Assembly (NCBI GenBank): GCA_050951805.1
Contig: JBMNJT010000008.1
Coordinates: 320,001-384,000 of the forward strand
DNA: 64,000 nt
Reading direction: 5' to 3'
DNA from: Bacillota bacterium
GTDB lineage: Bacteria; Bacillota; DTU025
The position numbers and the translations under genes are program-made. Of the stretch, positions 1 through 64,000 are shown one piece after another (position 1 is the first letter of the stretch; each line of letters starts with the position of its first letter). Below the pieces are notes generated by a model. It ran no database searches. It was not told where the DNA came from and saw nothing but the letters and a program-made list of their open reading frames with translations.

Positions 1-2
1 AC

Positions 3-53
3 AGGTTAATGGTAGAGTTTAAGTCGGGATTAGAAATAGAAGTGAATCTATAA
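3..53 (+). CDS. C-terminal end of a large serine recombinase (runs off the left edge)
   Basis: Frame from base 3 reads RLMVEFKSGLEIEVNL*. The 'VEFKSG.EI' ending is typical of Bacillota prophage/ICE serine recombinases. Only 16 codons are visible. Confidence 0.6.
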   Translation, partial: RLMVEFKSGLEIEVNL

Positions 54-68
54 GATTGTAATAAGATT

Positions 69-111
69 GCCGCCAGTTGAGGAGGAAACCTTCTTAATTG
101 GCGGCTTTTTT
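69..111 (+). terminator. Rho-independent terminator after recombinase
   Basis: GCCGCCAGTTGAGGAGG-AAA-CCTTCTTAATTGGCGGC followed by a T-run. Confidence 0.85.
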
Positions 112-114
112 ATT

Positions 115-169
115 TTTATACAAATGTATAAACAAATATATAGACAAATAAATATTTTTCATATATAAT
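115..169 (+). promoter_or_regulatory. sigmaA promoter with overlapping operator repeats
   Basis: TAGACA(141-146)-17bp-TATAAT(164-169); three TA.ACAAAT repeats at 12-bp period (117,129,141); palindrome TTTATACA-AA-TGTATAAA (115-132). Confidence 0.7.
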
Positions 170-188
170 TGTAATGAGGTGGTGAATT

Positions 189-590
189 ATGGATATTAGA
201 ATAGACAGCTTAATTCCCTTTGATTCATTGAAAACCAATATAGACCATGTATTCTCTGTTGTTGATAAAAACGGAAAAGTTGTTCTGCTTAAAGATAATA
301 AGCCGGTTTATATAGTCTTAAAATACGATGAAAATAATTTAACTGATGTAGGAATTAGCATGAGCGAAATGCCTAACTATACGCTTCATGAAGCTATGAG
401 AATTGTCTTATCAGAGGCGGAAAACAAAACGATGCATGCTGCTGAACTTGCCGATGAGATATATAGGCGTAGGCTGTATTTAAAAAAGGATGGCAGTAAG
501 GCGGAATATACACAGATAAGGGCAAGGTGCGGGCATTACCCTGATATGTTTGAAGCATTGCCGGGAAACCGTATCAAATTAAAAGATTAA
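189..590 (+). CDS. Phd/YefM-like N-terminal domain fused to winged-HTH (HARE-HTH-like) domain
   Basis: N-term 'IPFDSLKTNIDHVFSVVDKNGKVVLLKDNKPVYIVL' resembles Phd (compare 20546-20797); C-term 'TLHEAMRIVLSEAENKTMHAAELADEI' is wHTH-like; RBS GAGGTGG. Confidence 0.65.
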   Translation: MDIRIDSLIPFDSLKTNIDHVFSVVDKNGKVVLLKDNKPVYIVLKYDENNLTDVGISMSEMPNYTLHEAMRIVLSEAENKTMHAAELADEIYRRRLYLKKDGSKAEYTQIRARCGHYPDMFEALPGNRIKLKD

Positions 591-634
591 AGTATAGCGC
601 TAAGCATGAGGAGAAGCTATGGAAAGGTGATAAT

Positions 635-1369
635 ATGGCGGAACATTTGCTTGTAACAATAGGAAAAGCACGATTTAGTGATTCACAAAGACATCTTATT
701 CCTTTTGTTAATGACATAGAACATGATAAATTTCTTAACGATATTGAAAACACGCCCCATGCTTTTGTTTTAGCCTGCTTGATGGATAGGCAGATTAAAG
801 CGGAGCGAGCGTGGTCAATTCCCTTTAGAATAAGGGAGATTATAGGAAGCTTTAAAATTGATGATTTAGCCAGCGTTTCACTTGAAGAGTACAAGAATAT
901 TTTTAATAGAAATGTCTTGCATAGATTTAACGATACAATGGCAGAAGTGTTTTATTCTGCAGTTCAGGATATTAAAGTAAAGTATAATGGGGATGCTTCG
1001 CGAATATGGAGCAACAACCCTAGTAGCGCAAAAGTGGTTTATGAATTCTTGCAGTTTAAAGGAAGCGGCAAAAAAATTGCCACAATGGCGGCTAATATTC
1101 TTGCCACACAATTTAAGATCCCGTTTTCTGATTATTACTCAATTGACATATCACCAGATGTGCATATTCTAAGAGTAATGCGACGGACAGGTTTGGTTGA
1201 CAATAACGCTGATTTAGATTCAATTATCTATAAGGCAAGAGAGTTAAATCCTGAGTTTCCTGGGATTATAGATTTTTCATGCTGGGAGATCGGGCGAACC
1301 TGGTGCAGGCCGAGTAATCCTAATTGCAACGAATGTATTATTAATTCTGAATGCAAGAAGAGGGTTTAA
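635..1369 (+). CDS. HhH-GPD / endonuclease III-like DNA glycosylase with 4Fe-4S loop
   Basis: HhH 'FKGSGKKIATM', catalytic-Asp region 'SPDVHILRV', C-terminal CX6CX2CX5C (CRPSNPNCNECIINSEC). Confidence 0.8.
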   Translation: MAEHLLVTIGKARFSDSQRHLIPFVNDIEHDKFLNDIENTPHAFVLACLMDRQIKAERAWSIPFRIREIIGSFKIDDLASVSLEEYKNIFNRNVLHRFNDTMAEVFYSAVQDIKVKYNGDASRIWSNNPSSAKVVYEFLQFKGSGKKIATMAANILATQFKIPFSDYYSIDISPDVHILRVMRRTGLVDNNADLDSIIYKARELNPEFPGIIDFSCWEIGRTWCRPSNPNCNECIINSECKKRV

Positions 1370-1425
1370 ACAATTTTTACATAATAAGATATATTTTGCG
1401 GCAGTTTGCCTTGGAGGTGATATAG

Positions 1426-1971
1426 TTGAAACGTATAAGTGTTCTACTTGTAATAGGACTGGTAATTATAATCCTTGCTGGCTGTGGAGGGGTAGAAACA
1501 CGAGAAAAAATATTACCGGATGGTAGGAAACTTATAATTGATGCTGCTGGAAAAATCATATCTGATAGTAATCCTGAACCACTTGAAGGGTATACCTATG
1601 ACGAACAGATAGGACGGTATGTTAATGAAACTACCGGCATTTGGTATATCGTTGAAAATGGGCAAAAGGTAATACCGCCCGAAGAATACTTTGATCCTGA
1701 TGAAGTAGGCATACCCAGCGGTATAAATATTTCAAACCGTCCCGACGATGTATGGGAACTTAAAGAGGTACGTGAGGTAACCATTCAATCAGGAGATACG
1801 CTGGTTGATATTATCAACCCGTACTTTATGAATGAACATTACAGAATGAATTATGAATGGTATGCTAAACAGGTTCTGGAACTTAACAACATTACCGAAC
1901 CTAACTTTATAAAAGCGGGAGAAACTTTAAAGATACCGATTTATATTGACAAAGGTGCAAAAGTGAACTAG
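1426..1971 (+). CDS. LysM-domain lipoprotein
   Basis: Lipobox LAG-C after hydrophobic signal; C-terminal LysM 'TIQSGDTL...LNNITEPNFIKAGETLKIP'; TTG start with GGAGGTGA. Confidence 0.8.
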   Translation: MKRISVLLVIGLVIIILAGCGGVETREKILPDGRKLIIDAAGKIISDSNPEPLEGYTYDEQIGRYVNETTGIWYIVENGQKVIPPEEYFDPDEVGIPSGINISNRPDDVWELKEVREVTIQSGDTLVDIINPYFMNEHYRMNYEWYAKQVLELNNITEPNFIKAGETLKIPIYIDKGAKVN

Positions 1972-2083
1972 TGAGTGGTAGCATGAAACAGTTAAAAAAC
2001 GTGTTGCTGTTCTCTGCCTGGTTTCTATAAAAGACCGGAACAGGGTATTTTTATTATTGTTAAGCTGAAAGGGATGATAAAGA

Positions 2084-2557
2084 TTGGCTCAAATACAATC
2101 ATTGATGCGGGCTGTAATAAACTTTTATAATTTTAACAACAGAAATGCTCCCGTAGTAATCACAAGAGTAAAAGAACACGACAGTGAAAGAATGTGCATG
2201 GACAGACTAGAAAGAGCGATTTTTGACTCATGTGATGAAGAATGCAAGGCAACTCCATCAAGATATGCAATATGGGGAGAAGACATCCGTAGCCTTAGTA
2301 TTTCTGCAAAAGAAGCAATGAAAAACGGGAACATCGAACAAGCAGAAAAATTAATGAATCAAGTTATTAATAGTATGGGCGCATTTATAGACGCTCAATT
2401 GATACTCAGCAATTTGCCTGGAAACATCAGCTTTGTAAAATCCAAAGATATTATTAAATCCTATATTGCCAGACTGCAAGAGAACAGCGAGGTGTCAGAT
2501 TCTGAAAAGGACTATTTAATTGACAGCATGAAAGAGATAATGATTAGCATTGAGTAA
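2084..2557 (+). CDS. hypothetical protein (helical)
   Basis: 157-aa ORF with RBS-like AAGGGA and composition matching neighbours; no motif recognised. Confidence 0.6.
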   Translation: MAQIQSLMRAVINFYNFNNRNAPVVITRVKEHDSERMCMDRLERAIFDSCDEECKATPSRYAIWGEDIRSLSISAKEAMKNGNIEQAEKLMNQVINSMGAFIDAQLILSNLPGNISFVKSKDIIKSYIARLQENSEVSDSEKDYLIDSMKEIMISIE

Positions 2558-2843
2558 AAGGATTGATTAACTGATGAGTTATTCATCATGCAATCGGAAT
2601 CCGGATTCGAATTCCTTATGAAATATAGTTTGCGATATAAAGGTCTTCAAACCTGATGCCAAAAAACCTTTAATAATTAAATTTTATTATAGCAAAAGCT
2701 TCGAACATCGCTCTGGTAGTTATGAACATAGCTTGAAGTCTGAGAAAAGACTTGATGTTAACAATCATTTGAATAATTGGGACATGCTGAAATAGCGCAT
2801 GTTTCGATTTGTTTAAGATTTAAATTATAGGTGGCGAACAAAA

Positions 2844-4235
2844 ATGAAAATTGCTTTGATTTCTTGCACAAGTAGGAAAAAATCATATAAATGCCAAGCA
2901 AAAGATTTATATTCAGAAAGCTCGCGGTTTCAGCTGGCCTTTTCTTTTGCAAAGCTTATTGCAGATAAAATATTTATCCTTTCTGCAAAATATGGCTTAA
3001 TACCAGAGAACATGATTATCGAACCTTATAATGAAACCTTGAAAGATAAAAGTACTCAGGAACGCCGTGCATGGGCAGAAATGGTGCTAAACGAATTAAG
3101 AAAGGTTTCAGATCTAGAGCATGATGAGTTTATTGTTTTAGCTGGTGAAGTTTATCATGAAAATTTGTTGCCCCATATGAATCATTTTTGGCTTCCTTTG
3201 AAAGGTAAACGTCAAGGGGAATGGATTCCAGAGTTAGAGAGATTGATTAAGCTTGAAAAAGAATCGGATAAAACAAAGGTTCTTCATATGCTTTTTAATA
3301 GTTTGCCTCGTCTGGATTGGTCAATAATTAACAGTATTCCTTATAAAAATGGTATATATATAATGTTTGAAAAAGGCGAGAATTATCATGGTATGGATAG
3401 AATAGTCAGAGTAGGTACCCATAGAGGTCAAGACCGTTTGTTGCAAAGATTAAGAGAACACTTTGTGAAAGAGGATGCTGACGGTAGTATTTTCCGTAAA
3501 AATATCGGTAGGGCTTTTTTGAAAATGGCATCGGATCCATATTTACAAGTGTGGGAAATTGATATGCATAATTCTGAAAACGAAAGAAACTATGGACACT
3601 TAATAAATGAAGGGCTTGAAACTGAACTTGAGGCAAAAATTAGCCGATATTTAAGAGATAACATCACCTTTGTTTGTTTTCCGGTTGATAAAGAAGCTGA
3701 GCGATTGAGGTTAGAAGAAGGTATTATTGCATCACTAAACAGGCATTCATCATTTGGCCCGAGCAGCAATTGGCTTGGTTTGCATAGCCCTGTGCCTGAG
3801 ATTGCAAACAGTGGCCTTTGGAATAGACAGGGTTTGCTGGGACAACCTTTATCTGATGAAGAATTAGAGCGGGTTGTGTGGCTTGCCAGATTTGGAAACG
3901 ATAGTTACAGAAACAATACGGGGCATAGAGCACGTGTACAAAGAGCAAAAGATAGTGTCAGGGTGGCTGTTGAAGCTACGGGTTCACAAGGGAAAACAGC
4001 CGATGATGTAAGGCAGTATATAGAAAAATTGTTACAGGAAGCAAAATTGCGAGGCGAGGACTATATTGATTTGGTTTCAGGGGATATTCATAAGCAGATG
4101 GGTATGAAAAACAGGATGCCGCAGATATGCAGGATTATGTATGAGAAAATGATGCCTGGTGATGAAGTTTTACATACTACTCCCAGCGGTTATAGTTCGA
4201 CTATAAAAATCAGGTATGACCTCAGAAATAGATAA
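2844..4235 (+). CDS. Three-domain protein: DUF6884/YaaA-like N-term + GIY-YIG-like nuclease + small C-terminal DNA-binding-like domain
   Basis: 'LISCTSRKK..AKDLY...ILSAKYGLI...IEPYNETL' (DUF6884-like, from memory); 'GIYIMFE...IVRVGTH...LLQRLREHF...LEEGII' (GIY-YIG pattern); C-term 'SGDIHKQMGMKNRMPQICRIM'. Confidence 0.65.
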   Translation: MKIALISCTSRKKSYKCQAKDLYSESSRFQLAFSFAKLIADKIFILSAKYGLIPENMIIEPYNETLKDKSTQERRAWAEMVLNELRKVSDLEHDEFIVLAGEVYHENLLPHMNHFWLPLKGKRQGEWIPELERLIKLEKESDKTKVLHMLFNSLPRLDWSIINSIPYKNGIYIMFEKGENYHGMDRIVRVGTHRGQDRLLQRLREHFVKEDADGSIFRKNIGRAFLKMASDPYLQVWEIDMHNSENERNYGHLINEGLETELEAKISRYLRDNITFVCFPVDKEAERLRLEEGIIASLNRHSSFGPSSNWLGLHSPVPEIANSGLWNRQGLLGQPLSDEELERVVWLARFGNDSYRNNTGHRARVQRAKDSVRVAVEATGSQGKTADDVRQYIEKLLQEAKLRGEDYIDLVSGDIHKQMGMKNRMPQICRIMYEKMMPGDEVLHTTPSGYSSTIKIRYDLRNR

Positions 4236-4290
4236 GGCAAAGAAGTAGTGGATTAATAATGACTGCTATGTAGCAAAGAGGTGCGGAAAA

Positions 4291-4863
4291 GTGGCTGTTA
4301 ATTATAAAAAATGCCCTAAATGCGGGTCTAAGAATTCGGTTAAAATTGTATATGGCATGCCGAGTTTTAAGCTTTTTCAGGAAGCTGAAGCCAGAAAAGT
4401 AAAATTGGGCGGTTGTTGCATTATAGAAGGCGGTCCGGAATACTACTGCAAGGATTGTAAAAATGAGTGGAACCGGGAGCAGGTGCTTGACATCATATAC
4501 GGTCAGATTAAAGGGCTTAAAGCATCAGTGGGTGGTTACTTTGGCGGGTATTATCATGTAGATATTGATTTGAAAAATCTTAAAACTACATGGCTGTTCA
4601 AAGAGGGTGGTTCTGAAAAAACCAGTACAAGATCCATCCGAAATAAAACTGCAGAAGAATTCATTAAGAGTTTAAAAGAGATCAATCTGCTGAACTGGAA
4701 AGCAAAATACGTAGAACCCGGAGTCTGTGACGGGACTCAATGGAGCGTTGAAATAATTACAGACGGGAGAACCGTCAGAAAATATGGCGACAATAAGTTT
4801 CCAGAAGAATGGAGGCAGTTCTGTAAAGTGATTAAAAGAATAACGGGAAAGGAATTCAGGTGA
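4291..4863 (+). CDS. Zn-ribbon-containing hypothetical protein
   Basis: CPKC ... GGCC ... YYCKDC; C-terminal 'VCDGTQWSVEI'. Confidence 0.65.
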   Translation: MAVNYKKCPKCGSKNSVKIVYGMPSFKLFQEAEARKVKLGGCCIIEGGPEYYCKDCKNEWNREQVLDIIYGQIKGLKASVGGYFGGYYHVDIDLKNLKTTWLFKEGGSEKTSTRSIRNKTAEEFIKSLKEINLLNWKAKYVEPGVCDGTQWSVEIITDGRTVRKYGDNKFPEEWRQFCKVIKRITGKEFR

Positions 4864-5513
4864 AAGTGATGAAAGCCTTTCAGATAAAAATCGAATTAAT
4901 TGATTCCGAACCACTAATATGGAGAAGGGTAGTTATCCCGGCGGATGTTACCTTCAGACGCCTGCATGACACAATACAATTTTCAATGGGTTGGCGGGAT
5001 TATCATCTTTATGAATTTGAGTTTCCGCAGGAGAAACTCAGAATTACAAATGACGAAGAATCCTATGAGGTATTTAAATTTTACTCTGCCAAGTACAAAA
5101 GCAAAAAGCCAACAAGAAAGGAAGACCCTCATGGCATTATAGCCAGGATAATTGAAACAACCGTTAGACAGCCTCAAACGGTCAAAATTGATAACTATCT
5201 GGAAAAATATAAGACCCTTGAGTACATTTATGACTTTGGCGATTATTGGAGACATAAAATTGAACTGGAAAAAACCATTGAAGATTATGAGTTTGGTTAC
5301 CCTATAATACTTGCAGGCGCGGGGGCTTGTCCGCCGGAAGATGTAGGTGGTTTTGGCGGTTACAAAGAATTTCTTGAAGCATGGAATGACCTTAAGCATC
5401 CGGAACATGAATCAATGCGGCAATGGGGAGAAAGCCAGCATTACAGGGAATTTGACATTGACTTTAGGAATGATCTGCTAAAGACATGCTTGAAAATCAA
5501 AAAAGTAAAGTAG
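4860..5513 (+). CDS. plasmid pRiA4b ORF-3 family protein
   Basis: 'PLIWRRVVIP..VTFRRLHDTIQFSMGWRDYHLYEF', 'YIYDFGDYWRHKI', 'GACPPEDVGGFGGY'. Confidence 0.9.
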   Translation: MKVMKAFQIKIELIDSEPLIWRRVVIPADVTFRRLHDTIQFSMGWRDYHLYEFEFPQEKLRITNDEESYEVFKFYSAKYKSKKPTRKEDPHGIIARIIETTVRQPQTVKIDNYLEKYKTLEYIYDFGDYWRHKIELEKTIEDYEFGYPIILAGAGACPPEDVGGFGGYKEFLEAWNDLKHPEHESMRQWGESQHYREFDIDFRNDLLKTCLKIKKVK

Positions 5514-5581
5514 TGGAGGAAGACGACTTATTCCTCAAGAGTCATATTTTAGGTTTCAATGGGCTATGCTGATATACTTCC

Positions 5582-5669
5582 TGCGTAGATATGTTCCCGT
5601 GAACAGCGATTTTTCAAAAATGTCCGAAAAACTCATTGACATGTTCCCGTAAACGTAAGGTTCAAAAAA
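5582..5669 (+). repeat. Two imperfect direct repeats, 50 bp apart, mimicking the rlmD 'DMFP' codons
   Basis: GATATGTTCCCGTGAAC (5588) and GACATGTTCCCGTAAAC (5638), each followed by TTCAAAAA; they read CVDMFP* and LIDMFP*. Confidence 0.75.
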
Positions 5670-5699
5670 TTAGCCCAAGACATCAATCCGAGCGGCTCG

Positions 5700-5741
5700 T
5701 GCCATATTGAGGCAGTAGCGCGCCTGGAACGACCAGATTAG
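5700..5741 (+). pseudogene. rlmD: Displaced 3' end of rlmD/rumA (attR)
   Basis: Reads CHIEAVARLERPD*, matching the RlmD C-terminus 'DMFPxTxHVExVAxL'; coincides with the base-composition switch. Confidence 0.7.
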
Positions 5742-5833
5742 GCGAGTCTATGCCCTGGACGACTATTCTGGTCCTACTGGCGCTGTGAGGAGTGCCCTGT
5801 TCTACTGCATTGACAGGTCAACCTCCAAACGAC

Positions 5834-5960
5834 AAAATCGAATGGCTTGGTTTTCTTGGATTCTTGGGCTTTATGGGTTTCCTGAAATCGTATATGGGCG
5901 AACCGCAGTACATCTTCTTTGCTCCTCCGTTCATTTCTTATCTACTACTACGATCAGGTA
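5834..5960 (+). pseudogene. Remnant of small membrane protein
   Basis: 'WLGFLGFLGFMGFL' motif immediately before an XRE regulator; no clean start. Confidence 0.4.
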
Positions 5961-5967
5961 GAGTAAG

Positions 5968-6195
5968 ATGGCCAAATTCAGGTGCAATCTGAAGAAATAC
6001 AGACAACTGGCGAACTTGACTCAAGAAGAGCTTGCTCAGATGGTAAACGGCTGTAGAGAAACTATCCAACAGTTGGAAGCCGGGAAATACACCCTATCCT
6101 CGAGGCCGGCAATCGATATTTCAAGAGTTGTTAAGGCTCCTATCGAAGATATATCTATTCTTGACCGAGGTTCTCGCGCCTGGCATTTATCCTAA
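5968..6195 (+). CDS. XRE-family HTH regulator (possibly degenerate)
   Basis: 'LKKYRQLANLTQEELAQMVNGCRETIQQLEAGKY'. Confidence 0.7.
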   Translation: MAKFRCNLKKYRQLANLTQEELAQMVNGCRETIQQLEAGKYTLSSRPAIDISRVVKAPIEDISILDRGSRAWHLS

Positions 6196-6460
6196 CAAAA
6201 AGGGCATTTACCCAGTCGGCTAGCGTAAGCCGCCCCACCAACCCGTTCGGAGACATTAACGAGGTTGGGATAGGGAAAAGGACGGATTCAGGCGGCAACG
6301 GAGGAAATCCGTCATGCTGCAGCTTCTATGGTATGAATACAAGAGTTCTGCAGCATAAATGGCAGACTGCGTGCAAGAATGGTAGTCTCTTATCTGTTGG
6401 AACCTTGTTGCTCATCTTGCTGCCTGTGATTGGATTAAAAGCTCACAGAACGTGCTAATC

Positions 6461-6514
6461 AGTGGGTGTATGGGCGCAGGCTATTATTGTCTTGCCTGCG
6501 CCCATACACCCACT
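6461..6514. repeat. Perfect 21-bp inverted repeat, 12-nt loop
   Basis: AGTGGGTGTATGGGCGCAGGC / GCCTGCGCCCATACACCCACT. Confidence 0.9.
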
Positions 6515-6762
6515 CTGCTGATACTACATAGAGTGCTGCGCCTCATATCCGAACTGGCCATCGCCCGCGGAGACCGATCATGCTGGTCAGACTCTCCGAG
6601 ATACGTTTGCTTGTCCTGAACAAGTGGAAAGCAGGAGATATTGCTTTGCGTCGCGCCTCGCTCCTACTCGATCAACCGGGGGCTTGCGGGAACCACTGGA
6701 TTCTTTGCTCCGGAACGGGTAGACGGTTTTTAGTGGCATACGCAATGGCGGCACTTGGCCAG

Positions 6763-7608
6763 TCATTGATCAGCTGGCATCCACGCTACTCCCAACCCGG
6801 TTGGCCCGACATGAGTTCCTATTACTGCTCCGCATTGCACAAGGTAGGCTTCCTTGCATACAAAAGCGCCCTGGACCGCGGTAAACCACTCCCTGGCGCG
6901 GTCGTGTGTGTTGGTATGGATCACTGCCACTTTTATGGCGCCATTTCCCACGTCCTTGCGTATGCATTCCATCACGCGTTCTAGAACCCGCTTGGATCCC
7001 CTTACTTTGGCCATTGGAGTCAATTCGCCGTCTTCCAGAGCTATGATGGGTTTGACTGAAAGTAAGGATCCAAACATCGATGCGGCTTTCCCTATTCGCC
7101 CATTTCGCATCAGGTGTTCTAGCGAGTCGACCGTAAAGGCTAGTCTGGTGGTATCCATGGCCTTTTGAACTGCATGAAGCACGTGTTCGCGGCTTGAGCC
7201 TGCTGCTGCGGCTTGCAGGGCTTCCATTGCAATGAATCCTTGTGCCATGGATGCCGCTCTCGTGTCGATCACTTCGATTCTGTTTGGACTGACAGCGTCT
7301 CGGGCAATACAAGCAGATTGGTATGTGCCGGAAAGCTTCTCTGAGATGTGGAGCGAAATCACTGCGTCGTGCTTTTTGAGCAAGATTTCATATAGGTTGA
7401 TGAAATCTGCTGGAGAAGGCTGGGATGTGGAAGGAAGAACCCCCGATGTATTCAGCTTGTCAAAGAATTGCTCGGGTGTAATATCTACCTGATCCCGGAA
7501 TTGATCCTCGCCGAAAAGGACGCGAATTGGTACAACATGAATCTGTCCAGCTTCTCGAACTTCATTTGGCAGGTCTGATGCAGAGTCAGTCACCACGGCT
7601 ATCTTCAT
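6763..7608 (-). CDS. DegV family fatty-acid-binding protein (FakB-like)
   Basis: 'MKIAVVTDSASDL', 'STSQPSP', 'ISEKLSGTYQSA', 'GRIG', 'IGTHVGP'; start trimmed to ATG 7608 after GAGGGTGA. Confidence 0.93.
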   Translation of the reverse strand: MKIAVVTDSASDLPNEVREAGQIHVVPIRVLFGEDQFRDQVDITPEQFFDKLNTSGVLPSTSQPSPADFINLYEILLKKHDAVISLHISEKLSGTYQSACIARDAVSPNRIEVIDTRAASMAQGFIAMEALQAAAAGSSREHVLHAVQKAMDTTRLAFTVDSLEHLMRNGRIGKAASMFGSLLSVKPIIALEDGELTPMAKVRGSKRVLERVMECIRKDVGNGAIKVAVIHTNTHDRAREWFTAVQGAFVCKEAYLVQCGAVIGTHVGPTGLGVAWMPADQ

Positions 7609-7933
7609 TTCGTCACCCTCAAACGGTATTTTCGGATGCTGACTGTATAGGGCGCCATTCGAAAAGCGGGGAAATCGGGCTGTAGGGGCCGGAGGCGCTG
7701 TTAGGCTATTGAAGCTGTCGGCATCCAAAAAGTATTTTGTACATCAAACAATATGATAAACAAATCATATAATGCCGTTTCGTGTTTGTCAATTAGTTTG
7801 GAATACCGGAGCTTGAGCTGCTGTAGCGTTGGGACCAGCAGAACAGTCAATTCCAAGGTGTACCGCTCTCAGACGACTGGGGGAGGACCGCCTGTCCCGT
7901 GCAGGCTTGTAGTCACTTGCTGACATACTGACG

Positions 7934-8095
7934 ATGGCCATTACGGACAAAGGGGCGCTTTGCGTAGTCAACATTGAGCCTCTACAGAAGAGTTACAGCA
8001 ATGAACGCGAGGTTACACACGTGTTGCGCGACATTACTCTGTACGTATGCGCCGGGGAGCGTTTTTCCGTGATGGGCCCGCTGGGCTCGGGCATG
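7934..8095 (+). pseudogene. 5' remnant of LolD-like ABC ATP-binding gene
   Basis: 'LQKSYSNEREVTHVLRDITLYVCAGERFSVMGPLGSG' with decayed Walker A, then similarity ends. Confidence 0.6.
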
Positions 8096-8484
8096 CGATT
8101 GCCAGCAGGCTTCTCTGCTCCGAGGCTTGGGTGGATGCGGTTCAACTACGAGCCTTTTTGGGGGTGAGACTCGGTCGGCGGTGCTTTTTCTGCTGTCTGC
8201 TTTTCCAGTAGGCTGCTCTTTTGGCGTCTAGCCTGCAGCAAAACTGCCAGACTCAACCAGGTAGAATTCCTTGGAAGTGAGTGGCAGGGGGAACAAGTGA
8301 AAGACCTGGATGTCATGTCTGTGCCATGCCCTAGACGGAGGTTAGCGCTAGGAGTTTGCCCGTCGAGTGTCATCGCAGGCAAAGCGAATATGGTATATAA
8401 TTTGGATTGTGGCTTAGAAATGCTTGTAGCAGCGTTTTTGTTGGCTTTGATGTTGAACTCGATGCCAATGGCGGTGATTTGCAG

Positions 8485-9012
8485 TTGAAGTCAGGCAATC
8501 TGCAGCGACAAGTGCAGCTGGCAATTTTGACAGCTGTAGCTCTTGTCCTTCACATGATAGAGTCCGTGTTGCCCCCGCTGCCAGTGCCGGGAGCGAAGAT
8601 AGGCCTTGCGAATGTTGCGACATTAGTATGCCTGCGCCATATGGGATTTTGGCCTGGCGTTGCAGTTAGTGCAGTTCGTAGCATACTTGGAAGCATGATA
8701 TCCGGCAAGTTCTGGGGTTTGGGGTTCTGGATGAGCTTTGTGGGCGCAACTGCGAGTGCCGTGGCCATGGGCATTAGCCTTCAAGTTGTTGCCAGTGGAA
8801 CATCGCTCGTTTGGACTAGCGTCGTCGGAGGAGTAGTCCATGCCAGTTGCCAGTTGATCATTGCTGTAGCCGCTATGAGACAACCTGCGCTCCTTGCTGG
8901 TGCTCCGGTTTTGCTAGGGCTTTCGATAATCACTGCCGTTTCGATCGGCTTGGTATGCGATAATCTTGATGCGCCTGTCCGGCGTCTGATACAGGCAAAC
9001 AAGAGAAGGTGA
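8485..9012 (+). CDS. Gx transporter / heptaprenyl diphosphate synthase component I family membrane protein
   Basis: 'ALVLHMIESVLPPLPVPGAKIGLANV'; multi-TM; start uncertain. Confidence 0.85.
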   Translation: MKSGNLQRQVQLAILTAVALVLHMIESVLPPLPVPGAKIGLANVATLVCLRHMGFWPGVAVSAVRSILGSMISGKFWGLGFWMSFVGATASAVAMGISLQVVASGTSLVWTSVVGGVVHASCQLIIAVAAMRQPALLAGAPVLLGLSIITAVSIGLVCDNLDAPVRRLIQANKRR

Positions 9013-9019
9013 TGCATAC

Positions 9020-9376
9020 ATGAGACGCAGGGCATTGCCTATCCTGCTTGTTTTGGTGTTCGGTGTAGCGCTAGTGGCTTTCGGAATGTATGAGCAGAAA
9101 AAATCCCCCGAAGGCTCGGTGGTGGTTGTAAAGTCCATAGGCGAAGATTACAACAGGATAGTCGCCCGACAGCCTCTATCATCGGATGAGAAAGTGATTA
9201 TCCCGGTTGAAGGACCGTTGGGCACTACCGTAGTAGAGGTTGTTGGAGGAAGGGCTCATGTGGTCTCGTCACCCTGCCCTGACAAGATATGTGTGCGAAT
9301 GGGCTGGCTGAAACGTGTAGGCGACTACAGCGCATGCCTTCCCAATAGGGTTCTTGTTGAAGTAGTTGATGAGTGA
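9020..9376 (+). CDS. NusG domain II-containing protein
   Basis: N-terminal TM; 'SPCPDKICVRMGWL...SACLPNRV'. Confidence 0.9.
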   Translation: MRRRALPILLVLVFGVALVAFGMYEQKKSPEGSVVVVKSIGEDYNRIVARQPLSSDEKVIIPVEGPLGTTVVEVVGGRAHVVSSPCPDKICVRMGWLKRVGDYSACLPNRVLVEVVDE

Positions 9377-10164
9377 GCTTTTGCATGGGGGATTGCGAGG
9401 CTTGTAATGATTGAGGGACTGGGACAGAGGCAGCAAGGCGGGAGAGCTCGAACTTGGTTGATCCCGCCTTGCTATTTCTAGTGGTCAGGACCCTCTGGGC
9501 AATAAGTGGCTCTTCGAACACCAAGTGTAAATAAATGGCTGCGATTGCGCGTGGCTCAGGCACCTCGATGGCTACCATTACAGTATCTACTGCCACGTGC
9601 CGTTTAGGAATGTAGCGAAGTATGTAGATGATCTGCCAGTTGCCTTGTTGGGCAGTGCCGACTGTGTAGTGGACAGATGGGTGAGGCTTGGGGAGAAGGA
9701 GCCTTTGTTTTGCTCCTAGGCTGCGGTATGCCCCGGACGAATATGAAACATTGAGCTATCATGGCTGTCGACCACGAGCATGCCATGTCACAAGTTGGAG
9801 GTGAATGGCACGGTCCTGTAGCCAAAGCCGTATGCGGGAACGAAGCATGGGGTGCCGGTCTCCTGTGGGCCTCGCACTTTAGCGCGCCCGATATCGCGGT
9901 TACGATCGCCGGCCAGAAAGCCTCTTGACTTTTGCTAGTACGTCCGTTTGACGCTTGGATTGGGTTGCAAGCTAACTCTGTGAATGTGAATCCTGTCACT
10001 ATGGACGATGATTTTGTGAAGTGATAAGCTTGGATAGAATCAAGCCCTGCTTCAGAAAGGGAAATGAAAAAGGCGGCATTGGTTCGGGATGTAATTCGTA
10101 CAAGCCTTGTTCCACCGGTTGCTTGATCTTCAAGCGGTTGGGCTGTCTAGAAGCCGATTGTATA

Positions 10165-10628
10165 GTCGGGTACATCACGTCTATTGTGAAATCCAAGGGG
10201 CTTTCGGTTATCGCTAATGGCAAGGGTAATTGCTCCGGCAGCTTAGATCTGCACTACCATCGCCTAAGCGGTATTGGGTAAGGACTGCACAGTTGTTGAT
10301 GCGATCATCGATACAGTTGAGACAAAAGTCGATTTTGGTGAAGATTTCAAGGCAGGCTCTGATCTGACTGCTGAGTGCAAGACCAAGAGAGGAACATACG
10401 GCATGAAGAAGGCCTCTGTCATCAAGAAAGAATGGCACAGGCAGATTGTGGAGATTGAGAAGTGGATGGCCGGCAAGACTATTGCAGACATCAGGCTATG
10501 AAGGTTAAAAGCGGCGTGAGGCCGTTTATACCGGATTGCTACGTGCTCCTGAGCTCATTTCTCACGTTGCTGTGAGTGTCGAAGATTACATCGCTACTGT
10601 TGCAAAGGCCTACAAGAGCGCAAGATAA
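10165..10628 (+). pseudogene. Decayed FMN-binding (flavinylation substrate) lipoprotein
   Basis: Pieces 'GYITSIVKSK', 'IIDTVETKVDF', 'YGMKKASVIKKEWHRQIVEIEKWMAGKT', 'VSVEDYIATVAKAYKSAR*' separated by stops and frameshifts; directly upstream of apbE. Confidence 0.65.
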
Positions 10629-10758
10629 GGGTAGGACAGACTTCTTGATCCATTTGGCTGATCACGCACCTCTCTCATCTCAGATGGGGGAGGTTTCTCT
10701 CAGTCTTTTCGTGCTAAATAGGCAGTGTACTGGTGAATATAAGCGAGTGGTGGTGCCG

Positions 10759-11859
10759 ATGACAAAGACTGCTTCAAAGTGCATGGCACTGATTTTAGCA
10801 GGCGTTTTGCTGGCATTTGCGGTTGTGACCTGCCAGAAGGCCAAAAACAGATATACCAAGTATACCGACACCTTCTTCGACGCCTTTGATACTCTGGTGA
10901 CAGTTGTGGTTTATGTCCAGAGTGAAGAGGAATTCGATTCGTACTATCAACAGATCCGCGCGAGATTCCTTGAGCTTCATAGGCTGTATGACAAGTATAA
11001 CGAGTATGAAGGGATCAACAACATAAAGACGATAAATGATAATGCTGGAATAAGGCCTGTCCAGGTAGAACAGGAGATAATCGATCTTATCCTTTTTTCG
11101 AAGGATTGGTGCGCACGCACAGGCGGGAAGACAAATATTGCCCTCGGTTCGGTGCTCGAGATTTGGCACGAATATCGGGAACAAGGCCTGTATGATCCGG
11201 CCAGCGCGAAGCTCCCGCCCATGGAAGATCTGCTCGAGGCTGCGCAGCATATTGACATAGACAAAGTGATAGTAGATGCAGAAAACGGCACAGTATTCCT
11301 GAGCGATAGTGAGATGAGCCTGGATGTAGGCGCTGTAGCGAAGGGTTACGCGACTGAGGTAGTTGCCAGAGAGATGATGGCTGCTGGGCTCAAGTCGGGC
11401 ATGATAAGTGCAGGCGGAAACGTTCGGGCGATTGGGAAACCACTTGACGGCGTTCGCGAGTGCTGGGGCGTGGGAATACAGAATCCCGTTGAGTCCATCG
11501 TCGCCGATGACGGCGTGCTCGATGTGGTATTCGTCAACGATGCATCCGTAGTGAGCAGTGGCGACTATCAGAGGTATTATGTTGTGGACGGAACGGTCTA
11601 TCACCACTTGATAGACCCGGCGACGCTGATGCCTGCGCGATACTATCATGCAGTTACAGTAGTAACGGAGGACTCTGGGGTAGCGGATTTCCTGTCCACC
11701 GCAGTGTTTCTCTTGCCATACGATCAGAGCAGATCACTCGTCGAGAATCTCGATGGGGTAGAGGCTCTGTGGGTTATGCCCGATGGGAAAGTGGAAGCAA
11801 CTAGCGGCATGAAGAGGATAATGAGGAGCCATGGCGCGTCGGGGACAAAGGCCATGTAG
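10759..11859 (+). CDS. apbE: FAD:protein FMN transferase (ApbE/FmnB)
   Basis: 'LDVGAVAKGYA', 'SAGGNVRAIG', 'VVSSGDYQRY', 'YHHLIDP', 'ADFLSTAVF'; signal ending VVT-C. Confidence 0.93.
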   Translation: MTKTASKCMALILAGVLLAFAVVTCQKAKNRYTKYTDTFFDAFDTLVTVVVYVQSEEEFDSYYQQIRARFLELHRLYDKYNEYEGINNIKTINDNAGIRPVQVEQEIIDLILFSKDWCARTGGKTNIALGSVLEIWHEYREQGLYDPASAKLPPMEDLLEAAQHIDIDKVIVDAENGTVFLSDSEMSLDVGAVAKGYATEVVAREMMAAGLKSGMISAGGNVRAIGKPLDGVRECWGVGIQNPVESIVADDGVLDVVFVNDASVVSSGDYQRYYVVDGTVYHHLIDPATLMPARYYHAVTVVTEDSGVADFLSTAVFLLPYDQSRSLVENLDGVEALWVMPDGKVEATSGMKRIMRSHGASGTKAM

Positions 11860-12684
11860 TATTTGGGCTTTTCGGCATGAAACAGTTGATCATGCCGGAG
11901 AATCACAATGTGCCACGTAATCCTTCAATTCCTCGATGGACTCACCAGTAGGTGTTCGAAGTCCGTTTTCCGCCAGCAATGTTTGGCAGTTCTTGGTCCT
12001 ATCAACCTGCTTCAGGTTCTCGATTTGCACTTTCTACTCTCGCAATCAAAGGGAGACAATGCAGATACTTGGGGCTTCGTTTGAGTTCAATCTTGCCTAG
12101 GTCAAGGAGTATCGACAGAACTAAGAAAGGGACTGGAATATGTTCATCGAATGAGGCGCCGGCATGTGCGGTGACATGAATCCTTTTCGTAGCCTTGGCG
12201 CAATCGCTAATGGTGTGGGAGTGGAATCGGGCTCATTGACGGCGCTGATGCAGCGGTGAAAATCGTCTACAAACGGATCCGTGTCGCGGGCAAAGTTGGG
12301 CTAGCCATGTGTACGCTTCCTCTCCTGGTGTGACACGTTAGTATTACTTGCATACGGGCTGAGCTTTTGATTTTGTGGTAGTGCGTGAATTCTCCGGTCA
12401 CAGCGGGGAGCGCATCATGCTTGCTGCACCTGCCTGTTCTTGGGGAGCAGACTCCTGGCGGTTTTCCTCCTTTCTTTAATGCGTCGGCGATGCGTGTTGA
12501 TTTGATAGGATGGAGCGATTAATGCGGGTCGGACTCCGCTGTTGCCTGCGAAAGCCTGTGTTGGTTGCTTTGTGTGAAGGCATGCGGAGCGTTGCTATGC
12601 CGGGACATAGGCTGCTGCACAGGACCAGTGTTTTGCAGGAAAGCATGCCACTTGAATTTGTTCACGAATGGCTGAAATTGATTC

Positions 12685-12713
12685 TTGGCAAGGCGGGTCG
12701 GCTTTGATATAAT
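12685..12713 (+). promoter_or_regulatory. sigmaA promoter for the T-box leader
   Basis: TTGGCA-17bp-TATAAT with extended TG. Confidence 0.8.
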
Positions 12714-12736
12714 AACAGCCAATAAGCATACAGCAC

Positions 12737-13030
12737 AAAGACGATGACCGAGAAGAAGTAGGACATGACGTAGGCCCGACAGAGAGTTCCCGGCTGGTGT
12801 GAGGGGCGGGGTTGTTATGTCTGAATACATCTTGGTAGTCGCTCACCCAAAGGCGCATTGACGCCCGGTAGGCTGAGACGGATTCACCCGTTACAGTGAT
12901 AGAGTATCGCGCACTATTAGCGCCGTACTTGAAAAGGCCGGCAACGCGAGTTGTCGGCAAATTGAGGTGGTACCACGGGATTTGGCGCTCGTCCTCTTGC
13001 TAAGGCAGGGGACGGGCGCTTCTTGCTTTC
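12737..13030 (+). ncRNA. T-box riboswitch, Tyr (UAC) specifier, transcriptional type
   Basis: Stem I with GA motif, AGUA (12757), AGAGA (12781), GGUG loop, GAA-UAC-A specifier loop (12823-12829); T-box AATTGAGGTGGTACCACGG (12960-12978); terminator GGCGCTCGTCCTCTTGC-TAAG-GCAGGGGACGGGCGCT-TCTT. Confidence 0.92.
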
Positions 13031-13090
13031 CCCGCAATATGGGCGTGCTGGCGCCAAAGGGCACTCCCAAGTTAAAGGAGTGTATTTTTG

Positions 13091-14539
13091 ATGGCAAACG
13101 TAAGGTTCTTCACAGATCAGCACTTGCCCCTGGAGATGCACAAGGTGCGTATCGTACAGAAGCTGAATCTTCCTCCTATCGAGCGCAGGCTAGAGGCTAT
13201 CACCGAGGCAGGAAACAACACATTTCTTCTTCAGAATCGGGACATCTTTCTGGACATGCTCACAGACAGCGGGGTCAATGCCATGAGCGATCAGCAGTTG
13301 GCGGCGATGATGATAGCTGACGACAGCTATGCAGGCTCTGAAACTTTCACCAAGTTGGAAAACAAGGTGATCGAGCTTTTCGGCATGCCTCACTTTCTCC
13401 CTGCCCATCAGGGACGTGCCTGTGAGCATATTATTGCGTCAACCTTGGTTAAGCCCGGCAATGTCGTGCCGATGAACTTCCACTTTACTACCAGCAAAGC
13501 GCATATTGTTAGATGTGGCGGCATCGTTCGCGAGCTACTGATCGACGAGGGCCTCAAGCCTACAAGCGAGTTTCCGTTCAAGGGAAACGTTGACCTGAAC
13601 AAGCTGAGGCAGGTAATTGAGGAGGAGGGAGCAGGCAACATACCATTTGTTCGGCTGGAGGCGGGCACAAACTTGATTGGCGGGCAGCCTCTCTCGTTGG
13701 AGAATGTCCGCGAGGTTACGGCAGTCTGTCACTCCAACGGCATCCCAGTCGTACTCGATGCCAGCCTTCTTCAGGACAACTTGTATTTCATCCACGAGCG
13801 TGAGGAAGCATGTAAAGATATGAGCATACGAGAGATCACCCGTGCACTCGCCGACGAGGTGGATGTCATCTACTTCTCCGCGCGCAAACTAGGCTTTGCA
13901 AAGGGCGGAGGGATCTGTATCCGCGACCGTGTCATGTTCGAGAAGATGCGGGAGTTGGTACCCCTCTTCGAAGGTTTCTTGACATACGGCGGCATGTCAG
14001 TGCGGGAGATGGAGGCGATTGTGGTCGGACTTGACGAAACAATGGATGAGGATGTAATCTCCCAGGGACCACAGTTCATCCAGTTCATGACCGATGAGCT
14101 TCGCAGGGCCGGCGTGCCGGTTGTCACCCCTCCTGGAGGGCTGGGATGCCATCTAAATGCAATGGAATTTCTGCCTCATGTAGAGCAAGGCCAGTATCCC
14201 GCCGGCGCACTGGCGTCCGCGCTCTACATTGCTGGTGGGGTGCGAGGAATGGAGCGTGGAACCATGAGCGAGGCGCGCGAGCCTGATGGCAGAGAGGTTT
14301 TTTCTCAGATGGAACTGCTGCGTCTTGCGATGCCGCGACGCGTCTTCACACTCTCTCAGGTTAAATATGCGATCGACCGCATCATCTGGCTCTACGAGCA
14401 CCGGGATCTGATCGGGGGGTTGACCTTTGTTGAAGAACCGGCGATCCTCCGCTTTTTCTTCGGCAAGCTGAAACCCACTTCGGATTGGCAAACTGATCTG
14501 GCGAAGGCTTTTCGAGAGGACTTCGGGGACAGCTTGTAG
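13091..14539 (+). CDS. tpl: Tryptophanase/tyrosine phenol-lyase family PLP beta-eliminating lyase with TPL-type residues
   Basis: 'DMLTDSG', 'DDSYAGS', 'HQGRACE', PLP Lys in 'FSARKLG', 'TYGGM'; TPL-type 'HFTT', 'MERG', 'LRFF'. Confidence 0.85.
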   Translation: MANVRFFTDQHLPLEMHKVRIVQKLNLPPIERRLEAITEAGNNTFLLQNRDIFLDMLTDSGVNAMSDQQLAAMMIADDSYAGSETFTKLENKVIELFGMPHFLPAHQGRACEHIIASTLVKPGNVVPMNFHFTTSKAHIVRCGGIVRELLIDEGLKPTSEFPFKGNVDLNKLRQVIEEEGAGNIPFVRLEAGTNLIGGQPLSLENVREVTAVCHSNGIPVVLDASLLQDNLYFIHEREEACKDMSIREITRALADEVDVIYFSARKLGFAKGGGICIRDRVMFEKMRELVPLFEGFLTYGGMSVREMEAIVVGLDETMDEDVISQGPQFIQFMTDELRRAGVPVVTPPGGLGCHLNAMEFLPHVEQGQYPAGALASALYIAGGVRGMERGTMSEAREPDGREVFSQMELLRLAMPRRVFTLSQVKYAIDRIIWLYEHRDLIGGLTFVEEPAILRFFFGKLKPTSDWQTDLAKAFREDFGDSL

Positions 14540-14761
14540 TGGATTGGATATTTCCACATATCCTGGGGCCAAGACGGGTTCGGGATACCCGGATGTGCAC
14601 GTCCCAAGGCTGTTAGGAATCGATTGGGCTCCACCGCGGGGGAAGGCTTGGTTAACAGCCGAACTCTTGCAGGCCACGGCAGGGAAGGGGCGGGTTCTGT
14701 GCCTTGAAACTAGAGGATGTGGCACCTGAGCTGAAGTGGGCGTACATGCATCGATCAATCT

Positions 14762-14793
14762 GGGGGCGTGAACCATGCGGAGTTCGCGCCCCC
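14762..14793. terminator. Hairpin between convergent genes
   Basis: GGGGGCGTGAAC / GTTCGCGCCCCC; no clear U-tract. Confidence 0.45.
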
Positions 14794-14852
14794 CAGGGTA
14801 GGTTCAGCTGCCACAAGATCTCGGCTGCTCAACTCTGCACTGCACGTAGAGA

Positions 14853-15389
14853 CTAGAAACAGTATCCAAGGCTGACGCCGTATACTATTCCGCCTTCCTC
14901 CAGCTTCTTATCGATTATGAAGGCTTCATATCCGACCTCGCCTGCAAAGCGTATCTTGTTGAACATCATCTCCAGACCAGCAGTGGCCTGTAGACCAGGG
15001 AGTGTTGCCGAAGCGCCCATTGCATTGGCGATGAGGGCGGTTCCGCTGACCCCGACGTAAGGATTGAAATCTCCGAGCATGACATAATACCTGGCTCCGA
15101 GAGCGGCACTGTACAGACCAATGTCGACGGTAGGCCCGTCATCTACTTCCGCCTTAAGGAAACCAGCGGTGCATGCGGCAGCGATCGCAAACCCGTTATC
15201 GAACCTGTATTCCAGCTCGAGACCAGCATTGATGCCAGGATAAGCTAAGGCAAGGTCGCCAACGGCTCCCTTGTACTTTGCGCCGATAAAGGTGCGGCTG
15301 TTTGCCGACGCTGAAGTGGCCAATCCAAGAAGAAGGACCAGTGACAGGGCACATGACACCAGTAGTGTGCTGCGAGACTTCACTTGCAT
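14853..15389 (-). CDS. Outer-membrane beta-barrel protein (OmpW/OmpA-like, ~8 strands)
   Basis: Signal peptide ending ASA-N; alternating strands 'AGLELEYRF', 'LGARYY', 'FNPYVGV'; C-terminal 'SLGYCF'. Confidence 0.8.
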   Translation of the reverse strand: MQVKSRSTLLVSCALSLVLLLGLATSASANSRTFIGAKYKGAVGDLALAYPGINAGLELEYRFDNGFAIAAACTAGFLKAEVDDGPTVDIGLYSAALGARYYVMLGDFNPYVGVSGTALIANAMGASATLPGLQATAGLEMMFNKIRFAGEVGYEAFIIDKKLEEGGIVYGVSLGYCF

Positions 15390-15969
15390 GACCTCCCAAA
15401 TAGGTAGTTGGTAGGATTGTCTAGGTTTCAAGAATCCAACAAGCTCTTGCGCTGGGCTGATGCAGACCGACTGCTGGTCTGTCCGCTAGCCCTGCGTCAA
15501 TACTACATTCTGCAATCACCTCCAGAATTCACGAATTATGGATGAAACAGAAGCAGTATATGTATGCCAATGCAATTCGGCAAAAGGGTTCCCGAACCTC
15601 CCGCACATGCGGCCTATAAATCGCCAGATGCATGCCAGGCATTCCCAGAAGCCATGTATAGCTGGCGCCCGTCGGAATACGTCAAATAGCGCGATAATTG
15701 GGGCAGCAGGATTGGCGGTGTGATAGCTCAAAAGACTCGTCTGGAGGTCCACCGGGTGAAGGGCTTGGATTCTGAGCTGATTGGAAAAACGCTACCGGAT
15801 TCATTCTCTCGTGTGGTGCGGAGGGGTGGCCCGAGACTTCATACGAACTAGGCAGGGCGATTCTGCAACTGCAGAGAGCAAAGAAGCGTGAATTCAATGA
15901 AAGGCAATTGAGTGTCTCATTGAGTGGAAGACGAAGAAAATACGGTGACGGACAATTATTAGACGGTCC

Positions 15970-16680
15970 TTGGTGGCAGTCGCCCGGTCCGACCTGGCAT
16001 TTGACACTCCGGTCGCCATGAAATCCTCTGGCGCGGCAGCAACCGGGAGCGATCGTCCGGGATACTCCTACTACTTTGCGTACTGTGCCTATGCGCTGCT
16101 TGCCATGGTCATGACGGGCGTAAGCTCCATCATGATGTCGTTCAATAGGCCCGATCTCTACTTGCGCAACTTGTGCGCGCCATTGCCGGGCACGAGCATG
16201 AGCCTGCAGTTGGCTGCCGGACACGCGGTGTTTGCCCTGGGTTGCTGGGCCATACTCGTAGTAGGCAGCTTCGTGCTGCACGGCGAAAGCTTGGTGTCGT
16301 CGGGGTTAGCAGGGCTGTATTCCCTCAACACGTTGGCATTCGCAGCGGTGAGTGCGTGCATAGGTTTTCTCGTGGGCGGCTCCGTGAAGAGTAATGGCGC
16401 ACAAGCGGGAGCGATCAACGTCATCACTCTTGGCATGACCTTCCTGTGTGGTGTGTTCGTACCCCAGTCAATCATGAGCAAGTCGGTGCTGTCGTTCGGA
16501 AGGTTTTTGCCAACGTACTGGTTCATCCGGGCGAACGATGCCATAGGGGAGATTTCGAGCTTCACTGCGGATAGCCTGCGTCCCATCTATGGCAGCATCC
16601 TGATCCAGCTGGGGTTCGCTGTGGCCATATTCTCGGTGACGTTGCTTCTGAGCAGAGAGCGAAGGCTGTCGCATCTCTAG
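15970..16680 (+). pseudogene. 5'-truncated ABC-2 type permease
   Basis: 'LGMTFLCGVFVPQSIM...FLPTYWFIRAN'; N-terminal half missing; preceded directly by an IS-end-like CAATTATTAGACGGTCC. Confidence 0.7.
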
Positions 16681-16856
16681 GGCCAAGCCGCCTACGCAAT
16701 GCAGGTTCCAAGAGACTGGACGAGCCAACGCCGCCCGGATTATCGTGACGCGGGTGGCGGCATGTTGAGACATCAGTGGCTGCCTGATTGTGCTAAGATG
16801 CTTTTGGAGCATCACACATGTTGACGCTTCGGACGCAATGCTTGGGAGGAACTCAG

Positions 16857-17699
16857 ATGAGAACTGAGCAGGAGATGATGGGCCTGATTCTCGGCGTAGC
16901 GGCGGCCAATGAGCGCGTGCGCGCGGTGGTCATGAATGGTTCGCGCGCAGACCCCAACGCTCCCCGGGATATCTTCCAAGACTACGATATTGTCTACTAC
17001 GTGACAGACATAGATTCATATGCAGAAGACAGAAGCTGGGTCGACATCTTCGGCGAGCGAATGATAATGCAGATGCCCAAGTCCGATTGCTGCCTTGTCT
17101 ATCTCATGCAGTTCACAGACGGAAACAGGATCGATCTCACTTTGGTGCCTCTGTTCGAAAAGCAGGAATTCAGCACAAAGGACAAGCTTGCAGTGGCCTT
17201 GATGGACAAGGACAATGTTCTTCCACCATTGCCTTCGCCCACAGATGAGGATTACTGGGTACGACCGCCGTCCCGTCAGGACTATGATGAGTGCTGCAAC
17301 GAGTTCTGGTGGGTGGCTGTTTATGTGGCGAAGGGGCTGTGCAGGCGGGAGATTCTTTATGCCAAATGGCGCCTGGATAGAATCGTAAGGGAGATGCTCC
17401 TTCAGATGTTGGAGTGGGAGGCCGGCATAGCGACTGACTTCTTGGTGAGCATGGGCAAGTGCAGGAAGCGCCTCGAGGCGCATTTACCTGAGGAACAATG
17501 GCAGGCTCTGTTGCTTACGTATGCAGACGGAAGCTATGAGGGCACATGGAATTCGCTGTTTGCAGCGTGCGATCTGTTTCGTCAGACGGCGAAGTTCGTG
17601 GCTTCGCACTTTGGCTATGAATATCCGGGCGGCGACGATCAACGCGTCGGCAAGCACTTGGAGTGGCTACGGGATCTCTGCGCGTCTTCCGGCGTGTAG
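16857..17699 (+). CDS. Aminoglycoside 6-adenylyltransferase (ANT(6)/AadK family)
   Basis: 'MRTEQEMM', 'MNGSRADPNAPRDIFQDYDIVY', 'GNRIDLTL', 'CCNEFWWV..YVAKGL.RRE'. Confidence 0.9.
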   Translation: MRTEQEMMGLILGVAAANERVRAVVMNGSRADPNAPRDIFQDYDIVYYVTDIDSYAEDRSWVDIFGERMIMQMPKSDCCLVYLMQFTDGNRIDLTLVPLFEKQEFSTKDKLAVALMDKDNVLPPLPSPTDEDYWVRPPSRQDYDECCNEFWWVAVYVAKGLCRREILYAKWRLDRIVREMLLQMLEWEAGIATDFLVSMGKCRKRLEAHLPEEQWQALLLTYADGSYEGTWNSLFAACDLFRQTAKFVASHFGYEYPGGDDQRVGKHLEWLRDLCASSGV

Positions 17700-17834
17700 G
17701 GACCGCTCTTCTGGCAGTTCGTGATGTATTGACTACCTCCAGCCAGCCGAAGAACGCGAGTCCGCTCGCGACATTCGACTTGCAGAAACCCTGGGCACCG
17801 TATCGCAATCTCAGCACAGCACAAGGAGGGATTT

Positions 17835-18668
17835 ATGATGATCGAGTTGCCCGAGGCCACGACAATTGCCGAACAAGTGTGTACAGCTCTTACAGGCAAG
17901 AGGATCGAGAGCGTCACCGCAAACCACTCTCCGCACAAGTTCGCCTGGTTTTACGGCGATCCCGGTGAATACGATAATCTGCTCAAAGGCCAGACCGTTG
18001 AGAATGCGATTCCCTGCGGAGGCTTGGTGGAGATATGGGCTGGCCCCGCGCGGATTCTCTTTGGCGACGGTGTTAATCTGCGCTACCATCCTGCAGGAGA
18101 GAAGGCGCCGGCAAAGCACCAGCTTCTCATCGAATTCTATGACTCATCATCACTCAGTGGCTCTGTGCAGATGTATGGAGGGTTGTGGGCGTTTCGCGCC
18201 GGGCAGTTCGATAATCCATACTACCTGGTCGCTCAGGAGAAGCCCTCGCCTCTGACAGATCAATTCAATTACTCTTACTTTGAATCCCTGCTGGAAGGGG
18301 AGAAGCGCCAACCCCTATCTGCAAAGGCCTTTCTTGCGACAGAACAGCGCATACCTGGGCTCGGGAATGGAGTCTTGCAGGACATCCTGTGGACGGCCAG
18401 AATTCATCCGAAGCGAAAAGTGGCGGCCCTGTCCGACGAAGAACTCCATGTCCTCTTCGGCTCGGTCAAGTCTGTGCTCAAACAGATGGCAGCTGAAGGT
18501 GGCAGGGACACCGAGCGCGATCTATATGGCTGTCCGGGGCGATACAAGACGATCCTTAGCAGAAACACGGTAGATAAGCCATGCCCGGCCTGCGGGAGCG
18601 CCATCAAGAAGGCAGCATACATGGGCGGGAGCGTGTACTACTGTGAAGGGTGCCAAGGCAGGCATTGA
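17835..18668 (+). CDS. Fpg/Nei family DNA glycosylase-like protein
   Basis: 'MIELPE', H2TH 'IPGLGNGVLQDIL..ARIHP', Zn finger 'CPAC...YYCEGCQ'. Confidence 0.88.
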   Translation: MMIELPEATTIAEQVCTALTGKRIESVTANHSPHKFAWFYGDPGEYDNLLKGQTVENAIPCGGLVEIWAGPARILFGDGVNLRYHPAGEKAPAKHQLLIEFYDSSSLSGSVQMYGGLWAFRAGQFDNPYYLVAQEKPSPLTDQFNYSYFESLLEGEKRQPLSAKAFLATEQRIPGLGNGVLQDILWTARIHPKRKVAALSDEELHVLFGSVKSVLKQMAAEGGRDTERDLYGCPGRYKTILSRNTVDKPCPACGSAIKKAAYMGGSVYYCEGCQGRH

Positions 18669-18817
18669 TACGGTGGAATGAATGAAGCCAGCGGTGATCG
18701 CAATGTCTCGCTCAACGGAAATGCTTGGCGTTGTGCAGAACGACAAGGCGCGCCTAGTCAGCGGATTGCAGAGGGATTGCCACTGGTTCTGTTCCCTGTA
18801 GGGAAAGGCTGATGACG

Positions 18818-19408
18818 CTAGATCTCTAAATGGACAGGAAGTCCATAGAGTCGGACTGTACACCTGTTCTCAGTGATGATAGGGGCTTCCGAATCCCAGC
18901 GGGGCGAGAGCATCATTCCTCTATCTGGGATGTCACAAAACGGCGATGGCTGCTCATAAAGGTTGTTCATTATGGATGCCTCAAGCCTTTCAAGGATCCG
19001 TGGCTCAGTTCCCACGTCCGCAGCAAAGATGCGAAACCCTTGAAGTTGCTCTCTGGCAGCGTTAAGGATCTCTTGCCTTCGCTTTTCAAAGTCCGCCCGT
19101 TTTTCCGGGGACCACCCCCATCCATGCCATATCTCTTTTCGAATACCCTGCTGCATAGCGGCGATGTCTAGGACTGTGTAATCCCCGCTCATGTACTTGC
19201 GAGTATGTTCACGGAATCGTATCGGAATCGAACGGCGCGTGAGCCCGGCTGCGTAGATCAGATAACCATCCTGGTATTCAACTGTCTGCAGATAGACACC
19301 TGGCTGTTTTGGAAGGGGACGCGAATTACCCTCAGTCTCGAATTGCGGCCAGCAATATGGGCCGGTCCACGTAATCTGGATTAAGGGCGCATACCGGGTT
19401 ATGCACAT
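18818..19408 (-). CDS. GIY-YIG-like hypothetical nuclease
   Basis: 'PGVYL...LIYAAGLT...IRFREH...LERLEASI'; start chosen after GAGGTGG. Confidence 0.55.
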   Translation of the reverse strand: MCITRYAPLIQITWTGPYCWPQFETEGNSRPLPKQPGVYLQTVEYQDGYLIYAAGLTRRSIPIRFREHTRKYMSGDYTVLDIAAMQQGIRKEIWHGWGWSPEKRADFEKRRQEILNAAREQLQGFRIFAADVGTEPRILERLEASIMNNLYEQPSPFCDIPDRGMMLSPRWDSEAPIITENRCTVRLYGLPVHLEI

Positions 19409-19600
19409 CTCTGACCACCTCGAACTCCTCATCAAATTGGCTCCATCGGCCCACATAATCTTGATTCGACGCTGACTTCCTGGTTTCCTATGCCAGATAG
19501 CCCGCTGGAAACGCTTCAACCCAGTCAGTCAGAATCGTGCAGTTTGTTGGGCCAGCTGGCGTCAGATGACATAATAGAAAGGGAAGGAGGCGACTCTTCC

Positions 19601-19921
19601 ATGAGCATCGGCAAGATCCAAGCTGAGGTTCTTAAGCTCCATCCAAGTGAACGGGCCAGGTTAGCTGAGGCATTACTGCTAAGCCTGGAGGAACTTTCGG
19701 ATGAGGAGAATGAGCGTTTGTGGGCTGAGAAAGCCCGGCGGCGGCACGAAGCCCTCGTTGCTGGAAGGGCTAGCGAGCGCATTGCTGCAGACGTGTTTCG
19801 CGACGCCCGCGGGCGGCTATGGGCTATGATTGTTGAGCGTGTCATATTTCATGAGCTGGCCGAACAGGAGCTACTTGATATTGCGAACTATTATGAGAAT
19901 CAGAGCGCAGGCTTGGGCTTT
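19601..19921 (+). pseudogene. Addiction-module antitoxin fused to truncated RelE/ParE toxin (copy 1)
   Basis: Near-copy of 24511-24823; a 7-nt insertion at the ATGA overlap removes the stop; toxin similarity ends after 'SAGLGF'. Confidence 0.8.
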
Positions 19922-20168
19922 GATCTGGGGCTAGGCGAGAAGAACTCGCTTCGGGTAGAGAAGGAAACCATATGTACCATGTGTTTGTTGGACAAGGCGT
20001 GCACAGCTTGGACGCTTTCTCCCGATGCACGGATCTGAAGATACTGTTGGGAGCCATAGTTGCGCGCCTATATCGAGCGGTTGGCTGTTCACTTGAAGAT
20101 GTGGCAAGCTGCAGATATTGTGCACATCGCCCGGCTCACGCTTGTTCGCGTTGAGAGCCAGACAGGGT

Positions 20169-20549
20169 TCATGTGATCCTGTGATCTATGATCCACCTCA
20201 GGATCCTGTCTGAGTTCATAGTCCCGTCGGCAATGCCTAGGCCAAGCTCAACGAGTTCTTGTTGTTTGAAGTGCAGCTTCACTCCATTCATATCCAGAAA
20301 AACCAGCATGACGAAGAGTCCGGTTCGCTTGTTGCCATCTACGAACGGATGGTTTTGGACTATCGAAAAGCATTGACGAGCAGCCTTTTCTTCTACTGTG
20401 GGGTACAGATCCTTGCCGTCAACTGATGCAAAAGCGTGATTGATAGCCGAGTCGAGTGCGCCCTGGTCGCGCACGCCTGAGGTCCCCCCTGTGACCGCAA
20501 TCATCTGCTGATGAAGGTGAAGCACTTGCTTGCAGTTGAGTCGGATCAC
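20169..20549 (-). CDS. doc: Doc (death-on-curing) Fic-family toxin
   Basis: 'HPFVDGNKRTG', 'GGTSGVRD.GALDSA', 'DLYPTVEEKAA'. Confidence 0.93.
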   Translation of the reverse strand: MIRLNCKQVLHLHQQMIAVTGGTSGVRDQGALDSAINHAFASVDGKDLYPTVEEKAARQCFSIVQNHPFVDGNKRTGLFVMLVFLDMNGVKLHFKQQELVELGLGIADGTMNSDRILRWIIDHRIT

Positions 20550-20797
20550 TTTGCCAGCTCCGAAAACGCTGGGAGATTCTCCTTCAAGATACGGGCAGCC
20601 ACCGATTCCAGCCGCTCGTCTTCAGATTTGGATAACCCCTCGAAGTGGTCAAAACTGAGCACGACGTACTTGGGCACGTTGTTCTTCAGAATGACCACTG
20701 CTCCCTGCTGGTCCGCTGCACGTGCCACTTTGGAGAAGTTCCTGTTGGCATCAGCTAAAGGGATCATCTGTTTGGTGTTTATTATCATGTCGATCAC
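20546..20797 (-). CDS. phd: Phd/YefM antitoxin
   Basis: 'ADANRNFSKVAR...VVILKNNVPKYV'; 4-nt overlap with doc. Confidence 0.9.
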   Translation of the reverse strand: MIDMIINTKQMIPLADANRNFSKVARAADQQGAVVILKNNVPKYVVLSFDHFEGLSKSEDERLESVAARILKENLPAFSELAK

Positions 20798-20818
20798 CTC
20801 ATCCCCAGTATACTCAAT

Positions 20819-20842
20819 ATGTAGGCAAGAATAAACCTACAT
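20819..20842 (-). promoter_or_regulatory. Palindromic operator upstream of phd-doc
   Basis: ATGTAGG-N10-CCTACAT. Confidence 0.55.
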
Positions 20843-21407
20843 TTGCCCACTGCTATTACGCAGCTGTTTCGTTGCGCTTCAGCAAAGTAGTTTGATTAGC
20901 CCTTCCACGATTCCTCGGTTTCCGCTCCGAGCCTTCCGCTAAGGCCACCAGGGAGGAAATAGATATTTACACAGTGAATGTGGAAATCGTGGAGGACGGG
21001 TGGATGACTCCGAGCGAGATCAAAGCGCGGGTACGTGTAGCAACGGGCAAGTAGGGCGCCCAAGCTGATTGGCTGGAGTTGCTTCTGTGATATGAACGGG
21101 TGGCGTGCTGCCGTATCAGGAAGGAGGCGAGCTGTGTGATGATTCGCAGGGCCTGTGCTGTTTTCGCTGCAGCTGTGATTCTAGGGCGTGTGTTGATGCC
21201 GGTCATGGTCGCGAAGGCATGGGCTACGGAGCCCGGGCACCGAGGATACGTGCGCATGGTGACTCCTTGATGATACTTGCTGTTAACTGTGCCTGTGGGT
21301 ACCCTGCTTTCGTCTGGACCAGGTGAGCGATTTCACCAGGATACGAAGTTCGGGAGTCGCTGGCTTCCACGGGCGACGTTTTTCTGCAATCGGGGCGCCT
21401 TCTCTGC

Positions 21408-22319
21408 GTTCTGCGGGAGAATCCAAAATTGGCAGGGGCGACGCGGGTTATGTGTTGCCTCCATAACCGGCCGCTGGATTCATTGCATGGTTGTCCAAGG
21501 GCCATGGAGCTAAAGGAGCAATCATAGCAGAGAAAGGCTGTAACAGCGACGAAGACATCAGCCCCAGAAAGAAAACGCTATTCCCGATTCAGCGCATCTA
21601 CGAGGTGTATTGTGACGTGGCGGCAGAACGCAGAACACTGAGAATAGGCATATGCGAAGACTCACTTCCCGATATGGAACTTATTGAGGGGTACCTTTTT
21701 GGGATGGGAGGCCGGAGTCAATAGCGGAGACAGTTCGCAAGCGGCCATTCCTGATGGAGTCGAGCTTCGCATTTCTGAATTCTCCGGCGCCGAAGAGTTC
21801 TATTTCAATTACCCCGACAAGCCGCGCTTCGATGTTTTGCTGTTGGATATCCATATGGGAGACAGACGGCGAGCTGTGCAAGATCTATCAGGAAGACATC
21901 TTCCATTTTGAGTCTGTCGGGCACATGATAACTGCGGGCACGGCCGATGCGAGTGTCGAGAGCAGGATGAGCTGGGCGGAGCTGGAATCTTTGATTTCGC
22001 ACGACATGTTCGCGCGCACACACAGGTCGTATATCATAGGGCTGGGTCACGTTGATGTGCTCGGGAAAACCGAGGTTACCCTGGACAGCGGAACTGTTTT
22101 GCCTGTGAGTCGCAGGCTTGAAAAAGAGCTGCGGGAGAAATTCGTGGGGTTTCATGTCGGGTGCGATGCGGTGTGGTTCCCGTGATATCTTTGAGCTATG
22201 CGCATCTTGCGCTCATCATCGTCGCCCTGATCGCATTTTTCTGGTGGTTCTACAAGGTGGCTCTGACCCGCACCGTGGATCGCCGCATACGCAATTACCA
22301 GAAGGACCTTCTGGAGCGG
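21408..22319 (+). pseudogene. Degenerate copy of the LytTR regulator + start of histidine kinase
   Basis: Aligns by eye to 26140-27269 with frameshifts and an internal deletion; stops after 'YQKDLLER'. Confidence 0.88.
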
Positions 22320-22748
22320 GATCCTAGCATCAAGCAACATAGTATTCGCCTGTGCCGAAGATGGTTCCAAGGCAGCGTCGGCGAACGGCAAAGCTAGCAG
22401 ACTGAAGATTCAACTCCGATACGGCAAGATCCGTGCTCGTATGATCTTTAAGTTCGCTTTTCGCATGTGGGTTTTGCCATAATATCATTTCTCCTCGAAT
22501 GGATTCGGGCCGATGGCTGCGTGGAGGGTATTATCCCATTCGCATAACACGCGCCAAATTGAACCGGCTTGGACCCATATTGCCGTCCGAAAACCTATTG
22601 TTCTTAGGGCTTGCCTTTTACGTAGGGATTCTGCATGGCCCAGAACGGGTGTTCTTAACCGGTCATTGATAGGCAGCGACGAACAGCGGGTTCTATATAT
22701 CAATAAGGGAAGGACTAATAGTCGTGATGGGCTGCGATGCCTACAACA

Positions 22749-24441
22749 GAGCCATTTTCGATGTAACGAAAGCCCACGATAACGCGGGTTTGAAAGGCGG
22801 CTAAAAGATCGTTTCCCCCATGGGAAAAGCCCGTTTTGCGGCGAGAAAAATGAAGGCAACCAGCCCAAAGTGTCGAATGTTGTAAGTAGCGCTAACAACG
22901 GAGACACAGGGGGTTACCTTCATGGCAATTATACCACAGAAGCAGCTGTTCAAGTGGGACGAGGTCGAGGAATTGGGCGATTTGGAGCGGTTGAAGCTTG
23001 TTATAGATTACCTGCCTGATGAAGAGTTGATGCAGGCGCTAGAGAACGAACGGGCCAATGGCAGGAATGACTATCCGGTCAGAGCAGTATGGAATTCAGT
23101 ATTGGCAGGCATTGTGTTCCAGCATCCAACTATCGAGAGCCTTCGCAGGGAATTATCGAGAAACGCACAGCTCCGCCAGGTTTGTGGCTTTGACATCACC
23201 CTGGGCGTAGAAGGAGTCCCTTCATCATCGGCGTACACGCGGTTTTTGAGGAGACTGATGACGCACCAAAAAGAACTCGATGAGATGTTCGATAACCTGG
23301 TAAGGATGTTATGCGACGAACTCCCGGACTTTGGGGAGACGCTTGCTATAGACGGGAAAGCGCTGGAGAGTTACGCAAAGCCAAGACGTGCCGAGAGCGA
23401 AAAACCTTATGATGGCCGCCGGGACATAGATGCGAATTTCGGAGTGAAAACATATAAAGGCAAGAACAAGGATGGCAGCGTATGGGAGAAGACCATGAGC
23501 TGGTTCGGATATAAACTGCATCTTATTGTGGACGCCAACTACGAGCTGCCTATAGCTTTTCGGGTTACACAGGCGTCGAGGAGCGAGATAAAGGAGGCGC
23601 GCACTCTCGTAGACGAAATGGCGCTTAGGCTGCCGGAAATCGTTGACAGGTGCATGTATCTCACGGGCGACAAAGGCTATGACGACACCAAGATGACGAC
23701 CAAACTGTGGGACGAATACAGAATCAAGCCTGTCATCGATATCCGAAACGCCTGGAGAGACGGGGAGGAAACAAAGCTGGTTACCGGCAGAGAAAACGTG
23801 GTCTACGATTACAAAGGGACCGTCTACTGCTACTCACCCGAAGACAATAGAAGGCGCGAGATGGTTCCGGGGGGCTTTGAGAAGGATCGTGACGCCTTGA
23901 AGTGCCTCTGCCCTGCCAAATACTATGGTGTGGAATGCCGGGGCAAAGACGCCTGCCCAGTCAAAAGTGGAGTACGGATCCCATTATGTGAAGATAGAAG
24001 GGTGTTCACTCCGGTTGCGAGGCCAAGCGCCAAGTAGAAAAAGATTTATAACAAGCGCACCGCAGTGGAACGGGTAAACAGCAGGATAGACCGGGTCTTC
24101 GGTTTTGAAGACCATTGTGTCCGCGGGCTTAGGAAAATGAACCTCAGATGCTCACTAGCCCTTATAACAATGCTTGCAATGGCTTTGGGCAGGATAAAAA
24201 CGAAACAAGGGGACAAACTCCGTAGCCTTGTCCAGGCTGCATAAAAGCAGCCTTTGATGAACTGAACAATGAGATGCCAGTGCGGTTAGTTTAAGGTGCC
24301 CATTTTTCCCATAGCGAGCTGAAAACAGCCTGTTGACGCCTACCTCGGCAAATGAGACTGCTTCATTGCCAGGGAGGAAGCTGCTTTTGACAAATTATGC
24401 AACGGGCATGCGCGAGAAATCGGCTACAACGCAAATGCCTC
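22749..24441 (+). mobile_element. Insertion sequence (IS5/IS1182-like DDE) with 7-bp target duplication
   Basis: Imperfect IRs GAGCCATTTTCGATGTA / TACAACGCAAATGCCTC; TACAACA at 22742-22748 and 24442-24448. Confidence 0.85.
22922..24244 (+). pseudogene. DDE transposase with in-frame TAG at 24035
   Basis: 'AIDGK', 'FGYKLHLIVD', 'GDKGYD'; frame continues past the TAG as 'KKIYNKRTAVERVNSRI', which holds the catalytic Glu. Confidence 0.88.
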
Positions 24442-24510
24442 TACAACATGGCCTGTATTGGGCCGGCTGGCGTCAGATGATATAATAGGAAAAAAGGAGG
24501 CGGCTCTTCC

Positions 24511-24732
24511 ATGAGCATCGACAAGATCCAAGCTGAGGCTCTTAAGCTCCATCCAAGTGAACGGGCCAGGCTAGCTGAGGCATTATTACTAAGCCTGGAG
24601 GATCTCTCGGATGAGGAGAATGAGCGTCTGTGGGCTGAGGAAGCCCAGCGCCGGCACGAAGACCTCGTTGCTGGGAGGGCTAGCGAGCGCACTGCTGCAG
24701 ACGTGTTTCGCGATATCCGCCAGCGACTATGA
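24511..24732 (+). CDS. Addiction-module antitoxin component
   Basis: 'ALKLHPSERARLAEALLLSL...LWAEEAQRR'; promoter TGaTATAAT and AAGGAGG upstream. Confidence 0.85.
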   Translation: MSIDKIQAEALKLHPSERARLAEALLLSLEDLSDEENERLWAEEAQRRHEDLVAGRASERTAADVFRDIRQRL

Positions 24733-25028
24733 TTATTCGGCATGTCACCTTCCATGAACTGGCCGAACAGGAGCTACTTGATGCGGCACACTACTATGAA
24801 AATCAGAGCGCAGGCTTGGGATTTGCATTCCTCGAAGGAATAGAACATGCGGTTGCGCAGATTTGTGAGCATCCTGAATCGACCCACCAAATATCCCCGC
24901 TTGTTCGGCGCAAGATTGTGCGCCGGTTCCCCTATAGTATCATGTAATCAGTTCAGGACGATAGGATTCGGATCCTCGCTATAGCTAATCAAAGACGGCG
25001 TCCTTTCTATTGGCGTGGGCGTCGGTAG
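24729..25028 (+). pseudogene. RelE/ParE toxin with internal TAA (24945)
   Basis: 'FHELAEQELLDAAHYYE...RRFPYSIM*SVQDDRIRILAIANQRRRPFYW'. Confidence 0.85.
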
Positions 25029-25056
25029 GTATGAGAATCCCTAACACACGAGTTTG

Positions 25057-25124
25057 CCCAGTCACCTAAACTGCGCCCCTAAAGGGTTTGATGTGGCGCG
25101 TTGGCAGGAATCGAACCTGCGGCC
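25057..25124 (-). repeat. att-like duplicate of tRNA-Arg(TCT) 3' end plus downstream flank
   Basis: TGGCGCG-TTGGCAGGAATCGAACCTGCGGCC matches 35749-35780; flank CCCAGT.ACCTAAAC...AAGGGTTTGAT matches 35711-35748. Confidence 0.85.
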
Positions 25125-25316
25125 TCGAACCAGGAGTAGCCTATTCGATAAGAGTGTCCATTGACGCTACGCTATTGATAGCTGATATAGTAGTATCGAG
25201 GGATGAAGCTCCCCTCTGGAGTAATCCGAACCGCTGACGACAACTGATGGCTTCTACAATCACACGTAGGAACCGTCGGCTTTTGTTTTTGGGTATCGGT
25301 TCCAGGGGGGATTTTG

Positions 25317-26034
25317 ATGTCTATAGGCCTTGCTGCTGCAACAATTGGTGGATTGCTTGGATACGCTCTGTTCAGTAGAATCAGAATGCCTGGTCTGCTT
25401 GGGATGCTACTTGCAGGCATCGTGCTTGGGCCGTATGGGTTGAACTTGATTTACCACGAATTGATTGCAGTGTCGGCAGATCTGCTCTTCTGATGAGTCT
25501 GTTGCCAGCTTCGTTTGAGCTTCTAGGTGTAATAATTCTTGCGCCGAAACTGCTAGGAGTAAGCACTTTGGAAGCAGCGATTGGTTTGGGTTTGGTATGG
25601 TTTTTCGGGCGAGTGCACATCCGCGACACAGTCAAGGCCTTGACAATCATATCCTTGGCCATAGTCATGGTCTGGCTGGAGAGCTTGCTGGCGCCAGTAT
25701 GCCTATGTCCGACTTGCTTGCCGTCATGGCAATGGGTGTAATGCTCCTGGAGCGCGATGAGGCCCTGGCAGAGCGCTTGAGGGTCAGATTTGAGAAACTG
25801 TGGGTTGAGTTGATCGGTTCGAAGCTCAACTTCCACGAAAAGCTATTCTCCATGATGGCATATACTCCCAAATCCACAGTGCAAGCCGCCATAGGCGCGG
25901 TGCCCCTGGCCGTCGGCGTCGAAAGCGGCGAGCTAATCTTGGCCGTGGCTGTGCTGTCAATATTGATAACTGCCCCACTAGGCGCAACTGCCATCAAACT
26001 GACCGCGACGCGTTTGCTAACAACTGATGGCTAG
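25317..26034 (+). pseudogene. Heavily deleted cation:proton antiporter
   Basis: 'RMPGLLGMLLAGIVLGPYGLNLI' and 'AYTPKSTVQAAIGAVP...LSILITAPLGA' in different frames. Confidence 0.8.
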
Positions 26035-26182
26035 ACCGAGCTCTTGGGTGAGTTCATATCGACACCCCAGGACATCCGGGAGAGGCAAATCGTTGACACA
26101 GTATGGGCCACAGGCAGCTGCTATGGTGCGTCGCTTGTAGTTTGCGCGGAAGAATCCAGAACTTGCAGGGTCGACGCGGGTT

Positions 26183-27133
26183 GTGTATTACTTCCATAAT
26201 CCGGTCGCTAGATTCATCGCATGGTTGTCCAAGGGCCATGGAACCGCAGGAGCGATCATGGCAGGGAAAGACTGTAACAGCGACGAAAACACAAGGCGCA
26301 GGAAGAAACCTATGTTTCCGAACGAGCGCGTCTGCGAGGTGCATTGTAACGTGGCGGCGAAGCCGAGAACACTGAGAATAGGCATATGCGAAGACTCAAT
26401 TCCCGATGTGGAACTTATTAGGACGTATCTTTCCGGGTGGAAGGCTAGAGTCAACAGCGGCGACCGCCCGCAAGCAGTCATTCCCGCTGGCATTGAACTT
26501 CGCATCTTTGAATTTCCCGACGCCGAAGCGTTTTATTTCAATTACCCCGATAACCCGCGCTTCGATGTTCTGCTGTTGGACATCCACATGGGAGACATGG
26601 ACGGCTTCGAGCTGGCCAAAAGAATACGCCAAAGAGACCGCAGGATTGCCGTGGTTTTCATCACCGGCGACCCTGATTACGCCAGCAAGGGTTATGATGT
26701 GGACGCCGCAGGGTATCTCATAAAGCCTGTGCGCCGGGAAGAGCTTTACGCCGTCATGGACAAGTGCATTCTGTCGCTCAAGAGGGGCAGAATGGAACTA
26801 CTATGGGAGACAGACGGCGAGCTGCGCAAGATCTATCAGGAAGACATCCTCTATTTTGAGTCTGCTGGGCACATGATAACTGCGGTTACGGCCGATGCGA
26901 GTTTCGAGAGCAGAATGAGCTGGGCGGAGCTGGAATCTTTGATCTCGCCCGACATGTTCGCGCGCACGCACAGGTCGTATATCATAGGGTTGGGTCACGT
27001 TGATGTGCTCGGGAAAACCGAGGTTACTCTGGATAACGGGATTGTTTTGCCTGTGAGCCGCAGGCTTGAACGAGAGCTGCGGGAGAAATTCGTGGGGTAC
27101 TACAGCGGGGGCGATGGGGTGTGGTTCCCGTGA
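26183..27133 (+). CDS. LytTR family response regulator (start uncertain)
   Basis: Receiver 'IGICED...LLLDIHM..MDGFELA...YLIKP'; LytTR 'FARTHRSYII...LPVSRR'. Confidence 0.9.
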   Translation: MYYFHNPVARFIAWLSKGHGTAGAIMAGKDCNSDENTRRRKKPMFPNERVCEVHCNVAAKPRTLRIGICEDSIPDVELIRTYLSGWKARVNSGDRPQAVIPAGIELRIFEFPDAEAFYFNYPDNPRFDVLLLDIHMGDMDGFELAKRIRQRDRRIAVVFITGDPDYASKGYDVDAAGYLIKPVRREELYAVMDKCILSLKRGRMELLWETDGELRKIYQEDILYFESAGHMITAVTADASFESRMSWAELESLISPDMFARTHRSYIIGLGHVDVLGKTEVTLDNGIVLPVSRRLERELREKFVGYYSGGDGVWFP

Positions 27134-27900
27134 TATCTTTGAGCTATGCACATCTTGTATTCATCGTTGTCGCCCTAATCGCATTTTTCTGGTGGTTCTA
27201 CAAGGTGGCTCTGACCCGCACTGTGGACCGCCGCATACGCAATTACCAGAAGGACCTGCTGGAGCGGCACTTCGAGGAAGTGAACGAGGTATACGGCAAA
27301 ATGCGCGGGTTCAAGCACGATTTTCACAATCACGTGCAGGTTATGGAAGCATGCCTCGAACTGGGGAAATATGACGAGATGGCTGCCTACCTCTCTCAGC
27401 TTTCCGAAGATCTTGAAGAGATCGATTGGATAATCAGGACTGGCAATCTCATGCTGGATTCCATACTCAATGTGAAGCTTACCCTGGCAGAGAAAAGGGG
27501 CATAAACGTGAATGCCAGGGCTTCTGTGCCCGAGGCTTTGACCGACAGGGGCGGGACGATTATTACAGACGTGGAGCTTTGCACTGTGATAGGCAACCTT
27601 ATGGATAACGCCATAGAAGGCTGTCTTACTCTGGATGATTCGGAAGCGCGCTTCATACGCCTCTTGATACGCCCGATGAAGCGCAACCTTTACGTATACG
27701 TGAGCAACTCCTACGGCGGGGAGCTCCGCCGCAAAGGTGACGCCTACGCTACCACAAAAGAAGGCCACGACCACGGGTTCGGCATACGAAGCGTCGACGG
27801 CATAGTTGCCAAATACGGCGGTTCGGTCAACCGCCAGAGCGAACCCGGTGTGTTCGCCACCGAGATACTGTTGCCCTTGGGCGACACTGGCCCATCATGA
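27130..27900 (+). CDS. AgrC/VirS-type GHKL histidine kinase, single TM
   Basis: 'GFKHDFHNH', 'GNLMDNAIEG', 'TTKEGHDHGFGIRSV'. Confidence 0.9.
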   Translation: MISLSYAHLVFIVVALIAFFWWFYKVALTRTVDRRIRNYQKDLLERHFEEVNEVYGKMRGFKHDFHNHVQVMEACLELGKYDEMAAYLSQLSEDLEEIDWIIRTGNLMLDSILNVKLTLAEKRGINVNARASVPEALTDRGGTIITDVELCTVIGNLMDNAIEGCLTLDDSEARFIRLLIRPMKRNLYVYVSNSYGGELRRKGDAYATTKEGHDHGFGIRSVDGIVAKYGGSVNRQSEPGVFATEILLPLGDTGPS

Positions 27901-28051
27901 TTCACCCCGCGTCGCATGACGCCCTACGATTTCACAGCTTTCCCGTCATGGATATTTACTGAAGGCAGCTTCTCAAACAGGTGCTTTGGATGGTTGTACG
28001 GGGTGATGGCTCTACTGTCCTTGCCTCACGTAAACCACGTCCCGTCTTCTG

Positions 28052-28118
28052 CCGTTCGTGACGAATATGATACCGCTCATGTCACATACGATTTATCTCG
28101 CATTTTCCATGATATATT
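28052..28118 (+). promoter_or_regulatory. LytTR-type direct repeats and extended -10 upstream of ABC exporters
   Basis: CCGTTCGTGAC (28052) / CCGCTCATGTC (28073), 21-bp spacing; TGaTATATT at 28110-28118. Confidence 0.6.
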
Positions 28119-28162
28119 GCTTTTGGCGTTCATAGATCACTCAGCGGCAGGAGGTGCGTACC

Positions 28163-30109
28163 ATGGAAGCAAACGAGGCAAAGGGAGCACTGTCCGAAAA
28201 AGCGCCGAAAAGATATTCGTCGTGGCAGAACATGGGCTATCTGCTCAAGAACATAGCCCGCACCGACAAATGGTATCTCACGTTCATGATACTGATGGCG
28301 CCTGTACAGATAGTCGTCATAGCGTTTGAAGCCTACATACCCAAGGCGGTTATAGGCGGTATCGGTCAAGTGACGACACTGCAGGCATACCTTTGGAGCA
28401 TATTCTATCCCGTGCTTGCACTTCTGGCTGCCAAATGTTTGTCCGTGATTCTGGATTCTCAATTAGTAAAGGGCGGCGCTAATCAACGAGCCCTCTATAT
28501 GAGCGACGCTTACACCAAGAGCATGGATATGGATTATCAGTTCTTAGCATCTGACCAAGGGCAGGCCATGGTAGATAAAGGTCTGACGCTTCTGGACCAG
28601 GGGGACATGACCCTTATCGTCAAGTTCGGGCAGCGTTGTTCCGGTCTCTGGGCTGGACTGGGCGGCATAATCTTTTTTGCGGGCCTGGTAGTGAGGATAC
28701 ATCCCTGCCTTTTGATTTTCATAATAGTTTCCGGTATCCTCCAGTATTATTACGGGAAACACGTGGCGAACTTCAAAGAAAAAATGGTGGGTGAAACCCG
28801 GGGGCTCAGGGCCAAGATGAGGTACATGCGTTTTCGTGCAGGCAATTACGAATACGCCAAGGACATGCGCATGTATAAGATGGCGGACTGGTTTTCTGAC
28901 GTGGACAAGGAACTAGAAGATGAATGGAGTTTATACAGAAGAGAAGAGAAAAAACGGGATTACGGCGGATTCGTTCTCACAGCCTTCATGATCTTCTTAA
29001 GGGACGGTCTCACCTACTTTTATCTGGTGGCCATGTTCCTGGCAGGCAGTATCGAGGTTGCAGACTTCGTGTTTCTTCTTGGTATAACCCGAGGAATTTC
29101 AGGGTGGCTCATGGACATAATCGCCGAGGTCACGGCCATTCACAAAGACATGGCTCCCCTAAACGATATGCGCGAGTTTTTCGAGTACAAGGACGCGCTT
29201 AACCGAGACAAAGGCGTTCCCGTGCCTTGCCGGCACGATATACAGTTCAAAGATGTGTGGTTCAAATATCCGGGTTCCGAGGACCAGGCGATAAAAGGCA
29301 TGAATTTTCACATAAAAGATGGCGAAAAGCTGGCCATAGTGGGCGTCAACGGCGCGGGAAAGAGCACTATAGTCGGTCTCATCATTGGGTTTCTTCACCC
29401 AGATAAAGGTGAAATACTCATCGGCGGAACCAACGCCGAGAAAATGAACATTTATGACCGGTACGCCCTGTTTTCGGCGGTGTTTCAGGATGTGCACGTG
29501 TTTCCGGATACGGTGGGCAACATCGTGATGGGCAATGATTATGAAGCATTGGATTTCATGCAGAACACGGGGTTAGGAGCCGCGTCCGACTCCAGGATGG
29601 TTTCTGCGGATACTGATGCTAGGCGTAAGAGGGTTGAGGAGGCTCTGGAAAAGGCGGGGCTGATGGAAACGGTGAAGGCGCTGCCACACGGCATCGACAC
29701 GTATCTCAACAAGATGTCCAGACAGGGCGCTGTGGACCTGTCGGGCGGACAGAATCAAAGACTCATGCTGGCCAGGGCCATTTACCGTGATGCCCCCATA
29801 ACGGTGTTGGACGAACCTACCGCCGCATTAGATCCAATAGCTGAAAGCGAAATATACGGAAGTTACAGCCGGATGGTGCGTGGCAAGACGGCCGTGTTCA
29901 TATCCCACCGCCTGGCATCCACCAGGTTCTGCGATAGAATTCTGTTCATAGAGGACGGACAGATAGCAGAAGAAGGCAGTCATGAAGAGTTGATGAGACT
30001 TGGCGGCAAGTACAGAGAGATGTTCGACATCCAGGCCTATTACTATCAGGATAACCTTGGTGACGAAAGCGGAGTCGCCGCATCGGCAGCGGGAGGTGAA
30101 ACAGCATGA
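28163..30109 (+). CDS. ABC exporter, fused permease/ATPase
   Basis: N-terminal TMD; 'GVNGAGKST', 'LSGGQNQR', 'LDEPTAALDP'. Confidence 0.93.
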   Translation: MEANEAKGALSEKAPKRYSSWQNMGYLLKNIARTDKWYLTFMILMAPVQIVVIAFEAYIPKAVIGGIGQVTTLQAYLWSIFYPVLALLAAKCLSVILDSQLVKGGANQRALYMSDAYTKSMDMDYQFLASDQGQAMVDKGLTLLDQGDMTLIVKFGQRCSGLWAGLGGIIFFAGLVVRIHPCLLIFIIVSGILQYYYGKHVANFKEKMVGETRGLRAKMRYMRFRAGNYEYAKDMRMYKMADWFSDVDKELEDEWSLYRREEKKRDYGGFVLTAFMIFLRDGLTYFYLVAMFLAGSIEVADFVFLLGITRGISGWLMDIIAEVTAIHKDMAPLNDMREFFEYKDALNRDKGVPVPCRHDIQFKDVWFKYPGSEDQAIKGMNFHIKDGEKLAIVGVNGAGKSTIVGLIIGFLHPDKGEILIGGTNAEKMNIYDRYALFSAVFQDVHVFPDTVGNIVMGNDYEALDFMQNTGLGAASDSRMVSADTDARRKRVEEALEKAGLMETVKALPHGIDTYLNKMSRQGAVDLSGGQNQRLMLARAIYRDAPITVLDEPTAALDPIAESEIYGSYSRMVRGKTAVFISHRLASTRFCDRILFIEDGQIAEEGSHEELMRLGGKYREMFDIQAYYYQDNLGDESGVAASAAGGETA

Positions 30110-31974
30110 TCGCAGAGGCAAATGTGGAGAAAAACGAACGGAGCGGTGTAGCCGGAGTGCGACAAGGCATTAGGCTTTTGGGGAGGCTCGATGATACGCT
30201 GGCCAGAACTTCCGTGATCCTGGGGATTTTCGAGGCGGCGGTTCCTCTTGTGGCGGTGTACATGGGGAAAAGGGTCATAGAAACGCTTTCCTCAGGCACG
30301 GGCGAAGTCATGAGGGTCGTGTTGTGGGCCATCTTTCTCAATCTCGGGCTTACCCTCGTATCCAAATGGCTGCAGGTGCAGTTCAGCTACGGTCAGGCGG
30401 AGATGTGGCGCAAGAAGGATATTGCCGTCAACAACAAGCTGATGGAAGTCGACTACGAAGCGGTGGAGGATCCGCGCATCCACGAAAAGCTGGCATGGCT
30501 GCAGCAAACAGAGAAAATGTTGGATCGCGGGGTGCCCGCCCAGGCCGATTACCTGAAAAACATGGCAAGAGGGACTTTTACCCTGGTGGCAGGACTCGTC
30601 ATGTCCCTTGGAGTTTTCTCTGTTCCCCTGCCGGGTACCGACATGCCCCTCTTCTTGCAGAACACCTTGTTTCTTGCTTTGATAATCGCTTTGCAGCTCT
30701 ACTCTCTGTGGGCTGGGGCGCGCAATGCGCGGGGGATAAATGAGATATCAGAGTCGGTGACGCTTCCCATGAATATGCTGTTCAGCGCTTACTGGCCGCA
30801 CTGGCAGGAATATTCCTATGGCAAAGACACCAGGCTCTACACTGGGAAAGCGCTGAACAACGCTCTTCGGCAGATGCCTGCGGTGTTTGATCGGATATAC
30901 GACGCTTTTATGGGTAAGTACACAAGCATTGGTGTAAGAACCGTGGCAAACGACATACTCACTATGGGGTTGGTCTATGGCTTCGTCGGCGTCAAGGCGT
31001 ATTACGGCCTCATTACTCCGCCGGACATCGTGCTCTACGCCGGCACGGTGACTTTGATGATGTCAGGGCTTACGAATCTTGCCCAGAATTACAGCAAAGC
31101 TGTGAGGAACATACCGTACCTGACGGTTCTTGGCGATTTTCTGGACATCGAAAGCGAGCGGTATCAAGGCACGCTTCCTGTAGAGAAGCGGGATGATAAC
31201 GATTACGTGTTTGAAGTCAAGAACGTGAGCTTCAAGTATCCTGGTTCTGACAAGTATGCGCTCAAGGACGTGAACCTCAAGCTCAGTGTGGGCGAAAAGC
31301 TGGCCGTGGTGGGCATGAACGGCAGCGGCAAGACCACGCTAATAAAGCTGCTCACCAGGTTTTACGACCCAACGGAAGGGGAAATCACGCTCAACGGGGT
31401 AGATATCCGAAAGTTCAACTACGATGAATATCTAGAGCTGTTTTCCGTGGTGTTCCAGGATTTGAAGCTGTTTTCTTTCGACATAGCTCAGAACGTTGCC
31501 GCCGGAATATCACCTGACGAAGAGCGGGTGACAGAGGCTTTGCATATGGCGGGGTTCGATGAGAGACTGGCAGAGATGCCCGAAGGGATACACACTTACC
31601 TTTACAAGAATTTTGCCGAAAGCGGCGTGGAAATCTCCGGAGGCGAGGCGCAGAAGATAGCCATGGCGCGCGCTTTATACAAAGATGCGCCTTTCGTAAT
31701 ACTGGACGAACCCACCGCGGCGCTTGACCCTATATCCGAATTCGAGATATATACCAACTTCGACAACATGGTGCGGGGCAGGACTGCGGTCTACATCTCT
31801 CACAGGCTTTCGTCGTGCAGGTTCTGCGACGATATCGCGGTGTTTGACGAGGGCCGTATGGTGCAGAGGGGCAGTCACGACGAGCTTCTGCGGGATACCG
31901 GCGGCAAGTACTACGAGCTTTGGAACGCCCAGGCCCAATACTACAAACAGGAGGAGATAGACGCTTTGCTGTAG
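30106..31974 (+). CDS. ABC exporter, fused permease/ATPase (heterodimer partner)
   Basis: 'GMNGSGKTT', 'ISGGEAQK', 'LDEPTAALDP'; ATGA overlap with previous gene. Confidence 0.93.
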   Translation: MIAEANVEKNERSGVAGVRQGIRLLGRLDDTLARTSVILGIFEAAVPLVAVYMGKRVIETLSSGTGEVMRVVLWAIFLNLGLTLVSKWLQVQFSYGQAEMWRKKDIAVNNKLMEVDYEAVEDPRIHEKLAWLQQTEKMLDRGVPAQADYLKNMARGTFTLVAGLVMSLGVFSVPLPGTDMPLFLQNTLFLALIIALQLYSLWAGARNARGINEISESVTLPMNMLFSAYWPHWQEYSYGKDTRLYTGKALNNALRQMPAVFDRIYDAFMGKYTSIGVRTVANDILTMGLVYGFVGVKAYYGLITPPDIVLYAGTVTLMMSGLTNLAQNYSKAVRNIPYLTVLGDFLDIESERYQGTLPVEKRDDNDYVFEVKNVSFKYPGSDKYALKDVNLKLSVGEKLAVVGMNGSGKTTLIKLLTRFYDPTEGEITLNGVDIRKFNYDEYLELFSVVFQDLKLFSFDIAQNVAAGISPDEERVTEALHMAGFDERLAEMPEGIHTYLYKNFAESGVEISGGEAQKIAMARALYKDAPFVILDEPTAALDPISEFEIYTNFDNMVRGRTAVYISHRLSSCRFCDDIAVFDEGRMVQRGSHDELLRDTGGKYYELWNAQAQYYKQEEIDALL

Positions 31975-32026
31975 GCTTGCCTGCTCTGTGGTGCTATTTG
32001 CCTGCAATAGGTATTGACCTGAATGC

Positions 32027-32179
32027 CTTGAAGAGCTCATCTGCCTGTTCAATGAAGCTAGCAATGAGGAAGCCGGGGACCACTTCACCCCGTGTGAAGC
32101 AGTCAATCTGATGGTAGATACTCTTTTCCTGTCGGATGGCGATATCCTTTCAGTCAGAGGCATTGTCAATGCATTGTTT
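32027..32179 (+). pseudogene. hsdM: Fragment of type I R-M methylase
   Basis: Reads LEELICLFNEASNEEAGDHFTPCEAVNLMVDTLF, compare HsdM 'FEELIRKF.E.SNE.AGEHFTPREVI.LMV'. Confidence 0.7.
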
Positions 32180-32553
32180 CATTGCGATAGTGATTCTGCT
32201 ATGAATTCTGAGGGATGGTGGGATTATACAAGAGCTTATGGACTTGGATTGATTCGATCAAGTCCGAGATATGCTGTAAAAATGGTTCTAGGTCGTTGAA
32301 ACATGCCTATACAGATACGTGATCGAACCTGCCAGCGAATCCGATCCAATTCCTCGTCCTTGCTCCGTTGGACGCATTCGCTTGGTTTTCACTTTTTATC
32401 CAAGCCGAGTGAGTATTGTACTCTGGCTCGGCCTCGCGGCAAGTTATGCCCAAGGCCGTGATATTCTTCCATGGCTAAACCCTGCTTGCCTCTCAGCCTT
32501 CGCCGGAGTGGGCGGCGGCTAGCGGCTTGGATTATGACAAGAAGGGCTGAGCC

Positions 32554-33562
32554 TCAGGCAACGCGGAGGGCAGCTTCAGGCAAGGATTCTGCCTTGCCCG
32601 ATTCACAAGCCTGCTTCCACTGCCAATACTCCGCCATGTTCAGGTACCTACGACCAGTAGACCAATCCTCATCCTTTTCGATAAGCACAGCGCCAATCAA
32701 CCTCACAGCGGAGTCATCATTTGGGAATATCCTTATCACTCGTTCCCGCCTTCGGATCTCTTCGTTGAGCCTTTCTGCACAGTTGGTTGTTCGCAGCCTT
32801 TTGCGGAGACACTCTGGCAGGACCATTACGGCCATCGCATCGTCAAAGCCCTCTTCAAGTCTTTCAATTGCCTTGGGAGCCAGATCTCCGAAATCAGCAC
32901 GATCCCGTTAAGCAATTCTCTGGCCGTATTCATATCGGGCGCTTCAAACATGAGTCGGAGTCGGGAGTGAAGCTGATTCGTAAGCGCCTTGGGGCACGCA
33001 TCCAGGATGTTTTTGGTAAAATGAGTCTGGCAACGCTGCCATGATGCCCCCCTGAAATTCTATGGCCACAGCATTGACCAACCCACCGTGATCATCCGAG
33101 ACCACAAGATCCACGCCCGAAAGGCCCCTCGCTTTCAAGGCCCTGAAGAAATTGCGCCACGAGTTTTCCTTCTCACTATCTGCAAGCATGAACCCGAGAA
33201 TCTCACGCATGCCTTCAGAGTCTATGCCTACAGCAATCAACGCACTATGGTTCCAAACCCTACCTCCCTTACGTATCTTGAACACTATGGCATCAACTAT
33301 CAGAAATGGGTATGGCCCTTTATCGAGAGGACGTTCACGCCATTCACGAACCACAGGGTCTAGCGTTTTCACCATGTCTGAAACTGTCGATTTTGAGATC
33401 TCCACGCCACATAGCTCTTGAGTTATCTTTCGGATCTTGCGGGTAGACACCCCGTTTACTACCATTTCAACCAATGTAGTAATCAAGGCCTGTTCGCTGC
33501 GCTGGTAACGGTCGAAAAGATTCGTATTCAGCTTACCCTTTCTAAACTGAGGGATTCCAGAT
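32554..33562 (-). pseudogene. IS256-family transposase, frameshifted and 5'-truncated
   Basis: 'FDRYQRSEQAL', 'GVSTRK', 'YPFLIVDA', 'LVVSDDH.GL', 'LRTTNCAERLNEEIRRRERVIRIFP'. Confidence 0.9.
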
Positions 33563-35320
33563 GGTGTAACTTTAGAGTAGGACGGGGAGAGGGAACGGGT
33601 TAGCGACGAAGAAGAGAGACCACAAAGTCCTGGAAGACGTTCCTGAGCGGGACGTCGCGGTGAAGTAATCCACCATCCAGCGCCCAGAAAGGTGGTCTCT
33701 CTATGGATGAGTTTATTCGTCGTGTTATGGATGCATTCCTGCAAGGGGTAGAGGATGTTGTAGCCGCTTTGTGCAAGGGGATGTCTGCTCCGGAGGCGGA
33801 AATGATGATCAAGGAACGTTGCGACAACCTTGCGGTAGCAATGTATTCGGAATACCTGAAAGAAGTGGACAGGCAGGTGCGTAACGACTTAGAGAACCGT
33901 AAGGGCTGGGTTGTGAACAAAAGAAGAGACAGCCGTTCAATCTTGAGCATCATGGGAAACGTTGAATATGAACGAACTTACTACCACAACGAAGGGACAG
34001 GCGAGTACCGGCACTTGTCAGATGATGTATGCGGGATAACGCCCCATGCACGCATTACGCCACTCTTCAGAGCGAACCTTGTGGAGAACTCATGTGATAT
34101 GTCGTATGGAAAGGCGGGCGAACTCACGGGGAGGTGCGCAGTAAGCGATCAAACTGTTATGAATTCGCTGAAGAAGCTCAAATTGGATCTGCCGACAAGT
34201 AATGACGGTGCACCAGCCCAAGAGAAGCGGAAGGTTAAGAAGCTGTATATCGAGGCCGACGAAGATCATCTCAGCGGGAATAGGAATAAGCGAATGCGGT
34301 TAGAACCGAAGCTTGTATACGTTCATGAGGGCCGAAAGAGGGTTGGACGTGGCCGCACCGAGCTGGTGCACGCGAAATACTTTGGAGGAATGTACAAGGA
34401 CCCTGAGGAGCTCTGGTGGGAAGTATACTGGTACATAGAGCAGACTTATGATATCGACTCCATAGAGATAATCTTCGTCACTGGGGATGGAGCCAACTGG
34501 ATAACGTTTGGGGCCGAATTCATGGTGAATGGGGTGCGCTTGCCTGACCTGTTCCATCTACGCAAATACATTGTAGCTGCTTGTCATGGCGATAAAAAAC
34601 TGATGAGCAAGCTATGGAAGGCAGTAGATTCAGCAGAGCGCAGCAAAACCTTCGAGATTCTGGATGAAGCGGGATCCACCACGGTAACTAAGGGTCAGGC
34701 AAAATCCGTTGAGAGATGCCGCACTTACATATCGAACATGTGGGGCGCAATCGAAAACCGGCGGAGGTATTACCAGGAAGTAGTAGGTTGCAGTGCAGAA
34801 GGCCATGTAAGCCACATCTATTCGGATCGCATGTCCAGCCGCCCGATGTCATGGTCCGAGGAAGGGGCCAACATCATGGCCAAGCTGCGAGTGAAAAAGG
34901 CCAACGGCGAATCTGTAAGTGCCTGCGCCTTACCCAGCACAGCTCCCCGATTTGGGAGCATTAAGATCGACCAGGGTAAAGCTCAACAGCTATGCTCGGA
35001 GGCAAAGACTATGGTTAGAACTAGCGGGAAGTGTCTGTGCAACCAGTTGGGCAATGTGCCAGTCCTAAAGGGCAACGCCAGCTTTACTGCGCGGGTATTC
35101 AGGGAACTTCGGGATTCTATAGCCATATGATATGGGTCCGTTGTTGACGGCCATTGTGATTTTCCCGAGGGGGAATACGCTACTTCGCATCACCCATATG
35201 CAACCAGTATCAAACAATAGCGCTGGATAAACCAAGCTTATATGGTTTTAACGACAGAGTCGGCATACCGGGATTAGCCAATGGTCTCTTAGCTGTTCTT
35301 TCCTACAGTAGGTTGACGCC
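33563..35320 (+). mobile_element. ISLre2-family insertion sequence
   Basis: Imperfect IRs GGTGTAACTTTAGAGTAGGA / TCCTACAGTAGGTTGACGCC; no matching TSD. Confidence 0.75.
33703..35130 (+). CDS. ISLre2 (UPF0236) transposase, apparently intact
   Basis: 'LYIEADEDH', 'GDGANWI', 'DLFHL', 'GCSAEGHVSHIYSDRMSSRPMSWS'. Confidence 0.9.
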   Translation: MDEFIRRVMDAFLQGVEDVVAALCKGMSAPEAEMMIKERCDNLAVAMYSEYLKEVDRQVRNDLENRKGWVVNKRRDSRSILSIMGNVEYERTYYHNEGTGEYRHLSDDVCGITPHARITPLFRANLVENSCDMSYGKAGELTGRCAVSDQTVMNSLKKLKLDLPTSNDGAPAQEKRKVKKLYIEADEDHLSGNRNKRMRLEPKLVYVHEGRKRVGRGRTELVHAKYFGGMYKDPEELWWEVYWYIEQTYDIDSIEIIFVTGDGANWITFGAEFMVNGVRLPDLFHLRKYIVAACHGDKKLMSKLWKAVDSAERSKTFEILDEAGSTTVTKGQAKSVERCRTYISNMWGAIENRRRYYQEVVGCSAEGHVSHIYSDRMSSRPMSWSEEGANIMAKLRVKKANGESVSACALPSTAPRFGSIKIDQGKAQQLCSEAKTMVRTSGKCLCNQLGNVPVLKGNASFTARVFRELRDSIAI

Positions 35321-35681
35321 GTCCGGTCATGTGAAGGTGCTACTCTTCACCTGTAACGCACGCGCGCATGCAGTATGGGATATGTCTGCCGTAAGCGTCA
35401 AATGGCAACTACATGGCCACCGACTTCAGAGTCAGGGGAGTAAGTGGCGCGCGGCGGCGCTCGGAGTGTGGTCTGAAGCCCGGCGTCGAAAAGCCGGCCA
35501 CCCCGAAAATCCAGTCCCATGTGCCGATGGGTGAACATCACATCGGTTACACTACTACAGGGATTCTTTAAGGTGGCCACGATTGAGTCTATCCCATATG
35601 GCTACTGGCGTCGCCCTATTCGATTCTGGCTGCTCTTATCTTAGACGCCACAATATGGTGGTTTGCAGATCGGTTTGCAAA

Positions 35682-35709
35682 ACAAAAAGACCTGCCCATT
35701 GGCAGGTCT
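35682..35709 (-). terminator. Terminator downstream of tRNA-Arg
   Basis: AGACCTGCC-CATT-GGCAGGTCT preceded by an A-run (U-tract on minus strand). Confidence 0.75.
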
Positions 35710-35748
35710 ACCCAGTTACCTAAACCCCAGTCCATCAAGGGTTTGATA

Positions 35749-35824
35749 TGGCGCGCCTGGCAGGAATCGAACCTGCGGCCCACGGATTAGAAGTCCGTTG
35801 CTCTATCCCCTGAGCTACAGGCGC
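35749..35824 (-). tRNA. tRNA-Arg(TCT)
   Basis: GCGCCTG acceptor stem, anticodon loop CT-TCT-AA, GGTTCGATTCC, encoded CCA. Confidence 0.97.
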
Positions 35825-36133
35825 GCAAGACATGTTGCCGGATACCACATCCAGCAGAAAACATTATAACACCGCGTCGAGTTCAAGTCAAAACCGGATC
35901 CACCCCAAATGGCTCGCCGCTCAACTGCCGTTTTCCTTAATTGGAAGCACTAGAGGTTATAGCACGGCAGCGATAAACCCAAACGCAATGAGTTGCAGCA
36001 TGATCAAGGAAAACTAATAAAACACAGCACAATTATGTCCTGCATAACTATACGCTTGCATTGTATGATGATGCGATATATAATGGTCGGCATAACCATT
36101 CATCACACATACTGAAAGGGGATTCGATCTAGG

Positions 36134-37816
36134 ATGTCGCATCAAACCAAAAAAGCGTTAACTACATGCTTTGTATCAGTTTGTCTCGTCCTTTGCCTTG
36201 CATTTGGCCTTCTAGTGCCTATGCCAACCATGGCTGCAGATGAGCAAGGCGGAGATGTTATGGCAACGGCGATCAAATTCGCGGAAGACCATGCTGATCT
36301 TACTGAGGAAATCGCCAGTGCACTGTGGGGGTACGCCGAGATAGGGCTTGCGGAGTACAAGTCGTATGTCAAGGCCCGAAGTGTTCTGGCGGAAGCCGGA
36401 TTTGAGATCATCGATTCAGCTGCGGATATCCCGACGTGCCTAGTTGCCCAATGGGGCTCAGGCAATCCTGTAATCGGTATCTATGAGGATATTGATGCTC
36501 TGCCAGGCGTTGGCCATGGATGCGGACACAACCTGAACACCGCAGCCGGTATCGTGGCGGCTATGGCTATGAAGCATGCCATGGAGACACACGACATACA
36601 GGGCACGATAAAGGTGTTTATCAACCCCGCAGAGGAAGTATGGGATGTTGCTCCCCTCGTTGCCGCTGCAGGATACTATGATGACGTCGACGCGTTGATC
36701 AGTTTTCACGCAGGAACAGAAAATACGTCTGAGTACGGAAGTACGATGGCTATGGACCATGTGGAATACAAATTCAAGGGGCAGCCTGCTCATGCTGCTG
36801 CTGCTCCTGAGAAAGGCATCAGCGCTCTCGATGCCGTGGAGATAATGAACGTGGCAGTCAATTACCTCAGAGAACACCTGATTCAGGAGATGAGGATACA
36901 TTACGTCATAACAGATGGTGGCGCCGCTCCCAATATAGTGCCTGCCACTGCCGCCAGCCGCTACTTCATCCGTGGGCCCGAATATCCTGACGTGGCTCAC
37001 GCTCGGCAGCGCATAGACGATTGCGCGAAAGCGGCCGCTCTTGCCACAGGCGCCCAGCTCGAGATAGGATTTAGTTCAGGCATATACAACAAGGTTCCCA
37101 ACAAGACCTTAGCCCTCAAGGCCATAGATGCGATAGACTTCGTAGGGACGCCTAAGTTCAATGAGGACGACATAGCTAAGATGGCAGCCCTCGGCATCGC
37201 CGGCGTGCCATCCGGCGCTATCACGGAGCCTACAGGAAGTCAGAGTTTCGGTTCTGATCCAATAGGCGACGTAACTTGGAAGACTCCTGCCACTACCATA
37301 GGGATTGCTACGTGGGTTCCGGGAACTGCAGGCCACTCGGTGGAGGCGGCTCTGCAGAGTGGATCGGTTTATGGTTTCAAGGGAGCAGCAGCTGCATCCA
37401 AAGCCCTTGCAGTCCTGGGACTGGAACTGATGACGAACCCGGATTCACTGGCTGCCATCGTTGCGGAATACGAGGATAGGATGAAGGACATGCCCCCATA
37501 CGAGGGCAAGGCAATGATACCGGAAGTAGCTTATCCGGAGGCGCCTGGAGTTGTGGTATCAGCTTCAAAGGGCTGTGTACTGCTGACATCTGCTGAAACA
37601 GCGTTCGAAGAAGCCGAAGGTGACGTCATAGCAGTCAAGTCGGCTTCCGGAGAAGTGTTTGGCGAGTTTCTCGTTGGGGCCAAACCCCTGGACGCAGCAG
37701 CCGAGTATTCCTTTGCTCTCAGCGGAAAGATCGAGCCTGGCCAGAGGCTGAAGATCTTTTATACTGCAGCCGGAACCAACAGCACATGGTTCTACGGCTA
37801 TGTTCACGCAGAATAA
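36134..37816 (+). CDS. M20 amidohydrolase (AbgB-like) with signal peptide and C-terminal extension
   Basis: 'DIDALPGVGHGCGHN', 'PAEE', 'GQPAHAAAAPEKGISALDAVE', 'GGAAPNIVP'. Confidence 0.88.
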   Translation: MSHQTKKALTTCFVSVCLVLCLAFGLLVPMPTMAADEQGGDVMATAIKFAEDHADLTEEIASALWGYAEIGLAEYKSYVKARSVLAEAGFEIIDSAADIPTCLVAQWGSGNPVIGIYEDIDALPGVGHGCGHNLNTAAGIVAAMAMKHAMETHDIQGTIKVFINPAEEVWDVAPLVAAAGYYDDVDALISFHAGTENTSEYGSTMAMDHVEYKFKGQPAHAAAAPEKGISALDAVEIMNVAVNYLREHLIQEMRIHYVITDGGAAPNIVPATAASRYFIRGPEYPDVAHARQRIDDCAKAAALATGAQLEIGFSSGIYNKVPNKTLALKAIDAIDFVGTPKFNEDDIAKMAALGIAGVPSGAITEPTGSQSFGSDPIGDVTWKTPATTIGIATWVPGTAGHSVEAALQSGSVYGFKGAAAASKALAVLGLELMTNPDSLAAIVAEYEDRMKDMPPYEGKAMIPEVAYPEAPGVVVSASKGCVLLTSAETAFEEAEGDVIAVKSASGEVFGEFLVGAKPLDAAAEYSFALSGKIEPGQRLKIFYTAAGTNSTWFYGYVHAE

Positions 37817-37857
37817 GCTGACACAGGCCTAAGACGATGGTCGTCGCCTACACCAAA

Positions 37858-37901
37858 AAGGCGGCAGCTGACTGGCTCCCAAGTTGTTCAGCTGCCGCCT
37901 T
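37858..37901. terminator. Bidirectional terminator hairpin
   Basis: AAGGCGGCAGCTGA / TCAGCTGCCGCCTT between convergent genes. Confidence 0.75.
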
Positions 37902-37995
37902 ATCAACAGACTGCGAGTGCGTATGGGTTAAAAACCACCGCACACGCCTATACGCAGTCTACATGTGCGGGCAGTTTTTGCTATGCTTTCCCTGA

Positions 37996-39843
37996 CTAAG
38001 ATTGAACTTGAAAAACGGCTGCCCCCATACCTGGCAGGCCAACCACATGCCGGCCACAATTCTCGCCTACCGCCGACATCGATGCCTGCGTATTGTCGGA
38101 TCTGCCTTGACCAGTATTGTCGCCGTGCAGGCTGAAGATTTGCTTCATCGGCATGCCGGCCCACTGCTCTAGTTCGTGTGTCTTTCTCATGCGCTCTGCG
38201 ACAAGCTTCGTATTTACCGTCTGAGGCTCTTCTGTGTTGTTGAGCGCGACGACGATGCACGCGTCATCATCCCATCTAGCATAGACGTAAGGACTGTCCG
38301 GCCCGTCTGCAATGAGTGATGCGAAGTCTCCACGCCTGAGGACCGGATGTTCGGCTCGGAGCCGGGCTAGGGCCCGATGATGCTCGAGGAGATCGAGGTC
38401 CCATAAGTCTTCCTCCCAAGGCATGCATTTTCTGCAGTCCGGATCCTCTCCGCCTTTGAGCCCGATTTCATCCCCATAGTAGATGTAGGGAGTTCCTGTA
38501 TACGTGAACTGGAACGTGGTAGCCAGCATCAGCCTCGCAGTATCTCCCCGGCATGCGGTGAGGAACCGCTGTCGATCGTGGGACCCCAGAAGGTTCCACA
38601 TGGCATACTGTGTTTGTCTGCGGTAGTGCATGGCTGTGGCGGTTATGCCGTCTGCAAAATCGGCAGTCCCGATTCGTCGGCGGGCGAAGTAATCGAGACA
38701 CAGCTCTCTCCAGGGGTAGTTCATGACCGAGTCCATCTGGTCCCCGCGGAGAAATGGCGAGGCATCATGGAGGATTTCGCCCACTATTAGGATGTCGGGC
38801 TTTATTTGCCGCATCCGCGTCCTGAACTCGCGCCAGAACCCCTGGTCTACATCGTCCGCCACATCAAGCCGCCAACCGTCGATGTCGAGTGTGCGCGTCC
38901 AGTGCTCAGCCGCTGAGATGAGGTAATCGCGGACTTCGGGATTGTCGGTCCGGAATTTCGGCATCTGCCATATCCCGGGACCAAATGTTTCGTAGTTCGG
39001 CTTTGGACGTGTGCGCACCGGATAGCCGTGGATATTGAACCACTTCCAGTATGGCGAGGCGTCGCCTTTTTTTACCACGTCGCGAAATGCGAAAAAGTCG
39101 TAGCCGGAGTGGTTGAAGACAGCATCAAGAACGACGCGGATTCCCCGGGCGTGGCACTGATCCACAAGATGTCGCGCCGTATCCTCGTTTCCGAAATGCG
39201 GATCGATGTGATAATAGTCAATGGTGTCGTACTTGTGATTCGACGACGAAAGGAAGATAGGGGTGAGGTAGAGGCACGACACCCCCAAAGAGGATATGTA
39301 GTCGAGCTTTTCGATGATTCCAGCCAGGTCTCCCCCGGAAAAGGAGCGCGGTGTGGGCAGCGTTCCCCATCTGGATACTCCGGGCGGGTCATTTGCCCGG
39401 TCGCCATTGGCGAATCTATCCACAAAGATCTGATACACCACTGCGTCCTGAGCCCACTTCGGGGGATCATCCATGCCTCCATGATACCAGATGCACGGGT
39501 ATTGGAAACACCATGTCCATGGCTCGTCCTGTGGCGGTTCGTCCGAAAAACCGCCTTCACCGTAGCAGATGCGTTTTTCATCATCTTGAAGCTCGAAATA
39601 GTACATGAAGCGCCCATATTGAAGCTTCATGCTTCCTCTCCAGTAATCGAAGAGTCCATCAGATCCTGCGATCCAGAGACGAGTACTGCTAGTGCGGGCA
39701 TGTGGCGTGTATCTGTCGGTGTATACTGCCTCAACTCGCCGCAGATCGCCTCTGGCTGCACGGAGCACGATTTCAAGCCGGTCATCACTGATTGGATATG
39801 CCATTGCATCGTAAGGCACATGCCATATTGCGTGTTTCTGCAA
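37996..39843 (-). CDS. GH13 neopullulanase/cyclomaltodextrinase
   Basis: 'YQIFVDRF', 'HKYDTIDY', 'LDAVFNH', 'GWRLDVA', 'GEI', 'LGSHD', 'YYGDEIG'. Confidence 0.93.
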   Translation of the reverse strand: MQKHAIWHVPYDAMAYPISDDRLEIVLRAARGDLRRVEAVYTDRYTPHARTSSTRLWIAGSDGLFDYWRGSMKLQYGRFMYYFELQDDEKRICYGEGGFSDEPPQDEPWTWCFQYPCIWYHGGMDDPPKWAQDAVVYQIFVDRFANGDRANDPPGVSRWGTLPTPRSFSGGDLAGIIEKLDYISSLGVSCLYLTPIFLSSSNHKYDTIDYYHIDPHFGNEDTARHLVDQCHARGIRVVLDAVFNHSGYDFFAFRDVVKKGDASPYWKWFNIHGYPVRTRPKPNYETFGPGIWQMPKFRTDNPEVRDYLISAAEHWTRTLDIDGWRLDVADDVDQGFWREFRTRMRQIKPDILIVGEILHDASPFLRGDQMDSVMNYPWRELCLDYFARRRIGTADFADGITATAMHYRRQTQYAMWNLLGSHDRQRFLTACRGDTARLMLATTFQFTYTGTPYIYYGDEIGLKGGEDPDCRKCMPWEEDLWDLDLLEHHRALARLRAEHPVLRRGDFASLIADGPDSPYVYARWDDDACIVVALNNTEEPQTVNTKLVAERMRKTHELEQWAGMPMKQIFSLHGDNTGQGRSDNTQASMSAVGENCGRHVVGLPGMGAAVFQVQS

Positions 39844-39880
39844 CCTTTAGTATCCCTCGTTTCTTGGTGTTTGCAATTGA

Positions 39881-40738
39881 TTATTCCTTGACCGCGCCGC
39901 GCGTCAGCCCCGATACCAGCTCGTTTTGGAGAAGCGCAAAGAGCGTAAGGATTGGAGCAGAACCTATGATTGCGGCAGCGGAAAACACCCCCCACCTTTT
40001 TGCATACTGATCGCCAATGAACGATTGGAGTCCTACTGCCAGCGTAAGGACGTCGTTTGACGACAACAGGACCTTTGCCAGGACATACTCTGAATAGGTC
40101 CCAATGAACTGGAGGAAGAAGATAACCACAAGAATAGGGCGGGACAGCGGCAGTATTACCTTGTAGAAACATTGGAACCGTGTTGCCCCGTCTATTGTCG
40201 CCGCTTCCTCCAGCGACGTGGGTATGGTGTCGAAGTAGCCTTTCATCAGCCACACGTTAACCCCCATGGCGCCGCCCAAATACACCAGAATGAGCCCTCC
40301 ATGGGTATTGAGGCCGAACGTCGGAAAATGCTCGCCGATCCAGAGCAGGAGTAAGTAGATAGCGACCATCGCTAGCATCTGCGGAAACATCTGAATCAGC
40401 AGGATCGAGAAGAGCCCGGTCTTTCTCCCGCGGAAACGAAATCGGGAGAAGGAATAGGCGGCCAACGACGTCATGATGACCACCAGGGCCGACGTGATAA
40501 ATGAGACCTTTAAAGTGTTTAGCATCCACCGTCCGAACGGGTGAGTGGGGTCATTAAATAGCTTTCTATAGTTCTCCAGTGATGGATTGCTCGGTATAAG
40601 CTTCTGCCCGATTATGGTGTTTGAAGGGTCGAACGAAGCCGATATTATCCAAAGCACCGGCAGAATGGCGAATGCTATGCACAGCCATATGACTATGTGG
40701 CGCCACAAGTAGGCCGGTTCTAAGAACCCCTTATACAT
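39881..40738 (-). CDS. malG: Maltodextrin ABC permease
   Basis: 'AAYSFSRFRFRGRK', 'QMFPQ', 'MKGYFDTIP.SLEEAATIDGA'. Confidence 0.92.
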   Translation of the reverse strand: MYKGFLEPAYLWRHIVIWLCIAFAILPVLWIISASFDPSNTIIGQKLIPSNPSLENYRKLFNDPTHPFGRWMLNTLKVSFITSALVVIMTSLAAYSFSRFRFRGRKTGLFSILLIQMFPQMLAMVAIYLLLLWIGEHFPTFGLNTHGGLILVYLGGAMGVNVWLMKGYFDTIPTSLEEAATIDGATRFQCFYKVILPLSRPILVVIFFLQFIGTYSEYVLAKVLLSSNDVLTLAVGLQSFIGDQYAKRWGVFSAAAIIGSAPILTLFALLQNELVSGLTRGAVKE

Positions 40739-42308
40739 TCTCGTGCACCTCCTCGAGGGCGCCTGTGAAGCGGAAGTTGAACCAGCTCAGTGTGCCGATT
40801 ATTAGGAAGATCAATATGGTTACTGCTGAAGCAAGCCCGTAGTCGGTTCCAGAACCGCTTTCAAAAGCCAGACGGTAAGTGTAAGTAATCAGTATGTCGG
40901 TTGCCCCTGCAGGAGTCTGCGCGCCGGGAATAGCCGGTCTTCCCTGGGTGACCAGGTATATCACACCAAAATTGTTGAAATTGAAAGCGAAACTCGACAC
41001 AAGCAAGGGCGCTACGCTTACGAGCAGGAGCGGGAATGTGACATGCCAGAACTGCTGCCAGCCGGTGGCGCCGTCTACCCGGGAAGCCTCATAGAGCTCG
41101 TCCGGGATGCTCTGAAGTGAACCGAGGCTGACTAGCATCATGTACGGGAATCCAAGCCAAAGGTTGACTATTATCAGTGCGACCTTGGCCCAGAATGGAT
41201 CCTGCAGCCACGGCACTCTCACGTTGAAAAGGAACTGGAGCATGTCATTGATGAGCCCCACTTCCGCGTTGAGGAGGCCTCTCCAGATGAGCGCGGATAT
41301 GAAGGCGGGCATCGCATAGGGGATAACCAGCAGAACTCTGTAGAATCCTTTGAACTTCATTTTCTGGTCATTGAGAAGGACAGCGAGGAGAAGGCCGAGG
41401 ATAAACGTGGTTACCACAGAAAGCGCCGCCCATTCAAAAGTCCATACGAACACCCTGAAAAACGGGCCTGACACCTGGGGACTTCGGATTAACCTCGCAA
41501 AATTGCTCCACCCGACCGGCGCACGATAGCCTACGTCCAAAGCTTCCCCGTCGTCTGCCAGAAAAGTGCCTTGCGTCGCTGTATAAACTTTTCCGGTGGT
41601 CGTGTCAATGAGGGCATCCAGATTGCTATCGTAGGAATATTGAGGCTTATATGTGGCAAACCGATCCACGTTCCTCATCTTGAGTATAAAGTCCTCGAAG
41701 TGGAACTGGAGAGCCTCTACTGCACTCATGTGCTGGAAGAGTTCGAGCGTGCCGAGGCGCTGATAGGGGCCTATGCTTTCCGGAACGCCATCTGAATCCG
41801 CGTATTCAACGGGCAGTTGGACCTCGCCAAGCGGGAGAACTTCACCGTCTACGCCGAGCAACTTCTCTCCCTTAGGGTCGATGAGGACGACTGCGAATCT
41901 GCCGTCATGGCTTTTGTACATTGCAGCAGGGTACTCCGGCGCATCTTCCTGCAGGGTGGCCCGGGAGAGGTAGTTCTCGATTACCTGTTCTTTTGTGAGG
42001 AGGTGGCCGGTGCCGTAGTTTGTGAAGGCCACAGCCACTGTGTAACATATGGGATACACCACCATGGCTGCCATGAAGATGAGGCCTGGAATCAAGTAGC
42101 GCCATGGGAACAGGCGCGGAGTCAGGAAGACCCAATCGATCAGAGCGCATCCCGCTGCAAGCATGACAGCTATCCAATAGGCGCTTTCGCCTATCAGAAC
42201 GAATATGGCCCAGATGGCCAATGCGTTGAGTATTCCCAGGAGTGCGACCTTTGCAATCAATCCTGGAATCGGCATATCGACGGGCGCGCGTCTTGTCGCG
42301 ACTTTCAA
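40731..42308 (-). CDS. malF: Maltodextrin ABC permease with large P2 loop
   Basis: 'AFTNYGTGHLLTKEQ', 'VNLWLGFPYMM', 'LYEASRVDGA', 'SSFAFNFNNF', 'GATDILI'. Confidence 0.92.
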   Translation of the reverse strand: MKVATRRAPVDMPIPGLIAKVALLGILNALAIWAIFVLIGESAYWIAVMLAAGCALIDWVFLTPRLFPWRYLIPGLIFMAAMVVYPICYTVAVAFTNYGTGHLLTKEQVIENYLSRATLQEDAPEYPAAMYKSHDGRFAVVLIDPKGEKLLGVDGEVLPLGEVQLPVEYADSDGVPESIGPYQRLGTLELFQHMSAVEALQFHFEDFILKMRNVDRFATYKPQYSYDSNLDALIDTTTGKVYTATQGTFLADDGEALDVGYRAPVGWSNFARLIRSPQVSGPFFRVFVWTFEWAALSVVTTFILGLLLAVLLNDQKMKFKGFYRVLLVIPYAMPAFISALIWRGLLNAEVGLINDMLQFLFNVRVPWLQDPFWAKVALIIVNLWLGFPYMMLVSLGSLQSIPDELYEASRVDGATGWQQFWHVTFPLLLVSVAPLLVSSFAFNFNNFGVIYLVTQGRPAIPGAQTPAGATDILITYTYRLAFESGSGTDYGLASAVTILIFLIIGTLSWFNFRFTGALEEVHENV

Positions 42309-42417
42309 GTCATTTCACCCTCCCTGAGCTAGCGCAAGGGCGCGCGCCCTTGTCGAACTGTCGGCATGACGGGCGGCGCCCCCACGAAATCAGGCATCGC
42401 GTGAACATTGTGCAAAC

Positions 42418-43644
42418 CTATTTCTTGCTAGCCTTGATGGCAGAGATGATCTGTGCCGTTGCGTCATCAAGAGCTTTCTTCGGTTCGAGCTTCTGGTTGA
42501 ACGTGAGTTCTATGGCGTTGGCCCATGCCGTCCACACTGCGGACATTTCCGGTATTGCCGGCATAGGTATGCCAGCGGCTGCGCTATCGCCCGTAGCCCT
42601 TATGTCTGCGTCAGACGACACGGCTCTTGCCGTCGCAAGATACGCCGGCGGACGGGGATCCTGCTTGAACAGGGCCATCATAGTGTCGGCAGTAGCCACG
42701 TATTCGTTGAGGAAGGCTTTGGCCAGCATCTTGTTCTTGCTGAACGAGCTGATCATGAAGCCTTGAACTCCGACAAACGGGCGGGGATCCTTTCCGTCTA
42801 TCTTTGGTATGGTGGTGAACCCGTAAGGGACCTTTGCTGCGCGAAGGTCGGCCAGGGCCCATGGCCCTGTGAGCATCATGCCTACTTTGCCATCTTTGAA
42901 GAGGCCCATCATTGTGTTGTAATCCATACTTTGCGGCATCAGTCCGTCCTCAACAAGCTTGTCGAGGAGGCTGAGGCCTCTGACTGCGCCCGCATTATTG
43001 AGCCCCACGTCGAGCGGGTTGAGGGTGCCATCCTTGTTCACCCCAAATACGTATCCGCCGGCGGCACTCATGATCGGGAATGTGTGGTATGGGTCGGGTA
43101 TGGGAAGAAGGAATCCGTATTGCTTCTTATCTTTGTCGGTAAGCTTTTTGCAGATTGCCACCAAGTCGTCCCAGGTCTTTGGCGGATTGGGAACGAGCTT
43201 TGTGTTGTAGAAGAGCCCCACTGCCTCCACAGCGTAAGGAACTCCGTACAATGTACTGCCCCATGTGAAGGCTTCAACCGAGACTTTGAGGAAATCTTTC
43301 TCTTTGGCCTGCAGGTCGATGGGCTCGATAAGGCCGTTGGTTACGAGCTCTCCCAGCCAGTCATGGGCACCTATGATGATATCGGGGCCTTTGCCTGCCG
43401 GTCCGGCCACGCCAAGCTGGTCGCGGATGTCACCAAAGCCCAGTTCTTGAACTTCCACAGGCACTTTGTACTTGGCTGTAAACTTTTTACCTAGGTCCTC
43501 CATGACAGGGGCTCGCGTTCCATCTGCCCATATGAGAAGTTTGCCTTCTTGAGATGCCGACGCGCACGTAGCCAATCCTAGCAGCATTGAGATGCACATG
43601 GCAATTGCAAGAGATCTTTTCATCTTCGCGGCTGCGCACTCCAA
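42418..43644 (-). CDS. malE: Maltodextrin-binding protein (start may be 43623)
   Basis: 'GKLLIW', 'GPDIIIGAHDWLG', 'TGPWA', 'PFVGV', 'MPAIPEMSAVW'. Confidence 0.92.
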   Translation of the reverse strand: MECAAAKMKRSLAIAMCISMLLGLATCASASQEGKLLIWADGTRAPVMEDLGKKFTAKYKVPVEVQELGFGDIRDQLGVAGPAGKGPDIIIGAHDWLGELVTNGLIEPIDLQAKEKDFLKVSVEAFTWGSTLYGVPYAVEAVGLFYNTKLVPNPPKTWDDLVAICKKLTDKDKKQYGFLLPIPDPYHTFPIMSAAGGYVFGVNKDGTLNPLDVGLNNAGAVRGLSLLDKLVEDGLMPQSMDYNTMMGLFKDGKVGMMLTGPWALADLRAAKVPYGFTTIPKIDGKDPRPFVGVQGFMISSFSKNKMLAKAFLNEYVATADTMMALFKQDPRPPAYLATARAVSSDADIRATGDSAAAGIPMPAIPEMSAVWTAWANAIELTFNQKLEPKKALDDATAQIISAIKASKK

Positions 43645-44002
43645 GCACTCGTTGCGCCTGAAGAGGCGCCTTTCCCCCCTCCATTTTTAATGACAAGCAT
43701 GCTCCCCATGATGCTGACTGGGTCGTATGTTTATGCCATGGAAGCTGCCTATCTATACCTGTAGTGCAGTGTTTGGGGAACACTTGATAAATTCTCCGGA
43801 AGAATCACAAATCCTGCATTGATAAAACAGGATGGGCTTTGGGCTATTGCACTGGGAGGTTAGCGTATTGCCCATAGGCCGATGGGTGCTGCCCGGTATT
43901 TACGAACCTATCGGACCCTGGCACATGTGCTTTGGGTCCATGGTCAAACCCATGTCCGTGCGCATATGGTGCACTAGACTCTAACCAGGAGAGTGATGGG
44001 CA

Positions 44003-44917
44003 ATGACAGATGAAGAAAGGGAAGAGGTCGAAACGCGCCAGACGCCGGCTTGTCCGGGCGGATTTCTATATGAGATCAGGGCTGGCGACACATTCTACGC
44101 TCTGGCCCGACGATACGGGACAACTGTAGAGGCTATAACGGCAGCTAATCCCGGCGTAGACCCGCGAAGGCTGCAGATCGGGCAGCTTATCTGTATACCC
44201 GTAGCTGTCCCGACGCCCCCCGTGCCTCCGGTTCTCTGTCCTGGTGGGACGCCTTATGTCATACGGCAAGGCGATACTCTATACAGGATAGCTCAGAGGT
44301 ATGGGACCACCGTTGATGCGTTGCTCCGCGCAAATCCAGGAATCGATCCCATGAACCTCCAGATTGGGCAGGTTATATGTATTCCCGTGCCGATTCCCGT
44401 TCCTCCTCCGACGGTTTGTCCGGGAGGAGTCTTCTACACTATCAGAGCAGGAGACACGCTATACACGATCGCAGCTGCGTACGGAACGACAGTCCAGGCA
44501 ATACTGGCGGCCAACCCCGGCCTCGATCCGATGAGGCTCCAGGTAGGCCAGGTAATATGCGTGCCTCTGCCTGCTGTGGCGCCCAGAACGTGTACGCTCG
44601 CCCTCGCTCCGTCTGTGACAGGCCCTGTAACAACGGCAGGAGGCGCCCTGTGGATGAGAACTGATGCATCAGGTAGGACTGAGCTTCTGGTTATCATCAC
44701 TAATGTGCCGTCACCTACAAGCCTTGGAGCGGCTACTTACACGGCCCTGTTTACTTGGGGTGGGTATTCATTCCAGGTGCCTATGACAGAGGCGCTGGGC
44801 ACCGGGATCTGGGCTGGCACTGCAGTTCAGCAGTTGCCTGCGGCCTTTTTCTCAACCGGCAGCGTAAACGTGTGGCCAGGTCCAGTCCTTGGCGGACTCG
44901 TGGCAAACTGCAAGTAA
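44003..44917 (+). CDS. Triple-LysM protein (SafA-like, probable spore coat)
   Basis: Three 'CPGG..Y.IR.GDT.Y..A..YGTTV.A...ANPG.DP..LQ.GQ.IC.P' repeats with Pro-rich linkers; no signal peptide. Confidence 0.85.
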   Translation: MTDEEREEVETRQTPACPGGFLYEIRAGDTFYALARRYGTTVEAITAANPGVDPRRLQIGQLICIPVAVPTPPVPPVLCPGGTPYVIRQGDTLYRIAQRYGTTVDALLRANPGIDPMNLQIGQVICIPVPIPVPPPTVCPGGVFYTIRAGDTLYTIAAAYGTTVQAILAANPGLDPMRLQVGQVICVPLPAVAPRTCTLALAPSVTGPVTTAGGALWMRTDASGRTELLVIITNVPSPTSLGAATYTALFTWGGYSFQVPMTEALGTGIWAGTAVQQLPAAFFSTGSVNVWPGPVLGGLVANCK

Positions 44918-45340
44918 GAGTCGGGCGCGTGGGTAACGATGCCGACAGAGGGTCGGAAAGCTTGCCATTTAAGGCAGGCTTTCCGGCATTTACGCGGCAT
45001 GTTTGTTGGGCCTATGGAATGAAAAAAGTCCAAGCAGCTTTGAAAAAGTAGTTGAGCGCGTTCAAACGGCTATCGCATGGGCACCGCCTGGGGAAAGTTG
45101 CCCCTGTAGGAATGTGTATATAGGGCAAAGCCTAGTTCGAGATTGCTTTGAGCACCATAGAAGGTACGTACGGTTCGGTGAGGAGATGGCGCCGGGCTGA
45201 TCGCATGGCGCCACCATATTAAATGTCGTGGCGACAATGCTCCGCGAGATTACTCACACAATCAGGCAGGTGCACAGCAGCGATGTCGCCCATAATGAAC
45301 AGGTTGTTGTGTGGTTGATCTACGACTTCGGCAGCACAGC

Positions 45341-45946
45341 TCATGCCAGGTGGGAAATGCAATTTACGGATTCCACAACATAACCTGCCTCGGTGTAATC
45401 CACCACGTTTATGCAACATGGATCCTGAGACAGCTTCCAAAAACTCGATACAGGGGCATGCAACATATTGAGCAAAATGAGCTTAGTCAGCACGCGGTGG
45501 GAGACGATTGCCAACTCATCGTCATGCTCGTGTGATGAGACGATTTTGCCCATTGCAGCCATGGCACGGTCAGATACGTCTGACAGAGACTCGCCACCGG
45601 GGAAGGTAAATGAATCGGGGCCTGTTTGCCAGTCCAGATAGAGTCTTCCGTAGTCCGACCTTATCCGGTCGGTGGAAAGCCCTTCCCATTCCCCGACATC
45701 TATGTCTGTGAGCGCGTCGCGAACGATGATGTTTATGCCATGTGAGACAGCTATCGCCCTTGCAGTGTCGACGGAACGCGACAGAGGGCTCGTATAGACC
45801 GCAACGAGTTTGACATCGCGAAGCGCCGTAGCGACCGCCGCAGCTTGTTTTCTGCCCATGTCATCGAGGGGCGCATCCATGCGTCCACGGAAGGTCTCTT
45901 CGCGCCCGCGGACGGTTTGCCCGTGACGAACAAGATATATTCTCAT
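45341..45946 (-). CDS. Histidine phosphatase family protein
   Basis: 'LVRHGQT', 'SPLSRS..TA', 'GEWEG', 'PGGES', 'IVSH'. Confidence 0.92.
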   Translation of the reverse strand: MRIYLVRHGQTVRGREETFRGRMDAPLDDMGRKQAAAVATALRDVKLVAVYTSPLSRSVDTARAIAVSHGINIIVRDALTDIDVGEWEGLSTDRIRSDYGRLYLDWQTGPDSFTFPGGESLSDVSDRAMAAMGKIVSSHEHDDELAIVSHRVLTKLILLNMLHAPVSSFWKLSQDPCCINVVDYTEAGYVVESVNCISHLA

Positions 45947-47367
45947 CCGATTAACACCTTCTCTTCTGGGAGATGGACATTGGCCAAGGGCTTTTGCCGT
46001 TGAGCCAAAGCTAACATCACAGTGAGGGGGCCGAGACGCCCAGAAAACATGGTTATCATTATAAGCACTCTGCCGAAGTCAGTAAGGTTAGGCGTTATGC
46101 CCGTTGTCAGACCGACTGTGCCGAAGGCCGACGCGGCTTCAAACAACACCTGAAGGAACGAAGCCTCTTCTGTTGCGGAGAGTACCAAAGTGACGCCTGT
46201 TACCAAGGCCAGTGCGAGACTGGCGATGGTGATGGCCCTGAACACCAGGCTTTGGGATATCTGCCTGTCGTTGATCTCCACATCGTCTGAACCACGAATA
46301 GTGGAGAGTATGGCTGCGATGATCACTCCCATTGTTGTGGTTTTTATGCCTCCGCCGGTGGAACTGGGAGAGGCTCCTATAAACATGAGAATTACGAAAA
46401 TGAACAAGGTCGAGCTTCTCATCTTGCTGATGTCAAGGGTGTTAAAGCCAGCGGTCCGCGGGGTTATGCCTTGAAAGACTGCGCCAAGGACTTTGCCTGC
46501 CGGAGACATTTTTCCGAGTGTGTCGGGGTTGCTGAACTCCAACCCGAATGTGGCGGCCGTGCCGATGGCGAGCAGCCAGAGTGTGACTGTCAGGACCAGT
46601 CTGGCATGGAGCGACAGCCTGTTGCCCCGTCGGTGACCAACAAGTTCGACTATGACTGGAAAGCCCAGGCCTCCAATGATTATCAACGATCCTATGACGA
46701 GAACGACTGTGGGATCTGATGCCCAGTATGTGAGGCTGGAGAAAGGCCCGGTTATAGAGCCAAAAAGATCAAACCCTGCATTGCAGAACGCCGATATTGA
46801 ATGGAATATTCCGTAGTATATTGCCTTTGATGTGGGCATGATCGACGAAAACCTAAGGCTCAGAATGATCGCCCCGACACCCTCCACGATGAATGTGGTC
46901 AAGAGGAGGTATCTGGTGAGGCGCACCAGCCCTGCAATGCTAAACTGGTTGAGGGATTCTTGCAGAAGAATCCTCCCCCGCAGCGTAATCTTTCGGCCCA
47001 AAAACAAGGCGATTGCTGTGGCCAGCGCCATGAATCCCAATCCGCCTATTTGTATCAGGATGATGATTACTATCTGCCCAAAAAGCGAAAAAGATGTGGC
47101 TGTATCGAGCACCACGAGGCCTGTAACGCAAGTGGCGGATGTAGCGGTGAAAATGGCGTCAATAAACCGGATGCTTTTTCCGTTGGCTGATGCTGCAGGA
47201 AGCGAAAGCAGAATTGCCCCGATGATTATCACGGCAGCGAAACCCGTGACCAGAACCTGTGATGGATTGAGTTTAGCACGATGAAACCTGTGGAAGAATC
47301 CGTTGAGCGCATCCATGTTTTCAGTCATACCCGCTTTCACTCTCCTGAATGCAAACAATCCTATCAT
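45943..47367 (-). CDS. ktrB: TrkH/KtrB potassium uptake membrane subunit (true start likely slightly downstream)
   Basis: 'SATCVTGL', 'SAFCNAGF', 'PRTAGF', 'STGGGIK', 'SAFGTVGL'. Confidence 0.92.
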   Translation of the reverse strand: MIGLFAFRRVKAGMTENMDALNGFFHRFHRAKLNPSQVLVTGFAAVIIIGAILLSLPAASANGKSIRFIDAIFTATSATCVTGLVVLDTATSFSLFGQIVIIILIQIGGLGFMALATAIALFLGRKITLRGRILLQESLNQFSIAGLVRLTRYLLLTTFIVEGVGAIILSLRFSSIMPTSKAIYYGIFHSISAFCNAGFDLFGSITGPFSSLTYWASDPTVVLVIGSLIIIGGLGFPVIVELVGHRRGNRLSLHARLVLTVTLWLLAIGTAATFGLEFSNPDTLGKMSPAGKVLGAVFQGITPRTAGFNTLDISKMRSSTLFIFVILMFIGASPSSTGGGIKTTTMGVIIAAILSTIRGSDDVEINDRQISQSLVFRAITIASLALALVTGVTLVLSATEEASFLQVLFEAASAFGTVGLTTGITPNLTDFGRVLIMITMFSGRLGPLTVMLALAQRQKPLANVHLPEEKVLIG

Positions 47368-47588
47368 CGGGGTGTTCGCGTGTCAATTGTATCAAATTGA
47401 CGGCCGTTCTACCCTCGCGAACTGCGTAACCAGGTGCAAGCTGGACGCAGAATCGGACCCAATCCAGCTCATGGCTTGGTGCACTTAGTGGGTGTGGCAC
47501 GTAGAGAGTGATTTTATGGTGTTGAAACAAGATTGAGAAGAGTATAAAATATGTCATACTACTTATCGACACTGAGAGGTGATGATGG

Positions 47589-48893
47589 GTGGACGACCCA
47601 AGTAGCAGTACCTACTTGTTTGCCTTTATCTGCTTGGTGTTGTCTGGAGCTTTTTCCGCGAGCGAGGCTGCGATTCTCTCATCCGATGAGGCAAGGCTCA
47701 AGAGTCGATATTCATCCGACCCCCGACTCCGTTCGATTCTTGCTGTGAATAAGAGCCCTGCTCCTGTCATGTCGTCTATTCTTCTTGGCAATACTCTGGT
47801 AAACGCAATGTTCTCTGCACTTGCGGCATTCATAATTCACTCTATTGTACCGGGCGATGCTGGGCTCGCTGACGCAATTGCGACGGCAGCGGCTACGGTG
47901 ATGCTTCTCGTATTCGCAGAGGTAAGCCCTAAATTGGTAAGTGGAGGCAACCCAGAAGCCGTTGCGCTTTGGGCTTCATCCTGGCTGTTAGGTTTGGCTC
48001 GTGCGCTGGCGCCGGTATCTAGCGTGCTGACAGCATTGTCGGGGCATTTGGTGGCATGCCTTCCCCAACCGGACACTGCGGAGGAGGATTTCGGCGAACT
48101 GCGATTTCTGGCTGCAGTTGAATACGGTGAAGAGGCTGGCGCCATATCCGGTCTGGAAAAGGAGATGATATGGGGGGCCATGGAAACCCATGACCTCTTG
48201 GCCAAAGACATAATGACTCCGAGGCCGCGTATTGTGGCAGCGAGTGAGGATCAGAGCACCGCAGAGGCACTTGACTTAATGCTGAAATACGGTTTTTCCC
48301 GCATTCCGGTGTACGCGGATTCCATCGATAATGTGACTGGAATACTCAACATGAAGGATATTGCTCTGCTCATAAGCTGCTCTCCCAATGACTGGCGTGA
48401 GAGATTGGACCTCATGCCATGCGTGCAGCTGGCAGTGAGACCCTACTTTACCCATGAAAGAAAGAGAGTCTCCGATTTGCTGATCGAAATGCGTCTGAAG
48501 GGCATACATACGGCAATTGTTGTGGACGGCCATGATGGCGTATCTGGCCTGGTCACGCTCGAAGACGCTCTCGAGGTTATAGTTGGGGACATTCAAGATG
48601 AATATGACGAGGAGACTCCGGAACTGGTGATGTCGGAAGCAGGGTGTTGCCATGTCGTTGGAAGTGTTAGGCTGGCTGATCTTGCAGAGGCCTTTGATGT
48701 GGAGTTGCCTACGGAGGAATTTGATTCCGTAGCCGACTTCATTATGGCATGCCTCGACAGGGTGCCTTCCGAGGGGGACGCCTACTCTCTTGTAGGGCCA
48801 AGATTGACTTTGGAGGTTGTGGAGATGGACGGCCCGCGTATAAAAAGGGCCATAGTGCGTCTATCGGAGATGGAGACGGGACGCCATGGGTGA
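47589..48893 (+). CDS. Hemolysin/CNNM family protein (DUF21-CBS-CorC)
   Basis: 'FSASEAA', 'ILLGNTLVN', 'IMTPR', 'GFSRIPVY', 'TLEDALEVIVGDIQDEYD'. Confidence 0.9.
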   Translation: MDDPSSSTYLFAFICLVLSGAFSASEAAILSSDEARLKSRYSSDPRLRSILAVNKSPAPVMSSILLGNTLVNAMFSALAAFIIHSIVPGDAGLADAIATAAATVMLLVFAEVSPKLVSGGNPEAVALWASSWLLGLARALAPVSSVLTALSGHLVACLPQPDTAEEDFGELRFLAAVEYGEEAGAISGLEKEMIWGAMETHDLLAKDIMTPRPRIVAASEDQSTAEALDLMLKYGFSRIPVYADSIDNVTGILNMKDIALLISCSPNDWRERLDLMPCVQLAVRPYFTHERKRVSDLLIEMRLKGIHTAIVVDGHDGVSGLVTLEDALEVIVGDIQDEYDEETPELVMSEAGCCHVVGSVRLADLAEAFDVELPTEEFDSVADFIMACLDRVPSEGDAYSLVGPRLTLEVVEMDGPRIKRAIVRLSEMETGRHG

Positions 48894-49974
48894 GTTGGAC
48901 TTATTGGTTTCTTTGATGATCCGGACTATTCTGTTTGTTGGTTCAGTGTTTGGTGTGGGCTTCTTTGCGGCGTCTGAGAGCGCGTTTTTGAGCATGAATA
49001 GGTGGGCAATTGACAAGCTTGCGCAGGAAGGCGACGAGAACGCGTTGATTATGCGCAGGCTTACAGAGGACTCCGCCAAGACAGTATCAGCTGTGCTGGT
49101 CGGAACGAATGTCCTGTCAACACTCTCATCTGTCCTGGCGGTTTCCATTCTGTTGCTTGTAGGGAAATCAGGGACGAGGGCGATAGCTATTGCATCGATA
49201 GTGACAACTGCGATTATACTGATTTTCTCTGAGCTGACTCCGAAGACATATGCGGCAGCAAATCCCACAGCCACTGCCCTGAAGGTTGCTGTTCCGCTAT
49301 CCTGGGCAATTACTCTGCTCGGCCCTGCGGCATCATTCCTTGCTTGGGTTCCCGCGCAGATCGCTGCCTTGTTTAGGCGAAAATCGAATGCTGGCAATGA
49401 GTCTCCTGATGAGATCATTCGAGCGGCTCTTGATGCTGCTGAGGACGACGGGTCAGTTGTTCCGACTGAGACCGAGGTGATCCATGGAGTTTTGGATTCC
49501 AAAAGGAAGTTCGTTCGCGACATCATGATTCCAATCGAGCGGACTGTCGCTTTGGATTACGATTCCACTTTGGAGGATTTCATGGAGGCCTACCTGAAAG
49601 AACGCTACAGCCGGATGCCGATAATCGCTTCATTCTGCGGCAAAGTGCTTGGCATTGCACATGTGAAGGATGTTATGAAGGAGATTGTAGCGGGCGGCGA
49701 TCCGGCTGCAAAGAAGGCTCTGTCGGTGGCAAACACCGCCTGTTTGGTATCTGCCGATGCTCCGGCACTCGACGCTTTCAACGAGATACGGAGCCGCAAG
49801 GCTCATCTGGCCGTAGTGGTCCAGCGCGGAATCGCTGTGGGCATTGTGACCATAGAGGATTTCCTCGAAGAGATAGTGGGCGATATTCCGGAAGATGCAT
49901 CCGGCCATGTCGTGAAGTCGACCTATGGCACAATGGCCCTGGCTGTGACAGTAGAAGGCGCTGAGAACGCCTAA
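48886..49974 (+). CDS. Second CNNM/CBS protein lacking CorC domain
   Basis: 'FFAASESAF', 'VLVGTN', 'FSELTPK', 'YSRMP', 'TIEDFLEEIVGDI'. Confidence 0.9.
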   Translation: MGELDLLVSLMIRTILFVGSVFGVGFFAASESAFLSMNRWAIDKLAQEGDENALIMRRLTEDSAKTVSAVLVGTNVLSTLSSVLAVSILLLVGKSGTRAIAIASIVTTAIILIFSELTPKTYAAANPTATALKVAVPLSWAITLLGPAASFLAWVPAQIAALFRRKSNAGNESPDEIIRAALDAAEDDGSVVPTETEVIHGVLDSKRKFVRDIMIPIERTVALDYDSTLEDFMEAYLKERYSRMPIIASFCGKVLGIAHVKDVMKEIVAGGDPAAKKALSVANTACLVSADAPALDAFNEIRSRKAHLAVVVQRGIAVGIVTIEDFLEEIVGDIPEDASGHVVKSTYGTMALAVTVEGAENA

Positions 49975-50004
49975 AGCTAGCCAGAACTATCGCACAAATC
50001 AGTT

Positions 50005-50463
50005 TTGGAAGCGTCCATGCAAAGATGTAAGCGTGCTGTGAATACGGTGATCAAGACCTGGTGTCCCTTATCCCGAGATGACCGGACTTTCATTGCCAGA
50101 CTGATTGTTGCTGAAGCCTTGTGTGGGCTATGCAAGGAACTAGGATGTGACACGGGGATATGCGTGTTTTCGAAGAAAGAAGCCGAGCATTCGATAGCAA
50201 ACGTTCCATCTGAACTGTCAGACATTGGGCCTATGTATGCGGCCTTCGTGCTGTTCTCCGAAGCCTTCTATTTCGGTGAGAACGGTCTTGCCGTACTTTT
50301 CCCAGCGCTCAGACGTCCCGAATGGCTGCGTTCTCGGTATATATTCTTTCGATCGCGGATCCCTGAGAGAGCGCTTCTCGAAACTGATCGAATAGCTATG
50401 GAATACACATTGTATGCAAGCGGAGACAGGCTAAACGTTGAGGCGCCAGGGGGACTGATATAG
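50005..50463 (+). CDS. hypothetical protein (possibly N-half of the next ORF)
   Basis: Same frame as 50464-50856, separated by a single TAG. Confidence 0.45.
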   Translation: MEASMQRCKRAVNTVIKTWCPLSRDDRTFIARLIVAEALCGLCKELGCDTGICVFSKKEAEHSIANVPSELSDIGPMYAAFVLFSEAFYFGENGLAVLFPALRRPEWLRSRYIFFRSRIPERALLETDRIAMEYTLYASGDRLNVEAPGGLI

Positions 50464-50856
50464 ATGCGACTTTGCCTGGCGCCAACTGTTTTGGAAGAGA
50501 CTTCAGCCAACGGCGTTATAGTAGCTGATGTGACAATTGGGGAGCTCGTGTACGACGGCAAACTGTTGGATGCCTTGGAAGAGCTAGATGCGCCTGTTCG
50601 ATTTATAGTGGAAGAGGGCATGTTTGCCGAACGCCTCAGGAACCTGCTATGGACATTACCCCGATCCAGTCGACACGTGGTTGAGCTGGGAATAGGACTG
50701 TCAAATATCACTCCAACGGGTTACATCGGAGCTGACGAGTGCATTGCAGGCACATGCCATTTTGGAATCGGCGACAATAGGTTTTATGGAGGAAGGAATG
50801 CCTCGCCCATACACCTAGATGTAGTTGTGGATCGGCCCCGTATCAAGCGCTATTGA
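50464..50856 (+). CDS. C-terminal catalytic part of M29/AmpS-like aminopeptidase
   Basis: 'VELGIG', 'DECIAGTCHFGIGDNRFYGG.N.SPIHLD'. Confidence 0.7.
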   Translation: MRLCLAPTVLEETSANGVIVADVTIGELVYDGKLLDALEELDAPVRFIVEEGMFAERLRNLLWTLPRSSRHVVELGIGLSNITPTGYIGADECIAGTCHFGIGDNRFYGGRNASPIHLDVVVDRPRIKRY

Positions 50857-51051
50857 CTGTGTTGTGTTTGAGACTTGGCAAGCCGCTTACAGTCTGGAGC
50901 AAAGCTGAAGGCTTTTTGGGAGTCACTTGTTGCCTCATAAGAAGTGACATTGAACACGGAAGTTCGCTCTAGCGAAGCAATTGTGGTCATAGGACTGTGC
51001 TTGGCACAGAATTGCGTTTGGCAAAACGCGTAACAAAGTCGTGCGGGACCC

Positions 51052-51080
51052 TTGACCATGGGGTACGCCTATGATAAAAT
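51052..51080 (+). promoter_or_regulatory. sigmaA promoter for tRNAs
   Basis: TTGACC-17bp-TAAAAT with extended TG. Confidence 0.8.
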
Positions 51081-51093
51081 TCTTAAGCAACGT

Positions 51094-51171
51094 GGTGGAT
51101 GTAGCTCAGTTGGCTAGAGCATCAGATTGTGGCTCTGAGGGTCGTGGGTTCAAGTCCCATCATCCACCCCA
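51094..51171 (+). tRNA. tRNA-His(GTG)
   Basis: G-1, GTGGATG/CATCCAC stem, anticodon TT-GTG-GC, C73, CCA. Confidence 0.97.
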
Positions 51172-51262
51172 TCAATTCGATTGTGAGGCCCTGGGATATC
51201 CAGGGTCTATTGCTTTACATGCGCTTTGGGTTATGCTATACTTTGTCGCGGGCATGAAGCGG

Positions 51263-51339
51263 GCGCCCGTAGCTCAGTTGGACAGAGCGATGGACTTCGA
51301 ATCCATAGGCCGCAGGTTCGAGCCCTGCCGGGCGCGCCA
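51263..51339 (+). tRNA. tRNA-Arg(TCG)
   Basis: GCGCCCG/CGGGCGC stem, anticodon CT-TCG-AA, GGTTCGAGCCC, CCA. Confidence 0.97.
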
Positions 51340-51515
51340 TTTTTGTTTGCCAGAGTGTAACCGGTGCATATCGGGGATTGGCATTGATGCCCCGGTGGTG
51401 GCTTGAACAGCCGCTCGCCGGGGCATACTATTGTGAATTAAAGTTTTCAAAGGAATCAACTTACGCATCGTCGAATAGGTTACCCGAAGGATGCTCGGGA
51501 CAGCGAGGTGTACTC

Positions 51516-53018
51516 ATGTATAAAGCCAGTGTAGTCGATAATGATCAAGGATTAGTGACTCTGGAGATAACCGTAAGCGAAGACGAGGTTCGTCGCGCGC
51601 TTGGAAGCGCGGTCCGCAGACTGGGGCAACGATATACGGTCCCGGGTTTCCGGAAGGGTAAAGCGCCCCGCCTAATATTGGAGAACTACGTTGGCAGAGA
51701 GATCATATACGATGAAGCTATCCGTGATTTCGTGCCGAAAGCCTATGAGGCTGCTCTCGAGGAGACAAATCTGATTCCTCTGGAGGATCCGGCATTTGAG
51801 GGCCTTGACGATGCTGACCTCGATTCAGGCGAGCCGTTAACGTTCAAGGCGAGAATGACGGTGAAGCCCGAGGTAAAGCTGGGAGATTACAAGTCTATTA
51901 AGCTCGACCGGGAGAAGCGCGAGGTGACTGAAGCCGATATCGACCGCGTGCTTGAGAATCTGCGTGATCAGCGAGGCGAATTTGTTTCTACAGAGCGTAC
52001 CACAGCTCAAGCTGGGGACCTTGTGACCGTCTCAATCGAAGCCATGGTTGATGGGGAGCGTTTGGAAGAGATCTCAGTTGATGACACGCAAGTTCCCGTG
52101 GGTATGGGTTACCTCATGGAAGGCATAGATGAAGAGATCGAGGGCATGACGGTTGGCGAACCCAAATCTGTCACTGCTGTTCTCCCTGAAGGTTTTTATA
52201 TCGAGGAACTCGCAGGCCATGATGTTACGTTCAACATAATAGTAAAAGACATCAAGGTCAAGCAACTGCCTGAGTTGGATGACGAGTTTGCCAAGGATTT
52301 TGGAGAGACGAAAACCCTTGAAGAGCTGCGCAATGATATCAAGCATTCCATGATGCACCATTTCCTTGATGAGGCCAAGAAGGATTTGGGTGAACGCGCG
52401 CTCGACGCGTTGGTGACGACCTCAGAAGTCGAACCTCCCAAGCTCCTGGTAGAGCAAGAGGCATATATCGCATTTGACAAGCTGCAGGAGACAGTGGAAA
52501 AGGAGGGGCTCGAATGGGAGGAATACCTGGAGGCAAAGGGTCAATCGGAAGATGACGTGTATCAGGAGATGCTCGAGTTGGCGCCGGCCTCTGTCAAGAA
52601 AGCATTGGTAATTGAGGCTTTGGCCAAAGAGGAAAACCTTTTCCCTACTACTGACGAAGTGAGCATTGCCGTTGCTCAGGTAATGAGTTATGCGGGTGCT
52701 CAAAGCCGTGAGATATTGCAGAAGGCGATAGAAGATCCCGAAATGCGTAGGGTTACGACTAAAGCACTGATGCGTGAAAAAGTCTTGGCATATTTAGCCA
52801 ATACATGCGACGCGGATCCGGAGTCTGCTATATGCCAGGAATGTGCTGCACGCGAAGCGGAAGAAGCGAAGGAAAACGCTGAGAAGGCTCAGGCCGAGTC
52901 TGGGACCGAGTCGCGTGACGAGGGCATAGAGCAGACCAGTGAAGCTGATGAGCCGGGTTCAGATGAGGAAATGGACGGAGAAGCCGTAGCGGAAGAAACG
53001 TCGTCACCAGAGCCATAG
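51516..53018 (+). CDS. tig: Trigger factor
   Basis: 'VPGFRKGKAP', 'PELDDEFAK'; start at ATG after GAGGTG; long acidic tail. Confidence 0.95.
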   Translation: MYKASVVDNDQGLVTLEITVSEDEVRRALGSAVRRLGQRYTVPGFRKGKAPRLILENYVGREIIYDEAIRDFVPKAYEAALEETNLIPLEDPAFEGLDDADLDSGEPLTFKARMTVKPEVKLGDYKSIKLDREKREVTEADIDRVLENLRDQRGEFVSTERTTAQAGDLVTVSIEAMVDGERLEEISVDDTQVPVGMGYLMEGIDEEIEGMTVGEPKSVTAVLPEGFYIEELAGHDVTFNIIVKDIKVKQLPELDDEFAKDFGETKTLEELRNDIKHSMMHHFLDEAKKDLGERALDALVTTSEVEPPKLLVEQEAYIAFDKLQETVEKEGLEWEEYLEAKGQSEDDVYQEMLELAPASVKKALVIEALAKEENLFPTTDEVSIAVAQVMSYAGAQSREILQKAIEDPEMRRVTTKALMREKVLAYLANTCDADPESAICQECAAREAEEAKENAEKAQAESGTESRDEGIEQTSEADEPGSDEEMDGEAVAEETSSPEP

Positions 53019-53246
53019 GCGCAAATCGGGAAATAGCCGATCAGCGCTTCAGGACCGCTTCCGATGCGGGCGATATGGCCAAGTCTTCGAAGGCAGTTGC
53101 ACGCATAGAGTTACATGGAGTATTATTCGCGGCCTAAAGCAGCAGAATAATCTGGACTCTGCTGGATGGCTCAGCACACGTTCCTGGCAAGAGTTGCATA
53201 CCCCACCTTTGCCTCTCGCTGAGGGGCGTGGATTGAAACCAGAGAG

Positions 53247-53849
53247 GTGATGGACATGACCCTCATACCTATGGTTGTTGAACAGACTAGCCGTGGTGAG
53301 CGAGCATATGATATTTACTCCAGGCTTCTGAAAGACAGGATCATCTTCGTTGGGGGCCCGATAGATGACAGTATGGCGAATCTTGTCATAGCGCAGATGC
53401 TTTTCCTGCAGGGCGAAGATCCTGAGAAGGATATCAATCTTTACATCAATAGCCCAGGCGGAGTAGTCACTGCTGGGCTGGCGATATATGATACAATGCA
53501 GTACGTGAAGCCTGATGTTTCCACGGTATGCGTCGGGCTTGCGGCGAGCGCGGCAGCCGTACTCCTTGCTGCGGGCGCGAAGGGCAAGCGTTACGCACTG
53601 CCCTATTCCAGGATAATGGTTCATCAGCCTCATGGAGGCACACAGGGTCAGGCCACAGACATAGAGATACAGGCCAAGGAGATCCTGCGAATTAAAGGAA
53701 TTACCAACGAGATTCTCTCGCGCCACACTGGGCAGCCAATCGAACGGATCGACCGCGACACCGATCGCGACTTTTACATGTCAGCCCAGGAAGCTAAGGA
53801 ATATGGAATCATTGACAGCATTTTCGAGGGCAAGGCTGCAGAGGCTTAG
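53247..53849 (+). CDS. clpP: Clp protease proteolytic subunit
   Basis: '[16 protein letters not shown]', 'YINSPGG', 'GLAASAA', 'MVHQP'. Confidence 0.98.
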
Positions 53850-53864
53850 CCGAGGGGTGGTATC

Positions 53865-55130
53865 ATGTTCAAGTACGGTGATGATAAGGGTCAGCTAAGG
53901 TGCTCCTTTTGTGGCAAGGCCCAGGAGCAGGTAAGAAGGCTCATCGCTGGTCCTGGCGTTTACATCTGCGATGAGTGCATTGAGCTGTGCAATGAGATCA
54001 TCGAGGAAGAGTCGGGAATCAGTCCTGACATCGATTTCAGCGAGATCCCAAAGCCGCACGAAATACGCGCCATTCTTGATGAATACGTGATAGGGCAAGA
54101 TGACGCTAAGAAGACGCTCTCGGTTGCCGTGTACAACCATTATAAGAGGATCAGCGCTGCACCCCATGTCGACGACGTGGAGCTGCAGAAAAGCAACATC
54201 TTGCTGCTTGGCCCCACGGGCTGCGGCAAAACATTGCTCGCGCAAACCCTTGCGAAGATACTCAACGTGCCTTTTGCCATATCAGATGCCACTTCTCTTA
54301 CGGAGGCTGGCTATGTGGGCGAGGATGTCGAGAACATTTTGCTCAAGCTGATCCAGAACGCCGACTACGATATCGAGCGCGCGGAAAAGGGAATTGTTTA
54401 CATTGACGAGGTAGATAAGATAGCTAGAAAGTCGGAGAACCCGTCCATAACAAGGGATGTGTCGGGTGAAGGGGTCCAGCAGGCCCTCCTCAAAATACTT
54501 GAGGGGACAGTGGCGAGCGTTCCCCCTCAAGGGGGTCGAAAGCACCCACATCAGGAGTTTATCCAGCTTGACACGACGAATATCCTCTTCATATGCGGCG
54601 GCGCATTTGACGGTCTCGATAGCATAATCGAGAACCGCATCGGTCGAAAGACTTTGGGATTTGGCGCTGAGGTAAAGCCAAAGGTCGACAAGAACATCGG
54701 CGATATCCTCCGTCAAGTTATGCCCGAGGATCTTCTGAAGTATGGTCTGATCCCTGAGTTCATCGGCAGGCTTCCAGTGGTCGTTCCCCTCGACGCCCTT
54801 GATGAGGAGTCGTTGGTTCGGATACTGACTGAGCCGCGGAATGCGCTGGTGAAGCAGTATAGGAAGCTGTTCGAGTTGGACGGCGTGGAGCTCGAGTTCA
54901 CCGACGATTCGCTGGAGGCCGTGGCTCGCAAGGCCATGGAGAGGAATACAGGCGCCAGAGGATTGAGGTCGATCATGGAGCACATTATGCTTGACATAAT
55001 GTACGACATACCTACTCGCACAGATGTGAAGAAGGTCGTCATAACCAAGGAGACCGTGGCTGACGACGGCAAGCCAACCATGGTGTTGGCCGAGAAGAAG
55101 CCGGCGCGCAAGAAGGAAGAGACGGCGTAG
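53865..55130 (+). CDS. clpX: Clp protease ATP-binding subunit
   Basis: 'CSFCGK...ICDECIELC', 'GPTGCGKT', '[14 protein letters not shown]', 'GGRKHP'. Confidence 0.98.
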
Positions 55131-55215
55131 GGACGGTTTTCCTGGGGAATGCGCGAGTTGACAAGACCTTTATAGACGTTGCTGATAATCCCGGCGTGGC
55201 GCACGGCGTCCGCCG

Positions 55216-55244
55216 GGATAGTTGTTGTTGGCCGGGGCATGCTA
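55216..55244 (+). promoter_or_regulatory. Possible sigmaF/G forespore promoter for lonB
   Basis: GGATA-14bp-GGGCATGCTA; lonB is sigmaF-dependent in B. subtilis; spacing is one short of consensus. Confidence 0.35.
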
Positions 55245-55268
55245 CACCGTGGACAGGAGGGATGTTCG

Positions 55269-57011
55269 GTGAGCAACCTCGGCGTGATTGGGTTGATAAA
55301 CCTCTTTTTCGGAATCGTGATCGGTCTTTACTTTTGGAATCTCCTCAAGGTCCAGCAGGGATCGAAAACTGCGGTTGACCGCGATTCTCGCCGTGAAATG
55401 GATAAGCTGCGCGAAATGCGGAGCCTCAGCCTTACCAGGCCGCTTACGGAGTTGACTAGGCCCAAGAGATTTGAAGACGTGGTCGGACAGAAGGATGCGC
55501 TCCTTGCTCTAAAGGCGGCGCTATGCGGGCCCAATCCCCAACATGTGATCCTCTACGGTCCTCCCGGCGTCGGCAAGACGGCGGCTGCTCGGGTTGTGCT
55601 TGAGGAGGCCAAGAAGAGCCCGCTTTCGCCTTTCCGGGCCGATGCTGTTTTCATTGAAATTGATGCCAATACAGCCCGTTTCGATGACCGTGGAATCGCA
55701 GATCCATTGATCGGATCCGTGCACGACCCTATCTATCAGGGTGCGGGTCCTCTGGGAATAGCAGGGGTACCCCAGCCCAAGCCGGGCGCCGTAACCAAGG
55801 CTCACGGGGGTGTGCTTTTCATAGACGAGATCGGAGAACTCCACCCGATTCAGATGAACAAGCTTCTTAAGGTGTTGGAAGACAGGAAGGTCTTCCTGGA
55901 GTCAGCGTACTACAGCCCTGATGATCGCAATATCCCCATGTACATTCACGACATATTCAAGAACGGGCTGCCTGCTGACTTTCGGCTTGTTGGGGCAACT
56001 ACTCGCCCTGCCCACGATATCCCTCCCGCCATTCGATCGAGGTGCCTGGAGATATACTTCAAGGCGTTGACCCCTGAGGAAGTCGGCATCATAGCGTCGC
56101 AAGCTGTTGACAAGATGAACATGCGTGTGGAAGACGGTGTTATTCAGATAGTGACCAAGTATGCGCAGAACGGCAGGGACGCTGTGAATATGGTTCAGCT
56201 CGCCGCCGGCGTCGCCATCACTGAGGGCCGAAAAATGGTGATGCGGTCTGACATGGAATGGGTGGTAGAAAGCGGGCAGTATTCGCCAAGGCCGGAACGG
56301 AAGGTGCCCGATGCTCCGCAGATAGGCATCGTCAACGGACTCGCCGTTTGGGGCCCGGGAATGGGATCGGTGATCCAGGTCGAGGCCTCTGCTGTGCCTG
56401 CAGAGGCCGGGACGGGAAGTTTCATTGTGACCGGAATCGTGGAGGAAGAAGAACAGGGGGACGGCTCGAAGATCCTACGCCGTCGCAGCATGGCGCGGAG
56501 TTCGGTAGACAACGTGTCGACCGTCCTGCGAAACCGGCATGCGCTGCAAGTCGGGGACTACCACATACATGTCAATTTCCCCGGAGGGGCGCCAGTAGAT
56601 GGCCCGTCGGCGGGAATTGCCATGGCTACTGCCGTGTTCTCCGCTGCGAGACAGATACCCATCGACAACAGGGTTGCGATGACCGGTGAGCTTTCGGTGC
56701 ACGGGAAGGTGAAGCCGGTGGGGGGTATTGTCGCCAAAGTTGAGGCCGCAGTGAGCGCGGGGGCTACCCGTGTGCTGATCCCTGCGGAGAACTGGAACGA
56801 GAGGTTTGCGGACCGTGCAGATGTGCAGGTAATCGCAGTGGAGGACATCGATGAGGTTTTGAGAATAGCGGCTTCCTGCAATGCAGCTGAGACCGAACCT
56901 GAAGCGACATGCACACCTTGGCCCGAGGTTGCTGCCGCAGCTAGTTGCCGCAGAGGGGATGCGCCGGGAGGAACGGGTTCGATGCCTCCCACAGTGCAGA
57001 TTACAGGGTGA
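55269..57011 (+). CDS. lonB: Sporulation ATP-dependent protease LonB
   Basis: N-terminal TM 'FFGIVIGLYFWNLL', '[21 protein letters not shown]', 'DGPSAG', 'VGGIVAK'. Confidence 0.95.
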   Translation: MSNLGVIGLINLFFGIVIGLYFWNLLKVQQGSKTAVDRDSRREMDKLREMRSLSLTRPLTELTRPKRFEDVVGQKDALLALKAALCGPNPQHVILYGPPGVGKTAAARVVLEEAKKSPLSPFRADAVFIEIDANTARFDDRGIADPLIGSVHDPIYQGAGPLGIAGVPQPKPGAVTKAHGGVLFIDEIGELHPIQMNKLLKVLEDRKVFLESAYYSPDDRNIPMYIHDIFKNGLPADFRLVGATTRPAHDIPPAIRSRCLEIYFKALTPEEVGIIASQAVDKMNMRVEDGVIQIVTKYAQNGRDAVNMVQLAAGVAITEGRKMVMRSDMEWVVESGQYSPRPERKVPDAPQIGIVNGLAVWGPGMGSVIQVEASAVPAEAGTGSFIVTGIVEEEEQGDGSKILRRRSMARSSVDNVSTVLRNRHALQVGDYHIHVNFPGGAPVDGPSAGIAMATAVFSAARQIPIDNRVAMTGELSVHGKVKPVGGIVAKVEAAVSAGATRVLIPAENWNERFADRADVQVIAVEDIDEVLRIAASCNAAETEPEATCTPWPEVAAAASCRRGDAPGGTGSMPPTVQITG

Positions 57012-57265
57012 GTGTGTCTGTGCTGCTCAAGATGGGTGCCGGGCGGGCATGCCAAGCTTTGCGGTTATGACTGTCGCCGCCTCGATTGTCCGCGATAGGT
57101 GGGCCTGGGGCGGTGACAGCCTTTTGCATTGTACATGTGGTAGAGTATATGCGAAATCTGAAAGCATCGGGGTTGAGCGGACAGGCTGAAAACAGCTAGG
57201 TGCTGGCAAATGGGATAGAATTGGCACGCCAAGTGGCCAGCTGAAGAGTTTCAGCTAAGTCAAGT

Positions 57266-57294
57266 CTTGTCCCCACGCGGGTGGGGGTGTTTCG
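57266..57294 (+). CRISPR. Solitary type I-E-like CRISPR repeat (no array, no cas in window)
   Basis: CTTGTCCCCACGCGGGTGGGGGTGTTTCG, 29 nt, CCCCAC/GTGGGG hairpin; preceded by AAGT. Confidence 0.6.
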
Positions 57295-57652
57295 CCAACT
57301 TTGCAAATCAAGGTTGCCCACCAGTCTCGGAGTATTATGGTGACGCAGATCGCTCCCCTAATCCCCAATATGGTATGATTACATTACGGTCCTAATCCTT
57401 TCTCCAGCGGCAAAACAAAGCTGGCGTGTTAACCTGCGGCTTTTTGGGTGGATATGTTGCAATCCTTACTCTCTCATGCTCCCAGAGTGGGCTAATCTCC
57501 AACCCGCCTGTATCCTTTTCGAATACTCCGCTTATCTCCATGAAAAGGGCAGTTTTTCACTTGCCCAGTTCTGCCACGTATTGCATTTACCGAGGCGCTT
57601 TTCTTGAAGGAATGCAAAGAGGCAAGGAGAATAGGTAGAATGCATGTAGGAG

Positions 57653-60145
57653 GTGCTTAATCCCTTGGCTAGAGCGGACAAGTTATCACATAAAGATAGA
57701 GAAAACGTTGCACAGAGTCTGCCGCTTCTTCCTCTCAGGGGAGTTGTGGTCTTTCCTAATACTACCCTTCCGCTTGAGGTTGGAAGGGAGAAGTCGGTGG
57801 CCGCGCTCGAAGAGGCGATGTCATGCGGGAAGCTGATTGTCCTTGCCGCTCAGAAGGTCGCTAAGGTTAATGAGCCATCTCCCGACGACATCTACACGGT
57901 AGGCACAGTGTCAGCGATAAAGCAGTTAGTAAAGTTGCCTGATGGCACTATACGCGTTGTTGTGGAAGGCGTCGAGCGGGCCGTTATCCATGAATATGTA
58001 CAATCCGATCCATGTTACATGGTTCAAGTCGAACTAATGCCGACTGTGGAAGTATGCGACCGCGAGATCGAGGCTCTTGCCCGCAACGCATTGCGTGAAT
58101 TTGAGCAATTCGTCAAACTTTCAAAGAAGATGCCGGTAGAGATAATGCTGGCTATCGGGGGAACGGACGAGCCCGGCAGGCTGGCGGACGATATAGCGGC
58201 TCATATGCCGCTCAGTGTCGAGGACAAGCAGGAGCTTCTCTCGTGCTTTAGCGTTCGAACACGGCTTGAGAGGCTTGCAGTGATCCTCAGACGAGAACTT
58301 GAGATCCTGGAGCTCGAGCGCAAGATCCATTTGCGAGTCAGAAAGCAGATGGAAAAGACCCAGAAGGAATATTACCTTCGCGAGCAAATGCGCGCTATAC
58401 AGAAAGAATTGGGTGACCGAGACGACCCCAGCTCTGAAGCCGCAGAGCTCAGGCAGAAGATTGAGGAGGCCAACTTCCCTCCCGAAGTGCTTGAGAAGGC
58501 CGTTCGCGAGCTTGATAGGCTGGAGAGTATGCCTCCGATGGCGGCCGAGTCTGTCGTGGTCCGAAACTACCTCGACTGGCTCCTCGCTGTTCCGTGGGGT
58601 GTAATGACAGAGGATAGGCTCGATATTGAGCGGGCTGAAGCCATCCTCGATGAGGATCATTGGGGCCTTGACAAGGTCAAAGATAGAATTTTGGAATTTC
58701 TCGCTGTTCGGCAGCTGTCTGACGAGTTGCGCGGACCTATTCTTTGCCTCGTGGGCCCGCCTGGTGTGGGCAAAACCTCACTGGGCAAGTCTGTTGCCAG
58801 AGCCCTCAACAGGAACTTCGTCAGGTTTTCTCTTGGCGGGGTCAGGGATGAGGCAGAGATACGTGGCCATAGGCGCACTTATGTAGGGGCGATGCCGGGC
58901 AAAATAGTTCAGCTTCTCAAGCAAGCGGGCAGCATGAACCCGGTGATTCTCCTCGACGAGATCGACAAGATGTCTGCCGATTTTCGCGGAGATCCGTCAT
59001 CTGCCTTGCTGGAGGTGCTCGATCCCGAGCAAAACTCGGAGTTTGGCGACCACTACATGGAGGTCACGGTGGATTTGTCCAACGTGCTCTTCATCACGAC
59101 CGCCAACAACCTGTATTCCATCCCCCGCCCTCTTCAGGACAGGATGGAGATTATAACGCTTCCGGGCTATACGGAAGAGGACAAGGTGCAGATTGCAACG
59201 CATTTCCTCATCCGCAAGCAGTTGTCGGAGAACGGTCTTTCGGAAGAGAATGTCGTTATCCAGGAAGATGCGGTGCGCGAGATCATCCGCTGTTATACGC
59301 GGGAATCTGGCGTGCGAAGTCTCGAACGCCAGATAGGAGCGATTTGCCGCAAGATTGCCAGAGAAGTAGTGGCGGGGGCAGAAGGGCCTTTCGTCGTTGG
59401 CCGCGCAGATCTTCAGGAGTATCTCGGTGTGCCTCAGTATCGTTACGGCGTTGCCGACCTTGACAGCAAGGTTGGCGTGGCGGTAGGCGTCGCCTGGACT
59501 GAGACTGGCGGCGACACCCTGGACATCGAAGTTTCGGCCATGAAGGGCAGCGGTAAGCTGATCCTCACCGGAAAACTGGGCGACGTTATGCGTGAGTCAG
59601 CCCAGGCCGGATATACTTATGTCAGGTCGCGCGCTCGTGAACTTGGCATCCCAGAGGATTTCTACGAGAAGATGGACGTCCATATCCATGTTCCGGAAGG
59701 CGCAATTCCCAAAGACGGGCCGTCTGCAGGCATAACCATGGCCACTGCTTTGGCCTCGGCTCTCTCGGGCGTCCCTGTGAGAAATGACGTGGCCATGACG
59801 GGCGAGATAACGCTGCGTGGGAGAGTATTGCCAGTGGGCGGGCTTAAGGAGAAGACACTAGCTGCCCATAGAGCAGGCATTCGTACGATGATAATCCCTG
59901 ACGATAACAAGAAGGATCTCGAGGAGTTGCCGGAAAATGTTGCTGGCGACATGACATTCATTGAAGTCTCCCATATGGATGAGGTGCTGGCAATCGCCCT
60001 TCTCTCTGCTAAGGACGATGAAAAGTCATCATTCGGCGCCGACTACGCAGTGGGCGAAGCAGGGGACGAGCAGGGTGGAACCATGAGAGACGTGCCATTG
60101 CCTCACGTTGTTCCCAATACGCCTCAACCGCCGGCTGTGTGCTGA
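57653..60145 (+). CDS. lon: Lon protease (endopeptidase La)
   Basis: '[13 protein letters not shown]', '[11 protein letters not shown]', '[13 protein letters not shown]', 'PKDGPSAG', 'VGGLKEK'. Confidence 0.98.
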
Positions 60146-60188
60146 ATTGGGCGAAGGCCCAACATAGATTAATGATGCGATGCGAACT

Positions 60189-60220
60189 AGGGCGCCCCGA
60201 CGGGGCGCCCTGGGCTTATT
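60189..60220 (+). terminator. Terminator hairpin after lon
   Basis: AGGGCGCCCC-GAC-GGGGCGCCCT then weak T-rich tail. Confidence 0.65.
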
Positions 60221-60419
60221 GTAGGACGTATATAGCGTCCGCAGTTGCTATTACCAACAAGGAAGGCGCTCGATGTGCATACAAAAGGCAGGCCTTATGC
60301 TGCATGGAAGGGCAATTTCACGTGTGCATTGCGGTGCGTAATCGGGCAGGAACAATGGTCCAACAAGATAGGAGGTGCTGATATGCCGACAACACGCAGT
60401 ATAAACCATTTTTCCACTG

Positions 60420-60470
60420 TTGACATTGGGACAAATTGAGTGTATGCTTTTCCTGAGTTGTTGAACAACT
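60420..60470 (+). promoter_or_regulatory. sigmaA promoter and palindromic operator for the GntR operon
   Basis: TTGACA-17bp-TATGCT; AGTTGTT-G-AACAACT at 60456-60470. Confidence 0.75.
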
Positions 60471-60505
60471 ATGTCGAGCAAGTATGAAGAGAGGTTGAAT
60501 GACTC

Positions 60506-61291
60506 ATGACATCGACTGAGCCTATGAAACCTGCCGGCGCTCTTTACATAGGCATAGCGTCCCAACTCAAAAATGATATAGTTCGCGGGGCCTTCCCCGA
60601 CAATCGCTTGCCTACAGAGGAGGAGCTATCACAGCGCTTCGGTGTGAGCCGAAACACCATTCGCGAGGCTCTTAGCATGTTGGAGATGGATGGCCTCATT
60701 ACTAGGCGACAGGGTGTGGGGACCTTTATAGAGCGTGACAAAGTTCATGTGGGCTCCAGGACTATTGGCTTTACCGAGAGCATGAGACTTGCGGGACGCA
60801 ATCCAGGCACCTTGATGATGTCCTTCGATTGGGAGCCTGCTGATCAGCATATGTCCGGCATGTTGGATATGAGGGTCGGAGAGGCCATGGGAGTGCTTAA
60901 GAGGGTGAGATCGCTAGACGGAGTGCCTGCTTATTACCAGATAGAGAGATTGCCGGCGCACGTGATAGGCGAAGACTTCGATCCTGACGCCATGGGCGAA
61001 TCACTATTTGAATACTTGAATAAGCAGAGAGACATAGAGGTTGGCGGATCTGAATTCAGCCTTCGCGCAACTGTTCCCAATCGCGTAATCGCCAGCATAC
61101 TTGGAATGGACATTGGTCTACCGCTTTTGATGATAGAAGATCTTTACCGTTCTAGAGAAGATAAGCCGCTGCTGTGGTCGGTGAACTACTACAGAAGCGA
61201 TTTATACTGCTTCCGCGCTGTTGAACGTAATGGAACGTTCGAGATGCTTACGGTGCAGGAAGAGAGGATATCACACAGGGAGGAATACTGA
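60506..61291 (+). CDS. GntR (HutC/UTRA) transcriptional regulator
   Basis: 'LPTEEELSQRFGVSRNTIREAL...RRQGVGTFI'; UTRA C-term. Confidence 0.93.
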   Translation: MTSTEPMKPAGALYIGIASQLKNDIVRGAFPDNRLPTEEELSQRFGVSRNTIREALSMLEMDGLITRRQGVGTFIERDKVHVGSRTIGFTESMRLAGRNPGTLMMSFDWEPADQHMSGMLDMRVGEAMGVLKRVRSLDGVPAYYQIERLPAHVIGEDFDPDAMGESLFEYLNKQRDIEVGGSEFSLRATVPNRVIASILGMDIGLPLLMIEDLYRSREDKPLLWSVNYYRSDLYCFRAVERNGTFEMLTVQEERISHREEY

Positions 61292-62181
61292 TGCAGCAGG
61301 ATTTCAAGTATCCGAAGACGGCAGAAGATGTAACAGCAGAGATGCTAGCCATGTCGCCTGAGGAGCTCGAGAAGGTTTCACGCTATCCGCTGTACATTCA
61401 CGAGACTCGCGATGATCTTTACAAGTGGATTGCTAGGTTGATGGCCGATGAACTCAAGGAGAATAACGCCAAAGGCGAACCCACCCGCTGGGTTCTTCCT
61501 ATAGGCCCTAAGGGTCAATACCCCTTGCTTGCCAAGATCTGCAACGAGGAGCGTATCAGTTGGAAGAACGTGTGGGCATTCCACATGGACGAGTACCTCG
61601 ATTGGCAGGGCCGTCCCATTTCTTACGATAGTCCCTTTAGTTTCAGGCGCTATGCTGATGAACACTTGTACAAGCTGATTGATGATGAATTGCTCCCTCC
61701 AAAAGAACAGATCATATTTCCTGACGTTTACGATATAGACGCCTTTACCGCCAAGATTGATGAGGTGGGCGGTGTAGACAGCACCTTTGCCGGCTTCGGT
61801 TATCGCGGACATCTTGCCTTTAACGAGTCGCCCTGTAACAGATGGCAGAAGATTTCTGCAGACGAATTCGCCGCTGGGAAAACCCGTGTGGTTCATCTGC
61901 TCGATGACACTATCATCGCGCTTTCCCAGCGCATGTTGGGCGGACATTCGGATCCCATTCCGCAGATGGCGATCACTATCGGGATGGCCGATATTCTGAG
62001 ATCCAGCAAGATATATCTGCTTACTGATGGGGCCGGATGGAAGCAGTGGATGTTGCGCGTGTTCCTGCTTACTACCGAACGCGATCCACGCTACGCAGTA
62101 ACCCTGTGCCACGGGCATAATGGGGTTATCGTGGGAGTAGATGCTGCAAGCGCAGCCCCGATTACCCTGGGTATCGTGTAA
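61291..62181 (+). CDS. NagB-like sugar-phosphate isomerase/deaminase
   Basis: 'LPIGP..QY', 'FHMDEYLD', 'GHLAFNE', 'AITIGMADIL'. Confidence 0.8.
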   Translation: MQQDFKYPKTAEDVTAEMLAMSPEELEKVSRYPLYIHETRDDLYKWIARLMADELKENNAKGEPTRWVLPIGPKGQYPLLAKICNEERISWKNVWAFHMDEYLDWQGRPISYDSPFSFRRYADEHLYKLIDDELLPPKEQIIFPDVYDIDAFTAKIDEVGGVDSTFAGFGYRGHLAFNESPCNRWQKISADEFAAGKTRVVHLLDDTIIALSQRMLGGHSDPIPQMAITIGMADILRSSKIYLLTDGAGWKQWMLRVFLLTTERDPRYAVTLCHGHNGVIVGVDAASAAPITLGIV

Positions 62182-62206
62182 TTTTGCCATTGAGGAGATA
62201 TTGATC

Positions 62207-63169
62207 ATGACCAGGCACACAAAGAAAACTGCGCCCACGATTACCGTGGTTGGCAGCTTTACTGTAGACATGATGATGAGAATACCCAGATTGCCTGTGT
62301 ATGGAGAAACCCTTCTTGGCTCCAGCTTTTTGCAGGCGCCAGGCGGGAAAGGCGCTAACCAGGCAGTGGCCTGCGCGCGTCTTGGTGCCAACGTCAACTA
62401 TGTAGGCGTGCTTGGCATGGACTCAATGGCTGAGGCAGCATTGGAACTGTTCAGACAGGAGGGCATCGGCACCGAATGCCTATTTCGCACTGACGAGGCG
62501 GCGACCGGTGTCGGCTTCGTGCTCCAGTTTCCTGACGGAAACAATGTATGCCTCACTGACATGGCAGCCAATCAGCATCTCAGTGCTGATATGGTTGACC
62601 GGGCCGCATCATTGATTGAAGAAAGCGACGCAGTTCTTACGTGCCTGGAGATTCCTACTGATGCGGCCCTTAGGTCAATGGAGCTGGCTCGGAAACACGG
62701 TGTGTGCAGCATACTCAATCCGGCTCCCGCTATTGCGGGAATTGAGAAGCTCAAGGGGCACGTGGATGTGCTCACCCCCAACCATGTGGAAGCAGCCGCT
62801 CTCTTGAATATAGATCCAGACGCTGCGACCTCGGCGGATGCAGTGGCCATAGCGCGTACACTTAGAGAAGAAGGCTTCCCTGCGGTGATCATCACTTGCG
62901 GAGAAGATGGTGCCGTAATCGCCGACGGCTGCGGTGAAATGAAAGTTTTGGGCGCAAAGGTGCAAGCTGTTGACACTACAGGCGCTGGCGACACCTTCAA
63001 CGCTGCCTTGGCAGTTGCGATCGCTGAAGGGAAGCCGCTTGCTGAAGCGGTGATGTTTGCCAATTGTGCTGGCGCATTAGCCTGCATGAAAGTTGGATGT
63101 GTTGCAGCTATACCTTACAGAGATGAAGTTGAGGAGCGGTTTAGATCGACCTACTCTGCGATGAACTAG
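62207..63169 (+). CDS. rbsK: Ribokinase (PfkB family)
   Basis: 'PGGKGANQAVACARLG', 'ILNPAPA', 'TPNHVEA', 'VDTTGAGDTF'. Confidence 0.88.
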   Translation: MTRHTKKTAPTITVVGSFTVDMMMRIPRLPVYGETLLGSSFLQAPGGKGANQAVACARLGANVNYVGVLGMDSMAEAALELFRQEGIGTECLFRTDEAATGVGFVLQFPDGNNVCLTDMAANQHLSADMVDRAASLIEESDAVLTCLEIPTDAALRSMELARKHGVCSILNPAPAIAGIEKLKGHVDVLTPNHVEAAALLNIDPDAATSADAVAIARTLREEGFPAVIITCGEDGAVIADGCGEMKVLGAKVQAVDTTGAGDTFNAALAVAIAEGKPLAEAVMFANCAGALACMKVGCVAAIPYRDEVEERFRSTYSAMN

Positions 63170-63182
63170 GGGGCTGTTCGGA

Positions 63183-64000
63183 TTGTCCGATGAATACGTG
63201 TTGGAAATGAGGCAGATCTGCAAGCGCTTTGGCGGCACGCTTGCCCTTGACAACGTCGACTTTGCGGTGAACAAAGGCGAGGTGCACGCCCTCATCGGGG
63301 AAAACGGTGCTGGTAAGAGCACCCTCATCAAGATACTCAGTGGCATTTACTCTGCTGACTCTGGGACTATTGCCGTCGATGGCAAGAAGGTTGAGATACA
63401 TTCGCCTCAAGATGCACAGCGACTCGGAATAGCCACAGTGCATCAGGAATTGAATCTTGCCCCTGACTTGACAGTGGCCGAAAATGTGTACCTTGGCAGG
63501 CTGCCCACGAAGAGAGGCTCGATCATAGATTGGTCTACATTGCAACAACAGGCGGAACTCGCTTTTGAGCAGCTGGGCGTGGCTGACCAGATCGACCCGA
63601 TGGTGCCAGTGCGCAGCCTGAGCATTTCCAAACAACAGCTTGTGGAGATAGCCAAAGCTTTCTCCGCTGGAGCGCGTCTTATTATCATGGATGAACCCAC
63701 GTCGTCCCTGCCTGAAAGTGAAGTTCAGCATCTGTTTGATGTTGTCAGAACCCTAAACCGCAAGGGGGTCAGCTTCATCTACATCTCCCACCGCCTCGAA
63801 GAAGTATTGGCCATTACCGACTCCTTGACTGTGCTGCGCGACGGTAGATTGGTCGGATCGTGCAAGACTGCCGAGACATCCTATGACGACATCGTCAGGA
63901 TGATGGTGGGGCGAGAGCTTACAGAACGTTTTCCTAAGAGAGAACCGAGTATAGGTGAGACTGTGCTCGAAGTGGAAGGCCTTGCTGATGCTGGACGTTT
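63183..64000 (+). CDS. Sugar ABC transporter ATP-binding protein (RbsA-like), runs off right edge
   Basis: Not in ORF track; TTG start reads MSDEYVLEMRQICKRFGG...VHALIGENGAGKSTL...IMDEPTSSL...YISHRLEE. Confidence 0.92.
   Translation, partial: MSDEYVLEMRQICKRFGGTLALDNVDFAVNKGEVHALIGENGAGKSTLIKILSGIYSADSGTIAVDGKKVEIHSPQDAQRLGIATVHQELNLAPDLTVAENVYLGRLPTKRGSIIDWSTLQQQAELAFEQLGVADQIDPMVPVRSLSISKQQLVEIAKAFSAGARLIIMDEPTSSLPESEVQHLFDVVRTLNRKGVSFIYISHRLEEVLAITDSLTVLRDGRLVGSCKTAETSYDDIVRMMVGRELTERFPKREPSIGETVLEVEGLADAGR

Follow-up and report, generated by a model that had tools for sequence, protein, structure and literature searches.

A tyrosine T-box leader upstream of a tyrosine phenol-lyase-like enzyme points to a candidate phenol-to-tyrosine salvage route

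The window analysed here, a 64,000-nucleotide stretch of contig JBMNJT010000008.1 from a Bacillota bacterium, carries a gene for a PLP-dependent beta-eliminating lyase (P0001), which is the sole gene behind a T-box leader (Table 1). The genes around it (ApbE, an ABC-2 permease, an adenylyltransferase and an Fpg-like protein) are unrelated.

Table 1. Features of the lyase locus in the window
Feature	Position	Strand	Basis
Sigma-70-like promoter, TTGGCA (-35), 17-nt spacer with TG, TATAAT (-10)	12685..12713	+	Motif scan
T-box leader (stem I, specifier loop, stem III, antiterminator)	12735..12999	+	RF00230 covariance match
Specifier codon UAC (Tyr) in GAA-UAC-A	12826..12828	+	Sequence and model alignment
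Antiterminator bulge UGGUACC	12968..12974	+	UGGU (12968-12971) pairs with the tRNA 3' end ACCA
Intrinsic terminator, hairpin 12984-13020 and U-rich tail	12984..13029	+	Folding
Ribosome-binding site AAGGAG, 10 nt 5' of the ATG	13075..13080	+	Read from sequence
PLP-dependent beta-eliminating lyase P0001, 482 aa, TPL-sister clade; ATG at 13091, stop at 14539	13091..14539	+	ORF, Pfam, tree

The leader matches the T-box covariance model RF00230 over its full length (cmscan; model positions 1-219, 106.9 bits against a gathering score of 93, E = 1.3e-22), in agreement with an earlier note on this DNA, which had described a complete tyrosine T-box. The UAC triplet falls on the model's specifier position, with GAA at 12823-12825 before it and a purine, A12829, behind it, and the genome encodes a matching tRNA-Tyr(GTA). 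This tRNA, the only tRNA-Tyr in the genome, ends in ...CCTCTCC-A-CCA; its discriminator A, followed by CCA, matches the bulge U of the T-box sequence GAGG-UGGUACC-ACGGG, as the earlier note had expected from A73. The tail UCUUGCUUU lies directly 3' of the terminator hairpin, and the segment 12975-13040 folds at -33.6 kcal/mol (z = -4.76), with none of 200 shuffles equally stable, so the terminator proposed earlier stands; a simple terminator scan of the window did not list this hairpin. The 5' arm of the terminator and the 3' strand of the antiterminator have the segment CUCGUCCUC in common, making the two hairpins mutually exclusive. Eleven T-boxes occur in the genome, and only the one described here has a UAC specifier; the others precede thrS, leuS, serS, valS, hisS/hisZ-like, metF-like, cysE-like and further genes, all named by reading their translated ORFs alone.

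In our view the lyase gene forms an operon by itself, governed by a T-box that senses tRNA-Tyr and acts through transcription termination. With tRNA-Tyr charged, the terminator would form and transcription would end; with uncharged tRNA-Tyr, the anticodon GUA would pair with UAC and the free ACCA end with UGGU, which would stabilise the antiterminator and let the gene be transcribed. Leaders of the B. subtilis tyrS type belong to the same RNA family and share the UAC specifier and the terminator/antiterminator design. In the B. cereus group, according to the available part of PMC2494555, a Tyr T-box likewise controls a non-canonical tyrosine-forming enzyme, phenylalanine-4-hydroxylase (PAH), which converts Phe to Tyr. 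The present leader differs from both the tyrS and the PAH leaders in the gene that it controls, a lyase of the tyrosine phenol-lyase (TPL) family.

The protein scores 170 bits against the Beta_elim_lyase family (PF01212; gathering threshold 27), its PLP lysine Lys266 aligning with Lys257, and its best PDB matches are TPL chains (2ez1, 1c7g and 9j3u; E 1e-115 to 1e-111). Three motifs that the earlier note had called TPL-type do align with Thr124, Arg381 and Phe448 of TPL: HFTT (131-134) with Phe123-Thr124 of 2ez1_A, MERG (387-390) with Met379-Glu380-Arg381 and LRFF (453-456) with Arg447-Phe448-Phe449 of the same chain. In P0001 these positions are Thr133, Arg389 and Phe455, as against Asp, Ile/Leu/Val and His in tryptophanase-type representatives. 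Across the clade to which the protein belongs, the TPL substrate residues Tyr71, Phe123, Thr124, Asn185, Asp214, Lys257, Met379, Arg381, Arg404, Phe448 and Phe449 are invariant; those among them that the structural literature on TPL marks as substrate or catalytic residues (Tyr71, Thr124, Lys257, Arg381, Arg404 and Phe448) are the same in 12 of 12 clade sequences checked.

This clade is tight and widespread, with 67-86% identity across 80 species genomes from several phyla, and it is large (8000 database matches scored; 562 species-genome stretches). Cultured carriers of an orthologue include Miniphocaeibacter massiliensis, a Pseudoflavonifractor isolate and Desulfitispora alkaliphila. It lies on a long branch of the enzyme tree as the sister of canonical TPL, with support of 100 for the clade alone and 98 for the clade together with TPL, as expected from the TPL-type rather than tryptophanase-type affinity suggested earlier. 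Public sources label its members 'tryptophanase' or 'tyrosine phenol-lyase', so the earlier guess about misnaming was sound. That the enzyme is a tryptophanase is hardly credible: the usual database name and the NCBIfam subfamily model NF009709 'tryptophanase' (588 bits for P0001) favour it, but the specificity positions carry Thr, Arg and Phe, the tryptophanase equivalogs are missed (TIGR02617, 338.6 against 825.8 bits; NF053783, 388.5 against 750), the clade is sister to TPL, and the T-box reads Tyr and not Trp. TnaA (EC 4.1.99.1) has the same fold family, but the clade enzyme shares only 37-39% identity with it.

With TPL (EC 4.1.99.2; Citrobacter freundii, Erwinia herbicola) the clade has the Pfam family and the catalytic and substrate residues in common, but it differs in identity (~42%), in its PLP site, in Met288>Phe, in its terminal extensions and in a T-box predicted to respond to Tyr starvation. 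At about 20 positions the clade has an invariant residue that sets it apart from every canonical TPL or tryptophanase representative, among them Arg217>Leu, Lys256>Arg, His343>Leu and Thr183>Gly. The two PLP-site changes, Arg217>Leu and Lys256>Arg (Leu226 and Arg265 in P0001), are shared by 95% or more of 81 clade sequences, whereas no canonical TPL or tryptophanase-type representative compared has lost Arg217 or Lys256. The clade also has an N-terminal extension of ~9 residues and a conserved C-terminal tail of ~22 residues, and P0001 stays below the cut-off of the TPL equivalog TIGR02618 (446.3 against 720.7 bits), which a canonical representative, P0137, passes at 733. Given the invariant differences and the missed TIGR02618 cut-off, the chemistry of the clade may not be that of TPL. 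These same substitutions, the C-terminal tail, the long branch and the failure to reach either equivalog cut-off would fit a different reaction or substrate, still serving Tyr supply or Tyr-related stress; the PLP-site changes might have altered specificity, for example towards another phenolic or beta-substituted amino acid. We regard this as unlikely but deserving of real weight, as all ring- and hydroxyl-binding residues of TPL are kept, the only one-step route to Tyr in the family is from phenol and aminoacrylate, and the specifier is always that for Tyr.

Tyrosine T-boxes ahead of orthologues, which the earlier note had proposed to look for, recur beyond the window. Among 80 GTDB species-genome loci, the stretch immediately before the orthologue holds a T-box that reaches the Rfam cut-off in 14 cases and one at E <= 1.1e-8 in 6 more, two of these 6 being cut by contig ends. 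UAC T-boxes are thus found at 20 of these 80 loci; the window adds one and relatives from its order another 8, all of them Bacillota. The AAUAC motif is invariant in 15/15 aligned leaders, 6/6 further leaders and 8/8 relatives, the last group carrying GAAUACA and UGGU throughout. At 60 of 81 loci (22 in Bacillota, together with all those in Proteobacteria, Spirochaetes, Acidobacteria and others) a T-box went undetected, 40 of the 60 having been screened by motif regex only; there the role of the clade could be catabolic. One locus, L022, was rejected as a T-box locus, having a weak motif match and no T-box at E <= 0.001. As for other regulators, 20 non-T-box Bacillota loci gave no Rfam match at or above the gathering score, and 9 of them none even at E <= 0.1. 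No family of neighbouring ORFs within 3 kb of the 81 loci is common to more than four of them (all-against-all BLAST, alternative-frame ORFs inside the lyase gene excepted), and Pfam assigns 10 neighbours of non-T-box loci to unrelated families.

The pattern bears on whether the enzyme is an ordinary catabolic TPL whose T-box link is incidental or follows some other logic. Enterobacterial tpl is induced by tyrosine via TyrR. A catabolic reading is favoured by the TPL-type residues and by the many tyrosine-making genomes in which the clade has no T-box; we nevertheless find it improbable, as destroying Tyr while tRNA-Tyr is uncharged would be counter-productive, the link persists in 29 leaders and on at least 7 branches of the enzyme tree, the canonical TPL paralogues of the same relatives have no T-box, and the carriers are often Tyr auxotrophs. 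Upstream of five canonical paralogues in relatives (two TPL-type, three tryptophanase-type) there was neither a T-box nor any other Rfam match (0/5), and two genomes, G087 and G090, carry both a canonical TPL-type gene and a T-box-linked gene. Two distant homologues within the order (family f4, 52% identity; G092, 67%) likewise lack an upstream T-box.

The window's genome (97% complete) has no match to PF02153, PF01264 or PF00800 and is without prephenate dehydrogenase (tyrA), chorismate synthase and prephenate dehydratase, the kind of gap in tyrA and the shikimate pathway that had been suggested as a check; the same searches gave matches in 14/14 control genomes. Neither PF02153 nor PF01264 was found in any of 12 genomes of the window's family. 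Among 81 genomes, tyrA is absent from 11 of the 21 with a T-box; of the 60 that have no T-box it is absent from 4, and of the 22 Bacillota in that group from 1. The Fisher p values of this comparison overstate the association because related genomes are not independent, and absence calls outside the window's family are weakened by MAG incompleteness. As tyrA is present in the other 10 of the 21, the enzyme is not merely a substitute for the pathway. A gap specific to Tyr was considered and rejected: five T-box genomes keep chorismate synthase and are without tyrA, but they also have no prephenate dehydratase, so the gap concerns Phe and Tyr together and not Tyr alone. No UbiD-family decarboxylase was found in the window's genome, and phenol would therefore need an outside source.

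All the computational checks that the earlier note had put forward favour its interpretation, although we infer the function of the enzyme from regulation and gene content only. A leader predicted to respond to Tyr starvation, in carriers unable to make Tyr, implies that the enzyme probably runs backwards, and on balance we favour the view that the lyase is a tyrosine-forming enzyme induced by Tyr starvation and using phenol. Being a sister of TPL that keeps the residues holding the phenol ring and its hydroxyl, it would act synthetically in cells to give L-tyrosine. Phenol might be joined to an aminoacrylate derived from pyruvate and ammonium, by reversal of the alpha,beta-elimination, or to one derived from serine, cysteine or an S-substituted cysteine, by beta-replacement. 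The reaction of TPL can run in either direction, and the enzyme forms Tyr from phenol and S-methyl-L-cysteine (PMC6061101); within E. coli cells it turns catechol into DOPA (PMC11758808). For anaerobes of digesters and sludge, many of them unable to make Tyr, phenol salvage would offer a second source of Tyr beside uptake. In a more specific version, the clade would have specialised as a 'tyrosine synthase': the sister lineage of TPL, re-tuned by Arg217>Leu, Lys256>Arg, His343>Leu and the C-terminal tail, would be induced by uncharged tRNA-Tyr and would use phenol, which other fermenters discard, as a cross-fed precursor of Tyr for aromatic-amino-acid auxotrophs of anaerobic communities. This we hold tentatively, as a little short of an even call.

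T-boxes sense uncharged tRNA regardless of cause, and TPL-family enzymes accept ring-substituted tyrosines, both of which would suit an enzyme that removes a Tyr antimetabolite (for example an analogue blocking TyrRS) and is induced as charging of tRNA-Tyr falls. We consider that a long shot, as nothing specific speaks for it and the enrichment among tyrA-less genomes would be left unexplained. The favoured reading, synthesis of tyrosine from phenol, resembles indole salvage by stand-alone TrpB2, in which a PLP enzyme joins a fermentation end-product to a three-carbon amino acid unit; the logic is the same, and the fold type and family are different. A parallel indole salvage in the window's genome was considered and rejected, the genome having no trpB, trpB2 or trpA.

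The main survey of T-box regulons is said to be that of Vitreschak et al. (2008, RNA). In the literature searched we found no report of a T-box on a TPL or tryptophanase gene, no account of physiological phenol-to-tyrosine salvage and no published biochemical or genetic characterisation of clade members, so the earlier statement that no described case was known agrees with our search; the gene could be listed in the regulon tables that accompany PMC2494555 and PMC3766115. The available part of PMC2494555 does not mention a TPL-family lyase under a Tyr T-box, the terms looked for are absent from PMC3766115, PMC2700814 mentions a T-box for leuA only, and the parts available of PMC12980246 and PMC7461572 hold nothing bearing on the clade.

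If the proposed role is true, a phenol-salvage route to Tyr would be added to bacterial amino-acid metabolism, and the T-box regulon would gain a member found through regulatory logic instead of homology. It would explain how digester Clostridia without the shikimate pathway meet Tyr shortage, and would connect bacteria that release phenol with others that take it up, as partners in cross-feeding. Metagenomic estimates of indole or phenol production, such as those in uremic-toxin work, would also be miscounting the clade. Were the 'tyrosine synthase' version to hold, thousands of database 'tryptophanases' would be consumers of phenol, not producers of indole or phenol. The enzyme could also serve as a biocatalyst for tyrosine analogues.

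The promoter described in the earlier note fares less evenly than the leader: the motif is there, with 11 of 12 matches, but the scan finds one site where shuffles give 1.5 +/- 1.3, so the promoter alone does not stand out from chance. X15, X16 and X19, three runs that come from two studies, have RNA contigs starting at 12734-12742, a weak hint in favour of its position; 12500-12730 is uncovered in all four metatranscriptome runs, although uncovered bins prove nothing. In X17 and X19 the leader contigs (ending at 12978-12992) stand at a depth of 11-24 and the ORF contigs at 2.7-6.3, which we do not take as a sign of attenuation, because contig depth cannot rank the parts of a gene. RNA contigs from the digester metatranscriptomes X15 (12738-13272) and X16 (12734-13413) span leader, terminator and ORF, and the stretch turns up in runs from anaerobic digesters, sludge and wastewater.

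The leader preceding the lyase gene is a conventional T-box of the transcription-termination type. As the earlier note had claimed, it is complete, carries a tyrosine specifier and ends in a terminator. The terminator hairpin shares sequence with the 3' strand of the antiterminator, and the stretch that holds it folds far better than shuffled sequence (z -4.76; 0/200 shuffles as good). Since the single tRNA-Tyr gene of the window's genome (contig C8, anticodon GTA) ends in A-CCA, the leader is matched at both anticodon and discriminator, in line with the proposed pairing of the bulge U with A73. This is the sole UAC T-box among the 11 T-boxes of the genome, and tyrS is absent from the 11 genes that they control. 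The lyase gene stands alone; the downstream ORFs are convergent or unrelated, with no same-direction gene next. Elsewhere in this genome, ARAGORN places a tRNA-Ala(GGC) gene (L004:1585-1660, equal to G000:C2:1489358-1489433, minus strand) inside, and on the same strand as, the unusually long leuS T-box leader (G000:C2:1489274-1489614, 341 nt), an odd arrangement if genuine.

Features of the lyase locus and its surroundings, in window coordinates
Feature	Position	Strand	Evidence or detail
Extended -10 promoter, near-consensus	12685-12713	+	Motif scan; scan alone no better than chance
T-box leader, complete	12735-12999	+	Rfam covariance model, 106.9 bits vs gathering score 93, E 1.3e-22
Specifier loop GAA-UAC-A	UAC at 12826-12828	+	Read in T-box leader
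Antiterminator bulge UGGUACC	12968-12974	+	T-box sequence, usual antiterminator fold
Terminator hairpin, 16 pairs	12984-13020	+	Followed by UCUUGCUUU
AAGGAG site	10 nt before ATG 13091	+	Sequence
Lyase ORF P0001, 482 aa	13091-14539	+	Pfam beta-eliminating lyase
ORF convergent with lyase gene	14853-15431	-	No family match
ORF, PF04439 (streptomycin adenylyltransferase family)	16818-17696	+	Strong Pfam match, 380.6 bits
Fluoride riboswitch RF01734	25190-25263	+	35.1 bits, barely above gathering score 34

Near-identical DNA occurs in anaerobic digester, sludge, wastewater and bioreactor runs from 10 studies, some of which may be the assembly's source, and six metatranscriptome runs (three studies) also contain near-identical sequence. 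RNA contigs of four runs were mapped over 12500-14800. Two of these contigs span leader, terminator and ORF (12738-13272 and 12734-13413); thus, read-through transcripts exist in situ. Three runs, drawn from two studies, have contigs that start at 12734, 12738 and 12742, and no RNA contig of the four runs covers 12500-12730; these starts fit the predicted promoter, though weakly. Also of note, RNA contigs, which carry no strand information, extend beyond the lyase stop codon (14540-14800) into the stretch that precedes the convergent ORF.

The T-box link is conserved within Bacillota. Relatives of P0001, the lyase, are encoded in 562 stretches (one genome per GTDB species), the best 80 of which are 67-86% identical to it, and candidates were picked by screening the 700 nt preceding each of these 80 loci for a motif. 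Rfam T-boxes at or above cut-off were found in 14 of the 20 loci of the first scan. Six weaker ones came from seven re-scanned loci (E 2e-18 to 1.1e-8; two clipped by contig ends), and 20 further Bacillota loci had none; the other 40, mostly from non-Bacillota phyla, were covered by the motif screen alone. AAUAC is invariant in 15/15 aligned stem I regions and present also in the six weaker leaders. Across the 21 genomes of the window's order, every orthologue found at at least 79% identity has a T-box upstream (G000, G081, G082, G084, G086, G087, G088, G090 and both copies in G093), with GAAUACA and UGGU in all eight leaders fetched. The search for Tyr T-boxes upstream of orthologues, suggested earlier, came out positive within Bacillota. 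Mapped onto the enzyme tree, the T-box requires at least seven changes; 19/21 T-box genes lie in one 52-sequence clade, which also includes proteobacterial, spirochaete, acidobacterial and other copies. The non-Bacillota copies seem to have been transferred from Bacillota without the T-box. Three almost identical clade genes (L042, L069 and L070; end branches 0.005-0.03) come from MAGs labelled Enterobacteriaceae, Verrucomicrobia and Lentisphaerota, suggesting either very recent transfer or mis-binning.

'Tryptophanase' is the name that a broad NCBIfam subfamily model gives P0001 (588 bits), and the protein falls below the equivalog cut-offs for both tyrosine phenol-lyase (TPL; 446 vs 720.7 bits) and tnaA (338.6 vs 825.8 bits). 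TPLs account for all its top matches among solved structures (E 1e-115 to 1e-111, ~42% identity), with tryptophanase structures ranking lower (1e-94 to 1e-82). Relative to the TPL chain 2ez1_A, it retains Tyr71, Phe123, Thr124, Asn185, Asp214, Lys257, Met379, Arg381, Arg404, Phe448 and Phe449. We take Thr124, Arg381 and Phe448 to be the residues telling TPL from tryptophanase, a distinction borne out among 50%-identity representatives: tryptophanase-pattern sequences have Asp, Val-Ile/Leu and His at these sites, whereas in P0137, a canonical TPL-type representative scoring above the TPL equivalog cut-off (733 bits), they are Thr, Met-Arg and Phe. The TPL-type residues and the tnaA score make a tryptophanase identity very unlikely, in keeping with the earlier note. 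Judged by its sequence, P0001 lies outside the TPL equivalog and would nevertheless work like TPL.

The best 120 matches in a large protein collection are 71-100% identical to P0001 and almost all 482 aa long; the next full-length neighbours at 50% clustering lie at 61%, 49% and then about 43%. In a maximum-likelihood tree of 61 sequences, the clade groups with the 61% and 49% neighbours (support 100), and the sister of this group is canonical TPL (98), which agrees with the divergent clade postulated before. About 20 private invariant substitutions are common to 81 clade sequences and absent from 26 canonical TPL and tryptophanase-type sequences, among them Arg217>Leu226, Lys256>Arg265, Thr183>Gly192 and His343>Leu351; the canonical enzymes also lack the clade's conserved C-terminal tail (...W-Q-x-x-L-x-x-x-F-x-x-D-x-G-D-S-L). 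Because Arg217 presumably adjoins O3' of PLP, by homology with aspartate aminotransferase, its replacement suggests that the clade's chemistry may be tuned differently. Separately, P0123-P0127, P0131 and P0133-P0135 (~850-930 aa, two family-matching stretches each) are tandem-duplicated or fused TPL/tryptophanase-like proteins.

Several relatives also have ~40%-identity paralogues: two are canonical TPL-type, keeping Arg217 and Lys256 with 60% identity to P0137, and three are tryptophanase-type. Neither a T-box nor another Rfam match lies within the ~1 kb fetched upstream of any of the five. Two genomes (G087 and G090) encode both the clade enzyme, linked to its T-box, and a canonical TPL-type one, and this coexistence argues for different roles. 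The 52%-identity homologue in family f4 of the window's order is not itself preceded by a T-box; one lies ~1.3 kb downstream of it (L092:4274-4529, L093:3358-3613), with a GAA-UGG-A (Trp) specifier, read for L092 alone, and precedes an ORF whose N-terminus resembles a lipoprotein signal.

The suggested absence of tyrA and shikimate genes held in part. Searches that match 14/14 control genomes find no prephenate dehydrogenase, chorismate synthase or prephenate dehydratase in the window's genome (2.75 Mb, 97% complete). Prephenate dehydrogenase and chorismate synthase are found in 0/12 genomes of its family, so their absence characterises the lineage rather than reflecting a gap in the assembly. 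Among the 81 genomes, tyrA is missing in 11/21 with the T-box, compared with 1/22 Bacillota and 4/60 genomes overall without it (Fisher p 5.7e-4 and 2.2e-5, both overstated, since shared ancestry makes the genomes non-independent; MAG completeness is also not established). Chorismate synthase is also missing in six of the 11; the other five keep it and have neither the Phe nor the Tyr branch enzyme. These five carriers (G002, G006, G020, G035 and G068; loci L013, L017, L031, L046 and L079) have a chorismate pathway without prephenate dehydrogenase or prephenate dehydratase. The presence of tyrA in 10/21 T-box genomes counts against a simple auxotroph story.

T-boxes activate supply genes in response to the uncharged cognate tRNA. 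Digesters are ammonium-rich, with phenol present from tyrosine fermentation. For an enzyme of this PLP family, one-step formation of Tyr would be possible only by joining phenol and aminoacrylate. Described Tyr T-box targets include a transporter, the tyrosine operon and phenylalanine-4-hydroxylase (PMC2494555). Canonical TPL reversibly forms Tyr from phenol, pyruvate and ammonia, performs beta-replacement from S-methyl-cysteine (PMC6061101) and acts synthetically in E. coli cells (PMC11758808). Taking supply logic, one-step chemistry, reversibility and setting together, we lean towards the earlier proposal of a tyrosine-starvation-induced phenol-to-tyrosine salvage enzyme, in which uncharged tRNA-Tyr would cause the T-box to switch on the lyase, and phenol would be joined to a three-carbon donor to give tyrosine; the clade's PLP-site changes may favour this direction. 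The pairing of a Tyr T-box with a TPL-family enzyme appears new, as does the physiological direction it implies; no description of the pairing was found in full-text searches that covered the main text of articles other than the principal T-box regulon survey. The finding is surprising, widespread and directly testable.
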